From: a virus
Direction: 5' to 3' (one strand)
Length of the DNA: 64,000 nucleotides
IMG/VR virus record: IMGVR_UViG_3300044655_000639
Span: 1-64,000 of that record
In this document: piece by piece, positions 1-64,000 of the stretch
How positions within the stretch are numbered: the first letter of the stretch is position 1
Layout of the letters: every line of letters starts with the position of its first letter
Made by a program: the position numbers and the translations under genes
Notes under the pieces: generated by a model
What the model was told of the DNA's origin: nothing
The model's input: the letters and a program-made list of their open reading frames with translations, nothing else
Database searches by the model: none

Positions 1-105
1 CTGGAATGCCTACATTTTCAGAAAGAGGCTGGAGTCCTTTTGGAACATGGGGTGGAAGATAATATAAATAGTGTATAATTCCTTACCACATAAAAGGACT
101 TATAC

Positions 106-3100
106 ATGAACCTTACTGAACTACGTAATCAAGCTGCTAAGGATATTCAAGCTGAAAGATCTAAGATAGGATCTTCCTCCTATATTAACAATACAAACAT
201 ACCTTATAATGAGCCCACACTTGCTGATAGAAGATACACTGGTCTTGCTCCATATGGTGAACCTACTAAAGCAGAGAAGCTCTTAGAGGCTAGAAATGAA
301 AAGATAAATAGACTACATGCTCTTACATCTACAAGCTCTGGTGCTCAGCTACAACAAGCTCTATCAGACATTGTAGACCAGCAAGTGTACACAGATGCTA
401 ATGGTAACAAGTACCAAGAGATGTATGGTAAAGATAGTAATGGAAACACTACTATCACTAAGGTACCTTACACAAAAGAAAATGCATATGGTAATGAAGA
501 TACAAGAAATCTCTATATAGATAATACGCTAGAAGGGAATATGAAGTTAGGGTTAGCTCGTAGTGATAAAGGATTCCTAGGACGGTACACTCCTACAGAG
601 GACAGTAAAGGTAAGAAGTATGGATGGACTCCAGGACCTAAAGGTGTAACACCTCAAGATGGTGCCTTAATGGATATCCAACTACCATATAATGTAGCTA
701 CTCAATTCGAGCATGGTGTGCACTCTAACAGAGGACAACTGGCTAATAGAGCTATAGGTCAAGGTCCTGTATCAAAACAAGATATAGCAAACTTCGGAAG
801 TGGTAAGACTGAGTATACAACACAGAATGCTCCTATGTGGAATCAATCTGCTAATACTAATCCAAGACTAGCTCCAAATACTCCTCTACCTAAAGAAATG
901 GATAAACTGCATAAGTATCAAAATGGGTTACAGATAACTGATTCTAACCTAATAGATGCACTACAGTACGGTGTTGGTAGAAAAGCTGCTGGAATAGCAG
1001 ATGCTATTGTGGATGCTGGAGGACAAGTAGCAGTAGCTGGATATGGTATGATGAATCCTGAGATGACTCAAGAGCAAGTACAAAAGAAGATGGCTAAGAC
1101 TATGGGTGGAAACTCTTTCACCAAAGACTACTACAATAAAAATGGGGACTTCATAGGACTAGACAAGTACAAGAAAGCTGCAGAGTATGGATATGATGAT
1201 GCTACTACTCAAGCTGCTATGGCAGACTTCGGTAAAGCCTTTGATAGTGGAAGCCCTGTGGAGATGGCTAAGTCTATAGCACGTAATCTAGATGCTGCTC
1301 CTGAATTTATAGCAGAGAGTGCTGGAGAATTCCTGACTGGACCTATGAGAGCTGCAGGTGTAATCCTTAATACATTCGACTATGCTAATAAGACTCTAGA
1401 GAGAAGACAAGAAGAAACTGGTAAAGCATACACTACCCTAGGAGATAAAGCTCTAGCAGGTCTAACAGGATGGGGACAAGCTATACTGAATAAAGCTGGT
1501 GTAGATGAGATGATCGGTAGAACAAAGATCGTATCTGGTGTAATGGATAAGCTGATCAAGTCTAATAAGCTAACAGATGGGATGGTATTGAATGCTGGCA
1601 AGAGACTAGCAGGGGCACTGACAGTAGCAACTGGTAAAGGACTATATGAAGGTACTGAAGAAGTAGCACAGCAGTTCTTAGACATCGTAGGAGCTAAGCT
1701 TGGGGATGAAAAAGCTAATGAAATCTTCTCTAGTAAGACAGGAAGAGAACTGTTCCAAGCATTCGGAGGAGGGTTTGGGAGTGGTGCTGGAATGCATGTA
1801 GTAACATCCCCTAAAGAAACCATAGGAGCTGTACTGTCTCCTGTAATGGCTACTACTAATAAAGGACTAACAAGCCTAGCAGAAATATCAGCTAATAGAA
1901 CAGTAGCAGATATAGATGCAAGAAAAGCTAAAGAGTACATAGCAAAACAAAACGAAGTGACAGCAGCTGAGAATGCTAAAATAGAAGAGATCAAAGCTCA
2001 AGAGGAAGCTGTCACTCCTATTACTTCTACTACTACAGCAGATACGCTAGATCTAACAAGAGAAGATATATCTACTGATGAGATAAATAGTGCTGCTACA
2101 GATCTGGTAACTAAAACCATACAAGCACAAGAAGCTGGTACTGTATATGAACCTACAGTTAATGAGCAAGCATTCCAAGCTGCATATGGTGAAGCTGTTA
2201 ATGCTAAGTTCACTGAAGTATATGCTGACATAGCTACAAATACAAATACTACTAATGCTGGGCTTACCAAAGCAACACCTAAACAAATGTCAGAAGGCTC
2301 TAGGAAACTAAATGATAATCCAGAACTTGCTGCACAAAATACTGTACTAGACAAACTTAGTACAAAAGTATCTGAGGCTAAAACAGAAGTTGAAAGAACT
2401 AATGCAGAAGTTGCTTATAATTACCACCTCAATAATGTAGTTACTCCACTAATTAACAGTATAAGAGGTTTTGATGATGCAGGTAATCTAATAAGCACTG
2501 TTGAAACTTCTAGCGCAACTACTCCTGCTAAAGGAACTCCGACTATGGCAGTTAGTGATAGAACAAGTGAAACTATTCAACAAGAAATAGAGGAGTTAGG
2601 TACAAGTAGGGATAACACCTATGTAGAGGACCTGCAAAGATATGTTGATAATGGAATGGGCATAGAAGAAGCTAAAAAGAAAGCCCACTCTAATTCGAGA
2701 GAAACATTCAATAAGATAAAAGCACTAGAAGAAGAACTCAAGACTGTTAAGGCTAATGAAGTATCTCAAGATAAAGCATTCAAAGAACAAGGAATATCTG
2801 ATGATGATCTGACAATCTACAAGAATGCTGGTATAGCAAATATCATATCTGTAGACGATAGAGCTAAAGGGTTAGGTATTGAAATAGATACTGATAAGGT
2901 ACAATTAAAAGAAGGAAGCACTAAGAAGAATAAGCTGTATGATCCTATGAAAGCTGATAATGCAACTCTAGATAGTATCATAGAAAGTGGTTTCAATAAA
3001 GATACGATAGATGCATTAGATGTAAGCAATAAAGGATCCACATTTCTGCAAAGACTATCTAAACACTTCACATTCGGCAAAGAAAAGCAAGTAGAACTGA

Positions 3101-6100
3101 CTAAGATAGCAAAAGACATCACAGCTAAACTATCAAATCCTACTGTTAAAGAAGCTATGACTAAAGTATCTGGTACTGATACATCTACAGCACAAGCACT
3201 AAGAGCTATCACAGTGGCTGTAAGTGCTGTACGATCAGCTACTACAGCAGAATTCGATATCACACATGGTGAAGGTGCTAAACATAATGGATATGCTCCT
3301 CAACTGGGGCTAGCAGAGCAAGTAGGTAAAGCATACTTAAACTCATTCGGAGCTAAGCTAAAGGGTAAGGACTCTGAGAGTATGGCTGCAAAGCATAAAG
3401 AGATAGGTATGAATGTACTGAAACTAGCAGAAGCTGCTGGATATGTAGAGAGTGCTTCTAATATGTCATTCCAGGTCCATAATAGAGTAACACCTAAAGG
3501 AGATAGAGTATCCACAAGTAGAGATGGTGGTAAATCAGATATTCCTGTAGGACAGAAGTCAGGTACATTCGCTAATACTGGGTATAGAGTAAAAGGTGAC
3601 AAAGACTCTTCTCGTATACCTGAGAATGCTGTAGGTTCTACTCTATCAAGTCTGGATAAGATATTCAATCCTATCAATGAAGAGATGGTTATGAGTACTC
3701 CATCTGATGTAGTAACATCTAAGAATCCTATCTCAAAAGAGCACCAGCAGATCATAAAAGATATGCAAGGTATGAAGTTCAGAATAAAAGCTCCATTCAT
3801 AGAATTACTCAAAAGTATAAAGGCTTCTCTAGGTGATAATATGGAGGCAAATCTATCTACGAATCCTGATATTAAAAAGCTATTAGGACTGGATAAGAAG
3901 TCTACGCTACTGACAAAGATGGGAGACTCTGGTAAGAGTATCCAAAGAAAAGGTAATCTACTAAAGCTACTGGAGAACCTGGATGAACTAGAAGCCATGA
4001 GTAAAGATGGATTCCACTTCACATTAGATACTGCTATCAATGAACGTGTACATATAATGCAAACACTTCTAGAGTTCCAAGGTGATAAGTTCATGTCAAG
4101 ACAGATCCTAACAGGAGGAGAATACACTACTGGTAACAAGTATGAGTATGATATGCTGATCAATGACATAAAAGACAATCTACCAAAGGGTATGGAATAT
4201 AATGATGATAGATTGACTGCTGCTGTAAAAGACTTCAATAAAGGAGTATTCAATGGTGATCAAGCTGTGTTCAACATAGTAGCTACTATGAAAGCACTAG
4301 GCTTCGACTCTCCATTCAAGATGCTGAATGTCCTGCAAGGTATGGCTGATGTACAGAAAGCTGATGGGTACAAAGTGACTACTGAGTATGTTCCTAGTGC
4401 AGATGCTACTGCAAGTGGTGTAATGAATACTCTAATGAATCTAATCGGTATGCCTTCAATACAGAACATGTTCAATAACTGGATAAGTGGAGGTAAGTTC
4501 GATCCATATACTGCACTACTAGACGCTGTAGATCTAGATAAAGAAGGTTCTTTCAGTGAGAGAGCATTAGCTACAAACAATGTATTCAATATACTATATA
4601 AAGGATCTAATCGTGACATTACAAAGTATCCTATCATCAAATGGATATATGGTCAATGGAAAGGCAATACTGAAAGAGAGATGGCTGATAGTATAGCAGT
4701 AGACCTGCTAAAAGCTGCTACTACAGGAAATCAAGATGCACTCAATGAAGTCAATAGAATCCTAGCTACAGCTAATAAAGAAGGGTATGAGGATATACTA
4801 GTAGGCGATATAGCTGTACGATCAGGAGATGCTCATCTAATAAAAGAAGCAGAAGAACTAGAAGCTACTATCAAAGATGGTAACTATGTAATATTTGACA
4901 CTGAGACTACAGATAGTACTCAAGGTAAAAATAACCATATCATACAAGCATCTATTCGCATCTTCAAGAATGGCGTAGAACAAGAGCCTGTAATGATACA
5001 TGTGCCACTAGAAGACGGTATCACCATAAGCCAAGGTGCATTCGAGATCCACAAGGTATCAGAAGAGATTCTTAAAAGTAAGATAAAGAATGGTGAAACA
5101 AGAAAAGGTCAGATAGCTAAGATACGTAGAGCAATAGGTTCTCTGCCTATAATTGCACATAGTGCCTCTTTCGATACTTCAGCTCTTCAATTAGGAGACG
5201 GTAAGATTATCACTAATAAAGTGCATGACACTATGGCACTAGCTAAGATTGCTCAATATGAGAAAGCAGCCCAAGATGGTGGAAAGACTACAGGTGGTGT
5301 TATAAATATAAAGGCTCTTTCTAAGACATATGGTATAGAGTATGATGATAAAGCCTCTCATGATGCTGCATATGATACAGCTCAAACAAAGCTACTAATA
5401 CAACCAATGCTAGATAGATTCAATAGCGTAAAGAGTAAGCTAAAAGTAGAAGGTGCCAATAATATCAGTAACCTAACAGAAGAAGATAAAAAAGTAATAA
5501 CAGACTACTACCAAACCAACATAAGTTCTCTATATGTTCCAGCACTAGATAAAGCATTCCCTGGTGTAAAAGAGTATAGTACTGCCATGAAGACACTGTA
5601 TGGTATCCTACAAACAAGTAAAGTATGGGATGGTAGAATCAAGAGTGCTATGGGTGTAATGCAAGGCACTGGTAATAAGATGAGTGTACGTAAGCTAAAG
5701 AATGTTGTACAGGATGTAGACGGTGATCTAACACAAATAGACAAAGAGATGGATAATGAAACATCATTCCTGGTAAACCTACAGCACTCAGTAGATGCTG
5801 CGCTACTACTACTATCTATGCAGAAAGTATTGAATAATCCTAATCTAACAGAAGTTAGTGTAATGACTGTACATGATGACTTCAGAGCACAACCTAAAGT
5901 ACTACGTGAGATAATGGCAGAGTATAATAAGCTAACAAGAGAAGTAGCAGTAAAGTATGACTTCCTCAGTGTAGCAATGGATGAAGTACAAGAAGTGATA
6001 GAGAAGCTGGAAGCAAAAGAGAACAAGACTCCAGAAGAGATAAAAACTCTATCAGTAGTAAAAGCTCAATATAACTCATTCAAGAATGATAGACAATTCC

Positions 6101-9100
6101 CTGGTACTGATGGAAAGCTAACAGTAAATGAAATGCTAGAAGCTAAGAAGAAATTCTTAGAAGGAGACATAGGTCTAAAAGTACTAGGAGATAAAACTGT
6201 AGATCTAAGTGGAGTAGATACTTCTGTATCTAAGCATAAAGCCAAAGAGAAAGCAGCACAGACTCTATCAGAGAAACTACATGAAGCACTGAACAATGGT
6301 GCAGATGTAGCAACAGCTCTACAATCTGTGGTAAATACTATAAAGGTGAGTGAAGAGTATGGTGCTCTAAAGCAGAAGGTTCTAGATGCTCTATCAGGTA
6401 AGACTATAACATTCAGTAGAAGTGATCAAGGCTTTACTGGAGGTAATGGTAAAGTAACAATACCTACTGGAAAGATAGGAGAAGAAAGATTCGTAGCTTC
6501 TGCACAGAGAGCTACAGCAATGACTCCTGAAGGGCTAATAGAGACATTAGCACATGAGATAGATCATGCCTATAAGCTAAGCTATATAGAGAGTGATACA
6601 GGGCTTAAATCACCTGAGGTGAAGTATCTAAATAAAGTGGTAGAAAAGCTACGGAGAGAGCGAGATAAAGGTAATCTAACAACACTATCATCAGAAACCC
6701 AAGCACGTATAAAGTATATAGTAGAACATAAAGATGCTGGGAGAGCTGTGAGTGAGCTGGTATCAGTACTAGAGAATGAAATCTCTGTATCCAATGAGAT
6801 TAAAGGAATAGTACAAGCACCTACACTTCTAGAAGTGCTATCTAACCTCATCAAGAGAGTGAAGGAATGGGTTAAAGCAATGACTCAAGATGAGAGAAAA
6901 TCTCGTATAAGTGAAGCTATGAGTAATGATGATACTACTATGATGGCACTAGAAGCATCTCTAATAGAAGTAAGTATTAACTCTAAAGCATATGGTGTAG
7001 GAGATGGTAAAGCTATGGCTAGAGCTTCAGCTAAGTCAGATACTGATACGGTAAATGATCCATACTTCAATGAGAATCTAAATCCGTTAGTAGCAGCTAA
7101 TAAAGCTATGGCTAAGTCTAATAGATTCCTATCAGACTGGATGATCATATGGGGTGATCTAATAGCTCAAGAAGTAGGACCTATAGCTGGTAAGTTCCAT
7201 AATAAGATGAAAGAGAAATATCCTGTGTATGTTCAGACAATGAGTATGATACGATCAGGATTCTATGAGAGTGAGTGGATGCAAAAGATGCATACAAATC
7301 TAGGAGTAGATGGATCAAGATCTGAAGTAATCAATAAGCTGCAGACTCTACGTCATGAGATAGGGCAACAGACAGGAGCACTAGCTAGAAAGATGGCAGA
7401 GCTTAAAAGAAGACAAGAAGAAGTCTATACAAAGAAAGAGCGTAATACATTATATGCTATGTTCAAGACTGGTATAGGGCATCTATCAACAGAAGAGCTA
7501 AAGACAGTACATGATGGTATCTTCAATGGAAGTATGACATATAAAGAAGCTATAGCTATAGTATCTGATGGTATGACTGCTGATCAAATAAGACAGTTAG
7601 ATAATGTTGCTAACTACGTAAATACTGGTAATACTACTGAGACAGCAAGAGAAGTGAATACACTATTCATAGAAGGTGTATCAGAAGAGAAAGGTGGAGC
7701 ATACGTAGCATTGAAAGCATTATCTCAAATACCTGGATCACTAGAACTGCTAAAGGGCATGGATAAAGATATGCTGAAAGAGATGCTGTCTATTGCAAAT
7801 GCTAACAAACATCTAAGTGAAGTAATCAATAGAGCAAAGACAGACTACACAGGTAAGAAGATCACTAATGAAGCTGGTTACTATAGTGACTATGATGTAA
7901 CGTATGCTATGGACATCTTCAATGAGAATCATGAGTATGTACTGATCACTGCAGAAGATCTAAAAAGAAGCATCTACTCAGAAACCAATGGATGGTTTGT
8001 AGTAAAGGGTGTAGAGAATGGAGTAGGTCTGGTAGGAAGAAAAAGTTATTCTCCTACTAATAGACCAGGTGTTGGACTAGAAGTAACAAGATACCAGAAT
8101 GGTGTATACCTAGATCCAGAACAATCAGCTAAGATGGATAACATAATAGGAAAGTTAAAATCTAAAGAAGCAGTATCAGCATATCTAGATGCAAACAGTA
8201 TCACAATGGATAATGGTAAATACAGATTTGTAATAGATGAGAAGACTAAAAGAGAGAAACTTGATCTAGTAGAGGATTCAGCTGAGTCTCTATATAGAAC
8301 ATATATCAGAAACTTCGAACTAGTACATGCTCAAAGTATTAAGGATATAGTGCTCAATGAAGGAATTCAACATATCAATACAGAAAAGGATATGCTAATC
8401 CTAAATACTATTCTAGAAACTAACAATAAAGAGAGAGGTCTACTAAGTAGAACTAAAGTACTACCATTCCTAAAAGTAAACTATGATATGAAGATGACAT
8501 ATGATGAAATGGCTAAGAAATACCCATACATTGCAATGTATTTTAGAACTCCTAATAATCTATCAACATATCAAGAGTTCAACCAGAACATAACATTTGT
8601 AAAGAAAGGTGAAGGTGATGTGCTGTTAGGATACAAGCCAGGAACATTATTCGCAGATAGTGATAATAGATCCCTAGCAAAATGGGAATCTATGTATAAG
8701 AAACTAATAGTACTATCAAAGCAAAAGATGATTGTAACAAACCCTAAGAAGCTTGCTGTAGATGCTGCTGCTAACATGGGGATCCTATCTATGTATGATA
8801 TGGACCCAATGTCTATATTCAGAGGAATGAAAGATGGATTCACAGAGTACCATAAGTTAACAGCTAAAAGAAACACTCTAGTAGATGTGGAACTTAAAGC
8901 AAGAATAGCCTTCAATAGTAAAGATACTGCAAAGTATGAAGTACTGATGAAAAGACGTGATAAGATAAATGCTCAGCTAAAAGAGATGAAGTTCTATGAT
9001 GCATGGAAATCAGGTTTCATACAGTCATACAGTACAGATCTAGTACTTAAAGAGTTTGATACTATCAGTGGTATCCAAAGAGATATAGATATATTCATAG

Positions 9101-9792
9101 ATAAATATACTATTGATGAGAAAGGTGATCCAAATGCATTGTATAAAGCTATAAAGTGGTGGCAAGAAGCTGGAGGACCAAAAGCTAATGTAGAAACATT
9201 CTTCAGTGCTGTTAGTAAAGCAAGTGCATTAAAAGGGACAATGTTAAGTACTGAGTTAAAAGAGCTGAGTGAGAGATTAAAGAATAAGAAGAATGAAGAG
9301 AGTGTGGCAAGGTATGTCAGCGAGTTCCTAGGAAGTCCCTCATCTGAAGTGGTAAGCTATGGTAGTGCTACTATGGTGTTGATAGATGCCCTATCTAAGT
9401 ATCTTCTAGCAAATCACCTAATGACTCAAGAGAATCCTAGAAAGGGTAAAGTAGGTGCAAGACCTATGTATACTAAAGAAGAAGCATACGCTATAGCTCA
9501 AGAGACATTCATAGACTATAGAGATAATCTTCCAAAAGAAGTACAGACACTAAGTGACTATGGTGTATTACTGTTCCCAGCATACTGGATGCGAGTACAG
9601 AAGATACTAGCGGGACTAGCATTGTACCACCCTATAAGCTCGCTAGGAGGATTTGCAATAGAAGCTTCACTAGGTATTGAGAGCATGAGTGCAATGAACT
9701 CTAACCTGTTTACAAAGGGGGCAAATGAAGGGCTTATAAACCTAAACCCAGCTGAGGTGATAGATGCAGGTTCTGTAATGGTATTGCTCTAA
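106..9792 (+). CDS. Virion-encapsidated RNA polymerase (N4 gp50-like), with inserted DEDDh exonuclease and HExxH motif
   Basis: 3228 aa with no Cys seen. T7-superfamily motif A DATASG (4402), motif B RDITK..IYG (4612-4653), motif C VHDDF (5872). Last late gene, converging on the middle genes as in N4. Confidence 0.93.
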   Translation: MNLTELRNQAAKDIQAERSKIGSSSYINNTNIPYNEPTLADRRYTGLAPYGEPTKAEKLLEARNEKINRLHALTSTSSGAQLQQALSDIVDQQVYTDANGNKYQEMYGKDSNGNTTITKVPYTKENAYGNEDTRNLYIDNTLEGNMKLGLARSDKGFLGRYTPTEDSKGKKYGWTPGPKGVTPQDGALMDIQLPYNVATQFEHGVHSNRGQLANRAIGQGPVSKQDIANFGSGKTEYTTQNAPMWNQSANTNPRLAPNTPLPKEMDKLHKYQNGLQITDSNLIDALQYGVGRKAAGIADAIVDAGGQVAVAGYGMMNPEMTQEQVQKKMAKTMGGNSFTKDYYNKNGDFIGLDKYKKAAEYGYDDATTQAAMADFGKAFDSGSPVEMAKSIARNLDAAPEFIAESAGEFLTGPMRAAGVILNTFDYANKTLERRQEETGKAYTTLGDKALAGLTGWGQAILNKAGVDEMIGRTKIVSGVMDKLIKSNKLTDGMVLNAGKRLAGALTVATGKGLYEGTEEVAQQFLDIVGAKLGDEKANEIFSSKTGRELFQAFGGGFGSGAGMHVVTSPKETIGAVLSPVMATTNKGLTSLAEISANRTVADIDARKAKEYIAKQNEVTAAENAKIEEIKAQEEAVTPITSTTTADTLDLTREDISTDEINSAATDLVTKTIQAQEAGTVYEPTVNEQAFQAAYGEAVNAKFTEVYADIATNTNTTNAGLTKATPKQMSEGSRKLNDNPELAAQNTVLDKLSTKVSEAKTEVERTNAEVAYNYHLNNVVTPLINSIRGFDDAGNLISTVETSSATTPAKGTPTMAVSDRTSETIQQEIEELGTSRDNTYVEDLQRYVDNGMGIEEAKKKAHSNSRETFNKIKALEEELKTVKANEVSQDKAFKEQGISDDDLTIYKNAGIANIISVDDRAKGLGIEIDTDKVQLKEGSTKKNKLYDPMKADNATLDSIIESGFNKDTIDALDVSNKGSTFLQRLSKHFTFGKEKQVELTKIAKDITAKLSNPTVKEAMTKVSGTDTSTAQALRAITVAVSAVRSATTAEFDITHGEGAKHNGYAPQLGLAEQVGKAYLNSFGAKLKGKDSESMAAKHKEIGMNVLKLAEAAGYVESASNMSFQVHNRVTPKGDRVSTSRDGGKSDIPVGQKSGTFANTGYRVKGDKDSSRIPENAVGSTLSSLDKIFNPINEEMVMSTPSDVVTSKNPISKEHQQIIKDMQGMKFRIKAPFIELLKSIKASLGDNMEANLSTNPDIKKLLGLDKKSTLLTKMGDSGKSIQRKGNLLKLLENLDELEAMSKDGFHFTLDTAINERVHIMQTLLEFQGDKFMSRQILTGGEYTTGNKYEYDMLINDIKDNLPKGMEYNDDRLTAAVKDFNKGVFNGDQAVFNIVATMKALGFDSPFKMLNVLQGMADVQKADGYKVTTEYVPSADATASGVMNTLMNLIGMPSIQNMFNNWISGGKFDPYTALLDAVDLDKEGSFSERALATNNVFNILYKGSNRDITKYPIIKWIYGQWKGNTEREMADSIAVDLLKAATTGNQDALNEVNRILATANKEGYEDILVGDIAVRSGDAHLIKEAEELEATIKDGNYVIFDTETTDSTQGKNNHIIQASIRIFKNGVEQEPVMIHVPLEDGITISQGAFEIHKVSEEILKSKIKNGETRKGQIAKIRRAIGSLPIIAHSASFDTSALQLGDGKIITNKVHDTMALAKIAQYEKAAQDGGKTTGGVINIKALSKTYGIEYDDKASHDAAYDTAQTKLLIQPMLDRFNSVKSKLKVEGANNISNLTEEDKKVITDYYQTNISSLYVPALDKAFPGVKEYSTAMKTLYGILQTSKVWDGRIKSAMGVMQGTGNKMSVRKLKNVVQDVDGDLTQIDKEMDNETSFLVNLQHSVDAALLLLSMQKVLNNPNLTEVSVMTVHDDFRAQPKVLREIMAEYNKLTREVAVKYDFLSVAMDEVQEVIEKLEAKENKTPEEIKTLSVVKAQYNSFKNDRQFPGTDGKLTVNEMLEAKKKFLEGDIGLKVLGDKTVDLSGVDTSVSKHKAKEKAAQTLSEKLHEALNNGADVATALQSVVNTIKVSEEYGALKQKVLDALSGKTITFSRSDQGFTGGNGKVTIPTGKIGEERFVASAQRATAMTPEGLIETLAHEIDHAYKLSYIESDTGLKSPEVKYLNKVVEKLRRERDKGNLTTLSSETQARIKYIVEHKDAGRAVSELVSVLENEISVSNEIKGIVQAPTLLEVLSNLIKRVKEWVKAMTQDERKSRISEAMSNDDTTMMALEASLIEVSINSKAYGVGDGKAMARASAKSDTDTVNDPYFNENLNPLVAANKAMAKSNRFLSDWMIIWGDLIAQEVGPIAGKFHNKMKEKYPVYVQTMSMIRSGFYESEWMQKMHTNLGVDGSRSEVINKLQTLRHEIGQQTGALARKMAELKRRQEEVYTKKERNTLYAMFKTGIGHLSTEELKTVHDGIFNGSMTYKEAIAIVSDGMTADQIRQLDNVANYVNTGNTTETAREVNTLFIEGVSEEKGGAYVALKALSQIPGSLELLKGMDKDMLKEMLSIANANKHLSEVINRAKTDYTGKKITNEAGYYSDYDVTYAMDIFNENHEYVLITAEDLKRSIYSETNGWFVVKGVENGVGLVGRKSYSPTNRPGVGLEVTRYQNGVYLDPEQSAKMDNIIGKLKSKEAVSAYLDANSITMDNGKYRFVIDEKTKREKLDLVEDSAESLYRTYIRNFELVHAQSIKDIVLNEGIQHINTEKDMLILNTILETNNKERGLLSRTKVLPFLKVNYDMKMTYDEMAKKYPYIAMYFRTPNNLSTYQEFNQNITFVKKGEGDVLLGYKPGTLFADSDNRSLAKWESMYKKLIVLSKQKMIVTNPKKLAVDAAANMGILSMYDMDPMSIFRGMKDGFTEYHKLTAKRNTLVDVELKARIAFNSKDTAKYEVLMKRRDKINAQLKEMKFYDAWKSGFIQSYSTDLVLKEFDTISGIQRDIDIFIDKYTIDEKGDPNALYKAIKWWQEAGGPKANVETFFSAVSKASALKGTMLSTELKELSERLKNKKNEESVARYVSEFLGSPSSEVVSYGSATMVLIDALSKYLLANHLMTQENPRKGKVGARPMYTKEEAYAIAQETFIDYRDNLPKEVQTLSDYGVLLFPAYWMRVQKILAGLALYHPISSLGGFAIEASLGIESMSAMNSNLFTKGANEGLINLNPAEVIDAGSVMVLL

Positions 9793-9795
9793 TGA

Positions 9796-9813
9796 CACAC
9801 TCCTAAGAGTGTG
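9796..9813. terminator. Hairpin between convergent vRNAP and MazG genes
   Basis: CACACTC-CTAA-GAGTGTG perfect 7-bp stem at the convergence point; no clear U-tract. Confidence 0.6.
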
Positions 9814-10186
9814 CTTTAGATAATCGACATACAGTGTAGTCTGGTTCATATAGAGTAGATGGGTCTTGATTAGGATCTTTCTTCCATTTACCATCTGGTC
9901 CTTCCATACGCCATGATATAGCCTGTAATGGATCCTGCTGTCTAGCAGAGATATGCTTCACTACCTGCTTCATGACTAGATCAATGTCATAGCCCATAAG
10001 AGCAATCTCATTAGCTGAAAGTACAATGATATCAGCAATAGCATCAACCATACCATGCTCATCAGAAGCATTCACTGCATCTGAATATTCCTCTAGTTCT
10101 TCTGTGATAGATGCAACATACACACCCTGTGGTGCAATGATGTTACGATCTCTACGCCATACCTTCAATGAGTCTGTCCACTTCAT
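9803..10186 (-). CDS. MazG-like NTP pyrophosphohydrolase
   Basis: EELEEY...DAIADIIV acidic motif of all-alpha NTP-PPases. Confidence 0.7.
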   Translation of the reverse strand: MKWTDSLKVWRRDRNIIAPQGVYVASITEELEEYSDAVNASDEHGMVDAIADIIVLSANEIALMGYDIDLVMKQVVKHISARQQDPLQAISWRMEGPDGKWKKDPNQDPSTLYEPDYTVCRLSKAHS

Positions 10187-10521
10187 TTGCCTTCTCCATG
10201 AAGCTCATCTACTACAAGCTGTGCATAGCCTGCAATGTCGATCCATGAATCATCATAGAAAGGATCTCCGTTACCAATACGACCAATCTTATGGAAGATC
10301 ATATCTAAGGATTCTCTCATGGCAGGAGTAAGTCTGCTGAAGTTGTTAGAGTGCTTAATGAAAGCATCTTTCAATGCCTGAGTAAGTGCTGCATGACCTG
10401 AGAACTTACCATAACGGTTTCCTCTTTCTAGTAGAATATCTTCTACACCTATATACTGTTTTTCTAATGATGGTGACATTACTGCGTCTCCTCCTCCGTG
10501 ATCTGAAAATGCTAATGACAT
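10183..10521 (-). CDS. Conserved phage protein (DUF6378-like)
   Basis: ERGNRYGKF...KIGRI...DSWIDIAGYA pattern. Confidence 0.65.
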   Translation of the reverse strand: MSLAFSDHGGGDAVMSPSLEKQYIGVEDILLERGNRYGKFSGHAALTQALKDAFIKHSNNFSRLTPAMRESLDMIFHKIGRIGNGDPFYDDSWIDIAGYAQLVVDELHGEGK

Positions 10522-10523
10522 AC

Positions 10524-10694
10524 TTAATCTCCTTTAGGTAAGTCTGGTGCAGAGTCAATAATGACCTGCATAGCTTTAAAGTATATGCCTTTGTATTGTT
10601 CATTCAGTTTAGCAAGTGCTTCAGCTTTCACTGTAGCAGATGCTTCTGATGTAGCAATAGCATCATACTTCTTACTGTATTCTTTTGGTGTCAT
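10524..10694 (-). CDS. Hypothetical protein, 56 aa (MTPKEYSKKY...)
   Basis: Translated by hand; ATGA overlap with the nrdB stop and fills the operon gap. Confidence 0.6.
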   Translation of the reverse strand: MTPKEYSKKYDAIATSEASATVKAEALAKLNEQYKGIYFKAMQVIIDSAPDLPKGD

Positions 10695-11716
10695 ACACTA
10701 CTCCATTTACTATAATCTATATCTTCCCAGTCACCATCTACGGCTTTGCTGTATGTTGTTACACGACCACTGAAGAAATCAGTTAAGACAGTACCAACAA
10801 CATCATCCATGTATGGTAATGGGTTGACAGTAGTATTATAGTTAGGTTTCATACCAAGTTCCTTTAAAGCAATATCAGCACGATACTGAATGTAACGCTT
10901 CAAGTCACTATTAGCAATGTGGGCATAATCAAAGTAATCTACCAGAGCTTCTTCATATGCTACCATCTCACGGATACCCTGATAGATATCATACTTCAAC
11001 TCATCATCCCAAATATCAGGATTCTCAGCTATGAATGTACGGAACAAGTGGCAGTTACCAATGAAGTGCATATTCTCTTCACGAATACTATACTCTACTA
11101 TGGTACAAAGACCAGGGTATTTCCCAGAGAACTGATACTTAAGGAGTGCTGCAAACTGTGCCATGAGAGAGATACCTTCAGCACCTCCAGCATAGATGGC
11201 AAGCATACGAGCTACATCTCTACGGAATACTTTATCGAGAGCAAGCTCTGATAAGTTCATAGCCTTGTATTCTTCGTACTTCTTGACCTTAGCTTTCTCA
11301 AGGTAATCAGCTTTAGAAGCCATAACAGGTATATCAAGGAAGTCCTGATAGATACTGTTAGGAAGCCCTATGGTCTCAGTGAATAGAGAGTAGTTCTCAA
11401 TGTGAGTAAACTCTCTAGCCATGAAGTTCGATAGCATAGCCTGTACCTCAATAGGTTTGAAGATACGAAGTAAGACTGCATAGCCATTCTCAACTGATAC
11501 TTCCTGCTGAGTGAATAGTCTCATGGTACGAGTGATGTCATCCTTCTCTTTAGGAGAAGCTCTATCAAAGTCCTGAATGTCTTTAGCTAGTGATATGATA
11601 TCAGCAGTCCAGTGAGCACGATCATGTTCTTTGTAATAATTCCAAAATTTAGGATAGCGAAAGCCTTTAGAAGACTTGAATGTGGGAATACCATTAATGT
11701 GAATGAGTGTACTCAT
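10691..11716 (-). CDS. nrdB: Ribonucleotide reductase class I beta subunit
   Basis: HW, EFTHIENY (ExxH plus Tyr), EG, EENMH, C-terminal DFFSGRVTTY. Confidence 0.93.
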   Translation of the reverse strand: MSTLIHINGIPTFKSSKGFRYPKFWNYYKEHDRAHWTADIISLAKDIQDFDRASPKEKDDITRTMRLFTQQEVSVENGYAVLLRIFKPIEVQAMLSNFMAREFTHIENYSLFTETIGLPNSIYQDFLDIPVMASKADYLEKAKVKKYEEYKAMNLSELALDKVFRRDVARMLAIYAGGAEGISLMAQFAALLKYQFSGKYPGLCTIVEYSIREENMHFIGNCHLFRTFIAENPDIWDDELKYDIYQGIREMVAYEEALVDYFDYAHIANSDLKRYIQYRADIALKELGMKPNYNTTVNPLPYMDDVVGTVLTDFFSGRVTTYSKAVDGDWEDIDYSKWSSV

Positions 11717-11880
11717 AAGTATTCTCCTATACTAAAGTATAATTGGTTTAGGTCATGTGCAGACATAAACCATACATATGAATCTATATCTGAATAATGC
11801 TCCATAGCATCTCCCATAGACTCAAACTCACCTAAATAAGATATCTTACAATCTTCAGTAAATGCATAGTATTTATTCAT
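11713..11880 (-). CDS. Hypothetical protein, 55 aa (MNKYYAFTED...)
   Basis: ATGA overlaps with both the nrdA stop and the nrdB start. Confidence 0.6.
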   Translation of the reverse strand: MNKYYAFTEDCKISYLGEFESMGDAMEHYSDIDSYVWFMSAHDLNQLYFSIGEYL

Positions 11881-13679
11881 GTACAGCCTAAGCAGGTATC
11901 AGACATCATATCTATTTCCTTATGTTGTATTTGTTTACGTTCACCTGATGCAGTAGAAGCTGATACTCCTGCAGTAGAACGGACGTAGTATAGTGACTTG
12001 ATCTTCTTCCTCCAAGCAAGAATGTGAAGGTCTGAGATGAACTGTACAGATGATCCTGCTGGTATGAAGATGTTCAGTGACTGTCCCTGATCAATGAGAG
12101 CAGAACGATCTCCAGCAAACTCTAGCAGCCAACGCTGATCTAACTCAAAAGCAGTCTTGAATACATCCTTAATATTCTGTGGCATCCAATCTAGATGCTG
12201 TACAGAACCACTGTTCTTCTTAATGGAGTCCCACTGCTGAGATTCCCAAGCACTAGGATATCCTTCTCCTGCCTCATTAAAGAAGTCAGAGATATACTGT
12301 TCAAGATACTTATTCTTAATAGCAAAAGATCCCTGCTTAACCTTCTTAGTGAAAGCATTAGTGACCCAAGGCTCAATACCAGATGAAGTAACACCACACA
12401 ATGATGAGATACTCATGGTAGGAGCAATAGCAGTAACGTGAATGTTACGTTTCAATGTTCCATTACGATCAGACATAGGGCACTTATGACCTCCTACATG
12501 TAAGCTAGCAATCTCATCATTATGATTATCAGCTGATTCCTTAATCATACTGAAGATCTTCATGTTAAGACCTTTAGCAATAGAGGATTCCCAAGGAATA
12601 AGCTTAGACTGTAGAAGTGAATGGAAGCCCATTACTCCAAGTCCGATACTTCTTTCGTCAATGGCTCCTGCTCTAGCTCGCTCGAATCCACTGAGATGCT
12701 CAGTACGGTTGATGAAGTCTTGAAGTACGTTGTCAAGATAATCAGAACAATCAGCAATGAACTGATCAAAACAATGTTGGTACTCATCCCAATACTCAAG
12801 ATTAATGCTACCAAGACAACAAACTCCACTATGGTTATCGTCAGTACGAAGCGTAATCTCAGTACAGAGGTTAGATGTTGTAACTTTGATGTTTTCATTC
12901 TTATATTCCTCTGGTGCTAAGTCATTGACAGTATCAATGAATAGTAGATAAGGTTCTCCTGTAGTAATACGAGCCTCTAGGATCTGAGACCATAGCTTAC
13001 GAGCTGATACAGTACGAACTACTGCTCCAGTCTTTGGTGATAATAAATTCCAGTTGTAATCATTCAAGACACAATGCATGAAGTCATCAGAGATAACCAC
13101 ACCATGATGGAGATTAGGAGTTCTACGGCTACTGTCACCAGTCTCCTTACGGATATCAATGAACTCCTCAATCTCAGGATGTGAGATATCAAGGTATGTA
13201 GCTTCAGAAGCTCTACGAAGACCTCCCTGACTGATGGCAAGAGTACTACGGTCTGAGATACCTAAGAATGGTATGAGTCCAGAAGACTTTCCACCATGAG
13301 GTCCTACAGATTCATTGACTGAACGTACCTTAGACCAGTCAGTACCAATACCTCCACCATAAGCACCAAGGTTAAATGCTTCATTATAGTTCTGGAAGAT
13401 GGAGGGTTTATTGTCAGCAACACTCTTAGTGAAGCATGATATAGGAAGTCCTCTATCAGTACCAGCGTTAGATGAAATAGGCGTTGAACCATGCCACCAG
13501 TAATTTTTTAAATATATAGCCATACGATCAGCATGTTCTGTATCGTTGGCATAAGCATTGCTTACTCTATGTACCCATTGATCATAATCTTCGTTGGGTA
13601 AAAAATAAGTTTCTTTATACAATGCTTTGGAAAAGTCAGGTAAGCCTGACCAACTTCTACTATGTAATAGCTGTAACAT
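11877..13679 (-). CDS. nrdA: Ribonucleotide reductase class I alpha subunit (no ATP cone)
   Basis: STPISSN, PISCF, GGGIG, SNLCTEI, APT, KSLYY, C-terminal CLGC. Confidence 0.95.
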   Translation of the reverse strand: MLQLLHSRSWSGLPDFSKALYKETYFLPNEDYDQWVHRVSNAYANDTEHADRMAIYLKNYWWHGSTPISSNAGTDRGLPISCFTKSVADNKPSIFQNYNEAFNLGAYGGGIGTDWSKVRSVNESVGPHGGKSSGLIPFLGISDRSTLAISQGGLRRASEATYLDISHPEIEEFIDIRKETGDSSRRTPNLHHGVVISDDFMHCVLNDYNWNLLSPKTGAVVRTVSARKLWSQILEARITTGEPYLLFIDTVNDLAPEEYKNENIKVTTSNLCTEITLRTDDNHSGVCCLGSINLEYWDEYQHCFDQFIADCSDYLDNVLQDFINRTEHLSGFERARAGAIDERSIGLGVMGFHSLLQSKLIPWESSIAKGLNMKIFSMIKESADNHNDEIASLHVGGHKCPMSDRNGTLKRNIHVTAIAPTMSISSLCGVTSSGIEPWVTNAFTKKVKQGSFAIKNKYLEQYISDFFNEAGEGYPSAWESQQWDSIKKNSGSVQHLDWMPQNIKDVFKTAFELDQRWLLEFAGDRSALIDQGQSLNIFIPAGSSVQFISDLHILAWRKKIKSLYYVRSTAGVSASTASGERKQIQHKEIDMMSDTCLGCT

Positions 13680-14145
13680 CTGTACACCTTTTTGAATGAA
13701 TTTTTCTATGACAGTTGCTGCATACTAAGATACACTTATCTACTTCAGTCTTCCAACTTTCAAAAGGAGACATATCTATCTTCTTATGAATTCCAAACTC
13801 TTTAGTAGAAGGGTCTAGATGATGAAAGTCAAATGGTGCAAAGCACTCATCCTCATAGTTACAAATAGAGCAAGCTATCTTTCCACCTAAATGCTCTTTA
13901 ATCTTTAGCACATTGGCTGAATAGTAGTTAGCTCTTCTATTCCTATTTGTCTCTCTCTCACGTTCTCTATACCCATCTTTTCCATTATTTCGTGTAGGAA
14001 TAGTAGTATCTTTTTTACATTGCTTACACATAGGTCTAAATTTCTTTGATCCTGCTGTGTATCTACTGTATCTTATAAATGTGTCTAAGGCATCTGTATA
14101 ACTATCTGACTCTTTACCACATCTATTACACTTTATATAGCACAT
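13660..14145 (-). CDS. HNH homing endonuclease with Zn-finger CxxC pairs
   Basis: CSIC..FDFHHLDP..KCILVCSNCHRKIH; has its own TATAAT just upstream (about 14172-14177, - strand). Confidence 0.85.
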   Translation of the reverse strand: MCYIKCNRCGKESDSYTDALDTFIRYSRYTAGSKKFRPMCKQCKKDTTIPTRNNGKDGYRERERETNRNRRANYYSANVLKIKEHLGGKIACSICNYEDECFAPFDFHHLDPSTKEFGIHKKIDMSPFESWKTEVDKCILVCSNCHRKIHSKRCTDVTAIT

Positions 14146-14243
14146 ATGTATCCTTTAAAATTAAGATACTGTATTATACTATAAAATGGTTTCATACACA
14201 ATAGCTGGTGAAACCATTTAAAGCTGGTAATGAATTCCAGTCT

Positions 14244-14540
14244 CTACTCATCTGCATGTCCTCTACTGAATGATGGTCCAGTCTTGAATGGATCAGGACG
14301 AGGAACAGCTACTGAAGGTAATACTGGTGCTTCCATCTTCATAGCAACAAACATATTGGCAGGCTCTGCTACAGTAGTAATAGGATCTAGTGTTACCTCC
14401 ATACGAGTACCAGCACCGAGGTCCCCACGACCAACAGTAAGCTTAGTACTAATATTGAAACGGTCAGTACTGAAGCCTTGCTCCTTGAGCCAAAGTAGTA
14501 CAGCCTCATCGAATTCCTTTGTGTTAAGTGTGATAGTCAT
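14244..14540 (-). CDS. Hypothetical protein
   Basis: ORF with GGAG RBS in the middle operon. Confidence 0.65.
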   Translation of the reverse strand: MTITLNTKEFDEAVLLWLKEQGFSTDRFNISTKLTVGRGDLGAGTRMEVTLDPITTVAEPANMFVAMKMEAPVLPSVAVPRPDPFKTGPSFSRGHADE

Positions 14541-14647
14541 AGTTATACTCCAATGTGACGTAATACTTTACGTTTAGTGATACTAGCAATAATGCTAATG
14601 ATGGTAGAGATAAGCACTCTCCATGCAAATTTAATAAAGAGAGCCAT

Positions 14648-14842
14648 TTAGACTCCTTCTACTAATACATAACCTTCTTCAAAAGAAGCTTTAGGAGACC
14701 AACTAGCATAGTCATGTGAGTATACTACATGATATCCAGGTTCATCTGTAAGAGACTCATCTCTTACTAGATTCAAAGCTTGTGCTTCAAAACGTGTCAT
14801 AGGTTCAGCTGTAACAATTTTAGTACATTTATATGTTTTCAT
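14648..14842 (-). CDS. Conserved phage hypothetical protein
   Basis: GYHVVY..Y.SWSPK..FEEGY motif, common in phages. Confidence 0.7.
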   Translation of the reverse strand: MKTYKCTKIVTAEPMTRFEAQALNLVRDESLTDEPGYHVVYSHDYASWSPKASFEEGYVLVEGV

Positions 14843-15013
14843 CTACTCTCCCTTGTCTGCTGCTAATAGCTCTGCTTTAGCTGCTGTAGCAATCTTTTTC
14901 ATCTGATTGATGAGATCACGTAAACGCTTAGATGATGCCTTAGTAGGCTTAGAAGCATATAGTGATACTTCTGACTGATACTTCGATACGAGTGTGTTGA
15001 ATTGTTCTAACAT
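14843..15013 (-). CDS. Small basic protein, possibly histone H1-like Hc1 family (56 aa)
   Basis: Translated by hand: MLEQFNTLVSKYQSEVSLYASKPTKASSKRLRDLINQMKKIATAAKAELLAADKGE; AAGGA RBS. Confidence 0.55.
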   Translation of the reverse strand: MLEQFNTLVSKYQSEVSLYASKPTKASSKRLRDLINQMKKIATAAKAELLAADKGE

Positions 15014-15021
15014 GGTGATCC

Positions 15022-15198
15022 TTAGATTTGGTTGTGTTCTGCCCAGTAGGACAGCTCATCATATAAAGCTCTAGCAATAGTAGGATCAATGTCCTTCAAT
15101 GCCTGGGCAACTAGGTGTGAATTCTCAAATGTAATAGTAGTAGCAATGATGCAAGGATCTACATCAAAAGCATCTATTGCTTCTGATACGAGTTCCAT
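15022..15198 (-). CDS. Hypothetical protein, 58 aa (MELVSEAIDAF...)
   Basis: TAATG coupling with the SSB stop. Confidence 0.55.
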   Translation of the reverse strand: MELVSEAIDAFDVDPCIIATTITFENSHLVAQALKDIDPTIARALYDELSYWAEHNQI

Positions 15199-15881
15199 TA
15201 TTTCTTACCGAATGATGGTTTACCGAAAGATGCTTTAGGTGCTGCTTTGGTAGTAGATGCTGGAGCTGATCCAGAGTCACGTCCACCAGCAATCCATGCA
15301 GTTATAGCTTCTTCAGTTAGACCATCTTTGTATGTTACATTCTCAGCATAAGCCAAGTCTTTAGCAAGTTTGACACCAGCTTCTGTCTCATTGAGGATCT
15401 CTTCTGCTGAAGCACCAGAGTCTGTATAGAATGCTTTGATTACTTTCTTCTCAGAGATCTGTCCTGCTTTAGCGTAACCTTCTGGAACTACTGAGTATTC
15501 CATCTGTACACGCATCTTCAGTTCGATGTCCTGGAAGTCAGGAAGGATAGCTACTTCTTTCATAGCTCCTGCTTTACCGATAGGAAGCTCTGCTTCTTCT
15601 GGGTCACTGATGTCTTCAATTCCACAGACTACTGCTAGCTTGCTGAATAGACTTGCTTGGAAGTTAGGTGTACCATCGTTGTTATCAAGACGGATAGCAC
15701 CATACATTACTTGAGCTGTACCATTGTTATCTACAAATAGATTGAGAGTACGAGCGCCTTTATCGTTGATATCAACGATGATGTTCTTGAGTGTCACATC
15801 ATAGATGCCTGACTTATTGATTGTGTTGCTACCGCCTTCGTTCTTAGCAGCTGCTGCTACGTCTACTTTAAAAAATGCCAT
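15198..15881 (-). CDS. Single-stranded DNA-binding protein (N4 gp45-like)
   Basis: SGIYDVTL N-terminus, Ala/Lys-rich tail ending in FG repeats, syntenic after the AAA ATPase. Confidence 0.75.
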   Translation of the reverse strand: MAFFKVDVAAAAKNEGGSNTINKSGIYDVTLKNIIVDINDKGARTLNLFVDNNGTAQVMYGAIRLDNNDGTPNFQASLFSKLAVVCGIEDISDPEEAELPIGKAGAMKEVAILPDFQDIELKMRVQMEYSVVPEGYAKAGQISEKKVIKAFYTDSGASAEEILNETEAGVKLAKDLAYAENVTYKDGLTEEAITAWIAGGRDSGSAPASTTKAAPKASFGKPSFGKK

Positions 15882-15939
15882 TGTATATTTCCTTATATGT
15901 TCTGAGTGGGTAACATCCCGTACTCTAAGATACTATGTA

Positions 15940-16134
15940 TCAACTATTTTTTAATACTTTTAAGCATACTGCTTTTGTGTCTAGATAAGTGGATGGTGTT
16001 CTTTGAACTTTATGAATAAGCTTACTAGCCTCTTTACACTCTTGTACAGTACTAAACTTTTCTAATAAGGTTTGTTCTGTATCATAGGTGGATAGTCTAA
16101 TAATCAAGAGCCATTCATACATTAAAATGACCAC
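15940..16134 (-). CDS. Hypothetical protein
   Basis: Fills the operon gap; F.T..EC...AVC pattern. Confidence 0.5.
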   Translation of the reverse strand: MVILMYEWLLIIRLSTYDTEQTLLEKFSTVQECKEASKLIHKVQRTPSTYLDTKAVCLKVLKNS

Positions 16135-16892
16135 TCAGCTAGATCTGTCTGCTGCGATAAGAGAAGATCAATGTGAGCTTTAAGCGAGAAGTACTCTTCA
16201 CCTTCTTTTAAGGACTTGCTTTTAGACGGGTCTACTGTGTTGGCTACATACATCTTATCTGGAAGATCAATGATAGCTGTACGAGCTTGCTTGTCTTCAC
16301 CTCTCATATATACTGCACGATGTTTCAGCTCAGAGACAAGAGTGATAGATTCATTGACCGTACTGTAAAAGCCACCTTTCTCAAGGAACTTACCAGATCC
16401 AAATGAGATATAGTTACCAGTGGTCTTACCATCAGCTTTCTCTTCAATAACATGATTGAGTAAGATGACAGAGATACCATTGAGTTCTAATGTTTCATGA
16501 ATGAAGCTGGTAAGGATAGCCATCTCTTTAGTGACTTCAGCTCCCTGACTTCCATAGACGTTAGGCTTCTGTGAGGCTTTATCAATGACATCCATGAAGA
16601 TTTGAGATACTGAATCAATAGCAACAATCTCTGGATATGAACCAAAGCGTTCATTGAACAGTTCTAGTTTATCCATGATACCATCAATGTGAGTCTTCTC
16701 CCCATCTACTGTGATGTTACCTCCAAAGCAGAGAGTCTTCATATCATAGAATGTATCTACAAGCATATGAGGTACTTTCAATGAGAAAGACTTAGCATCT
16801 CTAGATACAACGAATGATTCTTTTCCTAGGGTACGTAGAAGGTCTGTCTTACCAGCTCCTGCTTTACCATTGATTAGTAATTTAACTGCCAT
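16122..16892 (-). CDS. AAA_24/Sak4-like recombination ATPase
   Basis: Walker A GKAGAGKT, Walker B VAIDS; lies between the exonuclease and SSB. Confidence 0.8.
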   Translation of the reverse strand: MAVKLLINGKAGAGKTDLLRTLGKESFVVSRDAKSFSLKVPHMLVDTFYDMKTLCFGGNITVDGEKTHIDGIMDKLELFNERFGSYPEIVAIDSVSQIFMDVIDKASQKPNVYGSQGAEVTKEMAILTSFIHETLELNGISVILLNHVIEEKADGKTTGNYISFGSGKFLEKGGFYSTVNESITLVSELKHRAVYMRGEDKQARTAIIDLPDKMYVANTVDPSKSKSLKEGEEYFSLKAHIDLLLSQQTDLAEWSF

Positions 16893-17694
16893 TAGTATTT
16901 TCCTTTAGTGACATAGATTTGAATATGATGTGTGTGAGTTCTGGGTAAGAACGGACTGCTATGATAGATTCAGCAATAAGCATGATAGTATCCTCAATGA
17001 GCTTCCAATCATCTTCTGTGATGACTTCTGTTAATACTGTAACTCTAGGTGGTGTTAATTTACCACATTCCTTTCCTGTCTTTTCAGATATGTATCTTCC
17101 ATCAATAGGACGGTTAACATATACAAGACGTATTCTGTTAATGGGGATGCCATTGTAGCGAAACATGAAAGCATACGCAAGAGCTTGGATCTTATAATCA
17201 AATGAGATCTTAGTAGGCTCAGTAGCACTGCTGTATGTCTTGTAGTCTATGATGGTATCACCTGTACGATTGTCACAAGTACCACCAATGTAGATGTCAT
17301 CAAAGATAGGACACCATAGAGATCGTTCTACTTCAGTAGGTTTATTGTGACGAATGTAGTCATTGATAAGAGTCATAGCCATATCAGGATAAGCATTACG
17401 GATAACGTCAAGCTGTATAGCATCTTCTGTGAGAGGTTGCTTCTTAGCAGTCTCAGTGATGTACTCTTCTACCATCTCACGAGTGAAAGGTTCTTTCTTT
17501 ACGTAGGCTTCTGCTGCTGCATGCATACATGTTCCTAGTACTGTAGAAGTAGAAGCAGTGAATGACTTCTCTCCTAATACGTTGTCCTTATACCATACCG
17601 AAGGGTATGAAAAGAACTTGCCTATAGATGAAGGACTGATCTTGAAGGATGCTTCAGGAATGTCTAGCTTAGTGTATGTGAAAATGTCATGCAT
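16882..17694 (-). CDS. PD-(D/E)XK exonuclease
   Basis: ISPSS, GT.MH, GTCD..IIDYKT, Q..AY. Confidence 0.82.
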   Translation of the reverse strand: MHDIFTYTKLDIPEASFKISPSSIGKFFSYPSVWYKDNVLGEKSFTASTSTVLGTCMHAAAEAYVKKEPFTREMVEEYITETAKKQPLTEDAIQLDVIRNAYPDMAMTLINDYIRHNKPTEVERSLWCPIFDDIYIGGTCDNRTGDTIIDYKTYSSATEPTKISFDYKIQALAYAFMFRYNGIPINRIRLVYVNRPIDGRYISEKTGKECGKLTPPRVTVLTEVITEDDWKLIEDTIMLIAESIIAVRSYPELTHIIFKSMSLKENTNGS

Positions 17695-18221
17695 TATTCT
17701 CCTTTGTGTTTGGGTTGAATACGTGGATGTACAATACCCTTCTTTACAGTACCACCAAGATGGTAGATCATAGCAGTTACTGAAGCTTCTGTACGATCAG
17801 GAAATAGTTCTCTGATCATATCGAATGTACGATCAATACCATAATACTTCCCAGTCATAAATATACGATTGGTAAGCATTTCTTTGTCCCTAATACTCCA
17901 TCTAACAGAAGTGTGTTCTTCTCTAGTAGTATCGGCAGGATAGTCATGTGTACGTATTACTTCTATAGCAGTATTGTATGCTTCAGTATGGTCGTCAGGT
18001 GGGCATACCCACTCAATGAAAACTTCCTTATCACCACACTTCTTACGTAGTTCTGTGAGTTCAGATACCATGCTATTACATTCTGTATTAATATCATGGT
18101 ACTTCTTAGTAAGTGTATCTATCGCAGTATTCAATTCAGCAATACGTTCTTTGTATTCTGCAATGTCATCTCGCATATCCATATAGTGATGAGCTTCCTC
18201 GTCTACAAGTATAATCTTCAT
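17694..18221 (-). CDS. Hypothetical coiled-coil protein
   Basis: ORF coupled to both neighbours. Confidence 0.65.
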   Translation of the reverse strand: MKIILVDEEAHHYMDMRDDIAEYKERIAELNTAIDTLTKKYHDINTECNSMVSELTELRKKCGDKEVFIEWVCPPDDHTEAYNTAIEVIRTHDYPADTTREEHTSVRWSIRDKEMLTNRIFMTGKYYGIDRTFDMIRELFPDRTEASVTAMIYHLGGTVKKGIVHPRIQPKHKGE

Positions 18222-18415
18222 TTGATTTCCTTTATTTTCATAATTGTTTCATCAATCCCGTACTCTTCTGCTACTCTATCAAATTCTCTAAGACTGAAAT
18301 CTCCAGCAGTACCACCATCATTAGCATGATACACTGTATACTCCAACTCACCATCTGAGTTCTCAAATCCTATGATGACTTTTTCATCATCATATGCTAT
18401 ATACGTTTTAGACAT
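18218..18415 (-). CDS. Hypothetical protein
   Basis: AAGGA RBS, coupled stop. Confidence 0.6.
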   Translation of the reverse strand: MSKTYIAYDDEKVIIGFENSDGELEYTVYHANDGGTAGDFSLREFDRVAEEYGIDETIMKIKEIK

Positions 18416-18424
18416 GGTATTCCT

Positions 18425-18859
18425 TTATTGTAAATTATCACGGTAGAATTTACCGAGAATGTTAATGTTGAGATACTTCTCATCCTCAATAGCATTAAGA
18501 CAGAAGAGAGCTTTACACTCCATATAGGTGAGTTCTCTTTTAGATATACAAAATGCTAATATTGTTTTCCGTAGTATAGTCTTCCCTTTAGTAAGGTCAG
18601 AAGATCCTTTGTATGATTTCCAGTTGTTCTCTTTACGCATAACATCAAACTGTACTCTCTTGCCTTTTATGTTACGACCAATACGATACAATGCTTCTGG
18701 TCTAACAACCCCTGACTTCAATGCTGGAAGATGAGTCTCAGAATAACATTGTTTTTTGCCAAGATACATAGTACCATCATCATACTCTATCTGATAAATG
18801 AAACCATAAGTGTTCTCTGGTAGAGACTCTACAGGCTGATCCTCATATGTCCAAGTCAT
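18425..18859 (-). CDS. GIY-YIG family nuclease
   Basis: GFIY...YLGKK, WKSYKGSS, ELTYME, NINI. Confidence 0.7.
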   Translation of the reverse strand: MTWTYEDQPVESLPENTYGFIYQIEYDDGTMYLGKKQCYSETHLPALKSGVVRPEALYRIGRNIKGKRVQFDVMRKENNWKSYKGSSDLTKGKTILRKTILAFCISKRELTYMECKALFCLNAIEDEKYLNINILGKFYRDNLQ

Positions 18860-19149
18860 AATGGTGTGATCTGTGCTGTACGAGTCTCAAGCACTTCCTT
18901 CGTCTTAACTGATAGTACTAGTTCTCTCAGTAGCAGTCCATTATGAAATGAACGGAATACTAATACGTCTGTAAAGCCTCTGTACTCTGATAGTTCCTTA
19001 CGAGTAACTGATCTAGTGCAGAGATGATGAGAGTTCTTAGAGGATGTGCCTACTAATACTTTCTCATGGTTGGTGTTCTTAGCACCATATGATTTAGAAG
19101 ACTTATAGATACAAGCCTCTACATCAATCCAGATGGGATACTGTTGCAT
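18856..19149 (-). CDS. Hypothetical protein
   Basis: AAGGA RBS, coupled stop. Confidence 0.6.
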   Translation of the reverse strand: MQQYPIWIDVEACIYKSSKSYGAKNTNHEKVLVGTSSKNSHHLCTRSVTRKELSEYRGFTDVLVFRSFHNGLLLRELVLSVKTKEVLETRTAQITPL

Positions 19150-19159
19150 TATCGTTCCT

Positions 19160-21352
19160 TTAAAAGATTCTACGGATCATAGTATGTATGTTTCTCATAG
19201 CATTAGCAGATGCAGGTTCATCCCAGTAAGCATTGACTGCTTCAACTAAGTCAGAGGTGTAATCAATGTCAGCACCTAAGTCATGAGCATGATAGACTAG
19301 TCGTACTAAAGAACGGTATCGTTCTCCAGGGACTGCATTATAAGCGTATGAGAATGTCTCTAGCTCATCAGAGAGCAATGCCCTAGACTGAGCAGATGAA
19401 AGCTTCTGAGGTTCCTTACGTGGTTCTGTAGAGGATGCTACAAGAAGGTGTTCTTTCACTTCAATAGGAGACTGATCAGTAACTGATAATACAGTACGTC
19501 CTGTATAGGCAAAATAGATCTGAGACTTCGGTAGAAGATCAGTCTTTAGTGACAGAGATTCAGCAATGGACTTAATGAATGGTCTCCACTGCATATCAGG
19601 AATGTCAACTACAGCATCAAGCTCTAGAAGGATACGGAACTTGAATGGGTTGGTACTGTCTGAAGTACGGGCAATATGGTGATTGATATCCTGAAGTATG
19701 AAGTGACATTCTTCATCTGTTATTGCAGAGTCATCAATGTCAAGACATATCCACTTACAACCACCAATGATGTTCTCCTTAGAACGCTTACCACCTTTGA
19801 ACTGAAATGGTGAATATGCTAAGTCGTACTTGAGTACTTCATCTAAGTCTTTGAATAAAGTCTCAGAGAATTCGTAGCCTGAAGCACACTGAGACTGTCG
19901 TTCTTCTTTCGTACCTGATACTGTAAGGTATGATACTCCAATAACATCAGTCTTCTGAATGGCTTCATAGCAGATACCATCTTCACATATGGTGTAGATA
20001 CCTGTCTTATCATATGATGTAGCAAGTGTAACAAGCTCCTTCATCTTAACAGCAGGTACTCCAGTGGTAGGAATGTAGCCATGCTTACGAAGTTCATGAA
20101 GACTGATGAAGGAACGTCCGTCTTTAGATTTGGTGTGCGTAAAGTCAACGAAGAGTTCGTATGGTTCTTTCACCATAGCTACCTCAAAGTTGATCATATC
20201 CTCATCTAGCATCTCACAATATGTGATAGCAGCAATATAGTCTTCAGCCATGATACTGTTGTGCTTGTTGAATATTGCAATAGCTCCAGAGAACTTCAGT
20301 GCTTTCCACTGCATATGCATACGTACAAGTTTAGATATCTTGAACTGAGGGTCAAGTGTAGCAGAGAGTTCCTCATTGTATCGCTTATAGGTGATGAAGA
20401 GTTCTCGTACTTCTGGTGATACTTCTAAGGGTGCTCCAGCTCCTTTAACAGCTTCTGCCGCTATTGTCTTGATGAGACCTGATACATGCTTTCTAGCTGC
20501 TAATGCTGCATCCTCAGCTGCTGTCTCAGCTGCTAACATCTCAGATACTGTAGGATACTGGATGGATGGTACAGTGGTAGGTGAGAAGTTAAAGAATGAT
20601 CTACGAGCAAGCTTAGTAGAAAACTCTCTGTCGAATATCTTCTTGACTGGAGCTTCATACAGGATGTTATCCTGAGAACCTACAAAGAGAGCAGTAACAG
20701 GAAAGTTCTTCAGAGGTTTACCCTGTTCTTCCTTATTACCAATGAGCTTCACTTCTTTAGAGCCTTCATCATATACTTCAGACATAAACTGTAGAAGTGG
20801 TACTATAGAACCTGATGTGAGTTCTCCTCCGAATTCACCTGAGTATACGAAGCCTCCACCAATACCAGATTCCTCTAAGGTGTTGAAATGCTTCATGAGA
20901 CCCTTCTGTGTACTATCTACTGAGGCGAAGAGTTCTTCAGGTTTCTCATAGAATTCCTTGTAGGTATTCCATTCAGTAGGGTCAGGCTTACCAGCAAGCT
21001 GAGCAGAACGTATAGCATTGGATGTGGCTACTGCTTTACGCTTGTCTTCTATGATGCTGTAGCCTTCGTTGAAACACTTACGTGCTGCATTAACTGCTGA
21101 GTCTTTACCAAAGCCAGATGCTGCAATAGCAAATGAGATAGCATTGATAGGAATCATAGATCCATTCCAGTGCTTGATGTTACGTCTAAGATGTGATGCA
21201 AATAGAACTAGTTCTGATGCAGCAATGGTAAGCTTAAAACGGTATGGAGCTTGTGGGTTATTAATGGAGTCAACGGTTTGCCTAACAATGTCAGGCAATG
21301 CACCAGAGAAAGCTCCTTTAGCTTGGAGATCTTGTTTAAGTAGGTCTAACAT
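19160..21352 (-). CDS. Primase/helicase-like replication protein (N4 dns/gp43-like)
   Basis: N-terminal P-loop AASGFGKDS; C-terminal primase-like LDIDD..RTSD..FRILL. Confidence 0.75.
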   Translation of the reverse strand: MLDLLKQDLQAKGAFSGALPDIVRQTVDSINNPQAPYRFKLTIAASELVLFASHLRRNIKHWNGSMIPINAISFAIAASGFGKDSAVNAARKCFNEGYSIIEDKRKAVATSNAIRSAQLAGKPDPTEWNTYKEFYEKPEELFASVDSTQKGLMKHFNTLEESGIGGGFVYSGEFGGELTSGSIVPLLQFMSEVYDEGSKEVKLIGNKEEQGKPLKNFPVTALFVGSQDNILYEAPVKKIFDREFSTKLARRSFFNFSPTTVPSIQYPTVSEMLAAETAAEDAALAARKHVSGLIKTIAAEAVKGAGAPLEVSPEVRELFITYKRYNEELSATLDPQFKISKLVRMHMQWKALKFSGAIAIFNKHNSIMAEDYIAAITYCEMLDEDMINFEVAMVKEPYELFVDFTHTKSKDGRSFISLHELRKHGYIPTTGVPAVKMKELVTLATSYDKTGIYTICEDGICYEAIQKTDVIGVSYLTVSGTKEERQSQCASGYEFSETLFKDLDEVLKYDLAYSPFQFKGGKRSKENIIGGCKWICLDIDDSAITDEECHFILQDINHHIARTSDSTNPFKFRILLELDAVVDIPDMQWRPFIKSIAESLSLKTDLLPKSQIYFAYTGRTVLSVTDQSPIEVKEHLLVASSTEPRKEPQKLSSAQSRALLSDELETFSYAYNAVPGERYRSLVRLVYHAHDLGADIDYTSDLVEAVNAYWDEPASANAMRNIHTMIRRIF

Positions 21353-21360
21353 AATGGTCC

Positions 21361-22176
21361 TTATTTAATAATGATTTTGTCTAGGATTCCTTTACAGAAT
21401 TCAACTTCATCGAGAGTGTCACCAACATTAATAACGTCAGGTATTGTAATAGCATTACCATAGTTCTCGTCTAGAGTGGCTCCAAATGTATCCTCTAATA
21501 CTGCAAAGAAGAACTTACGTAAGAGTCTATCGTTGAGGACTGCTGACATGGTCTGAATGGACTTCTGATCTCGATGAGAGAAGAGTGGAATAGTAGCAAG
21601 AAAGTTCTTCTTGTCTCCTGAGCTACATGCTTGGTCTGGGAATACAAGTGAAATCTTGCAGTAGATATGCTCACGTTCTAGTAGTTCTACTGTAGCAAGA
21701 ATCTTCGCCATGTTCTCACGGATGGTACTGTCAGAAACATAATAGGGATATGATATGCTGATGTACAATTCATAAAAGTATGAGATATATTTCTCAGTAG
21801 GTACTAAGAAACAAGCGGGGTCTTCTGCTATGACTTTAGCAACATCCCATAGTTCACCTTCAACATCATAGTGGTAAGACTCGTATACTGATTCAGAGAT
21901 GAGTCCTCGTTTAAGGAGAGACTGCTTCACTCTGTTCTTTATGATTTCGTATTCACCCTCAGTGATAGTGGGAGTATCAGTAAGAAGTTCCTTCAATGCA
22001 ATATCATAACTGACATCACACTTATAAGGATCTGCCTGAGTAAGAGTCTTCACATGAGACTTAAAGTGCAGAAGATTACGGTAATTAAATATCACTGTAT
22101 CTTTTGTAGGAAGCTTCTGTAGCCACGACTGTGGGTGGATGTCTGGTAAGGCTGAATGTGTAATGATAGGTTTCAT
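21361..22176 (-). CDS. Partner of the MoxR/CobS-like AAA ATPase (CobT/vWA-like)
   Basis: Start revised to MKPIITHS (AAGGAA RBS); directly follows the AAA gene. Confidence 0.55.
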   Translation of the reverse strand: MKPIITHSALPDIHPQSWLQKLPTKDTVIFNYRNLLHFKSHVKTLTQADPYKCDVSYDIALKELLTDTPTITEGEYEIIKNRVKQSLLKRGLISESVYESYHYDVEGELWDVAKVIAEDPACFLVPTEKYISYFYELYISISYPYYVSDSTIRENMAKILATVELLEREHIYCKISLVFPDQACSSGDKKNFLATIPLFSHRDQKSIQTMSAVLNDRLLRKFFFAVLEDTFGATLDENYGNAITIPDVINVGDTLDEVEFCKGILDKIIIK

Positions 22177-22186
22177 TGTTGTTCCT

Positions 22187-23239
22187 TTAGAATGGTATGA
22201 ATTCTGAGTCTTTGAATTTAAACTCTGTATCACTAGGTACATGCAAAGCTCTGTAGATAGTATCATAAGGATTCTCTGCTGTAGGAGTCATTTTCTGTAC
22301 TACCCAATCAGATGGTGCTGGAACCCCATTAGAGATAAACTCTTGTATTATATGCTTAGCATACTCTCTAAGATGTTTATCTGCCTGTGGATTGTCAGTA
22401 TCTGATGTCTTCCATTTAGCTGCTTCTTTTACTGCTTCTGCATCATACTGTGAAGACTGTGCTTCTCGTTGAATGACTTCCCATAGCTCATCTACTGATG
22501 TAGCTTCTGATTGTGTCATAGACTTCTTCTTAGCTTCTGTAGCTTTTACAGCAAGTTTACTGTTGAACTGCTCATAGAGGTCTGTATGCTTATGGAATAC
22601 AACATCATGGTAGACACAATCTGAGATGTCAAGCTGTGACAGCTTATGCATACGTATAGCATCTCTCATGGTAACAGTAGAAGTAACTCCATGAGACTTC
22701 AAGATAGATCGTGCAATATCAGCATGTTCTACAATCTCAGGGGAAGTGAGTGAGAGTTCAAGCTCAGGGTCTCTATCAAGTGTGATATGAAAGTATCTAT
22801 CAATGGTAGAGAAGTCAAGCTTAGAACGTCCAGTATAAGTGCTGTGAGCATCAGCTGGATTAGCTGTAAGGATAAGTCTAAAGTTCTGGTGCTTCTGTAC
22901 GATACCGTCAGGGAATGAAATGAATCCATTCTCTATGGTGTTCAAACAGAGGAGTACGTTAGGGTCAGCAGCATCTGCCTCATCTAACAGGAACACACCA
23001 CCATTCTCAAATGCATTACGAAGCTGAGTAGGAATGAATACTCCGTTGATAGAGATGAATCCAAGAAGAGCATTCACTGACATCTGCTTCGTACAAGAGA
23101 TGGAGTGGAAAGTGAGTGATAAGTCCTGAGCTATCTGCATAGCCATAGTGGACTTCCCTGAACCTGCTGGTCCCATAAGAAGGACTGGTATTCCAGACTC
23201 TACTACTTTCTTAACGTAGGAGTATTTACTGTGATGCAT
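22187..23239 (-). CDS. MoxR/CobS-like AAA+ ATPase
   Basis: GPAGSGKS, FLLDEAD, TAN, DRY. Confidence 0.85.
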   Translation of the reverse strand: MHHSKYSYVKKVVESGIPVLLMGPAGSGKSTMAMQIAQDLSLTFHSISCTKQMSVNALLGFISINGVFIPTQLRNAFENGGVFLLDEADAADPNVLLCLNTIENGFISFPDGIVQKHQNFRLILTANPADAHSTYTGRSKLDFSTIDRYFHITLDRDPELELSLTSPEIVEHADIARSILKSHGVTSTVTMRDAIRMHKLSQLDISDCVYHDVVFHKHTDLYEQFNSKLAVKATEAKKKSMTQSEATSVDELWEVIQREAQSSQYDAEAVKEAAKWKTSDTDNPQADKHLREYAKHIIQEFISNGVPAPSDWVVQKMTPTAENPYDTIYRALHVPSDTEFKFKDSEFIPF

Positions 23240-24140
23240 CGGAGACTCCTAATGTGAATTGTGGGATTGAAATCTTATAACTGTAATCATAGATATGGGA
23301 ATCTGAATCTGTAATCTGCTCAAGTACATATTCGTTGAGTACTGTAATAAGCTCTACTTTACTGTATATAGTAAGATGAATACAAGTATTATCTACCTCA
23401 AATATATCAGAATACTTCTCAGCAATGATATCGTTACCATAGTACCAAAGCTTGTATGCTGTGATGGATTCTGAGATAGGCAGTAAGTCTGTAACAAGAT
23501 GATCAGATTCCATCTCAGTAACAGTCTCTCTATCAAAGAGTCTCCTCCATAAGTCTATTCTAACAAGACCTAACTGCTTCAGCATATAATATGGAATGTA
23601 TAGCATATGGTCTAGGTCTACCCATAATGGCAAGTCTGCTGGTGGTACTCGTAAATGCTTTGTAGACTGTTCTGTATCTAAGTTAAGTAGATCTACCATA
23701 GCTATTTTAAGTTCATGAGCTCTAGACTCGTAATTGTTGCATAGTTCTTTAGCTGACTTAAAGTCTTCTCGTAACTGGAGTACTACAAACATATAGAATC
23801 TGAGTTCATCTACAGTATGTCCTGCAGTGGCTGTAATGTGATGGTTAAAGAGTGTGCTCCAAATGACTTCTGCATTAGGACGGACTGTAGTGAATTGAAA
23901 TAGTGGTTTCATAGTAGGTTCCTTTTCTGGTTGTGAGGGTATACAGTTGTACTGTTCAGGAATATCCCAAATTTCTTTAGGGAGAGATTGCCATGTAGTC
24001 TGATATAGCTTTAATAGTTCTTGCATCTTAGCATCGTCAAGATCTCTTTGACTGTACGGAGGAAGTATCTTAGATGTATCAAGTCTAGTCTTAACATTCA
24101 TGATGTCTTTATAAGACAATGCTGATGTAGTAATTGCCAT
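23226..24140 (-). CDS. Hypothetical protein
   Basis: Start revised to MAITT (AAGGAA RBS). Confidence 0.65.
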   Translation of the reverse strand: MAITTSALSYKDIMNVKTRLDTSKILPPYSQRDLDDAKMQELLKLYQTTWQSLPKEIWDIPEQYNCIPSQPEKEPTMKPLFQFTTVRPNAEVIWSTLFNHHITATAGHTVDELRFYMFVVLQLREDFKSAKELCNNYESRAHELKIAMVDLLNLDTEQSTKHLRVPPADLPLWVDLDHMLYIPYYMLKQLGLVRIDLWRRLFDRETVTEMESDHLVTDLLPISESITAYKLWYYGNDIIAEKYSDIFEVDNTCIHLTIYSKVELITVLNEYVLEQITDSDSHIYDYSYKISIPQFTLGVSDASQ

Positions 24141-24207
24141 ATAATTCCTTTGAAATATAATAAAGTATACCAATGTATACTATGGTATATCCCAAAAGGG
24201 ATACACT

Positions 24208-24339
24208 TTAGATGTACTTACTAGAAGTAGATACTGCTAGATTACAAAGGATAGGGCATACTGCAACTAGGTTAATGAGATCTTGTAGTTTGGCTTCTGC
24301 TGAAGCATCTTTGTTTTTAAGAATATCGTTGAAAGTCAT
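24208..24339 (-). CDS. Hypothetical protein, 43 aa (MTFNDILKNK...)
   Basis: AGGAG RBS; followed by hairpin TATCCC-AAAA-GGGATA. Confidence 0.5.
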   Translation of the reverse strand: MTFNDILKNKDASAEAKLQDLINLVAVCPILCNLAVSTSSKYI

Positions 24340-24349
24340 AATGACTCCT

Positions 24350-24752
24350 ATAGTGGGATGGTGGATTACTCCATATAAGACTGGGTGAAGTACATGAGCT
24401 GTTAGTCCTCGGTTACCTCATTTAAAGTGTAGCTCTTCTATACATTCACTTATGTACTTCATACAATTTTAAAATTAGCATGGGAGCTTACCGCATGCTG
24501 GTTTACACTATCCTAAGAATCACCAAAGGAATCATGCACCGTAGCTTGCAACGGGATACACTATTATGTAAAACTAAGATGGAAGTGTTATAACCGTTTC
24601 TTCTGGCGGTTCCTCTACCTATGTCCCCTGCTGAACGTAGCATTTAGAATTCTGATATTTTAGATGATAGGTGATTAATCTATCAGAGCTATGGAGTCTG
24701 AAACTATTGCATCCTAAGTAGCCTCCACAACATCCTACGAATAGGATGCTAG
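24350..24752 (-). ncRNA. About 400-nt non-coding, multi-hairpin region
   Basis: No long ORF; stems TGAAGTACAT/ATGTACTTCA, AGCATG/CATGCT, AACCG/CGGTT, TCTGATA/TATCAGA and a UUCG-capped hairpin. Confidence 0.4.
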
Positions 24753-24756
24753 GAAG

Positions 24757-24966
24757 CTAGAGTGATGCAAGTAATTCTTCTTTAGAAGCAAAAGCTAGAC
24801 GTTCTACTACATACTCTTTGTCTGAGTACTCATCCCATAAATACTTAATGCGTACATCATTTTTAGTTCTAAAGATTGAGATAGCTTTTACAGCTCTCTT
24901 ACTCGGTAGGTTATTGTTCATATACCATACCTCATCGCCTACATTAAATTTCGTTTCAATTTTCAT
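24757..24966 (-). CDS. Conserved phage hypothetical protein
   Basis: MKIETKFNVGDEVW...FASKEELLASL pattern. Confidence 0.7.
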   Translation of the reverse strand: MKIETKFNVGDEVWYMNNNLPSKRAVKAISIFRTKNDVRIKYLWDEYSDKEYVVERLAFASKEELLASL

Positions 24967-24976
24967 AATATTTCCT

Positions 24977-27055
24977 TTAGTGGCATTCTGCCCAATTACG
25001 TCCTGATAGGACTTCTCCTGTGTAGGTACACTTCATACCTAACAGTTCTGAGACTTTAGCATATGATGTCTGTAGTATATTCTTTACAGCTTCTACACAA
25101 TCATCACGTACAATAAAGTCAACTTCATCATATATGGTAGCCTGTTGTTTGAAGTGCTCACCATGTATAAGACCTGCTTCTGCAAATGCCTGATGTATTA
25201 TGGTAAGGTAGTTCTTCATAGCTTCAGCACCCTGACCTTGACAGAAATAGTTGAGACACTTATGAGGTGAGTCTACTGGTATGAGTCTTCCTCCAAGAGT
25301 GAGAATACCTCCACTCTGTTTAGCATCATTAGTGAGTTTCTTAATGAGATCTGCTAGACCATCTGTAGACTTAATCAGTCTGTCTTGTACTTGCTTTCCG
25401 AAGATAGCCTGCTTAACCAGTTGGTCATCATATTTGACGTAGACTGCTGCTGTACCTGATTTAACTGGATAATAGTATTCACCATCTGCTTCTCTAAGAC
25501 GACCTTCAATAGAGGACACAGCATCATTCCACTCTGACTGAGTATAGTCTGTGAAGTCCTTACGCCCAAGGAGAGTGTACCCAGTAAGTGTTGATGAAGA
25601 TCCATAAAGAAACCCAAACCATAAAGGCTTTGCATCTGTTCTAGAGACTCCACATGATTTTGCATTAAGACTATGCAAGTCTGTTCCAAGATCTTTGTCT
25701 CCTGAAGTGTTGATCTCATTTAGTCTTCCTCCATCAAATTCATATAAAGCTTCTGCCAGGTTTACGTTCTCCTGTCCTCCAAAGTCAGTACCAACAAATG
25801 TCCATCCTTCAGGAGCTGTAAACAGTTCTCTGAATTCTTTAGCTGCTGGTATCTGATTAAGATTAACTGAGGAGGAAGTGAACCTCCCAGTGACAGTACC
25901 GTTAGTATCAATACGAGATGTTATGGTAGAGTCATATCGTACTGCTTCATTGAGACCCCTAAGCTGAGACAAGTCTTTCACTATCTTGAGGTAACGCCTC
26001 AGGTCTGCCCCATAGTCTCCAAGAGCAGTGAGTTCTTCACCATCTACTTTAGCGGTACCTTTATCTGTATACGTACTGAATTCAAAATCATACTGCTGTT
26101 TAAGCCAATGACGTATCTTATGGCGAGAACCTGGATCAAACTTCGTAAGCTCTACTGGAGTGTAATCACCACCACTGTAATGAGTGTATACAATACGATG
26201 AGGTCTATCAAACCAAGCATACTTCTTGAAACGTATCTTCCCATTCTTCAGTATGGTGTACTGGAATGGATGATATGCTATAGCAGTGAGATACTGATAG
26301 TTCTCATCAGGAATATATTGCTTAGTCCTACGAGGCTTAGCAGGTGTGACATCAGGACCTTTACGTAGAATCAAAGGCTTGAATGTACGAGACAGTCTCA
26401 TAGAGATACTAAGCTGTTCATGCATGAGCTTCTGCATCAGAGAACGTCCTGCATCAATATCATAATAAAATCCATAGTGTACCTGCTGAGCAATGAGTTG
26501 TGCTACTTCATGCTCCAAGTCAATGACAGATTGTGATGGAAAGTTCTTAGCTGATAGCAAGTTCTGATATAGCTGATATGTAACGTCTACGTCCTGAATA
26601 CAATAGCTCATCATAGAAGTGTTGAGTTTACTCCAATCAGAATGAGAACCTTTAGGATACTGCATACGATCACCAAAGGCTTCAAGTGAGAACGAACCAT
26701 ACTTAGACTTGTTGAAGTCAGGTATGGTATAGTCAAGTTCTGATAGTTCATCCTTAGTGTAGATAAGCTTAGCAAGAAGCATAGTATCAAGACATGTAGT
26801 ATGAAGAGTTCCTAGTATGTTATTCACAACGATACAGTCAAAACCAATACCATTATGAGCAATAACTAGATCAACGCTATTAAGTACCTCTAATGCATTC
26901 CTGAGAGTACCGCTACTACCAGGAAGGTAATGTGAAGTGTATATCTGTGTAGGACTATCATCAATCTTAATAGCAATACAATGAATCTTATCTACAGCAT
27001 ACACACCTTCTACTGGAATGGCAGATGTTTCTAAGTCGAATACTGCTGTAGTCAT
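24977..27055 (-). CDS. DNA polymerase family A with 3'-5' exonuclease
   Basis: ExoI FDLET, HNGIGFD, YCIQDV; TVTGRF; motif A DFGGQE; motif B RTDAK..FLYG; motif C IYDE. Confidence 0.95.
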   Translation of the reverse strand: MTTAVFDLETSAIPVEGVYAVDKIHCIAIKIDDSPTQIYTSHYLPGSSGTLRNALEVLNSVDLVIAHNGIGFDCIVVNNILGTLHTTCLDTMLLAKLIYTKDELSELDYTIPDFNKSKYGSFSLEAFGDRMQYPKGSHSDWSKLNTSMMSYCIQDVDVTYQLYQNLLSAKNFPSQSVIDLEHEVAQLIAQQVHYGFYYDIDAGRSLMQKLMHEQLSISMRLSRTFKPLILRKGPDVTPAKPRRTKQYIPDENYQYLTAIAYHPFQYTILKNGKIRFKKYAWFDRPHRIVYTHYSGGDYTPVELTKFDPGSRHKIRHWLKQQYDFEFSTYTDKGTAKVDGEELTALGDYGADLRRYLKIVKDLSQLRGLNEAVRYDSTITSRIDTNGTVTGRFTSSSVNLNQIPAAKEFRELFTAPEGWTFVGTDFGGQENVNLAEALYEFDGGRLNEINTSGDKDLGTDLHSLNAKSCGVSRTDAKPLWFGFLYGSSSTLTGYTLLGRKDFTDYTQSEWNDAVSSIEGRLREADGEYYYPVKSGTAAVYVKYDDQLVKQAIFGKQVQDRLIKSTDGLADLIKKLTNDAKQSGGILTLGGRLIPVDSPHKCLNYFCQGQGAEAMKNYLTIIHQAFAEAGLIHGEHFKQQATIYDEVDFIVRDDCVEAVKNILQTSYAKVSELLGMKCTYTGEVLSGRNWAECH

Positions 27056-27063
27056 AAGTCCTC

Positions 27064-27192
27064 CTATTTCTTAGTAAAAATACTGGCAATACCTGCTACT
27101 ATAATAAGCAGAAGACTACCAACAACAGTGATGATCAATGGTGCCAGATAAAATCCAATGGCTATAAGGATTCCAATGCCAATGTATTCCAT
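27064..27192 (-). CDS. Small membrane protein, 42 aa
   Basis: MEYIGIGILIAIGFYLAPLIITVVGSLLLIIVAGIASIFTKK; TGATG coupling to the upstream gene. Confidence 0.6.
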   Translation of the reverse strand: MEYIGIGILIAIGFYLAPLIITVVGSLLLIIVAGIASIFTKK

Positions 27193-27308
27193 CAGTCACA
27201 TACCATAATGGTTTCACAAGGATAACCTGGTGTACATACCATAACCATACGGCAACCAGCTGCCTGAGAGAGTGTAGCAAAAAGTGCTAAGAGTAGAATG
27301 TATTTCAT
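27192..27308 (-). CDS. Secreted Cys-rich peptide, 38 aa
   Basis: MKYILLLALFATLSQA-AGCRMVMVCTPGYPCETIMVCD; AAAGGAA RBS. Confidence 0.6.
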   Translation of the reverse strand: MKYILLLALFATLSQAAGCRMVMVCTPGYPCETIMVCD

Positions 27309-27322
27309 GATGTTTCCTTTAT

Positions 27323-27658
27323 TTAATACCAGCAGTCATATTCATACTCTGCATCATTTTCTATGATATCAGTACGTACTGCTGTGAATATCTTTATAAG
27401 ATCTTCGTATTCTTCTTGATCCATTTCACCTGAACCATAGAAGAATCCACTTGTAGCTGGTAGAGAAGCTTCTGCTAAGTCTGATAATAGTTGATCTATT
27501 ACTTCAATGTTATCTCTATTGAGAGTAGTCGGTACACAATTCTCTTGATTACAGTTTTCTTCAAACCAACCTTGAAGCTGATGATTCTTTCTCCAGTACT
27601 CAACTTCTTCTGTCTGCTTCTTCACTACTACTTTGTTTAAGTATTGATCTAATCCCAT
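27323..27658 (-). CDS. Conserved phage hypothetical protein
   Basis: MGLDQY..YWRK..LQGWF..FFYG..W; start revised using the RBS. Confidence 0.7.
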   Translation of the reverse strand: MGLDQYLNKVVVKKQTEEVEYWRKNHQLQGWFEENCNQENCVPTTLNRDNIEVIDQLLSDLAEASLPATSGFFYGSGEMDQEEYEDLIKIFTAVRTDIIENDAEYEYDCWY

Positions 27659-27668
27659 TGTATTTCCT

Positions 27669-29114
27669 TTATTTGTTAATGTATATAGCATTATTCAACT
27701 GCAGTCTACTTCTAGAACAAGCAACATAATATAAGCGTAACTCTTCCTCTTCTGAGTGAGAGCGTTCTGATGGTTTCATCTCAAGGATATCATCAAGATC
27801 AAAGTCATGAGCTATGGTCACTGAATCGAATGTCAAGCCCTTACTGCTGTGGCAGGTACTTAAGGTGATGAAGTGATCGTCAGGATGCTTCTCTGCCTGC
27901 TGAGCATGCTTGTATGCATCGTATATCTTAGATGCTCCATGCTTCATGATGGTTTGTGCTGCTGTCTTAATGTTACGGTCCTCTTCACCATGAAGCATAA
28001 GGATGTATGCAAGACAAGTACGATACTTCGATGGTAGAGTCTTAGATTTAAAGTAATGATCAACATCCTTCTGAATGTATTTTAGAGACTGATCATATAT
28101 CTGAGAGTCTTTCTTCAAGTTCATCAGAGTAAGCATATTAGAGAATATCTCTTTAGCCTGTCTAGTGAGGTTGAATGGTGTATGCTGAGCAGTAAGAGTA
28201 ATCATGTATTCAATGAGACCACTGTTAGTACGAGAGATGATAGCTTCACTACGAATGGTAGTGTCAGAATGAGCTGTACCTTTGAATGCAATGGTATCAT
28301 CAAGGTGACGATGAATGAAGTTCTCAATGCTACTAGCAATGGCTGTAGAGCAACGAAATGATTGAGATAGAGTCTTTGTCACTCCAACATCAGCAAGAGC
28401 TTTAAAGCCATTAATGGTGTGATTAAAGCTATAGATATTCTGCAGTGGATCACCTACCATAATCTTCAGGTTAGCTGGAAGTAATAGAAATATCTCTAGG
28501 GTGACAGCATTAATGTCTCCTGCTTCATCCAACATGATGACATCAAATGGAATATCATAATGGATACAGCCTAAGTCTAGTAGCATATGATAAAGCTTCA
28601 GATAGAATGCGTGAGTACATGGCATAGTCTTATTGACCATAGCATTAAAATATCTGGAGATGATCTGCTGGTTAGCAGGTTCATGCTCATCATAGTACTG
28701 CTGAAGAGTAGTGTACTTAGATAGACAGAATGCTTCAAGATGCTGAACTACTAATACCTTATCATCATAGTCTATCTTCTCAGTGATGTCACGATATGTG
28801 AATGATGCAACTTCTCTCTTCTTCCCCACATCACCCTCAAGGGAAAGTCCATGAGTGATAGTTGGAAGATATGCTAGAGAGTGTGTGGTCTTACACTGGA
28901 CGTAAGGTGGAAACTTAGACTTGGACTCATCAGCAATCGACTTATTATAAGCCAAATATAATTGGGCACTATGTGGTAATGCTTCTGATACTTTAAGTAG
29001 TGTGTATGTTTTGGATGCCCCAGCCACAGCACTAATCTTGAGTACTGAACCTGTAGAAGCGTTAACTGCATAATCTATAATAGATTGTTGTTCATCAGTG
29101 AGAGTGTATGACAT
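27669..29114 (-). CDS. SF1 (UvrD-like) DNA helicase
   Basis: AVAGASKT, DEAGD, VGDPLQNIY, SFRC, HSSKGL, YVACSR. Confidence 0.9.
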   Translation of the reverse strand: MSYTLTDEQQSIIDYAVNASTGSVLKISAVAGASKTYTLLKVSEALPHSAQLYLAYNKSIADESKSKFPPYVQCKTTHSLAYLPTITHGLSLEGDVGKKREVASFTYRDITEKIDYDDKVLVVQHLEAFCLSKYTTLQQYYDEHEPANQQIISRYFNAMVNKTMPCTHAFYLKLYHMLLDLGCIHYDIPFDVIMLDEAGDINAVTLEIFLLLPANLKIMVGDPLQNIYSFNHTINGFKALADVGVTKTLSQSFRCSTAIASSIENFIHRHLDDTIAFKGTAHSDTTIRSEAIISRTNSGLIEYMITLTAQHTPFNLTRQAKEIFSNMLTLMNLKKDSQIYDQSLKYIQKDVDHYFKSKTLPSKYRTCLAYILMLHGEEDRNIKTAAQTIMKHGASKIYDAYKHAQQAEKHPDDHFITLSTCHSSKGLTFDSVTIAHDFDLDDILEMKPSERSHSEEEELRLYYVACSRSRLQLNNAIYINK

Positions 29115-29178
29115 GAAGTTCCTTTATGGTAATCTGCATTAGATAATGCTATTAATAGAATTGTATAATGAAGATGAG

Positions 29179-29254
29179 TGGTGGGCAATTGGTGACTCGA
29201 ACACCAATGACTCCTTTATGAGAGGAGGATATTAAACCTTTATATGAATCGCCC
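29179..29254 (-). tRNA. tRNA with CAT anticodon (elongator Met or Ile2)
   Basis: GGGCGAT/ATTGCCC-A-CCA; anticodon arm CTCCT-CTCATAA-AGGAG; T arm TGGTG-TTCGAGT-CACCA; 76 nt. Confidence 0.88.
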
Positions 29255-29483
29255 AATAAGCCAGCTACGTGTGCGTGCAGGGACGTAGCGTAGTGTAAGT
29301 AGTAGTAAAAAGTGTCCAAGCTAGCACTACCACTGATACAGAAGTTTATGAAAATAAACAGATGTACATCTTCCATTAGTAATGTACGTGAGAGATAGTT
29401 CTACCTCAACTGCAATCCGTGAGTTCCTACACTCCGACTACTGTCACCCTCTGTAAGTAGGTATCTGGTGACATGTATTATAA

Positions 29484-29753
29484 TTATAGCAAAGAGATTT
29501 CATAGAGTTGATCTCGCAAGTCTTTGACAGCATTAGCTATCTTATTAACTCTAGTGTAGTCTCTATCAGAATAGGGTACTGCTTGTAATTGCCTTTGTAA
29601 GTGTATGGATAATTCAAGCTTAACTTCTAATGCTTCATCGTATGGTAAAAGATACCAGGCTGATGGGTCAGAACCATAAAGATACTCTGATGTAGATGAT
29701 GGACGATTTTCTGTTTTAGGGTTATGAAATTCTGATGAATAAATAGATGGCAT
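29484..29753 (-). CDS. Hypothetical protein
   Basis: AAGGAA RBS; lies within the tRNA region. Confidence 0.6.
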   Translation of the reverse strand: MPSIYSSEFHNPKTENRPSSTSEYLYGSDPSAWYLLPYDEALEVKLELSIHLQRQLQAVPYSDRDYTRVNKIANAVKDLRDQLYEISLL

Positions 29754-29769
29754 AATATTCCTTGTTCAG

Positions 29770-29845
29770 TGAAGACTGGTAGGGCTTGAACCTACAACTC
29801 AGCGCACCTACGCCCTGTATTCAGACCAATTGAACTACAGTCTTC
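29770..29845 (-). tRNA. tRNA-like element with aberrant anticodon arm
   Basis: GAAGACTG/CAGTCTTC acceptor, D loop AATTGGT, T arm GTAGG-TTCAAGC-CCTAC; 18-nt irregular anticodon arm; no CCA. Confidence 0.65.
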
Positions 29846-29851
29846 GTGTTA

Positions 29852-30006
29852 TGGTGATATAGCGAATGACAGTGAACATTCCTATATCGTGACTAAATCT
29901 TTAGACTTATTTAAAAGTTTATCACTGTAAGTTTTTTGATAGCTAATACCTCGTGCTATCAGCGAGGATAACAGTTGCAATCTCAACCAATTGAGACCAC
30001 TGCTAT
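29852..30006 (-). ncRNA. Structured RNA: D-arm-like hairpin, H-type pseudoknot and CCA-ended minihelix
   Basis: Stems read directly from the sequence; see findings. Confidence 0.5.
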
Positions 30007-30113
30007 ACGATTAAACACACATAGATTGGTTTGTGACAGTATCTTCTCCAGATGACTGTATAGAGTACACCAATACATGTAAAGATGTAATCAATACAAC
30101 CATCCTAAGATGG

Positions 30114-30665
30114 CTATTCGTTAAATAGAAACTTCATATCCTCAGGTATACATTCATACATTGCTTCAGCTACTTCTCTGATTTGGAAGTGTGCTGAAGA
30201 TGCTCTACGAAGCTCTAGGAAGTTCTTTAAGCTTCTAGCGTTAAACATTACTGTCCAGTTGTATTGGAAGGCTTGTGGTAGCATTAGAGATACAATCTCG
30301 TTGGATACTCCATCTTCAACAAAGCGTCTAATTTCATCTTGTAGATATGATAATACATTGTCTACTTCACTATTCCCAGTAGACTCAAATACAATATCAG
30401 TCTTATTCAATGTGTACCTACTTGACTGGCAAGCATAAGAAGCCATACGATGACGAGTCATTTCAAGAAGCACTTTTGTACTAGCTGATATGTCAAATGT
30501 GAATGTAGCAAACTCCAATACACTAGAGTGCTTATGTTTTAATGCTACCTTAGTGATACGATTATCACGTTTAGTAGTATCAGTATAATCTCCTTTAGCA
30601 TAGCAAAGTCCAATACTATGGTCTATGCCTTCTAGCCCTTGATGTGCAATTAATTTAACTTTCAT
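30114..30665 (-). CDS. thyX: FAD-dependent thymidylate synthase
   Basis: HSSVLE, RHRMASYACQSSRY, NARSLKNFLELR, QIR; start revised to MKVKL. Confidence 0.93.
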   Translation of the reverse strand: MKVKLIAHQGLEGIDHSIGLCYAKGDYTDTTKRDNRITKVALKHKHSSVLEFATFTFDISASTKVLLEMTRHRMASYACQSSRYTLNKTDIVFESTGNSEVDNVLSYLQDEIRRFVEDGVSNEIVSLMLPQAFQYNWTVMFNARSLKNFLELRRASSAHFQIREVAEAMYECIPEDMKFLFNE

Positions 30666-30708
30666 CTTATTCCCTTTTTTAATATTTGTATAGCTATTGC
30701 TACGCATA

Positions 30709-30924
30709 TTATTGAAGCAGATAATAGTAGTATTGAGTAGGAGTCCATACTTCTTTTAGGTCTCTACGGTTATCTTCTCCAACAAATCGTTTTCCATCTA
30801 ATGTAAACATATCTACATCATTTCCAATAATGGCAACTACTGGGTATTCGCCACCTTTATTAGTACATAAAATACGTACTGGCTTACCATTACTGGTATA
30901 CTGTTTGTTAATATCTATTGTCAT
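30709..30924 (-). CDS. Hypothetical protein
   Basis: Coupled ORF; GKPVRILCT..YPVVA. Confidence 0.6.
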   Translation of the reverse strand: MTIDINKQYTSNGKPVRILCTNKGGEYPVVAIIGNDVDMFTLDGKRFVGEDNRRDLKEVWTPTQYYYYLLQ

Positions 30925-31337
30925 TTACGCTCCCTTTTAGTTTCTAATACTTTGAACCATTTATTGGGTCGTCCGAAATAAGACTCTGCTTCGAGTTCTG
31001 TCATGTATTTATTTGTAGGACAATAAAAGTCATCAGGAGTACGCAAATCAAGCCATAAGTATTCGTACACTGGCTCTGGTGGTTTGATACGATATTTTAT
31101 AGCTGTCCCAAATGGGTAGTCTGTATACCACTTTCCTTCTAGCTCATATTGAAGTATTTTAGTCGTATCCTCAACCCATTCATGGATTGCTTCAGAGTTT
31201 GAATGAGGATTAACCCCTCTTGGAATACATACATTTTGTGAGAAGAATTCATTGAATACTTCTGTAAGTATAGGTCTACGATAATCCTCTGGATTAAATG
31301 TCCCAAATACTTTATCTTTCAATTTTTCTTTAGTCAT
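30921..31337 (-). CDS. Hypothetical protein
   Basis: Coupled ORF; YRIKP motif. Confidence 0.6.
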   Translation of the reverse strand: MTKEKLKDKVFGTFNPEDYRRPILTEVFNEFFSQNVCIPRGVNPHSNSEAIHEWVEDTTKILQYELEGKWYTDYPFGTAIKYRIKPPEPVYEYLWLDLRTPDDFYCPTNKYMTELEAESYFGRPNKWFKVLETKRERK

Positions 31338-31669
31338 TATAATTCCTTTATAAAACTAGGTAGTTCACCTATTAACGGCTCACAGTTGCTAGAGTTTAAC
31401 CAATCTTCATCAATATGTTGTTGAGTTGCCTCTATAATGGTTGGAATTTTGTAGTCTAAAACTTGTGACCAAACCCATTCACCAACTTTTGGTTTCCAAA
31501 GCTCACAGTGTTGTATATTAATATCATAGTTTCTAGTGTTGTCTATGGTGTCTCTAGTATACCAACCTTTTACACGAACAGTAGTAGTGCACCCTTTGTG
31601 TAGAGAGTCTATTTTTCCTATACCGAATACATTACTTCTAACCCAATCGCCTACTTTAAGTTCCATCAT
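31337..31669 (-). CDS. Hypothetical protein
   Basis: Coupled ORF; repeated KVG.WV motif. Confidence 0.6.
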   Translation of the reverse strand: MMELKVGDWVRSNVFGIGKIDSLHKGCTTTVRVKGWYTRDTIDNTRNYDINIQHCELWKPKVGEWVWSQVLDYKIPTIIEATQQHIDEDWLNSSNCEPLIGELPSFIKEL

Positions 31670-32249
31670 AAACTCCTATATATTTTCATAACATCTTTAG
31701 CTTGTTTGTGCCCTAATTTACTATACCCTTTGTACCTCTTAATAGCTAAGAAATATGTACCATAGATATCAAGATAGTCTCTAAGAAGCTTAGCAGCATT
31801 CATGATATTACCTGAGTCATGGTAAGGATTGTATGGCAAGATAGAGCCACAAGTCATGTTGATACCACATAGACCTATTACGTTTGGTATGGCGTGTTTA
31901 CGGTGCACAAATGAGCTTTCAGATGCTATCAGTGCACCTAGTACTTTGGGTCTAAATTATATGTCTCTGCTGCTTTGATGGTATCTTTAGCTTGTTGTGG
32001 AGATGCTCCTAAAGTCTGAAGGGCTTCTGCTGTGGTTCTGTATGACTCAAGTTCTTTGTTGAGAGCATCTATCTCTCTGAAAGCCGCTGAGGCTTCTACT
32101 CTAGCTTGGTTGTCCATACTCAAGGACTGTTCTAAGACTCGTTCATGAGTGGATATGAGCATGCAGGATTGATTGCAGTATACGAATGGTATTGCAATGA
32201 TAGCAATAAGAATAGGAAGAATAATATCTTCATCAATGCTGATAGTCAT
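31666..32249 (-). CDS. Membrane-anchored SLT lytic transglycosylase, encoded across a -1 frameshift at 31944-31950
   Basis: Frame 0 ends ..YNLDPKY*; the -1 frame continues VLGALIASESSF...IGLCGIN...NIMNAAKLL...YG...AIKRY, giving a complete SLT motif set. Confidence 0.75.
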
Positions 32250-32506
32250 TGTGCCAACTTTGCTTCTGCTTGCTGTAGAGTAAGACCATCTTCCATCAAT
32301 GACTGTACCATATAGCAATGTCCTATGATGATGTCAGAATCATCTTTCTCTTGCTGTAGCTGTTTGTTTTCCTCAAGCAATAGTCTGGCTTGAGCATTAG
32401 TAAGTACACTACTATACCACGCTATGATGGCCATAATGAAGAGACCTGATGACAACCATCTGTAGAAGGTACGAGAAGCTTTTAAGTGTTCATATGTTTC
32501 TCTCAT
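32246..32506 (-). CDS. Membrane protein with coiled coil
   Basis: One TM segment; coupled ORF. Confidence 0.6.
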   Translation of the reverse strand: MRETYEHLKASRTFYRWLSSGLFIMAIIAWYSSVLTNAQARLLLEENKQLQQEKDDSDIIIGHCYMVQSLMEDGLTLQQAEAKLAQ

Positions 32507-32721
32507 TGTAGGTCCTTATTTATTTGAGGTAGACGTTCTAATAGCACTAGACAATGAACAATACTCATCTCTAAGTGTGCTATATCTTTGGTGTGTTCTA
32601 TGGTTCTGTCGTGTGTAATTTCATACATATAGTTCTCTGCTACTTTAAGTGTAGCATATAGTTCTTCAATACAAGTTATGATGACTCCTTTAAACATACA
32701 TTCTGAAGTGTACTGGTGCAT
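32503..32721 (-). CDS. Hypothetical protein
   Basis: Coupled ORF. Confidence 0.5.
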   Translation of the reverse strand: MHQYTSECMFKGVIITCIEELYATLKVAENYMYEITHDRTIEHTKDIAHLEMSIVHCLVLLERLPQINKDLQ

Positions 32722-32911
32722 CTAATGCACGTACTACAAGCTTAGCTGTAGCATTATTAAGCTCTCTATTACATTTAGTAAGAGCAACTCTTTGGTCTAG
32801 TATAGTACTACGTAATAGAAGCAAATCTGCTACTGATATACGTACTTCTTTTATACCCTCATAATGGATGGTATTAATACCTTGCAGTATGATGTCAAGC
32901 TCTGTTTTCAT
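32690..32911 (-). CDS. Hypothetical protein
   Basis: Coupled ORF. Confidence 0.5.
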   Translation of the reverse strand: MKTELDIILQGINTIHYEGIKEVRISVADLLLLRSTILDQRVALTKCNRELNNATAKLVVRALDAPVHFRMYV

Positions 32912-33141
32912 AAGTTATCCAATAGTTCTTGGAAGTCAACACCATAAAGATAGCACTGCTTTTTAAGATGTTTATATGTATTGATCCAATCATCTGATAG
33001 TTCTCGTTCTAGCTGAGATGCTGCAAAGTCAGGGTCTTGCATAGCTGCTTCATATGCTGCTTCTTCTTGGGCTTCTCTATAATATTCCATACGAAGATCT
33101 TCTTCCCATTCTGCTCGTTCTTCTGTTGTCATAGACTTCAT
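32908..33141 (-). CDS. Hypothetical acidic protein
   Basis: AGGAG RBS. Confidence 0.6.
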   Translation of the reverse strand: MKSMTTEERAEWEEDLRMEYYREAQEEAAYEAAMQDPDFAASQLERELSDDWINTYKHLKKQCYLYGVDFQELLDNL

Positions 33142-33229
33142 ACTATACTCCTGTTATTAATGTTATGAAAAAAGTGGATATTTGAAAATATCCAGTGTTA
33201 TTATTGGCACTATTTCAAAGTACTAATTT

Positions 33230-33463
33230 CTATGCAAAATCCTGTAGAAATTTAGGTGGAAATGCTAGCAAATATAATGACATTAAAAACTGTGCAGTCA
33301 TACCTACTATTAACATATCTCCACTACCATGAAAGAAATTCATGACTACTAATAACATACCTAAGTCTAGTATAAAATCTCCATAGCGTTTATGTTCCCA
33401 TTTCCATTTAAGAATGGCAAAGTCAAAGAAGACTATAAGTCCTATAACTATTAATTGTTCCAT
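33230..33463 (-). CDS. Small multi-pass membrane protein (N4-like early)
   Basis: Start MEQLIVIG coupled by TAATG; hydrophobic segments; KWKWEHKRYGD. Confidence 0.6.
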   Translation of the reverse strand: MEQLIVIGLIVFFDFAILKWKWEHKRYGDFILDLGMLLVVMNFFHGSGDMLIVGMTAQFLMSLYLLAFPPKFLQDFA

Positions 33464-33903
33464 TAGATCCTGTCTCTCCCATGTCTGATAGCATGGCATG
33501 AATGACATACTGATACACACTGTTCTGTGGTAAATGTCATTGATTCTATACCATCATAATGTTCATGATGGACCTGTAGTGGAATGTCACAATCACTGCA
33601 ATCTACACAGTGATATTTATCCCTCTTGAGTACCTGTTTACGAAGTGCTCTCCATTCTGGAGACTTCAAATATACTGCGTATGCTGAGTAGTATTCAGGT
33701 GGAACCTTCTGTAGTGGTACATGTACATGATGATCTAAGTCAACTGTATATGGTGTGGTAGCACATGTACTTCTAACTGGAGATTCTCCAAGTAATACTC
33801 TGATAAGCAGTAGAATTGGAATGAATAGTATTCCTGCTACTGTAGTGATAGCAAACCAGAAGAATGCTAATACTAATAGCAATGCTTCCAGTAATACTGG
33901 CAT
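33463..33903 (-). CDS. HNH endonuclease with N-terminal transmembrane segment
   Basis: YLKSPEWRALR..RDKYHCVDC..VHH..CHSCH. Confidence 0.75.
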   Translation of the reverse strand: MPVLLEALLLVLAFFWFAITTVAGILFIPILLLIRVLLGESPVRSTCATTPYTVDLDHHVHVPLQKVPPEYYSAYAVYLKSPEWRALRKQVLKRDKYHCVDCSDCDIPLQVHHEHYDGIESMTFTTEQCVSVCHSCHAIRHGRDRI

Positions 33904-34133
33904 TATGCTGCTTTAGTGAATGTAGGACCAGAGTGCTTCTCAGCAATCTCCTCTACATCAACATGATGATCAGGTTCAATGTCAGGACCAGTGAACAGTC
34001 CGTGCTCAAACCCTGTTGATAAAGCCTCTGGCACTGCAGATATTTCTTCAACTACTGTCTTAAATGTAGATTCTGCTACAACTGTAATGTCTTTAGTAAT
34101 GCCACCTACTGTGGCTGCGATAAATGCTAACAT
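33903..34133 (-). CDS. Early hypothetical protein
   Basis: AAGGA RBS, coupled stop. Confidence 0.6.
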   Translation of the reverse strand: MLAFIAATVGGITKDITVVAESTFKTVVEEISAVPEALSTGFEHGLFTGPDIEPDHHVDVEEIAEKHSGPTFTKAA

Positions 34134-34222
34134 GATGTATCCTTTTGCATTTGTTTAGCTTGATCCGTATCTGCTTCTGTAACAGATACAACTACTCCAT
34201 TGATAACATAATAATAATCCAC
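34127..34222 (-). CDS. Early micro-ORF, 31 aa (GTG start)
   Basis: AAGGAG RBS just downstream of a conserved hairpin. Confidence 0.4.
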   Translation of the reverse strand: MDYYYVINGVVVSVTEADTDQAKQMQKDTSC

Positions 34223-34238
34223 GATATTCTCCTTATAT

Positions 34239-34257
34239 GGTGACTCTATGGTACACC
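34239..34257 (-). promoter_or_regulatory. TCTATG-loop hairpin, copy 1
   Basis: GGTGAC-TCTATG-GT(A)CACC. Confidence 0.55.
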
Positions 34258-34295
34258 TAATACAATGCAGCTGAGGAGACTGCACTGGGTTAGAC

Positions 34296-34550
34296 TTACC
34301 AGCGTTTACCTACTTTAGCCTTTTCGGCTTTAGTATTCGCACTGTTCATAAGAGATGTATACTTATGTTCAAATAGAGCTTGCTGTAGCTCAACTTGGAG
34401 TTCTTCCGTCCACTGGTCTCCCAATGCTACTGATAGGACTGGTTCCCATTCCATCTGCCAACTACGTCTACCGTACTCATCTGCTTGCTTTGCAATAAGT
34501 GGATCAAGTCCACTAGGTCCCATATCAACTGCTAATTCACGAATATCCAT
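34296..34550 (-). CDS. Early hypothetical protein
   Basis: AAGGAG RBS. Confidence 0.65.
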   Translation of the reverse strand: MDIRELAVDMGPSGLDPLIAKQADEYGRRSWQMEWEPVLSVALGDQWTEELQVELQQALFEHKYTSLMNSANTKAEKAKVGKRW

Positions 34551-34789
34551 ATTATTCTCCTTTAGATTAATAGGCTTACACCTATCATTTCAAAGAACCG
34601 AGTGGATACGAGGGAAAAACAGGTAAGACCAATGGTCGTAAAATACCTGCTAAATTCCTTTCATAAAATGTATAACACACACACAAATCAATGTCTACTA
34701 GAACGGATATAATCCCTATGCTCAGCATTACCTGTTAGATTGTAGTAAGACATCATAATACCCTCTACAAAGAGAGAGTACTAGATATC

Positions 34790-36604
34790 TTAGTCTTCAT
34801 AAGACAACGGCATACCTGCCATAATGTCATCTCTACTAAGACTACCTTTAGTGATACGAAACTGTAGTGATGGATCAATCTGAGTAAGAATATCATGAAG
34901 TAAATTCATGTCATTAACATCAGCCATAACAGCCTTAACAAGACTGAATAACTTCTCTTCATTACCTTCTTCAATACCATATGAATCATGAATCATACTG
35001 ATAGCAAAGTCAGCTCTACGGCATACTTCTCTAGCTATGAACGACTCTACAGAACGTACAATATTAGGAGCTAAACTTCTGTTATACTTAGTATTATTAG
35101 GAACTTTAGCTTCAATAGATACACTATGAGTCTTACCCATTTGAAGATCAGCATAGTATCCTTTATGTGTAACAGTCTCCATTACATCATATGATACAAC
35201 AAAGCCATCAGGCATTGTCCACTGATAGTGTGATTGGTTCTCATTGTTGAATCTATAGATAAGATTCATAAGCTTAAGTGCTGCAGGAGCAAGCTCTTCT
35301 AATGCAGTCATAATGAACTTATATAGACCAGCTTTAAGCTCTTCTGGAACTAAGTCTCTGATAGTATGTGTACCAGCATAACGTACATCATCCTTGATAG
35401 TATCAGTATTATCCAATAGCTGTTTCTCCATACCACCATAGAATGCAATCATTACTAAGTGTTTAACTGTATCCTTAACAAAGATACTACTACCAGTATG
35501 CTCATTAAGTCTTCTAGCTAATTCAATACGTAAGTCTTCCAACTCAGTATCTGAGAGTCCTACTCTACTACCTGTCAATGGATCACTACCAAGTAATGCA
35601 TATACTTGTAGATTATTATTTCTACAGTCATACTTCTTAATACTGTTGCCATTGATTGTAAGCATACGCTTCTGAAATGAATCACCTTGTGGATTAAGGT
35701 ATGGACTACATGAATGCATACGTCCTGAACTATTCTCAAATGCATATGGCACATGGAATGTCTCATCTTGAAATCTATGAATATCTTCTACTAACTTGTT
35801 CCACTCTTTAGCCATGAATACACCATCTTTATCAAACCATTTGTCTTGTAATTTATACTCTTCTAATAAAGGAACTAGTTCTTCATTAGGTATAAGCTTA
35901 AATGGTACTGACTGTTGGTGATTCAATGCAGATAATGCTGCTTCACCTTGTGCTGTAAGACCACTAAGCATAGTCTTACCTGATAAATACGTTCCTCCTT
36001 TATTCTCTGCAGTATGTGCTACTAATCTATAAGCTGCTCCTCCACTACGTACTGTAGAAGCTTTAAGATAGAGTCCTTCTTCTTGTAAGAATGCTTGTAG
36101 TTTAATACTAGGCTCAATGATATTATGTGTATGAGCTTTGTCTGTCTTAATGATCTTATTTTGTAGAAAACCAGTATCTTTAAGGAACTGAATAATGTTA
36201 GCTCCAAGTGTAGCTTTAGTGCTGTGACTAGCACGTACTCTACCTGTACTTAATGTTATTACTTTGTTACAAAGCTGTTGACCTAGCTTGTAACCTGCAA
36301 TCCTGTGTTCGAGGTAACTATGGCTGATTACAAGATCCTCAATGAGGATTGTAAACACTTTAGCCCACTGAATATTGTGTTGAGACAACAGCTCATGATG
36401 GTACTCTTTATGTTCTATCTCACTGTTATTAATAGCTATTAAGTACTCACTCCAATTACTGCCTAATGTCTCTGCATTAAGCTTAGAAACACTGTCTTTA
36501 ATTGCTAGTCTAAGACCAGCTAAGCTATAACTAGCTTCGTATGACTGCTGCTTAGCAGCAACTGCTTGGATTTGTGCAAATGTAAGTGTTGATAATGTTT
36601 TCAT
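34790..36604 (-). CDS. Single-chain T7-like RNA polymerase (N4 RNAPII equivalent, unsplit)
   Basis: SSGRMH..LNPQG, motif A YDCRNNNLQ, motif B KDTVK..FYGG, LAPNIVRS, motif C IHDSY; start revised to MKTLST (GAGGAG RBS). Confidence 0.88.
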   Translation of the reverse strand: MKTLSTLTFAQIQAVAAKQQSYEASYSLAGLRLAIKDSVSKLNAETLGSNWSEYLIAINNSEIEHKEYHHELLSQHNIQWAKVFTILIEDLVISHSYLEHRIAGYKLGQQLCNKVITLSTGRVRASHSTKATLGANIIQFLKDTGFLQNKIIKTDKAHTHNIIEPSIKLQAFLQEEGLYLKASTVRSGGAAYRLVAHTAENKGGTYLSGKTMLSGLTAQGEAALSALNHQQSVPFKLIPNEELVPLLEEYKLQDKWFDKDGVFMAKEWNKLVEDIHRFQDETFHVPYAFENSSGRMHSCSPYLNPQGDSFQKRMLTINGNSIKKYDCRNNNLQVYALLGSDPLTGSRVGLSDTELEDLRIELARRLNEHTGSSIFVKDTVKHLVMIAFYGGMEKQLLDNTDTIKDDVRYAGTHTIRDLVPEELKAGLYKFIMTALEELAPAALKLMNLIYRFNNENQSHYQWTMPDGFVVSYDVMETVTHKGYYADLQMGKTHSVSIEAKVPNNTKYNRSLAPNIVRSVESFIAREVCRRADFAISMIHDSYGIEEGNEEKLFSLVKAVMADVNDMNLLHDILTQIDPSLQFRITKGSLSRDDIMAGMPLSYED

Positions 36605-36622
36605 AATATTCTCCTCAGAATA

Positions 36623-36640
36623 ATACACTCTATGGTGTAT
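36623..36640 (-). promoter_or_regulatory. TCTATG-loop hairpin, copy 2
   Basis: ATACAC-TCTATG-GTGTAT. Confidence 0.6.
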
Positions 36641-36702
36641 GTTAATGTTATGGTTAGACTATTCACTGTAGATTATTCAGGACTTATTGACATTGCCTAC
36701 AT

Positions 36703-36720
36703 GAGTACTCTATGGTACTC
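36703..36720 (-). promoter_or_regulatory. TCTATG-loop hairpin, copy 3
   Basis: GAGTAC-TCTATG-GTACTC. Confidence 0.6.
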
Positions 36721-36872
36721 TCTCGTGCTTGCTCGTCTTGTACTTCTAGGTGCTGCCTATGGTGGCAATCCCTTTAATAGAGATGTTCAAGATGAGACTC
36801 CTTGTATAAGATTAGTGGTTAACTATGTAACGCACCATCCTACCTACTAGTTAGAGTAGGTAGTGTGATATG

Positions 36873-37280
36873 TTATGCTCTAGCCTTAGCTTCTCTATTA
36901 GCTTTGAGTTGAGCTGCTCTGGCATCATTCTCCTTCTTGAGATCTGAACCTAATGATCCAAGTCCTATTGAAGTACACATTGATTCATGATTAGTCTTAG
37001 CTACTTTAACTGCTCCTCCAAGCTTAGCTAGTCTCTCAGCGTCTTTCTCCCATTCATCTGCTAAAGCATCTCCTTGCTCAGCTAGCATAAGAGATGTCTT
37101 TACTCCCATTTGGTAGGCTACTGATGTTGTATCTCTAGCTGCTAAGAATGCATGGGTTGATACTGTCTTGGTAGTATTGGTCATCTTAATAATCAAGGCT
37201 TTCTTCTGTCTTGACTCTAGGTATTTGAACACACCAAATGTGAATGCTGCTAATAATACGATGATGATAAGTGTAAACAT
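36873..37280 (-). CDS. Early membrane-anchored protein
   Basis: Start revised to MFTLII (AGGAG RBS); N-terminal TM. Confidence 0.65.
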   Translation of the reverse strand: MFTLIIIVLLAAFTFGVFKYLESRQKKALIIKMTNTTKTVSTHAFLAARDTTSVAYQMGVKTSLMLAEQGDALADEWEKDAERLAKLGGAVKVAKTNHESMCTSIGLGSLGSDLKKENDARAAQLKANREAKARA

Positions 37281-37312
37281 GATGAACTCCTGCCATATAG
37301 GACTTACTTGTA

Positions 37313-37328
37313 TATACTCTATGGTATA
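37313..37328 (-). promoter_or_regulatory. TCTATG-loop hairpin, copy 4
   Basis: TATAC-TCTATG-GTATA. Confidence 0.55.
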
Positions 37329-37384
37329 GATTGTAGACGTTGGTATGAACATTATCAGTGACCATGTAAAAGAGCTAGGCTCTA

Positions 37385-37408
37385 TACTACCATCCGAAGA
37401 TAGTAGTA
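37385..37408 (-). terminator. C(UUCG)G hairpin
   Basis: - strand CTACTATC-TTCG-GATGGTAG with one G-U pair. Confidence 0.5.
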
Positions 37409-37413
37409 AGAAC

Positions 37414-37518
37414 TCAGTGCATTACTATTGAATAGCTCTTAGGAGTCATAATGAATCCAACAATAGTAAGGAGAAGTGTAGCATTATCTACAAGTGTAGA
37501 GATGATGATGTGTGACAT
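37414..37518 (-). CDS. First early micro-ORF, 34 aa, hydrophobic
   Basis: AAAGGA RBS; MSHIIISTLVDNATLLLTIVGFIMTPKSYSIVMH. Confidence 0.45.
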   Translation of the reverse strand: MSHIIISTLVDNATLLLTIVGFIMTPKSYSIVMH

Positions 37519-37538
37519 GGTAGATCCTTTGTGTAGTA

Positions 37539-37556
37539 CATAGCTCTATGACTATG
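37539..37556 (-). promoter_or_regulatory. TCTATG-loop hairpin, copy 5
   Basis: CATAGC-TCTATG-ACTATG (T-G closing pair on the - strand). Confidence 0.5.
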
Positions 37557-37948
37557 ATAGTGAAGAAAGAGGCTCCACTGGATTATAGGGGCGGATACCC
37601 TCCAACTGAATATCCCTCCACCTATCTCTGCACCCTTACAAAATATTTTCAAAACTGTGTAATCCAAATCTTAATTATTTCTTAGTAGCAGAGTAGCGCA
37701 TGAAGTGGAGAATAAGGAGGGATTGTTGTATATGTTGAAGTAGATGTTTGCTGTCACTGCTACTGCGTAGGGCTAAATAAATCTAACCCCCCAGCGCAGT
37801 CGTTAACCATTCAGATTCCTGATCGTATCATAGATCGTTATGTATTGTCAAACATAACGCTATAGTGCTCTACTATGATATGAAATATACTATAATTTGC
37901 ATAACAGTAATAACATATGGTATGATTCGGTAAAGATAAGGAGTATTA

Positions 37949-38668
37949 ATGCCAATATCGCTAGAAGTACTAAGAGATAGTCTAGGTAAGAAGAAAGGTG
38001 CTCTAGTAAGCCAAGAGACTGTAGATGAGCTGAATAGGCTAGAGGAAGATCCTGACTATGGTGATGAGTTCACTGATGCTTATAAGCAGTATTTCAATGT
38101 ACTAGAGAAGAATAGTGCATGGTCTACTCCAAAGTATATGCATGCTTTAAAGTTCTTCTCACTGATGGAGTCTGATCATAGTGCAGTAGATGCTTATGTT
38201 AAGACATTCCCTGAGAGACTAGCTGCTAGACATGCTAGAGGTGAGACCAAAAAGGATATGGGAGGAGAAGCTAGTAGATATAATGCTAGTGCTCTAGTCA
38301 ATGAGATACGAAGAGTAGCAGGAATATCTGTAAAGTTAACTCATAGACATACTATGCTGAAAGCTATACAGGTTACTACTGATCTTATGTTGGATAGGAA
38401 TGTAAGTCCTGCTGTAAGACAGAAAGCTGCAGAGACATTGATCAGAGAACTAAGACCTGAAGAGGATAGTAATGTAGTGATCAAGGTAGGTATGACTGAT
38501 GATATGAAGAATCAACAGGCTAAGCTGGTAGATCATATCGGTACCATAGCACTTAACCAGCAGAAGATGCTAGCAGCAGGTATGAGGATAGAAGATATAC
38601 AAAGACTGAATGTATCAGTGATCAGAGATGAAGAATACGAGGAAGCAGAATATGTTGAAGCTGACTAA
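37949..38668 (+). CDS. N4 gp69-like protein (candidate small terminase)
   Basis: Precedes the large terminase; AY.KTFPER and VSP.VRQ.AA patterns. Confidence 0.65.
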   Translation: MPISLEVLRDSLGKKKGALVSQETVDELNRLEEDPDYGDEFTDAYKQYFNVLEKNSAWSTPKYMHALKFFSLMESDHSAVDAYVKTFPERLAARHARGETKKDMGGEASRYNASALVNEIRRVAGISVKLTHRHTMLKAIQVTTDLMLDRNVSPAVRQKAAETLIRELRPEEDSNVVIKVGMTDDMKNQQAKLVDHIGTIALNQQKMLAAGMRIEDIQRLNVSVIRDEEYEEAEYVEAD

Positions 38669-40427
38669 TCAAGCACAAGAGAGAATCAAAGAAGGTAAAC
38701 CACTGACTGTAGATGACCTACTGAATAATGTAGACCTAAGATTCAATGGTTATATACCTAGTGCAGTAGCATTTGAATTCTTTAGCTTTATACGATTATG
38801 TTTAGGAGAAGAACCTGAGAATGCTAATCCTCTAGCACACTACTTCCTGATAGATACGATATTCCAGCAGGATAATGTAAAGTTCTATATGGAGCAAAGA
38901 GGTATAGACTATGAGAGTAACAAAGGTAGGACAGCTATCATGTGTACTCGTGAATTCAGTAAGTCTACTCTAATAGGAACGTACCTACCACTGTTCATAG
39001 CATGGAGGGGGAATATTCCTGGATATGGCGATGTCAACTATGGTCTGTATATAGGGGATAGTATGCGTAATAACGTGAAGACTACTATGAATACTATAGA
39101 GGTGGTATATCTGGAGAGTCTATGGTTACAGGATCAGTTTGAAGCATACAGGTTCACTGATGAAGTAATGGAGCTAGTACGTAAGCCTAGGACTAAGAAA
39201 GAGATAGCTGAATATGATAAAGCTATACAGATGGGTAAGAAGAAGGAACAAGTACCTGGTAGAAGTAAGCGTAAGTTTGCTATGAAAGGCGTAGGGGCAA
39301 TGACTGGGACAAGGGGAACTAGAAGTGGACTACAAAGACCACAGTTTGCTATATTCGATGACCTGGTTCCAAGTGAGGCAGAAGCTAATAGTGAAGCAGT
39401 ACTAGGAAATATACAGTCTACTATTGATAGTGATGTACTACAAGCTCTACATGGTGCTGGTAGCTTTGCTATGATTATTGGTACACCATACAATAAGAAA
39501 GATCCGGTATATCAGAGGATTGAAAGTGGAGCATGGGTTCCAGTAGTATTCCCAATCTGTAAGGAATTAAGAGTAGATCTAACTGAAGAAGAGTTTGAAG
39601 GTGTGTGGGAAGATCGTCATAGCTATAAGAAAGTAATGAAGAGATACCTAGATGCTATCAAAGAGGATAAGCAGAGAGGTGTAATGCAGGAACTAATGCT
39701 ACGTATCAGTAGTGAAGAGGATAGGTTAATTCCTGACAGCTATATGAACTGGTTCAGTAGAGCTGATATCACTGCAAAAGGTGGTGAATACAACTGGTAC
39801 ATGACTACAGACTTCACAACTACAGGAAAGAAAGGTAGTGACTTCAGTGGGATAGCAGTATGGGCTGTAAATAGTAATGAAGACTGGCTACTGGTGGATC
39901 TAAGTCTGAAGAAACTGGATCTGAATGAGCAATATGAAGAGCTATTCAGACTGGTTAATAGGTATAAGAGATTCAATGGTAGTGTAACTGTAGGAATAGA
40001 GACAGATGGACAGCAGAAAGCCCATATATTTGCAGTACAGCAGATGATGGCTAAGAAGAATGAGTACTTTACTCTAGCAAGACAGAAAGGTAAGACAGAA
40101 TTCGGTATAAGTAGTGGTGGAATCAAGAAATTCAACAGGTTTCTAGCAGGTGCAGTACCTAAGTTCCAGAATGGTAAGATATGGTTTGCTACTGAAATCA
40201 AGAAGACTGCTGATATGCAGGAATTACTACAGGAATTACAGTATACAACCTATGCTGGATTCGGTAGTGGTAGTGATGATGGTTGTGATCTTATTACTCA
40301 AATGAGTATGATGGAAATATACGCTCCAAGTGAAGGGAATGTTAATGAAAAGCATCCTAAAGATCATATGTGGTGGGAAGAAGAACAAGAAGATGATAAT
40401 ATATACCTAGGATCATACATAGTATGA
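38628..40427 (+). CDS. Terminase large subunit
   Basis: REFSKST (Walker A variant), RPQFAIFDD, GTP, TTDF, DDGCD nuclease motif; true start may be 38652. Confidence 0.92.
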   Translation: MKNTRKQNMLKLTNQAQERIKEGKPLTVDDLLNNVDLRFNGYIPSAVAFEFFSFIRLCLGEEPENANPLAHYFLIDTIFQQDNVKFYMEQRGIDYESNKGRTAIMCTREFSKSTLIGTYLPLFIAWRGNIPGYGDVNYGLYIGDSMRNNVKTTMNTIEVVYLESLWLQDQFEAYRFTDEVMELVRKPRTKKEIAEYDKAIQMGKKKEQVPGRSKRKFAMKGVGAMTGTRGTRSGLQRPQFAIFDDLVPSEAEANSEAVLGNIQSTIDSDVLQALHGAGSFAMIIGTPYNKKDPVYQRIESGAWVPVVFPICKELRVDLTEEEFEGVWEDRHSYKKVMKRYLDAIKEDKQRGVMQELMLRISSEEDRLIPDSYMNWFSRADITAKGGEYNWYMTTDFTTTGKKGSDFSGIAVWAVNSNEDWLLVDLSLKKLDLNEQYEELFRLVNRYKRFNGSVTVGIETDGQQKAHIFAVQQMMAKKNEYFTLARQKGKTEFGISSGGIKKFNRFLAGAVPKFQNGKIWFATEIKKTADMQELLQELQYTTYAGFGSGSDDGCDLITQMSMMEIYAPSEGNVNEKHPKDHMWWEEEQEDDNIYLGSYIV

Positions 40428-40457
40428 TATAATATCGTAAATATAAAGGAGACTCCT

Positions 40458-41102
40458 ATGACTGTAGCTGATGTTATTGAATATGCAAAGTATGGGGAAC
40501 TGGCACAGCTGGGTGTAGTAGCACAATTAAAAAGTAATGATCCTATAGAAGTAGTAGATGCAGAGAAACAAGTGTTAAGCTATATCAACCTAGGACTGCT
40601 AGAACTGCATAAGAGATTCAATCTCAATACAAAAAGACTAGTAGTAACGATGGTCACAGGAACATCAACATATACAATAACAGCTACTGATTTCAATAAG
40701 GTACTAGAAGTATATGATTATACTGGTACTAAGCTTCTACTGAATGAGACTACTGATAGTGATAGTATTACAACTCCTACATATAATACGCTATCAGTAC
40801 CTAATGCTGCAACAGGTGAAGATATCACGATTGTATATAATGCTTCTCCAACAACACTGGCATGGTCTACTCCTTTATCAGGTGTAACAGTACCACTTCC
40901 CCCAGTAATGTTAGAAGCCTTACTGCACTATATAGGGTATAGAGCACATGGAGCTATAAATGGTAATGTAGATGGTGAAAACAATACGCACTATATGAGG
41001 TTTGAAGCTAGCTGTAAGAAGATGACAGATATTGGTATTGGTATCAGTATTGACACACCATTAGAGAATGGAACTCTATTAGAAGCAAAGGGATGGGTAT
41101 AA
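40458..41102 (+). CDS. Virion structural/adaptor protein (N4 gp67-like)
   Basis: INLGLLELHKRF, EALLHYIGYRAH; synteny. Confidence 0.7.
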   Translation: MTVADVIEYAKYGELAQLGVVAQLKSNDPIEVVDAEKQVLSYINLGLLELHKRFNLNTKRLVVTMVTGTSTYTITATDFNKVLEVYDYTGTKLLLNETTDSDSITTPTYNTLSVPNAATGEDITIVYNASPTTLAWSTPLSGVTVPLPPVMLEALLHYIGYRAHGAINGNVDGENNTHYMRFEASCKKMTDIGIGISIDTPLENGTLLEAKGWV

Positions 41103-41103
41103 C

Positions 41104-44100
41104 ATGGCGAAACAATTACAACTACGCAGAGGGACAACTACTGAACATGCTACATTTACTGGTGCAGAAGCAGAAGTAACAGTAGATACTACAAAGGATA
41201 CACTGGTAGTACATGATGGTGTGCTAGCTGGAGGATATCCTCTAGCAAAAGATAGTACAGTAGTGCATCTATCAGGTGCTGAAACTATTACTGGAGTAAA
41301 GACATTCAGTGCTCAACCAGTAGGTATCACAAAAGCTAGTGTAGGGCTAGGTAATGTAGCAAATACAGCACAAGTAACAGCAGTGACTGGTACAGCTCCT
41401 ATAGTAAGTTCTGGAGGTACAACTCCTGCTATAAGTATGGCTGCAGCTACTGCGTCTGTTAATGGATATATGACAAGTACATATGCCAGTAAGCTAGATG
41501 GTATAGCTACAGGTGCTCAAGTTAATGTAGCTACTGATCTAACTGTAACAGCTGGTACAACATCAGGACCTACTATCAATAGCTCTACTGGATCGGATGT
41601 AGTGATACCGTCAGCAAGCGGTACAAATTCTGGTATAGTAACTACTGGAGCACAGACATTTGCTGGAGCTAAGACACTAACATCACCAGTACTAGTGACA
41701 CCTTCAATAGGAGTAGCCACTGGTACAAGCTTTAATAGTATTACAGCATTAGCAGATACTCTTCCACTAAATAATGGGACTGCTGCTATAGGTACAAGTA
41801 CTAAAGTAGCAAGACAAGATCACGTACATGCTCTGCAGTCATATACTACTGGCGTGCAAGACTGGCGTGATACTGCTATGTCTAAAGCACAGTTCAATGC
41901 GCTTGCAGCGGAACGTAGAGCAAATCGGGCTGGAAGTGGGTTTGACAGTTTTGGGGCTAATTATTTTGCTGATAATATTCAAGGTATAAGAGCGTTATCA
42001 ACCAATGTAAATTCATTCTTTTTAGGTAGTGATGTTTTAAACTCAGCGGGTAACATAAAAACTGTTATTAATGGGGTACAACATAAAATTTACGATGGAG
42101 TATCAAGTTATAAAGACCAAATTGTTTCCCTGCCATCGGCTCCAACAATCTACCAGTTCGGCACAACTCTAACCGCTGAACAAATCGCATCAGGGTGTAT
42201 CACTCATGTTGATGCGAGTAATAGTGGATTGATTACGAATGGTAAGTTTGATAATACTGATACGAGTGGGTGGACTCCATATCTGGGGGCTTCATTATCT
42301 ATTGTATCAAATAAATTACGGGTAACTGCAACGACTACTGACGCAAACCCAAGGGCTACAGAAGCAATCCCTACGGTTATAGGTAAAAAGTACGTTATTG
42401 AGGCAGAGCAGTACAAAGGAACAAATGCGTCTACTTATATTGCTGTGTCTAATACTTCTAGTGGTACGTCTCCTTATGCAATACTAAATAGTACAGTAGA
42501 CGGAAGGGTAACACTTGAGTTTACAGCTACCGCTACAACTTCGTACATTGGAGTATTCACTGTAGGCTCTATCATAGGTAACTACTCAGAATTCGACAAC
42601 ATCGCAGTATTCCCATCAGATGCAATCTCACGTTCTGACTTGGTATTCCTTGAGTCATGGCATGAAGATGTATCAGAGAAAGACTTTGTGTATCCATTAG
42701 GTAATGTCCAGTATCTCGGAACAACTGGAGATAGTGGCACACCCGTAGCTGGAGCATTTGCAGGGTTTGGTACTTATTCACTATTTGGCAATTGGCAAGC
42801 ATCAGGGGCTTTAGTCGGCAAAGGGTATGTATGGAGTACTCTATCCGATGCCAACAAGAAAGCTTTTCTAGCTAATCCTGAGAATAACTGCTACTTGGAT
42901 GGGGATAAGGTTATTCAGGTTCGGTATCGTATGAGGGTTGTGCAAGGTTGGGGTGATAGTTGGGAAAATAATTGTGATGTATCTGGCATAACACGATTGG
43001 CGTATGCGAGTGGTAATGCACGAGTTAAGCCAAAAGGCAAACAAGTATCAATCCTAAATGACCTAAATTCTTTTAGTGGTGATAGAACAGCGTGGTATGT
43101 ATCTTATGACCATACTGATGCTAAAGCTGACATACAAACTCAAATAGGAGCGTTTCAAAGTACGTTAGGGTCTACACTATTAGATAGCGTTGCGTCTTAC
43201 GAAGGTAAATGTTACGCAATGCCCATAGCACTTGTCCACCGACGTAATCAAGGTGGGTACCATCCTGTTTATAATAGCAATGGTACATTGATGGCTAATG
43301 ATACTACAGTTGATGCTCGTAGATATTGGCATCATAGCAATGCTTTTAAACCCACTTCAATATCAGATTGTTTTTTAACTGGTGTTGGTAGTAGTCTTAT
43401 AGGGTTTCATTCACATAGTGGGACTATAGCTTCAACTTATCAAGGAAGACATGATGGCTTATTCTACGACCAAATACACGAAGGTGACATCATTGACCTT
43501 CGCAATTCTTCACAAAAAGTTGAAGATTATAATAGATTACTTAGTCGTGAGTTCAACAAATCGGTTGCAGGTACTACACGTGGGGCTGAGGGGGAGCGGG
43601 GTGTAACATACTCACTGGATACAACTGTAAGTTCTGTTTCATTCTTTGCTGGTACTACAAATGGATTGGGTACATATATAGTTATACCAACTCCTGTTTC
43701 TTTTCTAACTGTTGACACATATCAAGAAATAGTTAATGGGGTGGCAAAATACTTTGCAGTTATTAACGGTATTCCATACTATCTTACAAGACGGGATAAT
43801 GGTACTACACTTTATATCCAAAAAATACTTGGGGAAAAAACAAGTTTTACTGGCTCTATTTCAGCAGGTAATAGCGTACAAATCTTGGTTGTAACTAAAA
43901 CAACCCGCACCAAATCCAATACCATAACCCATACAGACATTATCGGTTCGCCTGCTAATTATCCTACAGCATGGAAGCAATCAGGCGTAAGCGGAACACC
44001 TCTAATCGTGGCTGAGGGTGGAACAAGTCTATTACCAACTGGAACTACTGGCTCAGATGGTTTAGCAGTGTATAAGCTATCACGTAAAGCTAATGCTACA

Positions 44101-44970
44101 CCTTTGCAAGTATTAAAATCTACAAATAGTGGTGCTACTTGGACGCTACTTATTAGTGCTACGCACTACACGTTTTCAACTACTGGAAATTACATTGAAT
44201 TTATCACTGGGCATAGACCCCTTGTAGCAGACTTGATTATGGTGACGTATCAGACTAAGACACAGATGGCATTACCTTCTGTAAATAGTGAAGTGTTGGC
44301 GGTAGGTATGGTGTTAGGGACTAACTCTTTAAGCAGGGCTCATATCACAAGCTCATTAATAGGAAAAATACCAGTATTTAGCCAAGATTCAAGTCAATAC
44401 GCTCATCAGGTATCCAATTGGGTTACATCGCCCGTGTTAAGCGCAGCCAATGGGGTGATGCTAGGTGGTGGAAACACGGGATATAACCCGTTACACAATA
44501 TCGTAACTCTTCCATCTAATACGGCACCTGCCGCTAAAGTATTCCCATACCTAACACGCTCAAATGGTAAAGCCTACTTAAACTTAGTATTCAAAGAGAT
44601 GAAGTTCGGTAGTTTTGTAGCTCCTACTGTGGACACTGGAGCTTCTATCTCACACGTACAATATGCAACTTATCAAGTCAGTATTGCAGGGTGTCCGTTA
44701 GATGGCGAGATAGTGCAGTGGACAGCTACTACTGCTACGGCTGCTATCAACTGGGCTTTATACAATAAGAACGCAGATGGTTCACTCTATGTTATCTCTA
44801 GCGGTGCTGCTTATACAAACGCTAAGATGTTCGATGGCAACTCATGGGGTGATGATAGTAAGTTTAACATCGTAGATAACGTAAGCACCACTACAGACGA
44901 TAACGGTGCTACTGTATTAATAGGGCAAAAACGTATCGAACTACCATACTTTATAGGCGCAGGAGAGTAA
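41104..44970 (+). CDS. Tail fibre/receptor-binding protein
   Basis: Mtd_N-like start QLRRGTT..VVHDG..GG.PLA, Thr/Gly-rich shaft, CBM-like domain (LITNGKFD..GW..FTATATT..FDNI). Confidence 0.8.
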   Translation: MAKQLQLRRGTTTEHATFTGAEAEVTVDTTKDTLVVHDGVLAGGYPLAKDSTVVHLSGAETITGVKTFSAQPVGITKASVGLGNVANTAQVTAVTGTAPIVSSGGTTPAISMAAATASVNGYMTSTYASKLDGIATGAQVNVATDLTVTAGTTSGPTINSSTGSDVVIPSASGTNSGIVTTGAQTFAGAKTLTSPVLVTPSIGVATGTSFNSITALADTLPLNNGTAAIGTSTKVARQDHVHALQSYTTGVQDWRDTAMSKAQFNALAAERRANRAGSGFDSFGANYFADNIQGIRALSTNVNSFFLGSDVLNSAGNIKTVINGVQHKIYDGVSSYKDQIVSLPSAPTIYQFGTTLTAEQIASGCITHVDASNSGLITNGKFDNTDTSGWTPYLGASLSIVSNKLRVTATTTDANPRATEAIPTVIGKKYVIEAEQYKGTNASTYIAVSNTSSGTSPYAILNSTVDGRVTLEFTATATTSYIGVFTVGSIIGNYSEFDNIAVFPSDAISRSDLVFLESWHEDVSEKDFVYPLGNVQYLGTTGDSGTPVAGAFAGFGTYSLFGNWQASGALVGKGYVWSTLSDANKKAFLANPENNCYLDGDKVIQVRYRMRVVQGWGDSWENNCDVSGITRLAYASGNARVKPKGKQVSILNDLNSFSGDRTAWYVSYDHTDAKADIQTQIGAFQSTLGSTLLDSVASYEGKCYAMPIALVHRRNQGGYHPVYNSNGTLMANDTTVDARRYWHHSNAFKPTSISDCFLTGVGSSLIGFHSHSGTIASTYQGRHDGLFYDQIHEGDIIDLRNSSQKVEDYNRLLSREFNKSVAGTTRGAEGERGVTYSLDTTVSSVSFFAGTTNGLGTYIVIPTPVSFLTVDTYQEIVNGVAKYFAVINGIPYYLTRRDNGTTLYIQKILGEKTSFTGSISAGNSVQILVVTKTTRTKSNTITHTDIIGSPANYPTAWKQSGVSGTPLIVAEGGTSLLPTGTTGSDGLAVYKLSRKANATPLQVLKSTNSGATWTLLISATHYTFSTTGNYIEFITGHRPLVADLIMVTYQTKTQMALPSVNSEVLAVGMVLGTNSLSRAHITSSLIGKIPVFSQDSSQYAHQVSNWVTSPVLSAANGVMLGGGNTGYNPLHNIVTLPSNTAPAAKVFPYLTRSNGKAYLNLVFKEMKFGSFVAPTVDTGASISHVQYATYQVSIAGCPLDGEIVQWTATTATAAINWALYNKNADGSLYVISSGAAYTNAKMFDGNSWGDDSKFNIVDNVSTTTDDNGATVLIGQKRIELPYFIGAGE

Positions 44971-44971
44971 C

Positions 44972-45346
44972 ATGGATTTATTCAAAACAAACGGGCAACT
45001 AAAAGCTAGAGGGAAACTTCTAGCAGACTTGCAAGATGAGCGTACAGCGGCAGAGTATGAAATCTGGAAACAGACTAATGATGAAACATTCATGGAAGAT
45101 GTTATAGTTGGTCAAGATGAAGATGGCAACGACATTATAGAGTCACAGCAAGTCAATGTGTTTGAAGCTCCTATCGTAACTGAAGAGGAACTAGATGCTT
45201 ATCTAAAGACACGTTACCGTGAGATGAGACAAGCGGAATATCCTAGTCCAACAGATTATCTCGATGCTATCGTCAAGGGCGATACAGTAGCTCAAAAGGC
45301 TTATATTGACGCTTGTCTAGCAGTGAAAGTGAAGTATCCGAAATGA
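44972..45346 (+). CDS. Putative tail fibre chaperone
   Basis: YREMRQAEYP..YLDAI..VKVKYPK; follows the fibre gene. Confidence 0.6.
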   Translation: MDLFKTNGQLKARGKLLADLQDERTAAEYEIWKQTNDETFMEDVIVGQDEDGNDIIESQQVNVFEAPIVTEEELDAYLKTRYREMRQAEYPSPTDYLDAIVKGDTVAQKAYIDACLAVKVKYPK

Positions 45347-45657
45347 AGATGATTATAGCTCTATTAATAACGCTATCTTTGAGTGCTGAGACGTTCTTTG
45401 AGCAAGAGGATAAACAAAAGCACATCATAGGTTCTATGGCTATCGGTGGAGTTGCTACTGGATTGGCAAGACATTACGGTTCTAATAAGTTTGAGGCTAT
45501 TGCTATCGGTGTTGCTTCGGCTTTGTTAGTTGGTATCGCTAAAGAGGCTATTGATGGTAAAGGCTATGGCACTGAGGATGTAGGCGATGTGTATGCAGAT
45601 ACAATTGGAGCAGTTAGTGGTAGTTTATTATCTGCTCAATTCAATTGGAAGTTTTAA
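45343..45657 (+). CDS. YfiM/DUF2279-like membrane or secreted protein
   Basis: Signal peptide, DK..H, KE..D, D..AD motifs. Confidence 0.6.
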   Translation: MKMIIALLITLSLSAETFFEQEDKQKHIIGSMAIGGVATGLARHYGSNKFEAIAIGVASALLVGIAKEAIDGKGYGTEDVGDVYADTIGAVSGSLLSAQFNWKF

Positions 45658-45720
45658 GTTTATGACGTATTCTAAGTTGCTTATGAAGCTGCCTATAGTT
45701 CTTAGAAAATTTATTTATGG

Positions 45721-46410
45721 ATGGTTTATGTAATGTTAGATTACCTAAGACGTTTGTGGGCGAGATACAATCCTTTCGACATCAAATGGTATATCCACGA
45801 TATGTCTGAGCCTCTCCACGAATTTAGAAAAGCACTCGAAGAGATACGGCATGGGAATAATGTCACTATCGCATTATTAGAAAATGAACTAGCGGAAAAA
45901 GAGTTTATCCTACAGCAATTTGCCGATGTCATCCCTGACATGGTATGGCTCAAAGAGTATGATGATGAAGGTAGTGGTGGTAAATATGTGTATGCTAATC
46001 GTGCTATACGTGACCAATTACTGTTATGCCCTAACCCAATAGGCTCTACGGATATAGAACTGGCATTGAGAGCTAAGGAAATCTATGGTGTTCATAATCA
46101 CACGTTTGGTGAGAAGTGCAGTAATAGTGATTTGGCTACTATCGAGAACGATAAGCTCGGTCATAAGTCAAGCAGGTTTTTGGAGTCGGGGCTAGTAAAG
46201 GGCAAGATGATGTATCTGGAAGTGCATAAATCTGTTGTACGTACTGACAAGGGAAAAATCATCGGAGTGTGTGGAAGTGGCAGGATTATCACTGATTATA
46301 TCGAAGCCGTTAAAGAGCTAGAGACTCTACAACAAGATGACATCAAGTGCTGTCTATCCATCAAGAAGCTAGTTGAAGTGTTTAAAAAATATGAATTCGA
46401 GGAGGAGTAA
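45721..46410 (+). CDS. Stand-alone PAS (PAS_4/PAC) domain protein
   Basis: IPDMVWLK..GKYVYAN..IG.TD.EL..EVHKSVVRTDKGKIIGVCGSGRIITD. Confidence 0.8.
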   Translation: MVYVMLDYLRRLWARYNPFDIKWYIHDMSEPLHEFRKALEEIRHGNNVTIALLENELAEKEFILQQFADVIPDMVWLKEYDDEGSGGKYVYANRAIRDQLLLCPNPIGSTDIELALRAKEIYGVHNHTFGEKCSNSDLATIENDKLGHKSSRFLESGLVKGKMMYLEVHKSVVRTDKGKIIGVCGSGRIITDYIEAVKELETLQQDDIKCCLSIKKLVEVFKKYEFEEE

Positions 46411-46412
46411 GT

Positions 46413-46637
46413 ATGGCTGCTGAAACGTGGGAGGAGGTACGGTATCACGTCCTTGGACAACTTCCCGTCCTCAATAAAAAGATTGATAGTCTTGAGACAA
46501 AGCTAGGAGTCGTAGAGACTAAGTTCGAGTCAGGGATGGCGGTGATAACCACTAAGATGGGGATGATAACTTTTATATCATCATCAGTCGTATCTATCAT
46601 CGTAGGACTTGCAGTACATTTTTTGGGAGGTAAGTAA
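46413..46637 (+). CDS. Holin/antiholin-like protein (coiled coil plus C-terminal TM)
   Basis: Topology and position in the lysis cassette. Confidence 0.5.
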   Translation: MAAETWEEVRYHVLGQLPVLNKKIDSLETKLGVVETKFESGMAVITTKMGMITFISSSVVSIIVGLAVHFLGGK

Positions 46638-46762
46638 TGCACAAAGTAGACAAGCTCTCTAGGGAGTTGGCAAGACTGATACAAGAGAAGAAATACAAAG
46701 AGGCGAAAGCTATATACGAAGAACTAGGCGAAGTCCTAGAGACTTATCAATGGTGCTGTTAG
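46637..46762 (+). CDS. Hypothetical protein, 41 aa, ending WCC
   Basis: TAATG coupling, GGAGG RBS. Confidence 0.5.
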   Translation: MHKVDKLSRELARLIQEKKYKEAKAIYEELGEVLETYQWCC

Positions 46763-46770
46763 GAGAATAG

Positions 46771-47223
46771 ATGATGCAAGGTTTTCATCCAAAGTTTACG
46801 TGGGAAGAGCTTATACGTACAAATCATAGTAGCTTACAAGCTCAAAATATCAAAGAGGCACTGAAGTATCAAAACGCTGGTAAGCGGTTATCAAAGCTGT
46901 TGGGAAGCATCAGAGAAGCGTATGGATTTCCTATCTCTATTACAAGTGGGTTTCGTTGTCCAGCTCTCAATAGGGCTGTTGGAAGTAAGGCTAAGACCTC
47001 ATCACATATGAGGTTTGAAGCTGCTGATTGTATTCCCGTTGGTAAAGATTTCAAGCACTTCTTTAATTGGCTCAATGAACATAGTATCGAGTTCCCTGAT
47101 TTACGCAAAGCAATCATCGAACATCATAAGGGGTTGGTGCATATTGAGGTGAAGATGGATGCTGAGGAGCCTCAAGTATTTTACACTACGAATGACAATG
47201 TGACGTTTAAGGCGGTGGCATGA
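46771..47223 (+). CDS. Endolysin, peptidase M15A family
   Basis: ITSGFRC..LNRAVG...SSH...AAD...VHI. Confidence 0.88.
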   Translation: MMQGFHPKFTWEELIRTNHSSLQAQNIKEALKYQNAGKRLSKLLGSIREAYGFPISITSGFRCPALNRAVGSKAKTSSHMRFEAADCIPVGKDFKHFFNWLNEHSIEFPDLRKAIIEHHKGLVHIEVKMDAEEPQVFYTTNDNVTFKAVA

Positions 47224-47441
47224 GTAAGTTACTAGAGCTTATTACAGACCCTAATGGGTCACTGTCCCATACGAAGATATGGAGCAATATTGGGATGGCT
47301 ACATTGACAGCTACGTTTATCATCGGGACATACAGTCATGGTATCACTCCTGAGCTGATTGTGGCGTATGGTGGAATTGTAGTGTTCGGGCGTGCAACAA
47401 GCAAGTACTTGGATACTAAATCAGTATCTACGGGGGAATAG
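47220..47441 (+). CDS. Putative holin
   Basis: Two TM segments; ELITD.NG.LS.TK pattern; follows the endolysin. Confidence 0.6.
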   Translation: MSKLLELITDPNGSLSHTKIWSNIGMATLTATFIIGTYSHGITPELIVAYGGIVVFGRATSKYLDTKSVSTGE

Positions 47442-47777
47442 ATGGTATGGATTACGTTTTTAAAGATGTACTGGAAATATGTTTTGGTTTTTGTGTGCTT
47501 CTCACTATTTTCTATCTCGCTAGTGGGGATGAGGATATCCAACACTGAGTTAAGAGCTGAGAGGGATATGTACTCTACAGCACTAGAGTTCCAGAATGCT
47601 TCACTACTAAAGCATAAGAAAGAATATGATGAGAAGTTATCTAAACTGCCTAAAGAGATTGAAAAGATTACTGTTAGGTATAAAGTTATTTATCAAGGTA
47701 TAGATGATTGGAAAGGAGATGATAATGCAACTGATTGTGAAAATGCTGATAACTACCTTCGTAGTTTTAACTATTAG
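47442..47777 (+). CDS. i-spanin (Rz-like)
   Basis: N-terminal TM plus coiled coil; overlaps a lipoprotein gene. Confidence 0.7.
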   Translation: MVWITFLKMYWKYVLVFVCFSLFSISLVGMRISNTELRAERDMYSTALEFQNASLLKHKKEYDEKLSKLPKEIEKITVRYKVIYQGIDDWKGDDNATDCENADNYLRSFNY

Positions 47778-47961
47778 TGGATGTAGCCATAAGATACTAT
47801 ATGTGCCTAGTGAGTGTAATATCCCAGACTACTCAGAAGTGGTCTTAGATCTAACAGATAGAAATACAACTCTAGGAGAATCTAAGAGATGTACTATCAA
47901 CTACACAAAACAAAAAGAAGCTAATGAGAAGATGGTGAAAGCCATAAAGCTTTGTCAATAA
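47725..47961 (+). CDS. o-spanin lipoprotein (Rz1-like)
   Basis: Lipobox ISGC; AAGGAG RBS inside the i-spanin gene. Confidence 0.7.
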   Translation: MQLIVKMLITTFVVLTISGCSHKILYVPSECNIPDYSEVVLDLTDRNTTLGESKRCTINYTKQKEANEKMVKAIKLCQ

Positions 47962-47992
47962 AGTAGATAGAATAGTGACAAATACCATAGAT

Positions 47993-48003
47993 GATGGTAT
48001 AAT
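47993..48003 (+). promoter_or_regulatory. Extended -10 host-type late promoter (TGGTATAAT)
   Basis: TGnTATAAT; similar sites at about 71-79, 37918-37926, 40424-40433 and 54472-54480. Confidence 0.5.
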
Positions 48004-48033
48004 AACAACAATATCAATCAATAAGGCAGAATA

Positions 48034-48237
48034 ATGACAACAACATCTGGAAAACTCGTAATAATTGACCTAGGTATGTCAACAGCACATTACCTATGGA
48101 ATGGTGCTACACTTGAAGGTGTGGTAAAAGTATTCGTCTATAAAGGAACGTCTTTGACTATCACAGTTAAAGACAAATCAGTAATCCCAGTAGCAGAGAT
48201 GAAACTCGCTGGTATCAAAGTAAAGGAAGTAAAATGA
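48034..48237 (+). CDS. Hypothetical protein
   Basis: ORF directly after the promoter. Confidence 0.6.
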   Translation: MTTTSGKLVIIDLGMSTAHYLWNGATLEGVVKVFVYKGTSLTITVKDKSVIPVAEMKLAGIKVKEVK

Positions 48238-48455
48238 GTCAATTTGTAATGATAGCACCTGAGGGATATTCTATGCTAGATAGGCACTATATCAACTCTA
48301 CAGAACTAAACACAGGGCTTTTTGTCAATGCACACATATACACTGTTATTGAAATCGCAACAGCATTGATGTTGGAGCGTGGTGATATGACACCTGAGCA
48401 AACACTAGCTGATATTCAGTTGGTAAATGATGAGATATGGGTTAAACTGGTATAA
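48234..48455 (+). CDS. Hypothetical protein
   Basis: ATGA-coupled ORF. Confidence 0.6.
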   Translation: MSQFVMIAPEGYSMLDRHYINSTELNTGLFVNAHIYTVIEIATALMLERGDMTPEQTLADIQLVNDEIWVKLV

Positions 48456-48459
48456 CTAG

Positions 48460-51063
48460 ATGGCAACTTTTACAGTCACTACATCACAGAATATTGACCA
48501 AATAGCTGGTAAGAATGGTGGCGATGTCTACAATATAAATGGAGGTACATTAACTATTGATGGGCACAGCAGGTTTGATTTAAATGCCTCTAATGCTTCA
48601 GCTACAGCTGCTACTTCATTAGGTACTATTACTATATCAGCAACACTTGGTGGAACTCTAAATATCGATGCAAGGAATGTACGGCTGATTCCATTCAATA
48701 ATGGGACTGGAACTGTCCCTGCTGCTGGAACAATCATCTCACAAGGCGGAGCAAGTGGTAAGCTCATGTGTGTGTATGGAGCTACTCCATCGGTCACTGC
48801 TCCACTCGCAACAGGTGCAGCTATGGTTGCATCAAGTTGGCTATTGATAAAACAGTGGAATGGCGTAGAGTTTAGTGCTGGTGCTTTAACTGGAATTAGT
48901 GCAGATGCAACTCAAAATAGTGTTGTAGGATGGATAGAAATATTCGGTGATGATGCCTCAACAATCAATGCTAACCGTTTGGGTTCAGTCAACATAACGG
49001 GTGAATGGTATAGACTTGGAGCTACAACAGGTGTGGCAAACCAAACAATGCAAGTACCTAATAACGGCACACTAAAGCATATCGCTGGTGTATGGATTGA
49101 GAAGAACGCTGGAGCTAAAGACTATGAGTTTTACCTAAATGCTGGTATGCAAAACACAGTTGGGTCGGAAGAGTTTAGAGGTAAAGTGTGTTGGATAAGC
49201 AACACTGGATTGGTTCGGCTAGGACACAATGGAACAGCTAATATGGGGTATGTGCCTCCAGCAGGGCGTGAAGTTGTAATCCCAAATGTATTCTTGCAGT
49301 GTTGTTTGGCTACTGCTAGAAATGCAGAGGTTGTCCCTAATGCTACGATAGCTACACGATATGACTTCACTACAACTGGTGGAGGTGTTGTAAATATAGA
49401 TAAGGCACAGATGGCATGGTATCCCTCTTTTGTTCAGGCGTATTCAGTACAGTTAAGCAATATTCAGGTAATAGAGTCACTATACTGTTCAGAGCTTGCT
49501 TCTGAAGCCAATTGGATAAACATAGGGGTAGGACAAAAACCTACAACAAGTCTTAATGTATCCCCTTTGATATTAACCCTATGTTTTTCAGGGGGTACTA
49601 TAACAAATTATAAAGGGTCTAGGCTTAACCAAAGTGCGACAGGAATTTATACTGACACTCTGACGGATATCAGTGGGTTTGATTTTATCAATCATAGTAA
49701 TACACCATTGTCAACTAGAGGACACGCAACAACAGGGTCAATAAACGCTACAAGGGTAAACAACTGTAATTTTGTATCTCCTCAGATATTAGGGGGTAGA
49801 ATACTTTTGACTTCGTGTACTAACGTCAACTTATCCAATATCGCTTATTCGGATAATGTAAGCGGTACAACATTCACAACATACGCTTCTAGCGTTGTGG
49901 ATATTGCGTCAGGCTGTATCAATATCACTGTAGATGGTATCACTTTACCTGTTGCTAATAATCAGCCATACACACAGCTTGTAGGTATTCAAGCTGCTGG
50001 GTGTAGCAACATTAAAGTGCGTAACATAGGGACTCTATTATCACCTCTCAATCTCGGTAGCACCAATGCTTGTGGGTATGCTGTTACGCTAGCAGCAGGT
50101 GCAGCAGCAAATAACGTAAAAGTACAGAGAGTCTATGTAAGCAACACACGGACAGGTTTCTCATCGGGGGATAACTCCTCTAAAGATATTGTGTTTGAGA
50201 ACTGCTTAGGGGACTATGCTGATACAGCTACAGGGCTAACGTCTTACTCATCACTCAACGCTACCCATAGAGCTATTGGTAACAATTTTACCGCTGGTGC
50301 TGCTGCTTCCGTGTATGGCACACACTGGTTGGACGTTTTCAGTTCGGCAACCGCAGGAAGAGTTTTAGTGCTAATGAATGAGCCAAGCTCAACAACAGCA
50401 AGCCAAGCGATAGTTGCAAATGGTGCAAACTTCACCTCTGCTGGGGGTTTGTATATGCCTGTCATCGGTCACACTGCTACGTTTGAAATGCCATACTATG
50501 CACTAGGACATACAGGGTTTGCTAATAGTGCTTTGGTAATGTCGGGTGGTACAGCAACGAACTACGACTACAACTTTGCAATTGATAAGAATGACGGTGC
50601 CGGATGGCCTGCTATGACTACTGCTAACTACACTGCAACGACTCTAGGAACTGCACTCAATGCAATAGGTGCTTTGGATGCGAGCAAAGGGTTCAAGCTA
50701 CGATTGAAGATAACTACTATCACAACCAATACCACTGCTATAACCACAGTGTATCTTACGACAACATCAACGACTACAGCGCAAGGGTATCAATATCCGC
50801 TAGATACTATCGTAGCTACAATGACTGGTATGGTGACAGGTAGTGACATAGTGATTCTACCTCATGGTACAGAGACTGTTAGAGCCACAGCTGAAGACAT
50901 CTCTGGGACAACATATGCTTATACGTATGAAACTCCTGAGAGTGTGGATATACGTGTATACAAAGAAGGATACTTCCCATTCAGTATAGAAAACTATATG
51001 TTGGGTTCAACAAACGCATCAGTACTAATAACTCAAGTACCTGATGTTTCATATCTAGCTTAA
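48460..51063 (+). CDS. Beta-helix tailspike-like virion protein
   Basis: Asn/Thr/Ser-rich with beta-helix-like periodicity (C.NI.V repeats). Confidence 0.6.
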   Translation: MATFTVTTSQNIDQIAGKNGGDVYNINGGTLTIDGHSRFDLNASNASATAATSLGTITISATLGGTLNIDARNVRLIPFNNGTGTVPAAGTIISQGGASGKLMCVYGATPSVTAPLATGAAMVASSWLLIKQWNGVEFSAGALTGISADATQNSVVGWIEIFGDDASTINANRLGSVNITGEWYRLGATTGVANQTMQVPNNGTLKHIAGVWIEKNAGAKDYEFYLNAGMQNTVGSEEFRGKVCWISNTGLVRLGHNGTANMGYVPPAGREVVIPNVFLQCCLATARNAEVVPNATIATRYDFTTTGGGVVNIDKAQMAWYPSFVQAYSVQLSNIQVIESLYCSELASEANWINIGVGQKPTTSLNVSPLILTLCFSGGTITNYKGSRLNQSATGIYTDTLTDISGFDFINHSNTPLSTRGHATTGSINATRVNNCNFVSPQILGGRILLTSCTNVNLSNIAYSDNVSGTTFTTYASSVVDIASGCINITVDGITLPVANNQPYTQLVGIQAAGCSNIKVRNIGTLLSPLNLGSTNACGYAVTLAAGAAANNVKVQRVYVSNTRTGFSSGDNSSKDIVFENCLGDYADTATGLTSYSSLNATHRAIGNNFTAGAAASVYGTHWLDVFSSATAGRVLVLMNEPSSTTASQAIVANGANFTSAGGLYMPVIGHTATFEMPYYALGHTGFANSALVMSGGTATNYDYNFAIDKNDGAGWPAMTTANYTATTLGTALNAIGALDASKGFKLRLKITTITTNTTAITTVYLTTTSTTTAQGYQYPLDTIVATMTGMVTGSDIVILPHGTETVRATAEDISGTTYAYTYETPESVDIRVYKEGYFPFSIENYMLGSTNASVLITQVPDVSYLA

Positions 51064-51072
51064 GGAGATAGC

Positions 51073-52425
51073 ATGGCAATGATAACTGATCCAGATAATC
51101 TGGTCGTAGGTACAAACCTAACATTCAATACAGGAGCAAGAACATTTGACTTTGTTGTAGCAGGTGGACTGGTAGCAAAGGATGGTGTAGATACTAATGC
51201 ACTATGGAGTAAGCTTGTAGATCTATGGTCTACTGCAACATACAAGCCATTTCCATTCCCTATGAACAAGATTGATAATCGTTCAGGACAGTATGTGTTT
51301 GGTAGAGATCCAGGTGGTAACTACAATGGATGGAAACCAGGAAGTGATGCAACTCGTCAGATGCTACGTAATGGTGGATGGTCAGAGTACAGTAATGCTG
51401 GTGTACTGAATAGGCAGTACTTCGGTGCAGTTCTCCAAGGTGGAGTATCTAGCGGTGCACAGATGTACTTCCAGAAAACAAGTGGCGGACCAGCTATCAA
51501 CTATACGTTTACAGACTTGCCTAATGAAGCGGTACAAGTGTTTGGAGATGCAAGTAATGGCAGCTTTGATAATCGTACATACTTCAAGTCATTTGTTAGG
51601 GAATATGGGTATACCTATGATGATGCTTCTCTAACAGATATTTCTGAGACAGCTACTGGAGCATACAAGCTTCCATTTGGTATTAACTCTAGTGCAGACT
51701 CTGATATTCAAGCTACCGATGGTGATGTGGCTACACTAGCTCCGTATACTGGTATCACAATCAAGTATGATACTGCTGTTACAAACGTAAGTATTGGGGC
51801 TGGTAGTTATCCATTCAAGAAGCATATCACTCCTAACGGTGCAACCATCAAGCAGATCTATACAAAGATGCAGTATCAACTACGTCAGAATAGTAATATC
51901 AATACTGGGGGTACAGGTGGTGTAGTGACTGGTAAGACTGCTGACCTAATCTGCTGGTTCGTAGGACCAACACTATATAGTAGAGCATTCTTTATACCAA
52001 GTCCTGCTGACCTCAATAGTGTAATCTTCATTGATGATAATGGAGTAGAGAGACAATTCCCATATGCATCAGCTGGGACACTGAACTTCAATGCTCCACT
52101 GACTGCAGGTGGTACAGGTGACTATACATTATATTACTCAACTACTCCAGGAGGTAATGACTATGGTGAAAGTACAGCAGTAGTAGTGAACGATAAAGAT
52201 GGAGTACCCATCACAGGAACAATCACTGGTGCAAGTATTGCATTTACCTTTGACTATTCTAATAATACTCAAGGTGGATATGCAGGGGGTACAAATAGGA
52301 ATGTGGTATTAGCATGGGGTAATCCAGGTTCAGCAAAACCAGGTATCAGTACTGGTACAATTACACAATCTAAAGGTATCAGTATTTCAGCAGTAGCAGA
52401 AAGTGATCCATCATACATTCAGTAA
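51073..52425 (+). CDS. Virion structural protein
   Basis: Gly/Thr-rich; late operon. Confidence 0.6.
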   Translation: MAMITDPDNLVVGTNLTFNTGARTFDFVVAGGLVAKDGVDTNALWSKLVDLWSTATYKPFPFPMNKIDNRSGQYVFGRDPGGNYNGWKPGSDATRQMLRNGGWSEYSNAGVLNRQYFGAVLQGGVSSGAQMYFQKTSGGPAINYTFTDLPNEAVQVFGDASNGSFDNRTYFKSFVREYGYTYDDASLTDISETATGAYKLPFGINSSADSDIQATDGDVATLAPYTGITIKYDTAVTNVSIGAGSYPFKKHITPNGATIKQIYTKMQYQLRQNSNINTGGTGGVVTGKTADLICWFVGPTLYSRAFFIPSPADLNSVIFIDDNGVERQFPYASAGTLNFNAPLTAGGTGDYTLYYSTTPGGNDYGESTAVVVNDKDGVPITGTITGASIAFTFDYSNNTQGGYAGGTNRNVVLAWGNPGSAKPGISTGTITQSKGISISAVAESDPSYIQ

Positions 52426-52468
52426 ACTTTAAGGTTAAGTAGTGCATAATATTGGAAAAAGAGGTAAC

Positions 52469-53344
52469 ATGATAGAAAAAATAAAATCATTAGCTACTGA
52501 TTCCAAGTACACTACTTGGTACTGTAGTATTATAAATAATGCTATGGCACGCACAGATGATATTGAAGGAGAGCGGCATCACGTGGTTCCACGAAGCATC
52601 TGGCCTGATGGCATTTTGCTTAAGGAAAACATAGTAAAGCTTACATATAAGGAGCATTATGTTTGCCATAAACTACTAGCAAGAATGCTGATAGATCCTG
52701 CACATACACGTAAGATGCGCTTTGCTCTATGGAGGCTAACACATAAGCGTGTCAATGATCAGATGTGTAATTCTAGAGATTATGAATCTGCCAAAGTGCT
52801 TCACAAGCAAGCACTTGAAGAGCTATGGGCGCAGGATGGGTTTAGAGAAGATATGCTAAAAAGTCGTAAATGGTTTTACGAAAGTGAGGATCAAAAATCT
52901 GCTAATAGCAGACGAGCTAAAGAACGACTACAAAACCCAGAGTTTCGTGAAAAGTTTTTTAAAGCTGCCAATGAAGCAAATAAAATAATCAGAGATTCTG
53001 ATCCTATAAAATGGGCACAACAATCTATGAGATCTGCAGAAGGAAAAGCTAATGCTAAAAAAACACAGCAAACTGATAGCCATCGCAAAGCTTGTAGCGA
53101 ACGAGAATTAAATAAATCCCCCGAGCAAAGATTAGCGCTGGCCAAGCAAGGCCAACAAGCTCTAGTCGACAAGCTCGGTGGAGAAGAGGCGTATCGTGAG
53201 TACTTGAGCAATAGGATTAAAGGACGTCGCAAGTACATTAATCCTAGCGATGGGTCAATACGCATACTTCGTGAAGCCGTTGATGGGTATGTGTTGATGG
53301 CTGACTATAAGCTAACTGTAAGGAACCATTATGTTTATATTTGA
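52469..53344 (+). CDS. HNH homing endonuclease
   Basis: ERHHVVPRS..ENIVKLTYKEHYVCHKLL with a basic helical C-terminus; own promoter and GAGG RBS; start revised. Confidence 0.8.
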   Translation: MIEKIKSLATDSKYTTWYCSIINNAMARTDDIEGERHHVVPRSIWPDGILLKENIVKLTYKEHYVCHKLLARMLIDPAHTRKMRFALWRLTHKRVNDQMCNSRDYESAKVLHKQALEELWAQDGFREDMLKSRKWFYESEDQKSANSRRAKERLQNPEFREKFFKAANEANKIIRDSDPIKWAQQSMRSAEGKANAKKTQQTDSHRKACSERELNKSPEQRLALAKQGQQALVDKLGGEEAYREYLSNRIKGRRKYINPSDGSIRILREAVDGYVLMADYKLTVRNHYVYI

Positions 53345-53798
53345 CGGAGATGCAAAACGTATCTATATAGAGCCTACTGCAGTAAGTGGGGGAACAGTCA
53401 TATTTACCCCACAAGAACTATGGAGTAGATACGTAGACTGGAGATCCCAAGGGGATAACTCTAAGTATCTCCCAGCTATGCGTACTGTTGATGCTATCAT
53501 CAGTGGTGGACAACTACTAGGACCATATCTATTCATACGTAATGATCTGGGATGGAGAGGTGTTCCTCCTGTGACTGATGGTATCAAGATAATCATCAAT
53601 GGTTCACTATATGGTGAGTCACAGATACTGCCAGTGATGGAGAACATACCTAACCAAGAGACAGATCTAATTATCAATATGTCAGCATTGACGAATACTG
53701 TTAATACTGGAGGTGGTAGTTCCTTCACACTAGAGCAGATTGCAGATGCTGTAAGGAACAAGATGGTAGGGGATATATATGCAGCTAAGTTCATCTAA
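53331..53798 (+). CDS. Putative virion protein
   Basis: ELWSRYVDW resembles ALWSKLVDLW in the 51073 gene. Confidence 0.6.
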   Translation: MFIFDGDAKRIYIEPTAVSGGTVIFTPQELWSRYVDWRSQGDNSKYLPAMRTVDAIISGGQLLGPYLFIRNDLGWRGVPPVTDGIKIIINGSLYGESQILPVMENIPNQETDLIINMSALTNTVNTGGGSSFTLEQIADAVRNKMVGDIYAAKFI

Positions 53799-54129
53799 AG
53801 GTATCCTGTATGATTTCACTTCTGCAATAGCAGGTACTGGTGGAGGTATAGACAATGCCACTGCTAACATCATAGAAGCCAATACAGGTACTAGTATTCA
53901 TGACTATGTAGGTCATACTGAAATGGAAGAACTGAATGAATTACCATACATAGTAAGAAAGTGGGAAGATGCAACTAAGTCAAATCTATTGTATACTATC
54001 ACTATGACATTCATAGATGGACTACTGAGCACTGTGGTAGCACAGAATCATGTGAGTACTCTAACAAAGACAACAACTATAGTATGGGTGAATGGTAAAT
54101 TCTTCTCATCTAGTTCAGTAATAGCATAG
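53779..54129 (+). CDS. Hypothetical protein
   Basis: Late operon ORF. Confidence 0.55.
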   Translation: MQLSSSKGILYDFTSAIAGTGGGIDNATANIIEANTGTSIHDYVGHTEMEELNELPYIVRKWEDATKSNLLYTITMTFIDGLLSTVVAQNHVSTLTKTTTIVWVNGKFFSSSSVIA

Positions 54130-54137
54130 GAGCGTAT

Positions 54138-54380
54138 ATGGTATCAACAGAAATAGTACTGGATAGATTTGCAGATTGGCTACCACTGACATGCACAGGA
54201 ACAGTAGTGTATATAGCTGAAGTAGTATCAGGGAACATACTGGTGAAGTTCGGTAGTGGTAGTACTGCTAAAGGCTTCACAATGGTTCCAGGTGACACAC
54301 TGAAAGCAGCAGAGACTGTATATGTTAAAGTAGTAAAAGATGCTGACTCATATCCTACAATACATGTAATCAAAGACTAA
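54138..54380 (+). CDS. Hypothetical protein
   Basis: AGGAG RBS. Confidence 0.6.
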   Translation: MVSTEIVLDRFADWLPLTCTGTVVYIAEVVSGNILVKFGSGSTAKGFTMVPGDTLKAAETVYVKVVKDADSYPTIHVIKD

Positions 54381-54389
54381 GGAGAACAT

Positions 54390-54428
54390 ATGGCTAAATC
54401 CTGTAAGACACCTAAACCTAAGAAGTGA
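54390..54428 (+). CDS. Basic micropeptide MAKSCKTPKPKK
   Basis: Strong RBS AAGGAGAACAT-ATG; followed by a hairpin. Confidence 0.4.
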   Translation: MAKSCKTPKPKK

Positions 54429-54507
54429 GAATACTGTGCACCTCTAAGGGTGTATATCTATACTTATACTATGGTATACTTTCAATAATATAAACTAAGG
54501 ACTATAC

Positions 54508-56607
54508 ATGGCTGATGATATTGTAGAAGATGATGAAAAGAAGAGTAATCTAGTTAGCTGGAAGAATGCTCCTACTGTAGCTGACTTAGAAGCTGATCTA
54601 ACTTCTGCAGAGTCAAGTCATGCTGAGCATGTAGCTAAAGTAGAAGAGTGGCTAAAGAATCTAGCAGCAGAACTGAAGATCACCATACCTAAGGGTAGAA
54701 GTAAGGTACAACCTAAGCTGATCAGAACACAAGCTGAGTGGAGATATGCTGCACTAGAAGAACCATTCCTAAGTGCTAAGGATATCTTTGAAGTAAGCCC
54801 TAGAACATGGGAAGATACTGAAGGTGCTGATGATAATGAGATCACACTGAACTATCAGTGGAATACTAAGATGGATAAAGTAGCATTCATCAATGAGTAC
54901 GTAAGAAGTGCTGTAGACGAAGGTACTACTATCGTGCAGGTAGGATGGGAATTCCAAGAAGAAGAACGTATGGTAGAAGTGGATGTAGAAGCTACTCCAG
55001 AACAACTACAGATGTATCTGATTACACAAGTACAGCAAGGTATGATGACAGAGGAAGAAGCTCAAGCAAGAATGCAGAGTGGAGAACCTATGGTGATAGG
55101 TACTAAGAAAGAGAAACGTATGGTTACTGTAAAGAACCATCCTAAGTACAGAATCTGTGAATATGATAAGGTAGTAATAGATCCAACATGTGAAGGTGAT
55201 CTAGATAAAGCTCAATTCATCATCATGCCATTCGAGACAAGCATGAGTGATCTCAAGAGAGATGGAACATATAAGAACCTAGACAAGATCTTCGGTAAAG
55301 ATGGTAAGGTAATCAGTGTAAGCTCAAGTGATGAAGAGTTCATCAGTTCACAGAAGAAGAATGTGAGTGGATTTGAATTCAAGGATAAAGCACGTAGAAA
55401 GCTGACAGCATACGAATACTATGGTTATTGGGATATCAATGATACAGGTATCACTACTCCTATCAAAGCAGTATGGGTAGGATCTACTATGATCAAGCTA
55501 GAAGAACTGCCATACCCTGATAAGAAGCTACCATTCGTAGGTGTGCAGTACCTACCAGTACGTAAGAGTGTATATGGTGAACCAGATGGTAGTCTACTGA
55601 ATGACAAACAAGATATCATGGGTGCAGTAGCACGAGGTATGATAGATGTAATGGGTAGAAGTGCTAATGGTCAGGTAGGTATGCAGAAAGGATTCCTAGA
55701 TGTAACCAACCAGAAGAAGTTCGATAAAGGTGAACACTTCTTCTACAACCAAGGATTTGATCCTAGAACCTCAATCCATATGCAGACATTCCCAGAGATA
55801 CCACAGAGTGCAATGCAAATGATACAACTACAGAATGCAGAAGCAGAGTCACTGACAGGTGTCAAGAGCTTCAGTCAAGGTATCAGTGGAGCAAGTCTAG
55901 GTAATACTGCTGCAGGTGCTAGAGGTGCTCTAGATAGTGCAAGTAAGAGAGAGCTAGGAATCCTACGAAGACTATCAAAGGGTATAGAACAGATCGGTAG
56001 AAAGACCATAGCAATGAATGCAGTATGGCTAGAAGATGAAGAAGTGATTCGTATTACAAACAAAGAGTTTAGAACTGTAAAGAGAGATGACCTCAATGGA
56101 GACTTCGATCTACGACTATCTATCAGTACTGCAGAGAGTGACAATCAGAAAGCAGAGGAGCTAAGCTTCATGCTACAGACTAATGCTGCAAGTATGGACC
56201 CAGAGCTAGCACGTATCATACAAGCTGAGATAGCTACTCTACGTAAGATGCCAGAACTAGCTAAGAAGATACTAGAGTTCCAACCTCAACCAGATCCAAT
56301 GCAACAGCAAATGCAGCAACTACAGTTACAACTACTACAAGCACAAGTAGCTAATGAGAGAGCTAAAGCTGGAGAGAATCAGGTGGATATAGAGTTGAAA
56401 TCCTGGAAAGCTGAGACAGAGAGAGCTAAGTCTAGATCTCTCAATAGCAAGACAGATCTAGATGATCAAGTGTTCCTAGAAAAGGATGCTGGACTTGATC
56501 AACAGAAGATAATGGAACAAAAAGAGCATGACCGCTTAGCCTCTATGGATATTGAAGCATTTAAAGCTATGAATAGTAAAACTCAAGCTAGTAAGAAAGG
56601 TCTCTGA
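54508..56607 (+). CDS. Portal protein (N4 gp59-like)
   Basis: GRSKVQPKLIRTQAEWRY..L.EPFL, EAESLTGVKSF. Confidence 0.92.
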   Translation: MADDIVEDDEKKSNLVSWKNAPTVADLEADLTSAESSHAEHVAKVEEWLKNLAAELKITIPKGRSKVQPKLIRTQAEWRYAALEEPFLSAKDIFEVSPRTWEDTEGADDNEITLNYQWNTKMDKVAFINEYVRSAVDEGTTIVQVGWEFQEEERMVEVDVEATPEQLQMYLITQVQQGMMTEEEAQARMQSGEPMVIGTKKEKRMVTVKNHPKYRICEYDKVVIDPTCEGDLDKAQFIIMPFETSMSDLKRDGTYKNLDKIFGKDGKVISVSSSDEEFISSQKKNVSGFEFKDKARRKLTAYEYYGYWDINDTGITTPIKAVWVGSTMIKLEELPYPDKKLPFVGVQYLPVRKSVYGEPDGSLLNDKQDIMGAVARGMIDVMGRSANGQVGMQKGFLDVTNQKKFDKGEHFFYNQGFDPRTSIHMQTFPEIPQSAMQMIQLQNAEAESLTGVKSFSQGISGASLGNTAAGARGALDSASKRELGILRRLSKGIEQIGRKTIAMNAVWLEDEEVIRITNKEFRTVKRDDLNGDFDLRLSISTAESDNQKAEELSFMLQTNAASMDPELARIIQAEIATLRKMPELAKKILEFQPQPDPMQQQMQQLQLQLLQAQVANERAKAGENQVDIELKSWKAETERAKSRSLNSKTDLDDQVFLEKDAGLDQQKIMEQKEHDRLASMDIEAFKAMNSKTQASKKGL

Positions 56608-56609
56608 GT

Positions 56610-57455
56610 ATGAGCTATATAGTATATAAACACACCAATAATATTACAGGTAAGTCCTATGTAGGTCTGACTAAATACACAATAGAGCATAGATGGTCTC
56701 AACATGTGTATGAAGCTATGAAAGGCAGACGTAACTATAAGTTCTATAATGCTATAACTAAGTATGGTACTGATGTATGGACAAGTGATACGCTAGTGTA
56801 TGATATAGAAACATTCGAGGAAGCTGCTATACATGAAAAGTACATGATAGCTTTATATGATTGTATAGATAATGGTTACAATATATCAGAAGGCGGTGAA
56901 GGTTGCACTATAAAGGCAGGTCCAAGTCACCCACTGTATGGTGTCAAGAAGAGTAAAGAACATGTTGATAAAAGTGTGAAAGGGACTAAAGAAGCTAAAG
57001 ATAAATGGACAGAAGAAAGACGTATGCAGTATAGTGCTACATGTGTAGAAGTTCTCAGAAAGAGATGGGAGACTATAGAGTACTCCTTCTACCATGAGGA
57101 TTATGGTGTAGTAACAGGATTTGTATCTGATATAGCTAACAAGTACCAACTATACTCAGGGTATCTTAGATATGTAACAAAGGGCAAATCTAAACACTGC
57201 AATGGATGGTTTCTGTATACAGGTGATAACGGGGACTATACCAAAGATCCTATATACACTTTCACACATGAACTATATGGAAATGAGACTTTAACCTTAA
57301 AAGATATGAGTATTAAGTATAATCTATCAAAAGGTAATCTATGCATGGTAGCCAAAGGACAGCGTAATCACACTGGAGGTTGGAGACTAGCAATGATGGA
57401 TGCTAAGGCATTCGATGCTATGAACATGCCAAAAAAAGAAGGAGTAAAGAAATGA
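56610..57455 (+). CDS. GIY-YIG homing endonuclease
   Basis: YIVY..N..TGKSYVG..R..H..E..GYN, NUMOD3-like HPLYG.K.S.E. Confidence 0.85.
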   Translation: MSYIVYKHTNNITGKSYVGLTKYTIEHRWSQHVYEAMKGRRNYKFYNAITKYGTDVWTSDTLVYDIETFEEAAIHEKYMIALYDCIDNGYNISEGGEGCTIKAGPSHPLYGVKKSKEHVDKSVKGTKEAKDKWTEERRMQYSATCVEVLRKRWETIEYSFYHEDYGVVTGFVSDIANKYQLYSGYLRYVTKGKSKHCNGWFLYTGDNGDYTKDPIYTFTHELYGNETLTLKDMSIKYNLSKGNLCMVAKGQRNHTGGWRLAMMDAKAFDAMNMPKKEGVKK

Positions 57456-57874
57456 GTAACTACCTAATGGATATGAACACTACAAGAGAGAACGTAGACA
57501 ACAGAGCTATAGTGATCAAGGACTGGAACTATGGTCCTGTAAAGCTACAAGGTGATAACCTACAGTACTGGGACAAACTAGCAGGTATCTGGAAAGTAAC
57601 ACCACAAGTAGCAAAGAGACATCTATGTGCTAACTGTGAGTACTTCGATAATACTCCTGATATGATGAAGCAGATGATGAATATTCTACCTGACTCATAT
57701 GATAAGGATGGAGGTATCAGAGGATACTGCCATAAGTTCGACTTCATAGCACAAGCAGTACGTAGCTGTCAAGCATGGGGAGAGAAAGACTACTATACTG
57801 ATGAAGCAAAGATGAAACCTGCTAAGATGAATGGTCTAGGTGATGATGACTTCATGACTAAGATGAATAAGTAA
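57452..57874 (+). CDS. Cys-containing conserved phage protein
   Basis: CANCEYF..GYC..CQAW. Confidence 0.6.
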   Translation: MSNYLMDMNTTRENVDNRAIVIKDWNYGPVKLQGDNLQYWDKLAGIWKVTPQVAKRHLCANCEYFDNTPDMMKQMMNILPDSYDKDGGIRGYCHKFDFIAQAVRSCQAWGEKDYYTDEAKMKPAKMNGLGDDDFMTKMNK

Positions 57875-57883
57875 GGAGTTATC

Positions 57884-58495
57884 ATGCCTGAAATGAATAT
57901 AGGAAAACATACTAGTAATGATAATGGAATACTGGATGTAGGATATTTCAACGCTAACCAAGAACTACTGAGAGAAAGTCTACTGACTGATCCAAGTGGG
58001 GGGATGTATGTTGTAGATAAACTAAGTAATGCTGTACATGAAGGAAGAGCATTTGCTATTAATTCCAAAGGCACTATCACTGCAGGAAGTACTCTGCGGA
58101 TGCATGGTAGAACAGGTGATAAAGAAGTACACTTCGATCACTTCCACGTAGCAACAAGTAAAGGATTCATAAGTCTAGCTCTATATGAAGCTCCAACAGT
58201 GACAGTACTAGGAAGTGTAGTACCAGCACTCAATAGAAAGAGAAACTCTCTCATAGTACCTACAATGATTGTATATGGTGGATCTACTATAACAGTGAAT
58301 GGCACATTACTGGAGGAACATACTATCTATGATACAGGTGGTACTGGTAGTCATCTGACACAAGGTAGTGGTGGTATAGATGCTGACTGGATACTGAAAC
58401 CTAACACTGACTACCAGTTCATGATCACAAATACTGACAGTACAAGTGTGAACTATACTGCTCGCTTCATATGGGCAGAGAGAGATCCTATTTGA
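57884..58495 (+). CDS. Hypothetical late protein
   Basis: AAGGAG RBS; beta-rich. Confidence 0.6.
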   Translation: MPEMNIGKHTSNDNGILDVGYFNANQELLRESLLTDPSGGMYVVDKLSNAVHEGRAFAINSKGTITAGSTLRMHGRTGDKEVHFDHFHVATSKGFISLALYEAPTVTVLGSVVPALNRKRNSLIVPTMIVYGGSTITVNGTLLEEHTIYDTGGTGSHLTQGSGGIDADWILKPNTDYQFMITNTDSTSVNYTARFIWAERDPI

Positions 58496-58595
58496 CATTA
58501 AGCTAAGAATACGTTAAGATTTCAATACGACCTACAAGTGAAGTCGATAAAAGCTCTAAATCAGGTAATCTCGTAAGAGGACACAAAGGACATGT

Positions 58596-58928
58596 ATGAC
58601 AACAGAGGAACTCGAACTAATCGAAGACTCAAACAAAGAAGCTAAGGAAGCTATAGCTTTAGGTGAAGCATTCAAAAGACTGCTTGAGAATGAAGACTAC
58701 CAGAAGGTAATCTCTAATGGTTATATCAAGGACTATGCTAAAGAGTTAGGAATGGCTATTGCTATGAATACTGGAGCGTATGATACTGATAAGATGATTG
58801 AAGACCTGAAGGGTATCAATGCATTCGTAGGCTATGGTTTCAAGGTTGCTAATGCACACATGGCTGCAGAACAAGATCTGATAGAGAATGCTCGTTATGT
58901 TGCAGAAACTACAGAAGTAGAGGAGTAA
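58596..58928 (+). CDS. N4 gp58-like protein
   Basis: A..RL..N.D..KVI..GY; synteny. Confidence 0.6.
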   Translation: MTTEELELIEDSNKEAKEAIALGEAFKRLLENEDYQKVISNGYIKDYAKELGMAIAMNTGAYDTDKMIEDLKGINAFVGYGFKVANAHMAAEQDLIENARYVAETTEVEE

Positions 58929-58931
58929 CAG

Positions 58932-59996
58932 ATGAGTGTAAATCTAGATAATATGTCTGATGAAGACTTTGAAACACATATGAATAACCTTCCTAGAGAG
59001 GAAGAAGATGAAGCAGTCATTGAGGACACTGAGCCTACTGATACTGTAGAAGATGAGACTACTACTGGTGACGATCAGAGTGAAGAGGAAGAGTCTACAG
59101 AAGAAGAGGAAACAGAATCTCAAACTACTGATAGTGATGAAGAAGAGAACGATAGTACAGAAGACACAGAAGAGGATACTCAGGAAACCACGGAAATCGA
59201 CTACAAAGCATTCTATGAGCAAGTAACAGCTGACTATAAAGCAAACAATAGAGTTATGCCTGGATTGAAAGATCCTGAAGACTTTAGAAAAGCATTAGCT
59301 ATGGCAAGTAACTATGCACTGAAGACTACTGCTATCAAACCTCATCTAGGTCGAATCAAGATGCTGAAAGATGTATCTGATGAAGAACTAAATGAGATGA
59401 TGGACTTCAAGAATCGTAATCCTGAAGTTATCAAGAAAGCATTGAAAGATGCTGGTATTGACCCACTGGATATTGATGTTGATGAGAAGGTAAGCTATCA
59501 GGCTAATGACTACAGAGTAAGCACTGCTGAAATAGAGTTTGAAGAGATCATTGATACTATCAAGGATACTCCTGAGTTTGCTAGGACAAGTGAAGTAGTG
59601 ACTTCTGTATGGGACGAAGCTTCTAAGAAAGCTATGCTGGATAATCCACATCTGATCAAAGCATTGAATGAAGAGATGCAGATGGGACGATATGATACCA
59701 TCCAAGGTATGATTGATCAGCGTAAGCTATTAGGGAAGACTGGTGGAATGACTGATCTACAAATGTATCAAGAGATTGCTACAGAGATGCAGAGAAGTCA
59801 AGTACAACAGTCTGCTAAAAAAGTAGAAGTAGTAGCACCTGTACAGAAAGTTGAAGACCCTGCTGTAAAAGAACAAAAGAAACAAGCAGGGATAAGTACT
59901 AAGAAGACATCTAGTGCTGTGAAGAAGTATGACCCAACTAAGTTGAGTGATGAAGAATTCATGGAACTAGTAGCTTCTGGTGCTAAGTTTATCTAG
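58932..59996 (+). CDS. Acidic scaffold-like protein (N4 gp57-like)
   Basis: Acidic N-terminus, SDE.F at both ends; precedes the major capsid gene. Confidence 0.7.
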   Translation: MSVNLDNMSDEDFETHMNNLPREEEDEAVIEDTEPTDTVEDETTTGDDQSEEEESTEEEETESQTTDSDEEENDSTEDTEEDTQETTEIDYKAFYEQVTADYKANNRVMPGLKDPEDFRKALAMASNYALKTTAIKPHLGRIKMLKDVSDEELNEMMDFKNRNPEVIKKALKDAGIDPLDIDVDEKVSYQANDYRVSTAEIEFEEIIDTIKDTPEFARTSEVVTSVWDEASKKAMLDNPHLIKALNEEMQMGRYDTIQGMIDQRKLLGKTGGMTDLQMYQEIATEMQRSQVQQSAKKVEVVAPVQKVEDPAVKEQKKQAGISTKKTSSAVKKYDPTKLSDEEFMELVASGAKFI

Positions 59997-60004
59997 GAGA
60001 TAAC

Positions 60005-61447
60005 ATGTTATATGGTAATGGCACAAATAGCTCTGTAGGAGCACAGTTTAATACATATGAGTACAAGCGTAAAGCTCTCATCGAGACAGCAAAAGCTGAG
60101 TACTTTTCACAATTAGGTGACTCTGAGAGTCTTACAAAGAACTACGGACAAAAGATCAAGAAGTATCACTACCTTCCATTATTGGATGATCGTAATATCA
60201 ATGACCAAGGTTTAGATGCAACTGGTGTATCTACTGCGAATGAGGTGACTATCACTATCACTACTGCAGATGGTGAAGATATCTTAGCTGTTGGTAATGG
60301 TTCTAATGCTGCAACTGCGTTGACTGCTGCACAAGCACGAGCAATGGTAATCTTCAAGCAAGAGCTTGGTATTGATATTGCAAATGCATTGTATGATACG
60401 TATGCTGAAGCTGTAGCTGCTTATGTTAATGGTGCTTCATCTACTGTAGCTAATCGTGGTTCATTGGTTGTAGGTGCTGCAGTTAATGCATCTGGTAACT
60501 TATATGGTTCAAGCAAGAATCCTGGATATATCTCTGGTAAATTGCCTACGTTGTCTGAGTCTGGTGGGCGTGTTAACCGTGTTGGTTTCAAGCGTTTAGA
60601 GCTAGAAGGTTCTATTGCTAACTATGGTTTCTTCTATGAGTGGTCTAAAGACTCTATGGACTTTGATACTGATGAAGAGTTGTATACTCATATCAATCGT
60701 GAATCTGTACGTGGTGCTCGTGAGTTGTCAGAAGACATCATCCAAATGGACTTGCTAGCTGGTGCTGGTGTTATTCGTTATACTGGTGATGCAACATCAT
60801 TAGCAACAACTGGTTACAATGCTACTGCTTTGTTGAACTCTGTAGTAACTTATGATGACCTTGTTAAGCTTGGTGTAACTCTTGATGATAACCGTTGTTC
60901 TAAGGACACAACTGCTATTACAGGCTCTAAAGATACTGATGTATTGAATATCCCTGCAGCACGTTATATGTTCATTGGTTCTGAGTTGATTCCTACAATC
61001 ATGCGTATGACTGATTATCACTCTGTGAAAGCATTTATCCCTATTGAGAAGTATGCTCAAATGAGTGCAAGTGGTAAGTACACTAATGCATTGCATGGTG
61101 AGATTGGTGCAGTAGCTGGATTCCGTATCGTAGTTGTCCCTGAGATGATGGGTTATGTTGGTGCTGGTGAGAATGTTGGTGCAGACCTTTCATACCTTAA
61201 TGATGGTGCTAAGTACAATGTATACCCAATGTTGGTTGTAGGTTCTGGTGCATTTGCTCATATCCGTTTCCAAGTATCTGGTGGTATGTCTGACAAGTTC
61301 AACATCATCGTACGTAAGCCTGGAACATTCGCTAATGCTGATGATCCATACGAGAAGATCGGATATAGCTCTATCCAATTCTGGCAAGGAACAATGATCC
61401 TTCGTCCTGAATGGTTGGCTAAGGTGCTCACGTTAGCTAAGGGGTAA
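60005..61447 (+). CDS. Major capsid protein (N4 gp56-like)
   Basis: YLPLLDDRNINDQG, GNLYGSSK, LPTLSESGGRVNRVGF, DPY..GYSSI. Confidence 0.95.
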   Translation: MLYGNGTNSSVGAQFNTYEYKRKALIETAKAEYFSQLGDSESLTKNYGQKIKKYHYLPLLDDRNINDQGLDATGVSTANEVTITITTADGEDILAVGNGSNAATALTAAQARAMVIFKQELGIDIANALYDTYAEAVAAYVNGASSTVANRGSLVVGAAVNASGNLYGSSKNPGYISGKLPTLSESGGRVNRVGFKRLELEGSIANYGFFYEWSKDSMDFDTDEELYTHINRESVRGARELSEDIIQMDLLAGAGVIRYTGDATSLATTGYNATALLNSVVTYDDLVKLGVTLDDNRCSKDTTAITGSKDTDVLNIPAARYMFIGSELIPTIMRMTDYHSVKAFIPIEKYAQMSASGKYTNALHGEIGAVAGFRIVVVPEMMGYVGAGENVGADLSYLNDGAKYNVYPMLVVGSGAFAHIRFQVSGGMSDKFNIIVRKPGTFANADDPYEKIGYSSIQFWQGTMILRPEWLAKVLTLAKG

Positions 61448-61500
61448 ACCCTTGCTAAGCTTCTGGGCATAGGTGATTCTCTCAGGAGAGTCTAACACTA

Positions 61501-61520
61501 AGAGTGGTATCATCCACTCT
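61501..61520 (+). terminator. Hairpin after the major capsid gene (one of three)
   Basis: AGAGTGG-TATCAT-CCACTCT. Confidence 0.4.
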
Positions 61521-61547
61521 ATAATAAAAAGATAACAAGGAAATAAA

Positions 61548-62096
61548 ATGAGTGAAGAAACCAAAGTACCAACTCCTAGAGAGTTATTAAAAGAGAAAGC
61601 TGACTTGCTTGGAGTTGAGTATAAGAGTAATGTAACAGATGCAAAGCTGTTAGAGTTAATCGAAGCTAAGATGAAGCCTGTAAAAGCTGAAGTGGTAGTG
61701 GAGAAATCAGAGGAAGAGAAAATACAGGAGACTATTGCTGAGAGTCGTACTAAGCTGATGAAGCTACGTAGAGTGATCCTAACATGTAATGATCCACAGA
61801 TGAAAGAATGGGATACTACACCTATCCTGAGCGTAAGTAACTCTATCATCACACTACCTAAGATTGCAATTCCACTGAATGTAGAGTGGCATATCCCACA
61901 AGGGTACTATGATCTATTGAAGAGTCAAAGATGTGGTATTGATGTAAAAGGTAAAGATGGTAAAGGTCGTACAATCACAGTACGTAAAGAGATTGCTAAG
62001 TACAATATCCAAGATCTACCTGATCTAACTATTGAAGAACTAGCTGAATTAAAGCAGATGCAGATTGCACGAGATGGTGTAGCAAAAGCTGAATAG
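61548..62096 (+). CDS. N4 gp55-like protein
   Basis: LKEKADLLGV.Y..N, KLRRV..TCNDP, WHIP, L.EL..MQ. Confidence 0.7.
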   Translation: MSEETKVPTPRELLKEKADLLGVEYKSNVTDAKLLELIEAKMKPVKAEVVVEKSEEEKIQETIAESRTKLMKLRRVILTCNDPQMKEWDTTPILSVSNSIITLPKIAIPLNVEWHIPQGYYDLLKSQRCGIDVKGKDGKGRTITVRKEIAKYNIQDLPDLTIEELAELKQMQIARDGVAKAE

Positions 62097-62102
62097 TATG
62101 AT

Positions 62103-62124
62103 GATGGTCTCTTAGGAGGCTATC
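62103..62124 (+). terminator. C(UUAG)G hairpin
   Basis: GATGGTCTC-TTAG-GAGGCTATC with G-U pairs. Confidence 0.5.
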
Positions 62125-62147
62125 TATGATATTATCAAGGAGAACAT

Positions 62148-62516
62148 ATGGCAGCAGTAACACAGTTTACAATCACTAAAGGTAATGAACTAGAGTTCTA
62201 TATCATCATAAAAGAGAATGGTACAGTATCTCCTCTAGTACTAGATCCTGCTGATACATTCTCATATAGCCTAGTCAATAAGAAGCATGGTACTAAGGTA
62301 GTAGAAGATGTTCCTATGACTATAGTTGACGGACCAAATGGTAAGATCAAAGGAGTTATAACCGCTGAAGTAAGTGCTACTCTACCGCATAAGGTAGGTA
62401 GTGCTGAAGATGGGTATATCCCAAGAGCAAGTCTACGTCTAATAGTGAATGGAGATACTGCTGCTCAAGGTATGTTCGTAGCATCTATCGAAGATGTATA
62501 TGTTATAGTAGGATAA
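62148..62516 (+). CDS. Virion beta-sandwich protein
   Basis: Strong RBS; beta-rich. Confidence 0.55.
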   Translation: MAAVTQFTITKGNELEFYIIIKENGTVSPLVLDPADTFSYSLVNKKHGTKVVEDVPMTIVDGPNGKIKGVITAEVSATLPHKVGSAEDGYIPRASLRLIVNGDTAAQGMFVASIEDVYVIVG

Positions 62517-62519
62517 GTC

Positions 62520-64000
62520 ATGGATATTGAAGTAGAATCTCCAATAACAGTAGAAGCTGAAGTACAGACATATACACTAGTATCTGATGATATCTATGTA
62601 AGAAGATATGGCACATCCAACATACCTCCATGGTATGCTAGTATGATAGAAAGTCTCATAGCTAACTCTGGAACGATAGCAAATATGGATGATGTCATAC
62701 AATATTTAAGTAGTCTAGAATCAGGATACAACACAAAGTTCTTCAACCTAGAGACAGTAGATTCTGAGACAAACGCACTGCTATCAAGTCTGGTATCGAC
62801 TACTGGAGGACATACGGCAGCAATAGCAAGTCTAGATATTACAAAGACTGATGCTGACAGTGCTCTAGCTATAGCTCAAGATACAGTAGCAGCATACTTC
62901 AATGATGGAAGTGCAGGAGCATTCTTTGATAGTAAGATATCAACATATGCAAGTAATGTGGAAGCTAATGCTAATAACATCTCAGTACTAGGTGCGACAC
63001 TCAATGGAGTGTCTGCTAGAATTACTACTGTAGAAGATGTAACAATATCCCAAGGACTGGATATCCAAACTCTACTAGCATCTACAGATGGGAGTGTAGA
63101 TACATACTACCAACCTGAAGCACCAACCACAGCTAATTATGGTGACTGGTGGATAGATACAGATTCTAATCCTATCAGAGCTTATAGATATGAAGATAGC
63201 AATGGATTGAATACTGGTACTCTAATATGGACTGATAGATCTACTGATGTAGTAGCAATGACATATATCAATGTATGGAAAGACAATACAAGAATAGATA
63301 ATATCATAGACGGTACTACAGTAATAAGTATTGACAATGCAAGGGTAGGGGATATAAACATAGCTGCATACGTAGCCTCTGAGATAGACAAAGAAGTTGT
63401 AGTATATAGTGGAAGCATTCCTCCTCGTATAAGTACAGAGCCAGGAGGGCTACATCCTGCTACTGCTAAAGCAAATGATATCTATATCCAAAAGACTACT
63501 GCTACAAGTGCAAGTGGTGTAGTAGTAGATGTAGTAAATACATATACATACAATGGATCAATATGGGTAGTGACAGGTACAAATAATAATTTGACTGCAC
63601 TAGCTGATATGGCTGATGGTAAGAGAACAATATACAGAGGAACAACTGCTCCAACAAGCCCTGATGTAAATGATATCTGGATACCAGAAACAGGTGTAGT
63701 AGGATACCTAGCAGGAGGACTCTACCAATGGACAGGTACTGTATGGTTGGAAACTACAAGGTACACTGATGATACAGCAGTAACTGATTTTATCACTGAT
63801 ACATTCCTACCATTCAAAGACTTAGTAGATGCACAACTAGACAATCAGATAATATCATGGTTCAAAGAAGTACCTCCAACACTAGCTAATGAGCCTGCTT
63901 CACTATGGACTACTACAGTACTAAAAGATGAGCATCTAGCAGATCTATACTATGATACTGTAAGTGGTATAGCGTATAGATTCAACAAGAGTGCTGCTGG
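62520..64000 (+). CDS. Tail fibre/tail protein, truncated by the window end
   Basis: Translated by hand (MDIEVESPIT...). Coiled coil followed by P....GD.W.DT-type repeats (EAPTTANYGDWWIDT, TAPTSPDVNDIW, DLYYDT). Confidence 0.7.
   Translation, partial: MDIEVESPITVEAEVQTYTLVSDDIYVRRYGTSNIPPWYASMIESLIANSGTIANMDDVIQYLSSLESGYNTKFFNLETVDSETNALLSSLVSTTGGHTAAIASLDITKTDADSALAIAQDTVAAYFNDGSAGAFFDSKISTYASNVEANANNISVLGATLNGVSARITTVEDVTISQGLDIQTLLASTDGSVDTYYQPEAPTTANYGDWWIDTDSNPIRAYRYEDSNGLNTGTLIWTDRSTDVVAMTYINVWKDNTRIDNIIDGTTVISIDNARVGDINIAAYVASEIDKEVVVYSGSIPPRISTEPGGLHPATAKANDIYIQKTTATSASGVVVDVVNTYTYNGSIWVVTGTNNNLTALADMADGKRTIYRGTTAPTSPDVNDIWIPETGVVGYLAGGLYQWTGTVWLETTRYTDDTAVTDFITDTFLPFKDLVDAQLDNQIISWFKEVPPTLANEPASLWTTTVLKDEHLADLYYDTVSGIAYRFNKSAA

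What the first reader, a model, noticed from the sequence alone, without database searches (positions are those of the whole stretch)
4880..5420. Intact DEDDh 3'-5' exonuclease inserted inside the catalytic core of the virion RNA polymerase
Seen: between RNAP motif B (4612-4653) and motif C (5872) lies a domain of about 175 aa with all DnaQ-family motifs: ExoI VIFDTETT, IH.V.EE, ExoII AHSASFD, DTMALA, ExoIII SHDAAYD. Known: T7-type single-subunit RNAPs, including N4 mini-vRNAP, carry no proofreading exonuclease, and vRNAP is injected with the DNA. Inference: this could be a proofreading or RNA 3'-trimming single-subunit RNAP, or a nuclease delivered at the moment of infection against defence nucleic acids or host DNA ends.
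Basis: partly seen in the sequence, partly recalled or inferred. Interest (0 to 1): 0.88.

Follow-up and report, generated by a model that had tools for sequence, protein, structure and literature searches.

The report
Exonuclease domain inside phage virion RNA polymerase
The giant RNA polymerase that this uncultured lake phage injects with its DNA has an intact-looking DNA-polymerase-type 3'-5' exonuclease domain spliced into the fingers of its catalytic core. I found this layout in only four protein clusters and in no cultured phage or paper, and its job is still open.

Summary
Observation confirmed. ORF 106-9792 encodes a 3228-aa N4-type virion RNA polymerase (vRNAP). Between motif B (aa 1503-1516) and the specificity hairpin and motif C (D1924) lies a roughly 215-235-aa insert (nt 4774-5475). 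It scores as RNase_T/DnaQ (Pfam 3.5e-8; PolC-type exonuclease 1e-13) and folds as a DEDDh exonuclease (pLDDT 87; TM 0.78-0.81 to epsilon/DnaQ).

D1598, E1600, D1690, H1752 and D1757 are invariant in the four known carriers, whose exonuclease domains are only 27-31% identical. The polymerase motifs are intact.

The insert is optional. Fifteen homologous vRNAPs have a 7-30-residue loop at the same site, including ones 86-92% identical in the flanks. A complete insert-less relative genome has no RNase_T domain at all.

No GenBank phage, and only two other IMG/VR contigs, carry the insert. Independent lake metagenome contigs bridge both junctions.

Function is untested. My best guess (about 0.35) is a polymerase-tethered 3'-end editor that rescues stalled or chain-terminated early transcripts. 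A trans-acting injected nuclease is nearly as likely.

This scan has already noted DEDDh fusions to virion RNAPs on other DNA: a different site in another N4-like vRNAP, and the N-terminus of two-barrel RNAP-tape-measure proteins. It is a new variant of a known kind.

The parts
106..9792 (+). 3228-aa N4-type virion RNA polymerase (vRNAP) gene
   Evidence: Single ORF. C-terminus hits phrog_2206 'virion RNA polymerase', E 1e-15. The AF2 model of aa 965-2162 matches N4 mini-vRNAP 3C3L/2PO4/9PNQ at Foldseek E 2e-8 to 2e-6 and T7 RNAP at 4e-5. Neighbouring genes are N4-like: portal phrog_1216, primase phrog_2135, T7-like RNAPII.
3925..3939 (+). T/DxxGR-type motif (DSGKS; K1277 in place of the usual R)
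   Evidence: Aligns with S/ExGRS of the homologues. hhalign against N4 mini-vRNAP runs through this region.
4399..4419 (+). RNAP motif A (ADATASG, catalytic D1433)
   Evidence: D, A, S and G are invariant in 20 homologues. Aligned to N4 mini-vRNAP D559 by hhalign, a weak alignment.
4612..4653 (+). RNAP motif B / O-helix (R1503, K1507, Y1515, G1516)
   Evidence: RxxxKx7YG spacing read from the sequence. R, K, Y and G are invariant. Aligned to N4 K670/Y678.
4774..5475 (+). Inserted cassette (aa ~1557-1790) in a fingers loop: linker, helix, DEDDh fold, long helix, linker
   Evidence: 234 aa here, 212-218 aa in three other vRNAPs, 7-30 aa in 15 homologues at the same alignment site. blastp of insert-less loci skips core residues 657-887. 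Linkers at model residues 593-610 and 814-822 have pLDDT below 50. GC is 0.372 against 0.368-0.376 in the flanks.
4888..5388 (+). DEDDh (RNase_T/DnaQ-like) 3'-5' exonuclease fold, aa 1595-1761
   Evidence: Pfam PF00929 E 3.5e-8 and the six-frame hit. Exo-only AF2 model: pLDDT 87.4, pTM 0.85. Foldseek target-normalised TM: 0.81 to DnaQ domain 8H2F, 0.78 to E. coli epsilon 1J53, 0.72 to PolC exonuclease 2P1J, 0.67 to RNase T.
4897..4905 (+). ExoI catalytic D1598 and E1600 (FDTETT)
   Evidence: Invariant in the four vRNAP exonuclease domains and in the 43-row alignment with PolC-type exonucleases.
5173..5175 (+). ExoII catalytic D1690 (AHSASFD)
   Evidence: Invariant in both alignments.
5359..5376 (+). 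ExoIII H1752 and D1757 (HDAAYD, the 'h' of DEDDh)
   Evidence: Invariant among the four vRNAP exonucleases. Nearly invariant with PolC-type exonucleases.
5689..5754 (+). Long beta-hairpin, candidate specificity loop, followed by the VNLQHSVD helix (5773-5796)
   Evidence: Model strands 898-907 and 910-919. N-x-x-H-x-x-D is invariant. Its position, 41-62 aa before motif C, matches N4 D901/R904 relative to D951 (PMC4496689). The assignment is an inference.
5866..5883 (+). RNAP motif C (TVHDDF, catalytic D1924)
   Evidence: D invariant, H nearly invariant. This stretch gave the only PDB sequence hit to an RNAP, N4 RNAPII 6DT7, E 0.19.
6553..6567 (+). HExxH motif (HEIDH) at the start of the C-terminal domain
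   Evidence: Invariant in all homologues. N4 gp50 has the same ETLxHExxHA context at residue 2228. Described for N4 subdomain C1 in PMC13434306.

Best explanation
The gene encodes a bifunctional virion RNA polymerase. An N4-type single-subunit RNAP has all its catalytic motifs. Its fingers subdomain carries a PolC/epsilon-type DEDDh 3'-5' exonuclease module with a complete active site. The module sits in the loop after the two helices that follow motif B and before the two helices that lead to the specificity hairpin, and it is held by two probably flexible linkers.

The module is an optional cassette: closely related vRNAPs work without it.

Most likely mode of action (my odds about 0.35): because it is tethered next to the polymerase centre of an enzyme that is injected in few copies and cannot be replaced early in infection, it trims 3' ends produced at that centre. 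It would remove the terminal nucleotide(s) of stalled, mis-extended or chain-terminated early transcripts so that transcription, and with it DNA entry, can resume. A counter to nucleotide-analogue defences such as prokaryotic viperins would fit its patchy distribution.

Shown here: the fold, the catalytic residues, the insertion site, intact polymerase motifs, rarity, and presence/absence among close relatives.

Inferred: catalytic activity, RNA 3' ends as substrate, and the purpose.
For: Identity and intactness:
- Pfam, PHROG and NCBIfam hits.
- Exo-only model with pLDDT 87 and TM 0.78-0.81 to epsilon/DnaQ.
- The five DEDDh residues are invariant in four vRNAP exonuclease domains that share only 27-31% identity.

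Position inside the catalytic core:
- Motif order A, B, insert, hairpin, C.
- The model matches N4 mini-vRNAP and T7 RNAP.
- The insert is at the same site in all four carriers.

The polymerase is intact: motif residues are invariant.

The sequence is real: independent lake-metagenome contigs bridge both junctions with no differences.

Coupling to the polymerase rather than to delivery alone:
- In a 3228-aa protein with long flexible regions, the module lies within the Pol domain.
- A second, unrelated kind of RNAP-like virion protein (P0025: two-barrel RNAP-like region plus tape measure) carries a DEDDh domain of the same PHROG family.
- Earlier notes of this scan report more such fusions, always near the RNAP core (I did not check these).

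Precedents:
- Epsilon works as a 'proofreading exonuclease on a tether' (title of PMC3664792, listed).
- The exonuclease of PolC-type polymerases lies at about residues 400-650 of 1430-1670-residue frames, far from either end.
- Coronavirus nsp14 ExoN excises the viperin product ddhCMP from RNA 3' ends (PMC9415739).
- Prokaryotic viperins make ddhNTP chain terminators that stop T7 RNAP transcription (PMC12926258 citing Bernheim 2021).
Against: - No activity, substrate or geometry was measured.
- The linkers have pLDDT below 50 and whole-model pTM is 0.51, so no fixed docking on the polymerase is predicted.
- Fifteen of 19 homologues lack the module. A complete insert-less relative has no RNase_T domain anywhere. 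It is therefore not part of the basic transcription mechanism.
- The nearest sequence relatives are DNA-proofreading exonucleases (PolC, epsilon), with RNase T weaker.
- The phage's second, T7-like RNAP (34790-36628) has no such domain, although it would be exposed to the same chain terminators.
- A fingers location differs from where family A DNA polymerases carry their exonuclease (my own knowledge).
- I found no residues in the polymerase that track presence of the insert.
Confidence: 0.35

Rival explanations
1. Injected effector nuclease acting in trans. The vRNAP is only the vehicle. Once in the cell, the tethered exonuclease attacks free 3' ends of DNA (or RNA) that are not its own transcript: host DNA ends or nicks, defence-system nucleic acids, or the termini of the entering phage genome.
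For: - Patchy, cassette-like distribution among close relatives, as expected of arms-race accessories.
- No stand-alone RNase_T gene in a complete insert-less relative.
- Low-confidence linkers on both sides.
- Closest families are DNA exonucleases: PolC, epsilon, ExoX, DinG exonuclease.
- The domain is also found at the N-terminus of a tape-measure-fused protein, P0025, where a beads-on-a-string cargo reading is natural.
- N4 vRNAP is known to be ejected with the DNA (PMC13492108 and PMC13434306).
Against: - If it were mere cargo, insertion in the long N- or C-terminal regions would be less risky than inside the fingers of the catalytic core.
- All fusions seen so far are to RNA polymerases and lie close to the RNAP core.
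- One specific version is disfavoured by polarity: resecting the entering end to expose a single-stranded template. The early genes lie on the - strand left of about 37.4 kb, so the template strand would have its 3' end at that terminus and would be the strand destroyed. This is an inference from gene layout.
Confidence: 0.33
2. Primer or R-loop processing. The exonuclease trims vRNAP transcripts or DNA 3' ends so that the phage DNA polymerase can start replication from them.
For: - The DNA-polymerase-type exonuclease family.
- The module is fixed to the enzyme that makes the first RNAs on the genome.
- T7-like RNAPs are known to prime replication (my own knowledge).
Against: - Relatives replicate without it.
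- The phage DNA polymerase has its own exonuclease region (24977-27055, phrog_403).
- No direct evidence was found.
Confidence: 0.08
3. Catalytically silent module kept for binding single-stranded nucleic acid, or as a structural spacer in the fingers.
For: - DEDDh folds bind 3' ends.
- vRNAP needs single-stranded hairpin promoters (PMC4496689).
Against: - All five metal-binding and general-base residues are invariant at 27-31% overall identity. That is hard to explain without catalysis.
- Pseudo-enzymes usually lose such residues (my own knowledge).
Confidence: 0.07
4. Artefact: a chimeric assembly or mis-joined contig.
For: None found.
Against: - A single uninterrupted frame.
- GC equals that of the flanks.
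- The same architecture occurs in four divergent clusters from JGI, Logan, ENA and NCBI data.
- Contigs from other lake runs span the junctions with no differences.
Confidence: 0.01

Closest known systems
Coliphage N4 gp50 virion RNA polymerase (mini-vRNAP PDB 2PO4, 3C3L; full-length 9PNQ/9PNR/9PNT)
   Same: - A giant (over 3000 aa) protein with a central T7-like right-hand polymerase, motifs TxxGR/A/B/C, a specificity hairpin, and a C-terminal domain starting with a conserved HExxH.
- Foldseek top hits.
- N4-like gene neighbourhood.
   Different: - Only about 12% identity; phmmer does not find it.
- N4 has no exonuclease: the words 'exonuclease' and 'nuclease' do not occur in PMC13434306.
- N4 has 273 residues between the motif B Tyr and the motif C Asp. 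The figure is 409 here and about 195 in insert-less members of this family.
PolC-type DNA polymerase III exonuclease domain (NF001688/TIGR01405; PDB 2P1J) and E. coli epsilon (PDB 1J53)
   Same: - Best family hits for all four vRNAP exonucleases.
- Same fold, TM 0.72-0.78, and the same DEDDh residues.
- In PolC-type frames the exonuclease also lies far from either end of a long polymerase chain (about residues 400-650 of 1430-1670).
   Different: - Only 24-31% identity.
- The host protein is a DNA-dependent RNA polymerase of a different fold class.
- Scores are far below the equivalog cut-offs (49.7 against 873 bits), so this is domain-level likeness only.
Family A DNA polymerases with 3'-5' exonuclease (Klenow fragment, T7 DNA polymerase)
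   Same: The polymerase fold is homologous to T7-like RNAPs, and polymerase and exonuclease are in one chain (my own knowledge).
   Different: There the exonuclease is of the DEDDy type, lies N-terminal to the polymerase domain and is constant in the family. Here it is DEDDh, lies inside the fingers and is optional.
Coronavirus nsp14 ExoN working with the RdRp
   Same: A DEDDh-superfamily exonuclease that edits the 3' end of a viral polymerase's RNA product and removes the natural chain terminator ddhCMP (PMC9415739). This is a functional analogue of my preferred reading.
   Different: A separate protein, an RNA-dependent polymerase, and an animal virus. There is no sequence relation beyond the superfamily.
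DEDDh fused to other virion RNA polymerases
   Same: - The same PHROG exonuclease family (phrog_192) is joined to a virion-delivered RNAP. P0025 has RNase_T 163-324, an RNAP beta-like region 1475-1574 and a tape-measure C-terminus.
- Earlier notes e1-6035584, e1-5979869 and others report further cases.
   Different: - A different RNAP fold, or a different insertion site (N-terminus, or the linker after the polymerase core).
- Here the domain is nested within the fingers between motifs B and C.
- The gp96 paper does not contain the words exonuclease, nuclease, DnaQ or DEDD (PMC10770324).

Membership tests
DEDDh (DnaQ-like, Pfam RNase_T PF00929) 3'-5' exonucleases | ExoI motif with Asp and Glu (DxE) | tested here: met
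   FDTETT, D1598/E1600; invariant in both alignments.
DEDDh (DnaQ-like, Pfam RNase_T PF00929) 3'-5' exonucleases | ExoII Asp | tested here: met
   AHSASFD, D1690; invariant.
DEDDh (DnaQ-like, Pfam RNase_T PF00929) 3'-5' exonucleases | ExoIII H-x4-D (His rather than Tyr) | tested here: met
   HDAAYD, H1752/D1757; invariant in the four vRNAP domains.
DEDDh (DnaQ-like, Pfam RNase_T PF00929) 3'-5' exonucleases | Family profile score above the curated threshold | tested here: met
   34.6 bits against a gathering score of 24. The other carriers score 43.5 and 71.7 bits.
DEDDh (DnaQ-like, Pfam RNase_T PF00929) 3'-5' exonucleases | RNase H-like alpha/beta fold | tested here: met
   AF2 pLDDT 87.4 and pTM 0.85. 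Foldseek target-normalised TM 0.81 to 8H2F and 0.78 to 1J53, rmsd 2.8-3.3.
DEDDh (DnaQ-like, Pfam RNase_T PF00929) 3'-5' exonucleases | Metal-dependent 3'-5' exonuclease activity | not testable with these tools
   Needs a biochemical assay.
N4-type virion RNA polymerase (T7-like single-subunit RNAP) | Catalytic motifs T/DxxGR, A, B and C in order | tested here: met
   DSGKS (K for R), ADATASG, RxxxKx7YG, HDD. Residues are invariant in 20 homologues.
N4-type virion RNA polymerase (T7-like single-subunit RNAP) | Right-hand polymerase fold like N4 mini-vRNAP | tested here: met
   Foldseek E 2e-8 to 3C3L and 1e-7 to 2PO4, probability 1.00. TM is only 0.34-0.38 from a model with pLDDT 68.9.
N4-type virion RNA polymerase (T7-like single-subunit RNAP) | Large C-terminal domain of vRNAP type | tested here: met
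   phrog_2206 E 1e-15 at aa 2857-3220. HExxH in the same context as N4.
N4-type virion RNA polymerase (T7-like single-subunit RNAP) | Packaged in the virion and ejected into the host | not testable with these tools
   Inferred from homology to N4 gp50 and from the N4-like genome.
Proofreading polymerase (polymerase and editing exonuclease acting on one 3' end) | The exonuclease site can be reached by the product's 3' end | not testable with these tools
The linkers have pLDDT below 50.
Proofreading polymerase (polymerase and editing exonuclease acting on one 3' end) | The exonuclease is a constant part of the polymerase family | tested here: not met
   15 of 19 homologues lack it, including sisters 86-92% identical in the flanks.
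PolC (NF001688 equivalog) | Whole-protein score above the equivalog cut-off | tested here: not met
   49.7 bits against 873. Only the exonuclease domain is alike.

The most novel reading that the evidence does not exclude
This would be the first DNA-dependent RNA polymerase with a built-in editing exonuclease. The injected vRNAP would use the DEDDh module to excise chain-terminating or mis-incorporated nucleotides from its own stalled transcripts. That would make it a phage counter-defence against nucleotide-analogue immunity such as prokaryotic viperins, evolved convergently in single-subunit and two-barrel virion RNAPs.
Probability: 0.2. Interest if true: 0.95.

Novelty: new variant of a known kind. 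Interest (0 to 1): 0.74.

Why it matters
Single-subunit (T7/N4-type) RNA polymerases are textbook examples of polymerases without any editing nuclease.

Here a complete, selectively maintained DNA-polymerase-type exonuclease sits inside the catalytic fingers of such an enzyme. That enzyme is injected with the genome and must work at once in a hostile cell.

If the module edits transcripts, it would be a new way to make transcription resistant to errors or chain terminators, and a new phage counter-defence. If it is a delivered nuclease, it would show that the vRNAP is also a vehicle for effector domains.

Natural exo-plus and exo-minus alleles in near-identical polymerases give a ready-made experiment. 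The recurrence of DEDDh fusions on unrelated virion RNAPs suggests a general, undescribed need in early infection.

Tried and rejected
- **Sequence search of PDB with the core.** N4 mini-vRNAP was not found by phmmer, only RNase T and N4 RNAPII at E above 0.1. The fold search was needed.
- **Mapping the site onto N4 residue numbers.** hhalign of the family profile against N4 mini-vRNAP aligned motifs A and B but stopped at N4 residue 699 (probability 1.6%). A global hhalign of the B-to-C segment failed. The site is therefore described by motif order and model secondary structure only.
- **VIA-align libraries.** pdb_via and pdb_via_wide were not on the machine. No model coordinates are exposed, so the distance from exonuclease site to polymerase site was not measured.
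- **Alignments A1 and A2.** Their query tails were smeared over the homologues' C-termini, so they were not used for folding. A3 was used instead.
- **Word-based protein searches for further carriers.**
  - The 'longer' search only reached 2000 aa and returned PolC and UvrD-fused exonucleases.
  - The region-restricted search returned only the query.
  - The count of four clusters is therefore a lower bound.
  - The 50%-identity library may hide exo-plus members behind exo-minus representatives; P0003 and P0004 did not appear.
- **Selection analysis.** The near-identical variants have 0-18 amino-acid differences and none in the exonuclease (P0001/P0002, P0020/P0055, L002/L010). The lake contigs show no differences. 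No dN/dS was possible.
- **Residues co-varying with insert presence.** Only scattered positions turned up, with no cluster in the Pol domain.
- **Resection idea.** I considered that the exonuclease resects the entering DNA end to expose a single-stranded template, and set it aside on strand polarity (an inference).
- **Mobile homing element or intein.** There are no such motifs, and DEDDh is not a homing nuclease.
- **RNA-library contigs.** They cover parts of the region but cannot show transcription.
- **Complex prediction.** Not run. With four carriers there is no co-variation signal, and a negative result would say nothing.
Full report
**What is there**

The window is the first 64 kb of a 74,282-base IMG/VR virus contig. 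Its gene content is N4-like:
- portal phrog_1216, E 3.5e-222
- primase phrog_2135
- a T7-like second RNAP
- ribonucleotide reductase
- a DNA polymerase with its own exonuclease region

The frame 106-9792 (+) is one uninterrupted 3228-aa ORF. Its C-terminus matches the PHROG 'virion RNA polymerase' (phrog_2206, E 1e-15).

- motif A, ADATASG (D1433)
- motif B, RDITKYPIIKWIYG (nt 4612-4653)
- ExoI, VIFDTETT (4888-4911)
- ExoII, AHSASFD (5155-5175)
- DTMALA (5227-5244)
- ExoIII, SHDAAYD (5356-5376)
- motif C, TVHDDF (5866-5883)

**Is it an exonuclease?**

Sequence evidence:
- Pfam RNase_T (PF00929) matches aa 1595-1761 at E 3.5e-8, 34.6 bits against a cut-off of 24.
- PHROG phrog_192, 'DNA polymerase exonuclease subunit', scores E 3e-20.
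- In NCBIfam the best families are the exonuclease region of PolC-type DNA polymerase III (E 1e-13 for this protein, 3e-27 for the best of the four carriers) and epsilon subunits. RNase T is much weaker.

Structural evidence:
- I folded the domain with 42 relatives. The model has mean pLDDT 87.4 and pTM 0.85, with the beta1-beta2-beta3-alpha-beta4-alpha-beta5-alpha order of the DnaQ fold.
- Foldseek gives target-normalised TM 0.81 to the S. thermophilus DnaQ domain (8H2F), 0.78 to E. coli epsilon (1J53), 0.74 to ExoX, 0.72 to the PolC exonuclease (2P1J) and 0.67 to RNase T.

Conservation:
- The four vRNAP-borne copies share only 27-31% identity.
- D1598, E1600, D1690, H1752 and D1757 are invariant among them. 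They also align with the catalytic residues of PolC-type exonucleases.
- I read this as purifying selection on a working active site. That is an inference; activity itself was not tested.

**Is it inside the polymerase core?**

A 1198-residue model (aa 965-2162; 20-sequence alignment; pLDDT 68.9, pTM 0.51) has these top structural matches:
- N4 mini-vRNAP (3C3L at E 2e-8, also 2PO4 and 9PNQ)
- T7 RNAP (4e-5)
- separately, for the insert, DnaQ, RNase T and the PolC exonuclease

A weak hhalign alignment puts D1433 on N4 D559 and K1507/Y1515 on N4 K670/Y678.

In the model the order of elements is:
1. Two helices after motif B (aa 1519-1539 and 1543-1556).
2. A low-confidence linker.
3. A helix (1573-1591).
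4. The exonuclease fold.
5. A long helix, then a second low-confidence linker.
6. Two helices.
7. A long beta-hairpin (1862-1883).
8. The invariant VNLQHSVD helix.
9. Motif C.

From its distance to motif C I take the hairpin to be the specificity loop (N4 D901/R904 against D951; PMC4496689). The module is therefore nested in the fingers subdomain, between motif B and the specificity loop. Motif residues of the polymerase are invariant across 20 homologues, so the polymerase itself looks functional.

I could not place the site on N4 residue numbers. I also could not measure the distance between the two active sites, because no coordinates were available.

**An optional cassette**

Of 19 homologous vRNAPs of 2226-3228 aa, four have 212-234 residues at this site: P0001, P0003, P0004 and P0020. 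The other fifteen have 7-30 residues.

On a quick maximum-likelihood tree of the protein without the insert, the carriers are scattered (SH-aLRT support only, the careful search did not finish):
- P0003 lies inside a clade of insert-less proteins (support 100).
- P0004 is sister to two insert-less proteins (support 100).
- P0001 stands alone.
- P0020 is the most distant.

P0003 and insert-less P0005/P0010 are 85-92% identical on both sides of the site, and their DNA aligns well on both sides of a roughly 600-nt in-frame indel.

Exonuclease identity between carriers is flat at 28-35%, whatever the divergence of the flanks (23-54%). The four domains are only marginally closer to each other than to PolC-type exonucleases.

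A shared site argues for one origin followed by repeated loss or recombinational exchange. I cannot tell which.

A complete (terminal-repeat) 67.7-kb genome of an insert-less relative, and a 60.6-kb one, contain no RNase_T domain anywhere. So the function is not simply encoded elsewhere in those phages.

**How rare it is**

- tblastn of this domain and of the P0020 domain against 50,697 GenBank phage records hit only stand-alone DnaQ-like, DinG or DNA-polymerase genes at 23-33% identity. No vRNAP was hit.
- In IMG/VR, only two other contigs (P0003-type) carry it in a 3064-aa frame.
- In 241 million metagenome records, the only other carrier among the 80 best was the same 33-kb contig. The rest were mostly PolC-sized frames of about 1430-1670 aa, with some shorter ones.
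- In 1.84 billion representative proteins, only 32 reach E 1e-3, and only P0020 is strong.
- The count of four clusters is a lower bound (see Tried and rejected).
- Papers on N4 and Schitoviridae vRNAP structure do not contain the words 'exonuclease' or 'nuclease' in connection with the vRNAP.

**It is real**

The stretch 4400-6000 occurs in at least eight lake-water metagenome runs. A 2559-base contig from another run spans 4486-6000 with no differences. Contigs from a further run bridge each junction. GC of the insert equals that of its flanks.

**What it may do**

Three facts constrain the answer:
- The active site is maintained.
- The module is dispensable for the family.
- It is attached to a polymerase that, by homology with N4, is injected with the DNA and makes the first transcripts (PMC13492108, PMC13434306).

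A fourth observation is suggestive. A DEDDh domain of the same PHROG family is also fused to an unrelated RNAP-like virion protein. P0025 has RNase_T at 163-324, an RNAP beta-like region with a NADYDGD string, and a tape-measure C-terminus. This scan's earlier notes list several more such fusions, and another N4-like vRNAP with the domain after the polymerase core (I did not check these).

Repeated joining to RNAP cores, at different sites, suggests the nuclease needs to be near the polymerase but not in a precise geometry.

I therefore prefer a tethered 3'-end editor that rescues stalled or chain-terminated early transcripts (about 0.35). Precedents are the tethered epsilon subunit (PMC3664792), nsp14 ExoN removing the viperin product ddhCMP (PMC9415739), and prokaryotic viperins stopping T7 RNAP (PMC12926258).

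Nearly as likely (about 0.33) is a nuclease delivered for action in trans on DNA or RNA ends. The DNA-exonuclease affinities and the flexible linkers favour that reading.

Primer processing (0.08) and a silent binding module (0.07) are less likely. An artefact is excluded for practical purposes.

**Verdict**

The architecture, a DEDDh exonuclease nested in the fingers of a T7/N4-type RNAP, was not found described. It is a new variant of known kinds. Related fusions were already noted by this scan on other DNA. The function needs the bench.

Noticed in passing
window 6553-6567 (aa 2150-2154): The HExxH motif (HEIDH), about 105 aa into the C-terminal domain, is invariant in all 20 family members. 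N4 gp50 has it in the same ETLxHExxHA context at residue 2228. The N4 paper PMC13434306 already mentions a conserved HExxH in subdomain C1; its role is unknown.
   Followed up: partly
protein P0025 (hit; not in the window): A 2601-aa metagenomic protein combines an N-terminal RNase_T domain (163-324, E 1e-24), an RNAP beta-like region (phrog_2987, 1475-1574) with a NADYDGD string, and a tape-measure C-terminus (PF10145). This is a DEDDh exonuclease on a two-barrel virion RNAP-tape-measure fusion.
   Followed up: partly
window 4402-4440 (motif A), runs X2, X3, X5, X12: In the same lake metagenomes, other contigs match only the motif A stretch, with 4 differences. They continue as sequence translating to KVTTSYMVES, as in the P0003/P0005-type vRNAPs. 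Related phages therefore co-occur with this one, which gives opportunity for exchange of the cassette.
   Followed up: no
window 3925-3939: The T/DxxGR motif reads DSGKS here (Lys1277), where relatives and N4 have Arg.
   Followed up: no
window 1-106 and about 37352-37949: The vRNAP gene starts 106 nt from the contig start. The - strand block (9803-37352) and the + strand block (37949 onward) diverge at about 37.4-37.9 kb. By analogy with N4, the true genome ends and the early region probably lie there, and the contig is permuted.
   Followed up: no
window 4846-5781 (aa 1581-1892): The phrog_192 profile match runs about 100 residues past the end of the insert into the fingers helices. It does the same in P0020 (1370-1684) and P0025 (73-437). 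I did not test whether that is alignment stretch or a shared helical extension.
   Followed up: no
loci L015, L018, L021, L022, L023 (IMG/VR contigs): Frames of 1368-1391 aa begin with a related DEDDh domain. The rest of these proteins was not identified.
   Followed up: no

Follow-up and report, generated by a model that had tools for sequence, protein, structure and literature searches.

How can a phage make an enzyme whose catalytic residue lies in a reading frame that has no start codon ahead of it? The question is raised by a minus-strand locus between positions 32249 and 31666 of the window, by which we mean the whole 64,000-nucleotide stretch analyzed here, the opening 64 kb of an IMG/VR record of 74,282 bp. 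An original prediction, made from the letters of this DNA, proposed that a candidate programmed -1 ribosomal frameshift switches on a lytic transglycosylase domain. We consider it very likely that such a frameshift operates here, yielding an inactive anchor and a 194-amino-acid (aa) active enzyme from an early or middle replication module that lies away from the lysis cassette, in a role that we infer for the pair.

The zero-frame open reading frame, ORF0 (31938 to 32249, minus strand), begins with an ATG at 32249 and encodes 103 aa ending in ...AAETYNLDPKY, followed by TAG. Its ATG overlaps the stop of an upstream 86-aa gene (ATGA), which suggests that its translation is coupled to that of its neighbor. 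The ORF0 product begins at its N terminus with a transmembrane (TM) helix, continues with a long helix, and ends within an SLT domain, of which it holds helix 1; the helix limits are taken from a model of the homologue P0003 (described below). Near its 3' end lies the slippery heptamer C_CCA_AAG (31950 to 31944), in X_XXY_YYZ phase and in the context GAC CCA AAG. One codon past the heptamer, the TAG at 31940 to 31938 terminates the short product. A reading in which TAG serves as a sense codon was considered and rejected, as the zero frame would still be closed by TGA or TAA within 2 to 3 codons. The heptamer is followed by a 5-nt spacer (TACTA) and then by a predicted hairpin (31938 to 31902), the 7-bp, G+C-rich stem of which pairs GGTGCAC (31938 to 31932) with GTGCACC (31908 to 31902) and is extended by inner pairs. 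The centroid and minimum free energies are -17.0 and -17.3 kcal/mol, respectively (z = -2.7), and 1 of 200 shuffled sequences folds equally well. An Rfam search returned only a chance-level microRNA match.

How often would such a heptamer turn up by accident? CCCAAAG occurs once in the 64-kb window, and heptamers of the X_XXY_YYZ type number 119 per strand when counted in any phase. A TAA at 31959 to 31957 shuts the -1 frame upstream, and any shift is therefore confined to 16 nt (31956 to 31941). By our own arithmetic from the window count, the chance of finding an in-phase heptamer within this doubly open stretch is about 1%.

The -1 frame is open from 31956 to a TGA at 31668 to 31666. Its translation starts with FRPKVLGALIASESSF... 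and includes FRPKVLGALIASESSFVHRKHAIPNVIGLCGIN...RYKGYS.... Within it, the segment from CCC AAA GTA to the TGA (31950 to 31666, minus strand) encodes the catalytic helix (LGALIASESSF, with its Glu) and the remainder of an SLT/GH23 domain, including the motifs GLCGIN and RYKGYS. The predicted trans-frame product joins 102 aa from ORF0 to the 92 aa that follow Lys102, for a total of 194 aa and a predicted junction peptide of ...LDPK/VLGALIASESSF.... The first ATG, GTG, or TTG of the -1 frame is a GTG at 31908, four codons past the Glu, and the ORF that it opens is 80 aa long. The anatomy proposed in the original prediction therefore holds in each of its parts: an in-phase heptamer on the minus strand, a 5-nt spacer and a GC-rich stem, a 103-aa TM protein that stops ahead of the catalytic helix, a 194-aa shifted protein that includes the catalytic Glu as well as the other SLT motifs, and a downstream ORF that on its own lacks the Glu.

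What kind of enzyme is encoded? An exhaustive search turned up 53 relatives, and single ORFs of 175 to 210 aa are numerous among them. The closest single ORF, P0003 (65% identical), runs uninterrupted across the site (...YNLDPKMLGALIASESSF... or, quoted at greater length, ...AAELYNLDPKMLGALIASESSF...), as does L006/P0079 (...LDPLLLAALIASES...), and the read-through of both agrees with the predicted trans-frame protein. The -1 segment of the window taken alone (P0002) falls below the Pfam SLT threshold, as expected of a split domain, and it matches phrog_13449, a "transglycosylase," weakly (E = 0.004). Across the family, Pfam SLT (PF01464) matches 14 of 29 members, with a best value of 1.6e-7, and the family profile, with the E-S motifs aligned, matches PDB 9b45, a phage tape measure protein, in its SLT domain at 2e-8. 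The catalytic Glu (E13 of P0002) does not vary among 29 sequences.

The AF2 model of P0003 (pLDDT of 92) consists of a TM helix (residues 5 to 27), a 40-residue helix (residues 33 to 72), and a compact domain (residues 78 to 188). This domain matches GH23 structures with a probability of 1.00 and TMt values of up to 0.66, and the matches include a Ralstonia GH23 chitinase, LtgA, Slt70, MltC/E, and goose lysozymes. As modeled, it is an SLT/GH23 lytic-transglycosylase domain with a goose-lysozyme-like fold, an E-S catalytic motif on its second helix, and predicted enzymatic activity. The Pfam, 9b45, and GH23 fold matches thus uphold the assignment to the lytic transglycosylases that had been made from the motifs. 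The position of the frameshift site in P0003 is P95-K96, between SLT helix 1 (residues 78 to 90) and the catalytic helix (residues 95 to 106, with Glu105). The break is inside one compact domain, and therefore neither ORF alone gives a folded enzyme. Other searches were less productive. Neither blastn nor tblastn found a homologue in about 50,700 GenBank phage records, scans of viral contigs that used P0001, P0002, P0014, or P0022 as a single-protein query found no relatives, and nothing was found when the family alignment A8 was run against prokaryote genome contigs. A scan with the family alignment A6 yielded just the unrelated continuous SLT proteins L014 and L015.

Could the break be an error, or be repaired before translation? 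A sequencing or assembly indel would produce such a break, and transcriptional slippage or RNA editing could restore the frame in RNA. The break does fall within short homopolymer runs (CCC and AAA), and the window is a metagenome-assembled contig. RNA polymerase, on the other hand, needs runs much longer than 3 nt to slip, which counts against restoration at the RNA level. In addition, the identical 103-aa ORF0 is recorded for 11 contigs, for which NCBI, JGI, and Logan are the listed sources, and its close variants form seven clusters (81 to 90% identical, 99 or 103 aa) that keep the same stop position. We also checked the site in contigs from four other runs. In X4, an independent lake-water DNA run, a 1,656-nt contig covers the entire stretch with 0 gaps. 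Two metatranscriptome libraries, X9 (31727 to 32500) and X13 (31630 to 31961), gave contigs that are identical to the window, and a contig of a further DNA run, X15, also traverses the site. No insertion or deletion at the site is listed in the contigs of these four runs, a check made at the level of contigs, at which minority frame-restored variants would be hidden, and with RNA libraries that may hold some DNA; the depth and coverage holes of the compared contigs are uninformative. The same break also recurs in diverged loci from other metagenomes. The original prediction would have fallen had an extra A appeared here, and none did in the independent assemblies, including those of the RNA libraries. 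These data exclude both an assembly artefact and a dominant correction in RNA, and we give hardly any credence to an explanation of this kind in any form.

The break, in other words, is a property of the DNA. Do relatives share it? We compared the DNA of 11 homologous loci, 5 of which are frame-broken like the window and 6 of which are continuous. The frame-broken loci represent four lineages with 51 to 65% aa identity to the window. L002 (58% identity; AAC CCA AAG CAT TAG), L007 and L008 (65% identity; GAC CCA AAG CAT TAG), and L009 (57% identity; GAC CCA AAG CAT TTG GGG CTC TAA) all have their -1 break at C_CCA_AAG, while in L003 (51% identity; GTG GGA AAG TAG) it is at G_GGA_AAG. In these five loci the zero-frame stop is found 0, 3, or 12 nt past the heptamer. 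In L007, L008, and L009, a TGA ends the -1 frame directly ahead of the CCC, and a shift is therefore possible on the heptamer only. A slippery heptamer is absent from the site in all six continuous loci (L004, L005, L006, and L010 to L012). Sharma et al. (2014; PMC4066793) found C_CCA_AAG, G_GGA_AAG, and A_AAA_AAG to be the most efficient -1 motifs in Escherichia coli, with Z_ZZN tetramers forming a second class. When combined with the IS3 pseudoknot, C_CCA_AAG shifted at 54% in E. coli (PMC4066793).

Protein records extend the picture. The close ORF0 variants P0057 and P0059 to P0061 end in ...LDAKY or ...LDVKY, so their P-site codon would not be CCA and the full heptamer is apparently not strictly kept; read from these proteins, the Lys codon of the slip site is what is conserved. 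P0014, P0022, P0025, and P0076 are short proteins that begin, with a called Met, at the Leu of LGAL, and P0004 begins three codons further on, at the Leu preceding IASES. These five probably mark more frame-broken lineages. The short proteins P0008, P0013, and P0027, to judge by their start points, would be frame-broken too.

Public gene calls cut the gene into two pieces, of 99 to 103 aa and 58 to 92 aa, each labeled "hypothetical protein." Might the callers be right, the 103-aa membrane protein being complete in itself and a second gene producing a noncatalytic 80-aa protein from the GTG at 31908? The separate annotation of the pieces speaks for this, but the Glu and the catalytic helix precede any start codon of the second piece and are nevertheless invariant and under purifying selection. 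Ahead of the Glu, the -1 frame of every frame-broken locus is free of ATG, GTG, and TTG, and in the loci other than the window the first start lies even further along, 28 to 43 codons past it. Two genes would also have to meet in the middle of one compact fold, and homologues exist as single ORFs. We regard two separate genes as very improbable and return to a single gene completed by a frameshift.

What else is at the site? Hairpins are predicted 5 to 7 nt past the heptamer in 6 of 6 frame-broken loci, the window included, with z-scores of -1.6 to -3.4. This spacing is within the roughly 5 to 9 nt of bacterial cassettes with a stimulatory structure. No hairpin is found at the site in any of the six continuous loci (z = -1.4 to +0.8). 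The z-scores separate the two groups completely (Mann-Whitney p = 0.008, independent lineages). The arms of the hairpins differ from locus to locus: in addition to GGTGCAC/GTGCACC, they are GGTAGCTT/AAGTTACC, ACTCGGAA/TTCCGAGT, GCTCTCTG/CGGAGAGC, and GGGCTCT/AGAGTCC. The 3' arms and the loop sizes vary too, so that the hairpins lack homology with one another and a classical covariation test is precluded. Diverged relatives thus keep the break, a heptamer of the most efficient class, and a 3' hairpin, the features in which conservation had been proposed as a check on the prediction. An upstream element was also considered. A Shine-Dalgarno (SD)-like GGAGG or AGAGG is located 13 nt upstream in L002, L007, L008, and L009. 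It was dropped as a specific stimulator, as it overlaps conserved Ala-Ala-Glu codons and GGAGG is also present in the continuous L004.

Is the -1 ORF maintained? Between L007 and L008 it has accumulated 18 synonymous and 3 nonsynonymous changes, for a dN/dS of 0.04. In three other frame-broken pairs with unsaturated synonymous sites the values are 0.12 to 0.43; the remaining pairs are saturated at these sites, and the range rests on four pairs. Strong purifying selection has kept the -1 ORF among the frame-broken loci. When the catalytic domains are placed on a tree, frame-broken and continuous forms alternate among its branches, and at least three changes of state are required by branches with good support. 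The nearest relatives of the window for which there is DNA include a continuous form, L006/P0079; the metagenome that it comes from also yielded the frame-broken L007 and L008. Many homologues are continuous ORFs, and the gene family thus carries the frameshift as an overlay that is optional and evolutionarily labile.

How might such an overlay arise? A one-base deletion in CCA AAA GNN would create both C_CCA_AAG and a downstream -1 frame, from which the ancestral protein would be recovered by a -1 slip. If a single deletion suffices, the state could be toggled by single indels. By the same token, since the arrangement needs no more than a single-base deletion in the ancestral CCA AAA G, a heptamer considered alone is weaker evidence than it appears to be. 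This leads to a less flattering account of the locus, in which the frameshift is a tolerated or "savior" one: loss of one base from the A run has inactivated, or nearly so, a dispensable accessory gene in several lineages, the slippery context merely reflects where deletions tend to fall, and slippage is an adventitious leak that selection has not shaped. In favor of this account, C_CCA_AAG is precisely what CCA AAA GNN becomes on losing one A. The interleaving on the tree, with its three or more changes, is what would be expected of a state that toggles easily, and the close ORF0 variants without a CCA codon fit as well. A decaying gene, however, should not keep its -1 ORF open and strongly purified in lineages that are saturated at synonymous sites, nor should the break persist for so long. 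Correctly spaced hairpins occur in all the frame-broken loci and none of the continuous ones, L003 has another top-efficiency heptamer at the same site, and a good ribosome-binding site (RBS) precedes ORF0 in every frame-broken locus. We judge the tolerated indel to be improbable, if the least improbable of the alternatives, and favor the programmed shift.

Where in the genome, and in what kind of phage, is this gene found? From its gene layout and the size of the record, the window appears to be that of an N4-like podophage; phages of this type have genomes of about 70 to 75 kb, with a giant virion RNA polymerase gene and a second RNA polymerase of the T7 type. It contains a giant ORF of 3,228 aa (106 to 9792) and a 612-aa ORF for a T7-type RNA polymerase (34790 to 36628; RNA_pol Pfam match). 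A part of the giant ORF, a putative RNA polymerase, compared with the records of L002 to L005 gave no match. Near-identical sequence is present in lake-water metagenomes (17 studies) and in freshwater metatranscriptome libraries. The sole hint of a host is a single relative that is filed under a Sulfuricurvum metagenome-assembled genome (MAG). The frame-broken SLT gene is on the minus strand between the T7-type RNA polymerase gene and those for ThyX (30114 to 30707, minus strand), a UvrD-like helicase, and a family A DNA polymerase (PolA), the latter two also on the minus strand. The lysis cassette, with its M15 peptidase endolysin (46771 to 47223, plus strand), is about 15 kb away, and the SLT gene does not show the marks of a lysis-cassette endolysin, namely, holin or spanin neighbors and late expression. 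Given its replication-gene neighborhood and its distance from the M15 endolysin, the SLT gene is therefore not the lysis enzyme, and the claim that it is expressed from outside the lysis cassette is confirmed as to location.

How would the shift work? Ribosomes would initiate at the ATG at 32249 and make the TM helix, the long helix, and the first SLT helix. They would then pause at C_CCA_AAG (31950 to 31944) against the hairpin that starts 5 nt downstream. The shiftiness of A_AAG depends on a single tRNA-Lys(UUU). Ribosomes that do not shift would read one further codon and terminate at the TAG, releasing a 103-aa anchor without catalytic residues. In those that do, tRNA-Pro would re-pair from CCA to CCC and tRNA-Lys from AAG to AAA, carrying the ribosome into the -1 frame and on to a protein of 194 aa that has both the catalytic Glu and the entire SLT fold. 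That ribosomes actually slip at C_CCA_AAG is something that we infer.

What purpose would a shift serve? The N-terminal signal-anchor implies that the SLT domain should face the periplasm. Frameshifting might then limit and fix the dose of a potentially lethal, wall-cutting periplasmic enzyme early in infection. The excess of catalytically dead anchor, which has the same TM and long helices, may co-assemble with the enzyme. One speculation, which we offer tentatively and would not bet on, combines these ideas into a tunable dosage gate for an early lethal wall-cutter, with the dead anchor, the product of most ribosomes, co-assembling with the rare enzyme to restrain or position it, and with the gate toggled by single-base indels and its hairpins arising de novo each time. 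If this were true, muralytic activity at this locus would be controlled by recoding, in a system distinct from holin-endolysin timing, and the family would be a natural series of gains and losses of programmed ribosomal frameshifting (PRF).

Apart from this speculation, the locus matters in several ways. In the window phage and at least four diverged relatives, making the whole wall-cutting enzyme would require a -1 slip. Because annotation splits the gene into two "hypothetical proteins," the enzyme is missed in uncultured freshwater phages. It points to an early-expressed, membrane-tethered function in wall remodeling in N4-like phages that would be separate from lysis. Finally, frameshift-dependent and continuous versions coexist, with hairpins in the frameshift-dependent ones only, and the family is therefore a clean natural system for studying the origin of PRF signals. 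It could also show what a fixed anchor-to-enzyme ratio is for.

How does the locus compare with known systems? Phage -1 frameshifting is textbook knowledge for tail chaperones and some capsid genes. A review of recoding (PMC5009743) makes no mention of a transglycosylase, lysozyme, or endolysin, and full-text literature searches for PRF that completes a peptidoglycan lytic transglycosylase found nothing relevant. As far as we could find, then, the cassette is canonical while the gene class is unreported for PRF, apart from a possible precedent of 1994. This is a lactococcal phage lysin (Shearman et al. 1994), which the PRFect paper (PMC10885494) cites as a case of frameshifting between two overlapping genes. 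As described by way of that citation, it is a Gram-positive phage endolysin from a lysis cassette, whereas the window gene encodes a membrane-anchored SLT protein, and the comparison serves as a lead only.

On the side of the enzyme, the predicted domain shares its GH23, goose-lysozyme-like fold with the family 1 lytic transglycosylases (MltE, MltC, Slt70, LtgA, and EtgA), and T7 gp16 and the SLT domains of phage tape measure proteins have the GH23 fold as well. Like the family 1 enzymes, it has an E-S motif on the second helix and GLxxI and Y-K/N-G motifs. It differs from them in being very small (about 110 aa) and anchored by an N-terminal TM helix and a 40-residue helix, in having an invariant His 8 residues past the Glu across its family, and in being encoded among the replication genes of a podophage-like genome.

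On the side of the signal, three systems are close. The tau/gamma site of E. coli dnaX (A_AAA_AAG) resembles the window in its A_AAG-ending heptamer, a stem-loop about 5 to 6 nt downstream, and a nearby stop. It also has an upstream SD-like element, a counterpart of which, putative in its role, is seen in L002 and L007 to L009. In dnaX, however, the shifted ribosomes make the shorter product, whereas in the window they would make the longer one, which is predicted to be active. The lambda-like tail chaperones G/GT are, like the window family, a case of -1 PRF in phages on X_XXA_AAG, and L003 has the identical G_GGA_AAG. Through their conserved shift, a short protein and a C-terminally extended one are made in a fixed ratio, and no strong 3' structure is needed. 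G/GT, in contrast to the early/middle-module enzyme of the window, is a virion assembly chaperone, and its shift is almost universal in long-tailed phages, whereas many members of the window family are continuous ORFs.

The closest functional analogy is with OrfA/OrfAB of the IS3 family of insertion sequences (IS911 and IS3). There, as would be the case in the window, a -1 slip takes place at a heptamer of the X_XXA_AAG type that is followed by a 3' structure, and a short, noncatalytic zero-frame product shares its N-terminal part with the catalytic fusion. The fusion is a transposase in the one case and a predicted membrane-anchored peptidoglycan lytic transglycosylase in the other, and the shift in IS3 takes place between two ORFs with a long overlap, while that in the window falls inside the catalytic domain. 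Any regulatory role of the 103-aa anchor is putative.

The gene for the lytic-transglycosylase (SLT) domain sits among other small genes. Immediately upstream lies an 86-aa TM-containing ORF (window 32246-32506), whose stop codon is overlapped by the ATG of ORF0, the 103-aa zero-frame ORF (window 32249), in the arrangement ATGA. Overlaps of 1 to 4 nt also occur among several small ORFs nearby, e.g., at window 30707/30709 and 31337, which suggests that the small early/middle genes around ORF0 form a translationally coupled string. At the other end of the size range is a 3,228-aa ORF (window 106-9792), presumed to be an N4-type virion RNA polymerase. When 2,828 aa of this giant ORF were compared with the records holding the homologous loci L002-L005, no match appeared; these records have ThyX and a 138-aa neighbour gene in common with the window.

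What lies past the SLT gene on its 3' side? Contigs from two metatranscriptome-library runs (X9 and X13) and one DNA run (X15) match the window up to position 31671, the gene boundary on the - strand, and continue beyond it as unrelated sequence, with the loose end CTCCTTTGAATGATTTAGCACA. Some strains co-occurring with the window phage therefore part ways with it exactly where the SLT gene ends. The divergence point looks like a mosaic junction, past which the diverging strains may have another gene or an allele that has diverged.

In the broad family alignment A1, two residues are specific to the family of P0002, the window's -1 segment with the catalytic Glu. One is a His 8 residues past that Glu (H21 of P0002), invariant in 29/29 family members, and the other is the Lys of a Y-K-G motif, located where the SLT "AYNAG" usually has Asn. 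The relative P0076 (92 aa, 64% identical, starting MGALISSESSF...) looks like a downstream-only ORF from a frame-broken gene. Its NCBI entry, labelled a hypothetical protein, places it on a 176-kb contig of a Sulfuricurvum sp. MAG, the sole and tentative hint of a host.

The proposed slip site itself varies among close relatives. Four 99-aa variants of ORF0 (P0057, P0059, P0060, and P0061) end in ...LDVKY or ...LDAKY, as opposed to ...LDPKY. Read from these protein ends, the codon preceding AAG is not CCA, leaving the canonical heptamer presumably degraded to the Lys codon alone. Four frame-broken loci (L002, L007, L008, and L009) carry a Shine-Dalgarno (SD)-like GGAGG or AGAGG 13 nt 5' of the heptamer, at about 2484-2493 in L002. 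The same bases fall on conserved Ala-Ala-Glu codons, the window's counterpart is weaker (AGAGA), and the element is found in the continuous locus L004 too. In the four frame-broken loci, it recalls the upstream stimulator of dnaX, the E. coli tau/gamma frameshift gene.

Follow-up and report, generated by a model that had tools for sequence, protein, structure and literature searches.

In coliphage N4, the early promoters P1, P2 and P3 are read by the virion RNA polymerase gp50. Their hairpins carry a 3-nt G-R-A loop and a G:C closing pair, structures explain recognition through the loop, and wrist and specificity-loop segments of gp50 read the hairpin (PMC4496689). In Pseudomonas phage LUZ7, ONT-cappable-seq mapped nine early transcription start sites at promoters whose hairpins have a 3-nt loop; transcription starts at a G that is 13-14 nt away from the centre of the hairpin, and tandem promoters are among them (PMC9163698). 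The +1 position is fixed relative to the loop in both phages (PMC4496689, PMC9163698), and the +1 C on the template strand is 11 nt from the loop centre in N4 and 13-14 nt in LUZ7. The N4 promoters P1, P2 and P3 end 52, 13 and 41 nt before gp1, gp2 and the RNAPII subunit gene gp15, respectively, and the top-strand sequences of their loops, TTC/TCC, were verified in L013. N4 relies on the extrusion of very stable GNA mini-hairpins. At the RNA level, protein-binding hairpins such as lambda boxB and the coat-protein operators typically combine an invariant loop with freely varying stems. Such boxB and operator elements occur in one or two copies per genome and have known partners, namely N, coat protein and gp43.

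The window analysed here comprises 64,000 nucleotides from the 74,282-bp genome of an uncultured, N4-related lake phage which is known only from lake metagenomes. Megablast against phage records gave no match for this phage, and a scan of genome contigs found no relative. The gene order is syntenic with that of N4: terminase, portal, major head protein and virion RNA polymerase are encoded on one strand, whereas the early genes, RNAPII and the replication genes are located on the opposite strand. The early and the terminase ends abut at about 37.56-37.95 kb. Two of the gene products resemble RNA polymerases.

106..9792, (+) strand: giant virion RNA polymerase homologue, 3228 aa; phrog_2206 'virion RNA polymerase', E 1e-15, over the C-terminal domain
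34790..36604, (-) strand: T7-like single-chain RNA polymerase (RNAPII-like), 604 aa; Pfam RNA_pol, E 1e-9; phrog_2051 and phrog_414 'RNA polymerase'

The giant protein is the presumed reader of the hairpins described below. For its ORF, phmmer returned no direct PDB match, and there was no direct match to Pfam RNA_pol. A profile built from homologues of the giant protein matched the N4 gp50 polymerase domain (residues 1354-1699, p about 4e-10), and an RNase_T exonuclease insert was found at aa 1595-1761. The wrist and specificity-loop segments of gp50 were not alignable in the giant protein, which therefore leaves room for a different specificity. The second protein is a fused T7-like RNAPII with 17 homologues at 43-95% identity; its gene is an early gene preceded by copies 3 and 2 of the hairpin family.

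The first-pass annotation had listed five hairpins, beginning at 34239, 36623, 36703, 37313 and 37539, and all of them were confirmed as intergenic, co-oriented elements of one strand. They share the + strand loop TCTATG and occupy non-coding spacers in the leftward early gene block, all within its first 3.4 kb. As the early genes are encoded on the - strand, the sense-strand loop is CATAGA.

34239..34257, (-) strand: hairpin copy 1; + strand GGTGAC TCTATG GTACACC, 6 bp, one bulged A in the 3' arm; sense strand GGTG(T)AC CATAGA GTCACC, bulged T
36623..36640, (-) strand: hairpin copy 2; + strand ATACAC TCTATG GTGTAT, 6 bp, perfect; sense strand ATACAC CATAGA GTGTAT
36703..36720, (-) strand: hairpin copy 3; + strand GAGTAC TCTATG GTACTC, 6 bp, perfect; sense strand GAGTAC CATAGA GTACTC
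37313..37328, (-) strand: hairpin copy 4; + strand TATAC TCTATG GTATA, 5 bp; sense strand TATAC CATAGA GTATA
37539..37556, (-) strand: hairpin copy 5; + strand CATAGC TCTATG ACTATG; sense strand CATAGT CATAGA GCTATG

The stems of 5-7 bp are AT-rich and pair on the template strand, with one bulge in copy 1. In copy 5, the first element inside the early end, a C/A mismatch at the closing position of the + strand corresponds to a T.G pair on the sense strand. The template-strand loop TCTATG can also be read as a T.G-closed tetraloop CTAN. None of the five template loops has the 3-nt sequence 5'-G-R-A-3' that is closed by a G:C pair and has its central purine at -11. The claim that four copies lie shortly upstream of a ribosome binding site (RBS) was borne out, since copies 1, 2, 4 and 5 precede RBS-supported starts: 16 nt separate the end of copy 1 from a GTG at 34222, 18 nt copy 2 from the RNAPII ATG at 36604, 33 nt copy 4 from the orfB ATG at 37280, and 21 nt copy 5 from the ATG of orfA at 37518. 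Copy 3 is arranged in tandem with copy 2, 80 nt upstream of it, and has no RBS behind it. The surrounding early region contains the following further elements.

37414..37518, (-) strand: orfA, 34 aa, hydrophobic; first early gene, behind copy 5; conserved in the relatives L001 and L002
36873..37280, (-) strand: orfB, 135 aa; early gene behind copy 4; hydrophobic N-terminus on inspection of the translation; no family
36840..36863, (-) strand: 9-bp terminator-like hairpin right after the orfB stop, without T-run; upstream of copies 3 and 2
34615..34649, (-) strand: intrinsic terminator CAGGTA..TACCTG with a T5 run; behind RNAPII and a 22-aa ORF
34296..34550, (-) strand: 84-aa ORF with its own upstream signal, a TTGAAA box (34588-34593) and a hairpin ATAGG TGTAAG CCTAT (34570-34585)
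34266..34284, (-) strand: terminator-like hairpin TGCAG..CTGCA with TTGTATT behind it; between the 84-aa ORF and copy 1, which starts 9 nt further on

The TTGAAA box of the 84-aa ORF is conserved, and the upstream signal of this ORF is unlike the five hairpins. Both terminator-like hairpins vary in relatives: L001 and L002 carry a different paired stem in place of the one at 36840..36863, and the one at 34266..34284 covaries in L003 (CCAG/CTGG). Two hairpin sites, that of copies 3 and 2 and that of copy 1, follow a terminator-like hairpin. Such a layout of terminator and then promoter would require re-initiation.

The hexamer TCTATG alone is not enriched (76 matches versus 75.7 expected). The 10-mer ACTCTATGGT occurs four times in the whole 74,282-bp genome, always on the + strand and between 34243 and 37316. 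Among perfect hairpins of at least 5 bp in the whole genome, TCTATG was the only 6-nt loop seen three times, and no loop recurred three times in 40 dinucleotide shuffles. No other hairpin family recurs in the early region, and the one formed by the five copies is real and non-random far beyond chance. Covariation was assessed with ten distinct instances from the phage studied and three close relatives. These ten non-identical instances have ten different stems with 49 out of 50 positions paired, whereas cross-pairings reached 2.6 out of 5; none of 20,000 permutations matched the observed stem pairing. Information content in the alignment of the instances is limited to the loop and the two closing pairs.

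Orthologous hairpins differ at most stem positions between phages whose neighbouring genes are 90% identical. For copy 2, the orthologous stems are ATACAG/CTGTAT in L001, AATAGC/ACTATT in L002 and GTACAT/ATGTGC in L003, which results in four different stems next to an unchanged loop and a 100% conserved downstream RBS. The stem of copy 5 covaries as well (ACAGT/GCTGT with loop CTTAGA in L001, CATAGC/GCTATG in L002), while that of copy 1 is identical in L001, there with loop CGTAGA, and in L003. The earlier statement that the stems differ yet stay paired was thus strongly supported, and the hexaloop described as invariant is so inside the genome but not in relatives, as the two loops of L001 show. 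Because all ten stems are distinct, nearly all positions are paired, and the copy 2 stems diverge beside a conserved RBS, it is structure rather than sequence that is under selection in the stems.

The distribution of the copies also bears on a role as module boundaries. According to this explanation, the hairpins would be mobile or recombinogenic marks that move with gene cassettes and not polymerase recognition sites themselves, for which the promoter-early stem-loops of T4-type phages offer a comparison. Copy 3 is found only in the genome studied and is absent from L001, L002 and L003; the strain of run X13 diverges after 36699. L003 has an additional copy ahead of a different gene. Copy 4 belongs to a conserved stretch of about 90 nt, which L001 and L002 match at 100% identity, and the flanked orfB coding sequence is a swapped, different allele. 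These observations fit mobile marks, but the strict loop, strand and position before the RBS exceed the needs of a recombination scar. Furthermore, promoters would equally be expected to move with cassettes, so that the explanation does not compete with a promoter function. We regard it as very improbable.

The scan of related genomes suggested with the first-pass annotation recovered the motif in L001-L003 and in the 67.7-kb relative G001, in which the copies likewise do not extend beyond the first 3.4 kb of the early block and are co-oriented with the genes, but not before RNAPII in more distant relatives. Hairpins with a CATAGA loop were absent before RNAPII in L004, L005 and L007 (58-60% RNAPII identity) and in L010-L012 (30-37%), and relatives at 58-63% RNAPII identity lacked the motif at this position. 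Judged by these sequence comparisons, the hairpin family is clade-specific.

Several other identities were considered and rejected. Sigma-70 promoter-like sites, for which -35 and -10 hexamers with a spacing of 16-18 nt were required, numbered 22 versus 20 expected from shuffles, with no constant register relative to the motif. TTAACA and TATTCT flank the hairpin of copy 2, which makes up their 17-nt spacer, a register absent from the other copies, and TTGACA-18-TATGGT at copy 3 is on the opposite strand and not repeated elsewhere. A shared TAGGTGTAAG motif precedes the 84-aa ORF and, in L007, RNAPII, and it is also contained in the 5' arm of copy 1. It was rejected as a real promoter, as it has only two exact occurrences in the genome and is not found at copies 2-5. 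None of the five hairpins is followed by the T-run of an intrinsic terminator, and their stems are AT-rich. Stems of 5-7 bp are probably far too short for RNase III sites.

The placement of the five hairpins is N4-like. As in N4, inverted repeats with stems of 5-7 bp lie co-oriented at the genome end that is injected first, immediately ahead of early genes, that of RNAPII among them, in positions such as those of P1-P3. A conserved loop is combined with a freely varying stem, and a gp50 homologue is encoded. In contrast to N4, the template-strand loop comprises 6 nt, either as TCTATG or as a T.G pair and CTAN, instead of the 3-nt G-R-A, there are five copies instead of three, the stems are AT-rich and weak, no +1 C is conserved at a fixed distance, and the gp50 segments that contact the N4 hairpin have no alignable counterpart. 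LUZ7 also has several early hairpin promoters, a tandem pair before a key early gene, and short leaders, but its loops have 3 nt instead of 6, and its G starts are mapped.

On balance, we lean slightly towards the five hairpins being early promoters read by the injected virion RNA polymerase, as a larger-loop variant of the known hairpin promoters. We infer that they act at the DNA level and are read by the virion polymerase, and likewise the position of the transcription start. After injection, the inverted repeats would be extruded or exposed as single-stranded hairpins, by analogy with N4. The co-injected giant polymerase would recognise the template-strand (+) hairpin through its shape, the two loop-proximal pairs and the loop 5'-TCTATG-3', or possibly the T.G-closed tetraloop. 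RNA synthesis would begin a few nucleotides 3' of the stem and give short leaders, whose first base would be at the Shine-Dalgarno sequence or slightly ahead of it. Each hairpin site would then serve one early unit, with copy 5 for orfA, copy 4 for orfB, the tandem copies 3 and 2 for RNAPII, and copy 1 for the next small genes. That no consistent sigma-70 promoter accompanies the copies counts in favour of such promoters.

Alternatively, the hairpins might be promoters for another polymerase, either the phage RNAPII or the host RNA polymerase with a phage factor. For the middle promoters of LUZ7, which form hairpins with loops of 3-4 nt, RNAPII is the apparent reader (PMC9163698). However, copy 2 heads the RNAPII gene, and because RNAPII must exist before it can act, the signal in front of this gene has to be read by a polymerase present at injection. 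Moreover, the family is restricted to the first 3.4 kb and not spread over the 25-kb replication block, and a sigma-70 pattern is absent. A different reader is therefore improbable in our view.

The idea of a 6-nt-loop promoter class for the virion polymerase held in part. It agrees with the N4-like order, the virion polymerase homologue, the RNAPII, the covariation and the P1-P3-like positions, whereas the +1 is not conserved and the loop may be a tetraloop. A template C 7 nt from the stem, noted before in copies 1-3, is indeed present there, but not in copies 4 and 5 or in the copy 2 orthologues of L002 and L003, where the proposed +1 G is 9 nt from the stem, i.e. shifted by 2 nt. No base downstream of the stem is conserved across the instances. 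This counts against promoters, as do the weak AT-rich DNA hairpins, A/C mismatches on the template strand, an RNA contig running through copy 1, and the absence of the motif before RNAPII at 58-63% identity.

The same observations bear on the main rival, an RNA-level leader element, in which the hairpins would be part of the mRNA directly 5' of the Shine-Dalgarno sequence. There they would be the operator of an early translational repressor, protect the 5' end or mark a site of processing, or form a boxB-like loading site for terminator read-through. A contig of a lake metatranscriptome with a depth of 44 spans from 34550 through copy 1, and the 84-aa ORF is the source of the most abundant RNA of the region. 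Thus, at least copy 1 is transcribed as RNA. Another RNA contig has its end at 34250, the first loop base of copy 1 and not downstream of the stem. Contig cover is zero in the 34669-34835 bin between RNAPII and the 84-aa ORF, just upstream of the terminator at 34615..34649; as the RNA runs are assembled contigs with cover close to nil over copies 2-5, uncovered parts are not evidence. An RNA element would also explain the lack of a conserved +1 and the distance of 3-10 nt between hairpin end and Shine-Dalgarno sequence in most instances, although the latter is not diagnostic, since N4 P2 sits 13 nt from a start codon.

Folding and wobble pairs add to this comparison. As RNA, the hairpins fold with -1.8 to -7.3 kcal/mol, which exceeds the stability of the weak DNA folds (-1.2 to -4.0 kcal/mol). 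G.T wobbles occur on both strands: the two T.G (U.G) pairs of the sense strand, in copy 5 and in copy 2 of L003, are A/C mismatches in the template hairpin, whereas copy 2 of L002 has C/A on the sense strand and a wobble on the template strand only. The alternative of RNA operators, originally derived from the U-G of copy 5, thus gains from the two sense-strand wobbles and the RNA contig through copy 1, and loses by the one wobble on the template strand. Protein-binding RNA hairpins, too, keep their loop constant while the stems vary, and the lambda/P22 boxB (nut) and translational operators share the 5-6 bp stem, the specificity loop of 5-6 nt and the association with early transcription units. 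They differ in that here five copies occur, no candidate partner was found, and the copies are downstream of terminator-like hairpins, not upstream. Domain and family searches revealed no early protein with a recognisable RNA-binding domain, Rfam gave no match at the gathering threshold and none at E <= 5, and copy 3 lacks an RBS. Since no promoter-like conserved sequence lies upstream of any copy, the transcripts would need a distant upstream origin and would have to pass the terminator-like hairpins. Taken together, we consider an RNA leader element rather unlikely, though less so than a different polymerase.

Concerning promoters read by the virion polymerase, a further proposal is that a deeply divergent N4-like lineage has re-coded the promoter of its injected polymerase from a GNA mini-hairpin to a weak AT-rich hexaloop or a T.G-closed CTAN tetraloop. 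It would be read mainly via the loop and an R-Y second pair by a virion polymerase with a DEDDh exonuclease insert in the polymerase domain, while the stems drift fast. To us, the chances for and against this proposal appear even. The experimentally mapped virion polymerase promoters that we found, those of N4 and LUZ7, all have a 3-nt loop. If true, a larger-loop family together with a polymerase whose promoter-contacting segments are unalignable would show the range over which hairpin recognition can drift. It would provide a second, orthogonal pair of polymerase and single-stranded DNA promoter as well as a case from nature in which a single-subunit RNA polymerase has co-evolved with a structured promoter of single-stranded DNA. 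For annotation, the hairpins define the early transcription units and likely the physical left end of the genomes of an uncultured freshwater phage clade.

The genes between 10.7 and 37.5 kb are carried on the - strand, and the five elements therefore read stem, CATAGA, stem on the sense strand. All five hairpins were found where the first-pass annotation had placed them. As it had described, four copies shortly precede RBS-supported start codons, and the U-G closing pair of copy 5 was confirmed as T.G on the sense strand.

37539, - strand sense: copy 5, 6-bp stem closed by T.G; ends 21 nt 5' of the RBS-supported start codon of a 34-aa ORF (orfA)
37313, - strand sense: copy 4, perfect 5-bp stem; ends 33 nt 5' of the RBS-supported start codon of a 135-aa ORF (orfB)
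36703, - strand sense: copy 3, perfect 6-bp stem; in tandem with copy 2, 80 nt upstream of it
36623, - strand sense: copy 2, perfect 6-bp stem; ends 18 nt 5' of the RBS-supported start codon of the 604-aa RNAPII
34239, - strand sense: copy 1, 6-bp stem with one bulged base; ends 16 nt 5' of the RBS-supported start codon of a 31-aa ORF

Copy 2 is abutted by a second perfect 6-bp hairpin, TATTCT GAGG AGAATA (36607-36622, - strand), whose loop is the RNAPII Shine-Dalgarno sequence GAGG and which is 100% conserved in three close relatives.

The TCTATG hexamer is not enriched in the window (76 observed vs 75.7 expected). The 74,282-bp genome has four copies of the 10-mer ACTCTATGGT, and all of them are + strand matches located between 34243 and 37316. 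When perfect hairpins of ≥5 bp with 6-nt loops were compared, TCTATG was the sole loop seen three times, and 0 of 40 dinucleotide-preserving shuffles gave any loop that often.

Three close relatives (L001, with genome G001, L002 and L003) were found via the RNAPII protein at 89-94% amino-acid identity. At the orthologous site before RNAPII both the loop and the RBS region, TATTCTGAGGAGAATATTATG, are identical, and the stem is ATACAC/GTGTAT in this genome, ATACAG/CTGTAT in L001, AATAGC/ACTATT in L002 and GTACAT/ATGTGC in L003. Copy 5 covaries from T-A to C-G in L001 and from T.G to C-G in L002, and L003 has an extra copy upstream of a different gene (ATACAAT CATAGA ATTGTAT). The ten non-identical instances have ten different stems, paired at 49/50 stem positions vs 2.6/5 for cross-paired arms, a level reached in 0 of 20,000 permutations; the stems thus differ yet stay paired, as had been claimed. 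Only the loop and the two pairs nearest to it carry information content; the second pair has a purine 5' and a pyrimidine 3' in all instances. The hexaloop described as invariant is so in the five copies of this genome; in relatives its position 2 varies (CGTAGA, CTTAGA). No conserved positions flank the aligned instances upstream or downstream, and the template C noted 7 nt from the stem in copies 1-3 is not kept across the family.

In G001 (67.7 kb) co-oriented copies again occur only in the same early stretch, with one opposite-strand match outside it, as expected by chance. The motif scan suggested earlier was thus positive at 89-94% RNAPII identity and negative further out, with no CATAGA-loop hairpin before RNAPII in relatives at 58-63% and 30-37%. 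Judged from these genomes, the hairpin family is specific to a narrow clade. Within 36873-37330, L001 and L002 carry a different allele of orfB, while its first codons and the 90 nt surrounding copy 4 match at 100%; to go by these alleles, this regulatory block coincides with a mosaic junction. That the hairpins are purely module-boundary elements is a minor reading and very improbable.

The 3228-aa ORF at 106-9792 has a C-terminal domain matching the PHROG 'virion RNA polymerase' (E 1e-15). A profile built from its homologues of 2000-3500 aa matches the N4 gp50 polymerase domain colinearly, at residues 1354-1699 (24 bits, p ~4e-10) and then 2002-2243; a direct PDB search and Pfam RNA_pol gave no match. 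An RNase_T/DEDDh exonuclease domain (aa 1595-1761, window 4888-5388, Pfam E 3.5e-8) is inserted within the polymerase region, and a homologue without this segment (P0046) skips profile positions 559-778. RNAPII, the 604-aa ORF, belongs to the T7-like RNA polymerases and cannot itself be the first to read the signal before its own gene. DNA polymerase, primase and ribonucleotide reductase are encoded on the - strand; the + strand carries, from 37949 on, terminase, portal, major head protein and the giant polymerase in that order. By these assignments the gene order is that of N4, with the two ends of the N4 map meeting at 37.56-37.95 kb, so that copy 5 comes first within the early end, the one injected first. 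The segment 37640-37800, which separates the early and terminase ends, is hypervariable between strains, has C-rich runs on both sides and is where contigs from runs X4 and X13 break; it is likely the physical genome terminus. The phage is uncultured and present in lake-water metagenomes from many studies.

Between the units lie a terminator-like 9-bp hairpin 3' of the orfB stop (36840-36863; L001 and L002 have another stem there, also paired), a true intrinsic terminator with T5 3' of RNAPII (34615-34649), and a terminator-like hairpin TGCAG/CTGCA (34266-34284) followed by TTGTATT 9 nt before copy 1, which covaries to CCAG/CTGG in L003. Thus, the CATAGA hairpins stand where transcription would have to restart. 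The exception is the unit of an 84-aa ORF, without a CATAGA hairpin, whose TTGAAA box (34588-34593) is kept even in distant relatives (L005 and L006) and suggests a host-type promoter. Sigma-70-like sites were no commoner than in shuffles and kept no constant register with the hairpins.

The ~240-nt spacer between RNAPII and the 84-aa ORF (34551-34790, - strand) is shared with L001 and L003 at almost 100% identity, and its core CTAACAGGTAATGCTG(A/G)GCAT is kept even in L004-L006 (58-63% RNAPII identity). Within it are a hairpin, a 22-aa ORF and the intrinsic terminator; Rfam gave no match, and the spacer is a candidate for a structured RNA or a leader. Between orfA and copy 4, a single hairpin AGAGC CTA GCTCT (37371-37383, - strand; 5 bp, 3-nt loop) followed by TTTT covaries in L002 (AGAGT TTA ACTCT); it represents a small terminator or else a 3-nt-loop hairpin in the style of N4.

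RNA data consisted of contigs, which give no start sites, from two metatranscriptome runs of one lake sample covering parts of the stretch. Depth was 44 and 111 for the 84-aa ORF, 2-4 for RNAPII and nearly nil for copies 2-5. One contig is continuous from 34550 across copy 1, so RNA containing this hairpin exists, arising at least from read-through out of the strong unit that precedes it. The 84-aa ORF yields a discrete abundant RNA, with contigs beginning at ~34550, its ATG. The other run has an RNA 3' end, marked by an adapter junction, at position 34289, which is 7 nt past the stop of this ORF and ahead of the TGCAG/CTGCA hairpin (34266-34284); the next contig starts with the first base of the copy 1 loop (34250). 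At 37944 (+ strand) an adapter junction in both runs marks a sharp RNA 5' end directly after GGAG; the first gene running rightward, on the terminase side, has its ATG 5 nt further on (37949). This RNA end could be a start site or cleavage between the Shine-Dalgarno sequence and the start codon.

The placement of the hairpins follows the logic of N4, including one copy directly upstream of RNAPII, and N4 P2 shows that promoters of this kind can sit right next to a start codon.

N4 hairpin promoters located in the N4 record (name; position; stem, loop, stem; distance)
P1; 90-102; GTTGC TTC GCAAC; ends 52 nt before gp1
P2; 557-573; AAGAAGC TCC GCTTCTT; ends 13 nt before gp2
P3; 4546-4562; AAGCTGC TCC GCAGCTT; ends 41 nt before gp15 (RNAPII subunit)

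LUZ7 has nine early starts with a 3-nt loop, a strong tandem pair, and a start G 13-14 nt from the hairpin centre (PMC9163698). In contrast to N4, the loop here has 6 nt and is not G-R-A, and the stems are weak, folding as DNA at -1.2 to -4.0 kcal/mol, and rich in AT; no fixed +1 like that of N4 and LUZ7 shows in the alignment. The 6-nt loop holds as sequence, but it may be a T.G-closed CTAN tetraloop on the template strand, since in a fold with DNA parameters a T.G wobble forms the closing pair and CTAT remains as the loop, and the fourth tetraloop base is the position that varies in relatives.

The first-pass annotation had proposed either promoters or RNA operators. An element acting in the mRNA leader would account for the tight hairpin-SD spacing, for U.G pairs on the sense strand and for the lack of a conserved +1. 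It requires a promoter further upstream that was not seen, and transcription running through the terminator-like hairpins; one orthologue has its wobble on the template strand instead. We consider it rather unlikely. On balance, we lean towards the CATAGA hairpins being promoters, because this would best explain, all together, why they are restricted to the injected end, why they are placed as in N4, why one copy precedes RNAPII, why hairpins follow terminator-like elements and why there is no other candidate signal. That they are read by another polymerase is a minor and improbable alternative. The hairpin family is one more variant of a known theme, not a new category.

Follow-up and report, generated by a model that had tools for sequence, protein, structure and literature searches.

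Lysis timing determines the burst size and the fitness of a phage. To our knowledge, its dependence on a signal has been studied only in T-even phages and in ICP1, both of which answer superinfection. The locus described here raises the question of whether a phage may also place a sensor of the intracellular state of its host among its lysis genes. It lies at positions 45343-47961 of a stretch of 64,000 nucleotides (positions 1 to 64,000 of IMG/VR record IMGVR_UViG_3300044655_000639; hereafter the window) from an uncultured, N4-like phage of lake water. The original prediction had recognized a stand-alone PAS protein in this region and had proposed that lysis is gated through it. If this is true, lysis would receive a new type of input, from a cytoplasmic sensor of a ligand or of redox state.

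Lysis Genes of the Window

Eight open reading frames, all on the plus strand, occupy the region in the order and at the places originally predicted: a YfiM-like protein, the PAS protein, a tail-anchored (TA) coiled-coil protein, a 41-residue Cys-ended peptide, an M15 endolysin, a holin candidate, an i-spanin, and an o-spanin (Table 1). Translational coupling is seen among these genes. Metatranscriptome contigs of one lake sample contain 53-65% of the sampled words of the region, a figure to which DNA carry-over may contribute and which is therefore not evidence of transcription.

Table 1. Features of the lysis region, in window coordinates.
Feature	Position	Strand	Basis
YfiM-like / glycine-zipper membrane or secreted protein, 104 aa	45343..45657	+	weak family matches and hydrophobic N-terminus
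Stand-alone PAS protein, 229 aa	45721..46410	+	AlphaFold2 model, Foldseek, homologues
Tail-anchored (TA) coiled-coil protein, 74 aa	46413..46637	+	conserved PAS neighbour
Cys-ended helical-hairpin-like micropeptide, 41 aa	46637..46762	+	conserved end motif
Mobile block	45376..46762		blastn against L004
Soluble M15 endolysin, 150 aa	46771..47223	+	PF08291, phrog_894
Holin candidate, 73 aa	47220..47441	+	phrog_1322
i-spanin-like protein	47442..47777	+	sequence features
o-spanin-like lipoprotein	47704..47961	+	lipobox and gene overlap

The predicted M15 endolysin was confirmed by a match to Peptidase_M15_3 (PF08291) well above threshold (60.5 bits, cut-off 23.2, E 2e-16) and by another to the endolysin family phrog_894 (E 7e-22); no transmembrane (TM), signal, or SAR segment was detected in it. 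The gene of the holin candidate overlaps that of the endolysin (ATGA), and its product matches the membrane protein family phrog_1322 (E 9e-18) and shows two weakly hydrophobic helices. A homologue in Ralstonia phage RS138 is located between the endolysin and an Rz-like spanin. The last two genes have the features of a putative two-component spanin, as had been claimed, and match no family: a TM segment (9-33) and a coiled coil in the first product, a lipobox (ISGC, residues 24-27) in the second, and an overlap of both genes at 47704-47777. The i-spanin-like protein is 29% identical to its counterpart in contig IMGVR_UViG_3300046008_000416 (L004), which carries a close copy of the PAS genes. 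At the other end of the region, the YfiM-like product resembles the NCBIfam YfiM lipoprotein (E 3.5e-7; a score of 30 bits, below the cut-off of 117) and a PHROG 'lipoprotein' family (E 7e-9); it has a signal-like N-terminus with a hydrophobic segment (3-20) and no Cys. A relative is found in L004 only (84% amino acid identity over 101 aligned residues) and is absent at all other PAS loci.

The PAS Protein and Its Family

In the AlphaFold2 model (mean pLDDT 87.4), the PAS protein contains a five-stranded antiparallel sheet (strands 74-80, 86-92, 150-159, 162-174, and 180-189) with helices between the strands, as in the PAS fold. Foldseek against the PDB returned many PAS and LOV structures, short LOV and PAS proteins among them, with probability 1.00 and E values of about 4e-6. 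The protein is, on this model, a PAS core with flanking helices that resembles short LOV proteins. The Pfam profile PAS_4 (PF08448) stays below its cut-off in the window protein alone (E 0.0067, 17.1 bits, cut-off 23.1), and it appears in the precomputed annotation of most homologues (36-57% identity) and above threshold in the bacterial relatives. Pfam, NCBIfam, and sequence features revealed no TM segment and no output domain, be it a kinase, GGDEF, HTH, or another type, in agreement with the original view of a PAS protein devoid of kinase or output; the several Cys mentioned there are five (103, 133, 184, 210, and 211).

The layout of the protein comprises a conserved N-terminal WxKYNPFD motif, a helix of 50 residues, the PAS core (74-189), a J-alpha-like helix, a Cys pair, and an FKKYEF tail, the C-terminus being modeled as two short helices with the Cys pair. 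This pair and the tail are phage-specific and are present in 105 of 120 homologues. The signature of the core consists of PDMxW and H127-T-F-G-x-x-C133-x-N-S-D137. The HNHTFGEKC segment, initially described as extra, is indeed present but is not peculiar to this protein: no motif of the family is better conserved, and it also occurs in bacterial sensors. Judging from the N-termini of the homologues, translation probably starts at 45733 (M5) rather than at 45721. No clear pattern of co-variation was observed between the N- and C-terminal motifs and the presence of the TA protein or the peptide.

Nearly all of the 166 homologues are found in uncultured phages. Neither tblastn with the PAS protein against 50,697 cultured phage records nor megablast of 45000-48000 against the same 50,697 records gave any match. 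Among 185,579 prokaryotic species (one genome each) a single match to the family was obtained, on a 6.3-kb phage-like MAG contig, and the family is essentially viral. An uncharacterised protein of Cellulophaga phage phi18:3, proposed by a BFVD fold match, was dropped since it does not match the family profile. The PADLOC defence models gave no match, and a profile search of PDB sequences with the family returned nothing significant. As to the host, a lead to Campylobacterales comes only from one MAG contig and from bacterial PAS relatives, the phage itself being from lake water.

A PAS Subtype Common to Phages and Bacterial Sensors

Bacterial counterparts of the PAS core occur at the N-terminus of GGDEF-EAL and HisKA-HATPase proteins, found in metagenome loci (L053, L062, and L066) and in Campylobacterales genomes, with 40-45% identity over residues 60-200. 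When 39 phage cores were compared with 37 bacterial cores of these two classes, 19 residues were conserved at 95-100%: P72, D73, M74, W76, K78, Y89, N93, D111, H127, T128, F129, G130, C133, S136, D137, E155, K170, R188, and T191. The PDMLW, HTFGExCxNSD, LEVHK, and GxxRDIT signature is identical in both groups. HTFGxxCxNSD is, judged by these alignments, the signature of a PAS subtype, defined here, which is common to the phage proteins and to bacterial c-di-GMP and kinase sensors. The bacterial proteins differ in their enzymatic outputs. They have neither the N-terminal motif nor the Cys-pair/FKKYEF tail of the phage proteins, and no TA partner or peptide accompanies them. The retention, at 100%, of the signature residues in common with bacterial sensors argues that the phage PAS core still senses something.

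Several known sensing chemistries were compared with this site. The best structural matches are short LOV and stand-alone PAS proteins (PpSB1-LOV, SBW25-LOV, and MrLOVe; PDB 5j3w, 7yx0, and 9vf7), in which a PAS core is likewise preceded by a helix and followed by a J-alpha helix, with no effector domain. A LOV-type flavin photosensor was nevertheless rejected: E-alpha has no NCRFL-type Cys motif, the RFLES stretch forms strand G-beta instead of E-alpha, and the invariant Cys133 starts F-alpha. The phage protein differs from short LOV proteins also in its HTFGxxCxNSD signature, its C-terminal tail, and its membrane partners. ArcB of E. coli senses the quinone redox state via cysteines. It aligns with the phage PAS protein in hhalign (probability 90%, E 1.6e-6, ArcB residues 149-278) and shares the layout of a membrane-tethered coiled coil plus PAS. 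However, ArcB lacks the HTFGxxC insert, the phage protein has no kinase, and the ArcB cysteines are not conserved, C180 being aligned with A92 and C241 with Y165, so that an ArcB-type thiol redox PAS was discarded as well. The invariant His127 is placed two residues ahead of F-alpha by both the alignment and the model. At E up to 1, searching the PDB sequences with the profile brought up no heme-PAS kin (FixL, DosP, or others), and DosP is a general fold match only (Foldseek rank 35). A further structural match (rank 30) is VqmA-Phage of vibriophage VP882 (PDB 7dwm), a PAS ligand receptor encoded by the phage, which controls the killing of the host and acts on transcription through an HTH output (PMC8284805). 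In contrast, the PAS protein of the window has no HTH by Pfam or NCBIfam, lies in the lysis cassette, and is paired with a membrane protein.

Conserved Neighbours of the PAS Gene

The TA gene starts 2 nt past the PAS stop codon, as had been noticed, and its Shine-Dalgarno site is made by the last PAS codons. In its product, a coiled coil predicted to be cytoplasmic carries the motifs W-x3-R/K-Y and TK and is followed by a TM helix (48-74) that forms the extreme C-terminus. No Pfam or PHROG family could be assigned to it, and tblastn with this protein and two of its relatives against 50,697 phage records gave no match. The original prediction had picked this product as a partner of the PAS protein, and it turned out to be a near-obligate gene neighbour: in all 47 informative loci the gene directly 3′ of PAS encodes either a TA protein (40 loci, with the start at -43 to +22 nt relative to the PAS stop) or a peptide ending in [YF]xxxC (7 loci). 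Since it holds in 47 of 47 loci, this arrangement is far beyond chance. Some PAS proteins (L029-L034 and P0102) have no TA gene and carry two or three N-terminal TM helices of their own. The TA gene and the fused TM domain thus seem to be complementary, which fits a need for membrane anchoring.

The third member, the predicted 41-residue WCC peptide, is encoded where expected, its start overlapping the TA stop (TAATG), and ends in YQWCC. Peptides of this kind follow PAS or TA in 17 distinct loci besides the window; the C-terminal Cys (C41) is invariant and is preceded at -4 by Tyr or Phe, Y37 being more than 90% conserved.

Linkage to Lysis Genes, Mobility, and Selection

A survey of the gene neighbourhoods of phage PAS homologues had been named beforehand as a check, with the lack of lysis linkage as the result that would speak against gating. 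Linkage was found: among the 27 distinct loci with enough downstream DNA, 22 have an endolysin or a holin-like gene less than 1 kb downstream of PAS. The linked endolysins belong to five non-homologous families (M15_3, M15_4/VanY, GH108, DUF5675, and GH24-like), and in L007 a second PAS paralogue is located directly 3′ of a spanin pair. The other five loci show no recognisable lysis genes near the pair; clades L018/55/79/84/91 and L050/73/75 are of this kind. As the usual place of the module is the junction of tail-fibre and lysis genes, the linkage may in part be due to a general late-operon position.

The window and L004 have only one DNA segment in common, the block of Table 1, which is 91.6% identical over 1387 bp in blastn. 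The sequences on either side are unrelated, and the 3′ edge of the block coincides exactly with the peptide stop codon. The PAS, TA, and peptide products are 93, 100, and 97.6% identical to those of L004, the endolysin and the holin of which are unrelated to those of the window. Being the sole DNA shared with a phage that has different lysis genes, this block is, by sequence comparison, a horizontally transferred mobile module. In a natural variant seen in contigs from public runs, the sequence diverges after 46762 and rejoins at 47592. The holin at 47220, proposed at the outset as a partner of the PAS protein, is therefore not conserved with the module, and a holin-specific contact appears unlikely; as the adjacent holin is exchangeable, any action on holins would have to be generic or to proceed via the TA protein. 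The gating proposal retains the lysis linkage and the conserved TA partner, and loses this particular holin.

All three genes are, to judge from their substitutions, under purifying selection. In comparison with L004, 52 of 67 nucleotide differences in PAS fall at third codon positions, the 11 differences in TA produce no amino acid change, and the 5 in the peptide produce one. Variants in the public-run contigs are also mostly found at third positions.

Known Regulators of Lysis Timing

In T4 lysis inhibition, the holin T is restrained by the antiholins RI (periplasmic) and RIII (cytoplasmic) (PMC11413866, PMC8385771), and in ICP1 lysis timing depends on TeaA and ArrA (PMC7182436). These systems are similar to the role proposed here from sequence for the trio in that phage accessory proteins adjust holin timing to a signal, and RIII acts from the cytoplasm on a holin with one TM domain (TMD). 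No kinship of sequence or fold exists, however: RI, RIII, and ArrA lack a PAS or small-molecule sensor fold and the signal is superinfection, whereas the trio heads the lysis cassette and is transferred in one piece among phages whose holins differ.

Among small one-TMD coiled-coil proteins of lysis cassettes, LysF1b of mycobacteriophages is a regulator with an N-terminal TMD in N-out/C-in orientation (bioRxiv 10.64898/2025.12.04.692442). The TA protein is similar in size, TMD number, and cassette position, but its TMD is C-terminal. XhlA (PF10779), from the lysis cassette of Bacillus subtilis PBSX, is a small one-TMD coiled-coil protein needed for holin function, and shares with TA the order of an N-terminal soluble part and a C-terminal TM. 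We know of no PAS protein paired with either of them.

A Proposed Sensor-Gated Lysis Regulator and Its Alternatives

The best reading of these data is that the PAS-TA-peptide trio is a sensor-gated lysis regulator, a view to which we would give about an even chance. According to it, 45721-46762 would be a self-contained three-protein module that phages put in front of their lysis genes. The PAS protein would be a cytoplasmic sensor, probably dimerising through its 50-residue N-terminal helix, with a ligand pocket inherited from bacterial c-di-GMP and histidine-kinase sensors that has kept, where F-alpha starts, the invariant residues His127 and Cys133. The Cys pair and the FKKYEF tail may stand in place of an enzymatic output. 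We infer that the three proteins bind one another, so that PAS would act at the inner membrane via the TA coiled coil, with the micropeptide as a third subunit, or via its own fused N-terminal membrane domain in some phages. Its signalling state would alter the behaviour of the membrane partner, either an antiholin-like brake or a co-holin/depolarising helix, and the holin would be triggered earlier or later. Through the trio the phage probably tunes the burst time of the host to an intracellular cue, for example the redox or metabolic state. A bolder and still tentative version, which we favour less, holds that the trio is a portable input to the lysis clock, without a described counterpart in any studied phage. 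The invariant His/Cys site of a membrane-tethered PAS sensor, to which the micropeptide might add its C-terminal Cys, would read the redox, quinone, or metabolite state of the host, and the TA helix would provide a generic membrane event able to trigger or hold back any holin. If true, the sensing of intracellular signals at the lysis step would be widespread in uncultured phages.

A sharper form of the main reading assigns the effector differently: TA itself would act as the holin or, in the manner of XhlA, as one of its essential subunits, and PAS plus the peptide would be its cytoplasmic antiholin, as RIII is for T. TA does have one TMD beside the endolysin in the lysis operon; it lies directly before the endolysin in L016, L044, L047, and L027, and in these loci and L007 it is the sole membrane protein adjoining the endolysin within the stretch examined. 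Moreover, the window endolysin is soluble and needs a hole, the helices of the 73-residue holin candidate are weakly hydrophobic, and a few TA relatives weakly match PHROG families ('holin' in 1 of 33; 'hemolysin' in 1 of 33 and 2 of 137). On the contrary, a separate holin-like gene is also present in most loci, only 0-3 residues follow the TM helix, where holins typically have a charged hydrophilic tail, and Pfam gave no support to an assignment to XhlA (PF10779) or a holin family, none of the 170 members scanned being matched (33 at E up to 0.01 and 137 relatives at E up to 0.001). We regard this assignment as unlikely.

Two other explanations dispense with gating and are less probable again. 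The PAS protein could be a non-sensing scaffold in a late membrane complex, serving for instance the assembly of lysis proteins or, together with the YfiM-like protein, superinfection exclusion. Many PAS domains bind no known ligand, the module is accompanied by the YfiM-like gene in the window and L004, and two clades have the pair away from lysis genes; this role is nonetheless rather improbable, given the strict conservation of the pocket-region residues between the phage proteins and genuine bacterial sensors, and the lack of the YfiM-like gene at all other loci. The least probable explanation makes PAS a decoy that heterodimerises with host sensors of the same subtype (GGDEF-EAL proteins and histidine kinases) and blocks or hijacks c-di-GMP or two-component signalling late in infection, its position among lysis genes being incidental. 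The identity of the core with bacterial multidomain sensors, down to the signature residues, and the frequent dimerisation of PAS domains favour such a decoy, but it leaves unexplained the obligate membrane partner or fused TM, the Cys-ended peptide, and the placement before five endolysin families, and the conserved phage-specific tail suggests that PAS has an output of its own.

If the trio is a sensor-gated regulator, it would offer phage biologists a compact system of about 1 kb and three genes to test, which seems compatible with unrelated endolysin-holin sets and might become a tool for ligand-controlled lysis. Annotation pipelines overlook its two smaller components, the Cys-ended micropeptide of 41 residues and the tail-anchored protein, which belongs to a large phage family.

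Gene String and Source Phage

Three neighboring genes of the window, encoding a PAS protein, a tail-anchored coiled-coil protein (TA) and a Cys-ended peptide, are read here as a sensor-gated lysis regulator. Fold, conservation, gene pairing, lysis linkage, mobility and selection are shown by the data, while binding, sensing and an effect on lysis are inferred. The trio lies in a single tightly packed run of plus-strand genes (44972-47961), in which no terminator-like site was found. The gene identities given in the original prediction, from the YfiM-like protein through the spanins, hold for this string, although the YfiM match is below the cut-off. The final PAS codons (GAGGAGGAG TAA) provide the ribosome-binding site of the TA gene, which starts 2 nt downstream, and the junctions after TA are, in order, TAATG, an 8-nt spacer with AGGAG, ATGA, and TAGATG. 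A strong sigma-70-like site (47975-48003; GTGACA, 17 nt, TATAAT, with TG, 11/12 matches) falls between the o-spanin stop and the next gene (48034), marking the end of the lysis unit.

Genes of the lysis string, with window coordinates
Gene product	Position	Strand	Remark
YfiM-like protein		+	Family match below cut-off
PAS protein, 229 aa	45721-46410	+	AF2 structure
TA protein, 74 aa	46413-46637	+	Sole TM helix terminates the chain
Peptide, 41 aa	46637-46762	+	Ends YQWCC
M15 endolysin	46771-47223	+	
Holin candidate, 73 aa	47220-47441	+	Homologue in Ralstonia phage RS138 between endolysin and Rz spanin
i-Spanin-like	47442-47777	+	
o-Spanin-like lipoprotein	47704-47961	+	Overlaps i-spanin-like gene

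The window covers positions 1 to 64,000 of an IMG/VR virus record of 74,282 bp. It contains an ORF of 3228 aa (106-9792), by its size a candidate N4-type virion RNA polymerase, and a portal about 50% identical to its counterparts in N4-like phages of Escherichia, Salmonella and Pseudomonas; the source is therefore an uncultured N4-like podophage. DNA nearly identical to that of the window is present in lake-water metagenomes from 17 studies. Among cultured phage records, no match was found to the region at the DNA level, nor to the PAS and TA proteins.

A PAS Sensor Subtype in Phages

The Pfam PAS signal is weak for the window sequence alone. In the AF2 model (pLDDT 87.4), a 50-residue helix at the N-terminus leads into a PAS core of five strands, which is followed by a pair of C-terminal helices. 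The model's top structural matches in the PDB come from short LOV proteins and from further PAS domains; on this modelled fold, the PAS assignment can be regarded as secure. A database search yielded 166 relatives of 200-240 aa. The motifs PDMxW, YAN, NHTFGxxC, LEVxK and GxGRxxTxY are invariant in an alignment of 42 family members, while a C-terminal Cys pair and an FKKYEF tail occur in 99 and 105, respectively, of 120 homologues. Going by homologue N-termini, translation probably starts at the ATG at 45733 (M5) and not at 45721; the ESM Atlas version, beginning at residue 28, would lose the conserved WxKYNPFD motif.

Public contigs yielded 15 viral loci and 80 from metagenomes; across one genome from each of 185,579 prokaryotic species there was a single match, on a phage-like 6.3-kb MAG contig. 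The metagenome matches split into short phage proteins and bacterial proteins of 320-1551 aa. The latter are GGDEF-EAL enzymes and HisKA-HATPase kinases; their PAS domain, placed at the N-terminus or internally, shares 40-45% identity with residues 60-200 of the window protein. Both groups conserve some 25 positions at 95-100%, H127-T-F-G, C133, S136 and D137 among them, so the HNHTFGEKC segment is the signature of the sensor subtype. The original prediction had rightly noticed this segment but called it extra, a status lost now that phage and bacterial relatives are seen to share it. Phages have thus taken over the subtype without its output domain. The nearest named PAS is that of ArcB (hhalign probability 90%), relative to which the HTFGxxC segment is an insertion, and whose redox cysteines are not conserved in the window protein. 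Bacterial loci whose GGDEF-EAL and histidine-kinase proteins have the subtype (PDMLW / HTFGExCxNSD) include L053, L062, L066, L085, L057 and L101-L105, and a match is present in 12 of 121 sampled Campylobacterales genomes.

The Membrane Partner and the Peptide

At each of the first 15 viral loci, the next gene after PAS, in the same orientation, is an ORF of 70-93 aa whose product has a coiled coil at the N-terminus and a TM helix at the C-terminus. Short PAS proteins are encoded at 49 loci, 47 of which include downstream sequence: 40 of these have the TA gene at -43 to +22 nt from the PAS stop, and the other seven have a [YF]xxxC-ended peptide there. The peptide also comes after the TA gene in many loci; in 17 distinct loci plus the window it invariably ends in Cys, with Tyr or Phe at position -4. 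Two or three TM helices are fused to the PAS N-terminus in P0102, a database homologue, and in four loci with a 243-aa PAS type and no TA (L029, L031, L032 and L034); L050, L073 and L075 have neither TA nor fused N-terminal helices. No Pfam family could be assigned to TA or to the peptide. A TA profile retrieved 1415 cluster representatives, mostly of 66-100 aa, from 1.84 billion proteins (E up to 1e-3). The TA family is thus far larger than the PAS family, and TA-like proteins may also work without a PAS partner.

Linkage to Lysis Genes and Exchange as a Unit

Linkage of PAS homologues to lysis genes, on which the original prediction had staked its reading, is widespread. Of 27 distinct loci whose downstream sequence extends for 2 kb or more, 22 encode an endolysin or a holin-like protein no further than 1 kb downstream. 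Five endolysin families without mutual relationship are represented (M15_3, M15_4/VanY, GH108 with PG_binding_3, DUF5675, and GH24-like lysozyme). The exceptions form two clades. One has the PAS-TA pair alone, with opposite-strand genes on both sides. The other (L073:4875-6665, L075 and L050) has a PAS-peptide pair away from any recognizable lysis gene, in which the PAS lacks the tail cysteines and the next protein, of 70-74 aa, ends in YKYAC; its neighbors resemble replication/chaperone genes, by eye a ribonucleotide-reductase small subunit and GroES. Viral contig L007 (48-1242 and 2238-3557) carries an additional PAS paralogue of 215 aa, with 33% identity to the window protein, immediately after an overlapping i-/o-spanin pair, and a 439-aa N-terminal portal fragment precedes its main PAS-TA-peptide-M15-portal string; this arrangement may reflect duplication or chimeric assembly.

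The only DNA similar between the window and L004 (contig IMGVR_UViG_3300046008_000416) is 45376-46762, 91.6% over 1387 bp, with overwhelmingly synonymous substitutions. The match ends precisely at the peptide stop codon, downstream of which L004 carries a DUF5675 endolysin in place of M15, a 593-aa gene and a different small membrane protein. Contigs from public runs depart from the window right after the same stop codon and rejoin it at 47592; this natural variant has other sequence in place of the endolysin gene, the holin gene and the first part of the i-spanin gene. These breaks indicate that the module moves as one piece and operates next to endolysin-holin sets that are not related to one another, which argues against the proposed PAS contact specific to the 47220 holin and favors action via TA or a general membrane route.

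Proposed Mechanism and Alternatives

The PAS protein would be a cytoplasmic sensor, probably dimeric, that controls the TA membrane helix or is tethered by it, with the peptide as a possible small subunit of the trio. Holins are triggered by membrane depolarization, so a membrane helix under PAS control could bring forward or hold back the action of any holin.

A rival explanation makes TA itself the holin and PAS its antiholin: in several phages no membrane-protein gene other than TA is seen next to the endolysin, and a few TA-profile relatives have weak matches to PHROG families that carry the labels unknown, holin or hemolysin; the window string has a holin candidate of its own. The PAS protein could also be a decoy for host PAS sensors, to be considered beside the domain shared with bacterial kinases and GGDEF-EAL enzymes, or the module might be a structural accessory without sensing, a reading that faces the same conserved sensor signature.

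For the sensor-gated regulator, the closest functional analogues are the lysis-inhibition systems of T4 and ICP1, and among phage PAS receptors VqmA-Phage comes closest; all differ from the trio in architecture. Full-text literature searches turned up no description of a PAS protein within the lysis cassette of a phage. Regulated holin-endolysin lysis is classed as the known part of the system, and the kind of input module as the new one.
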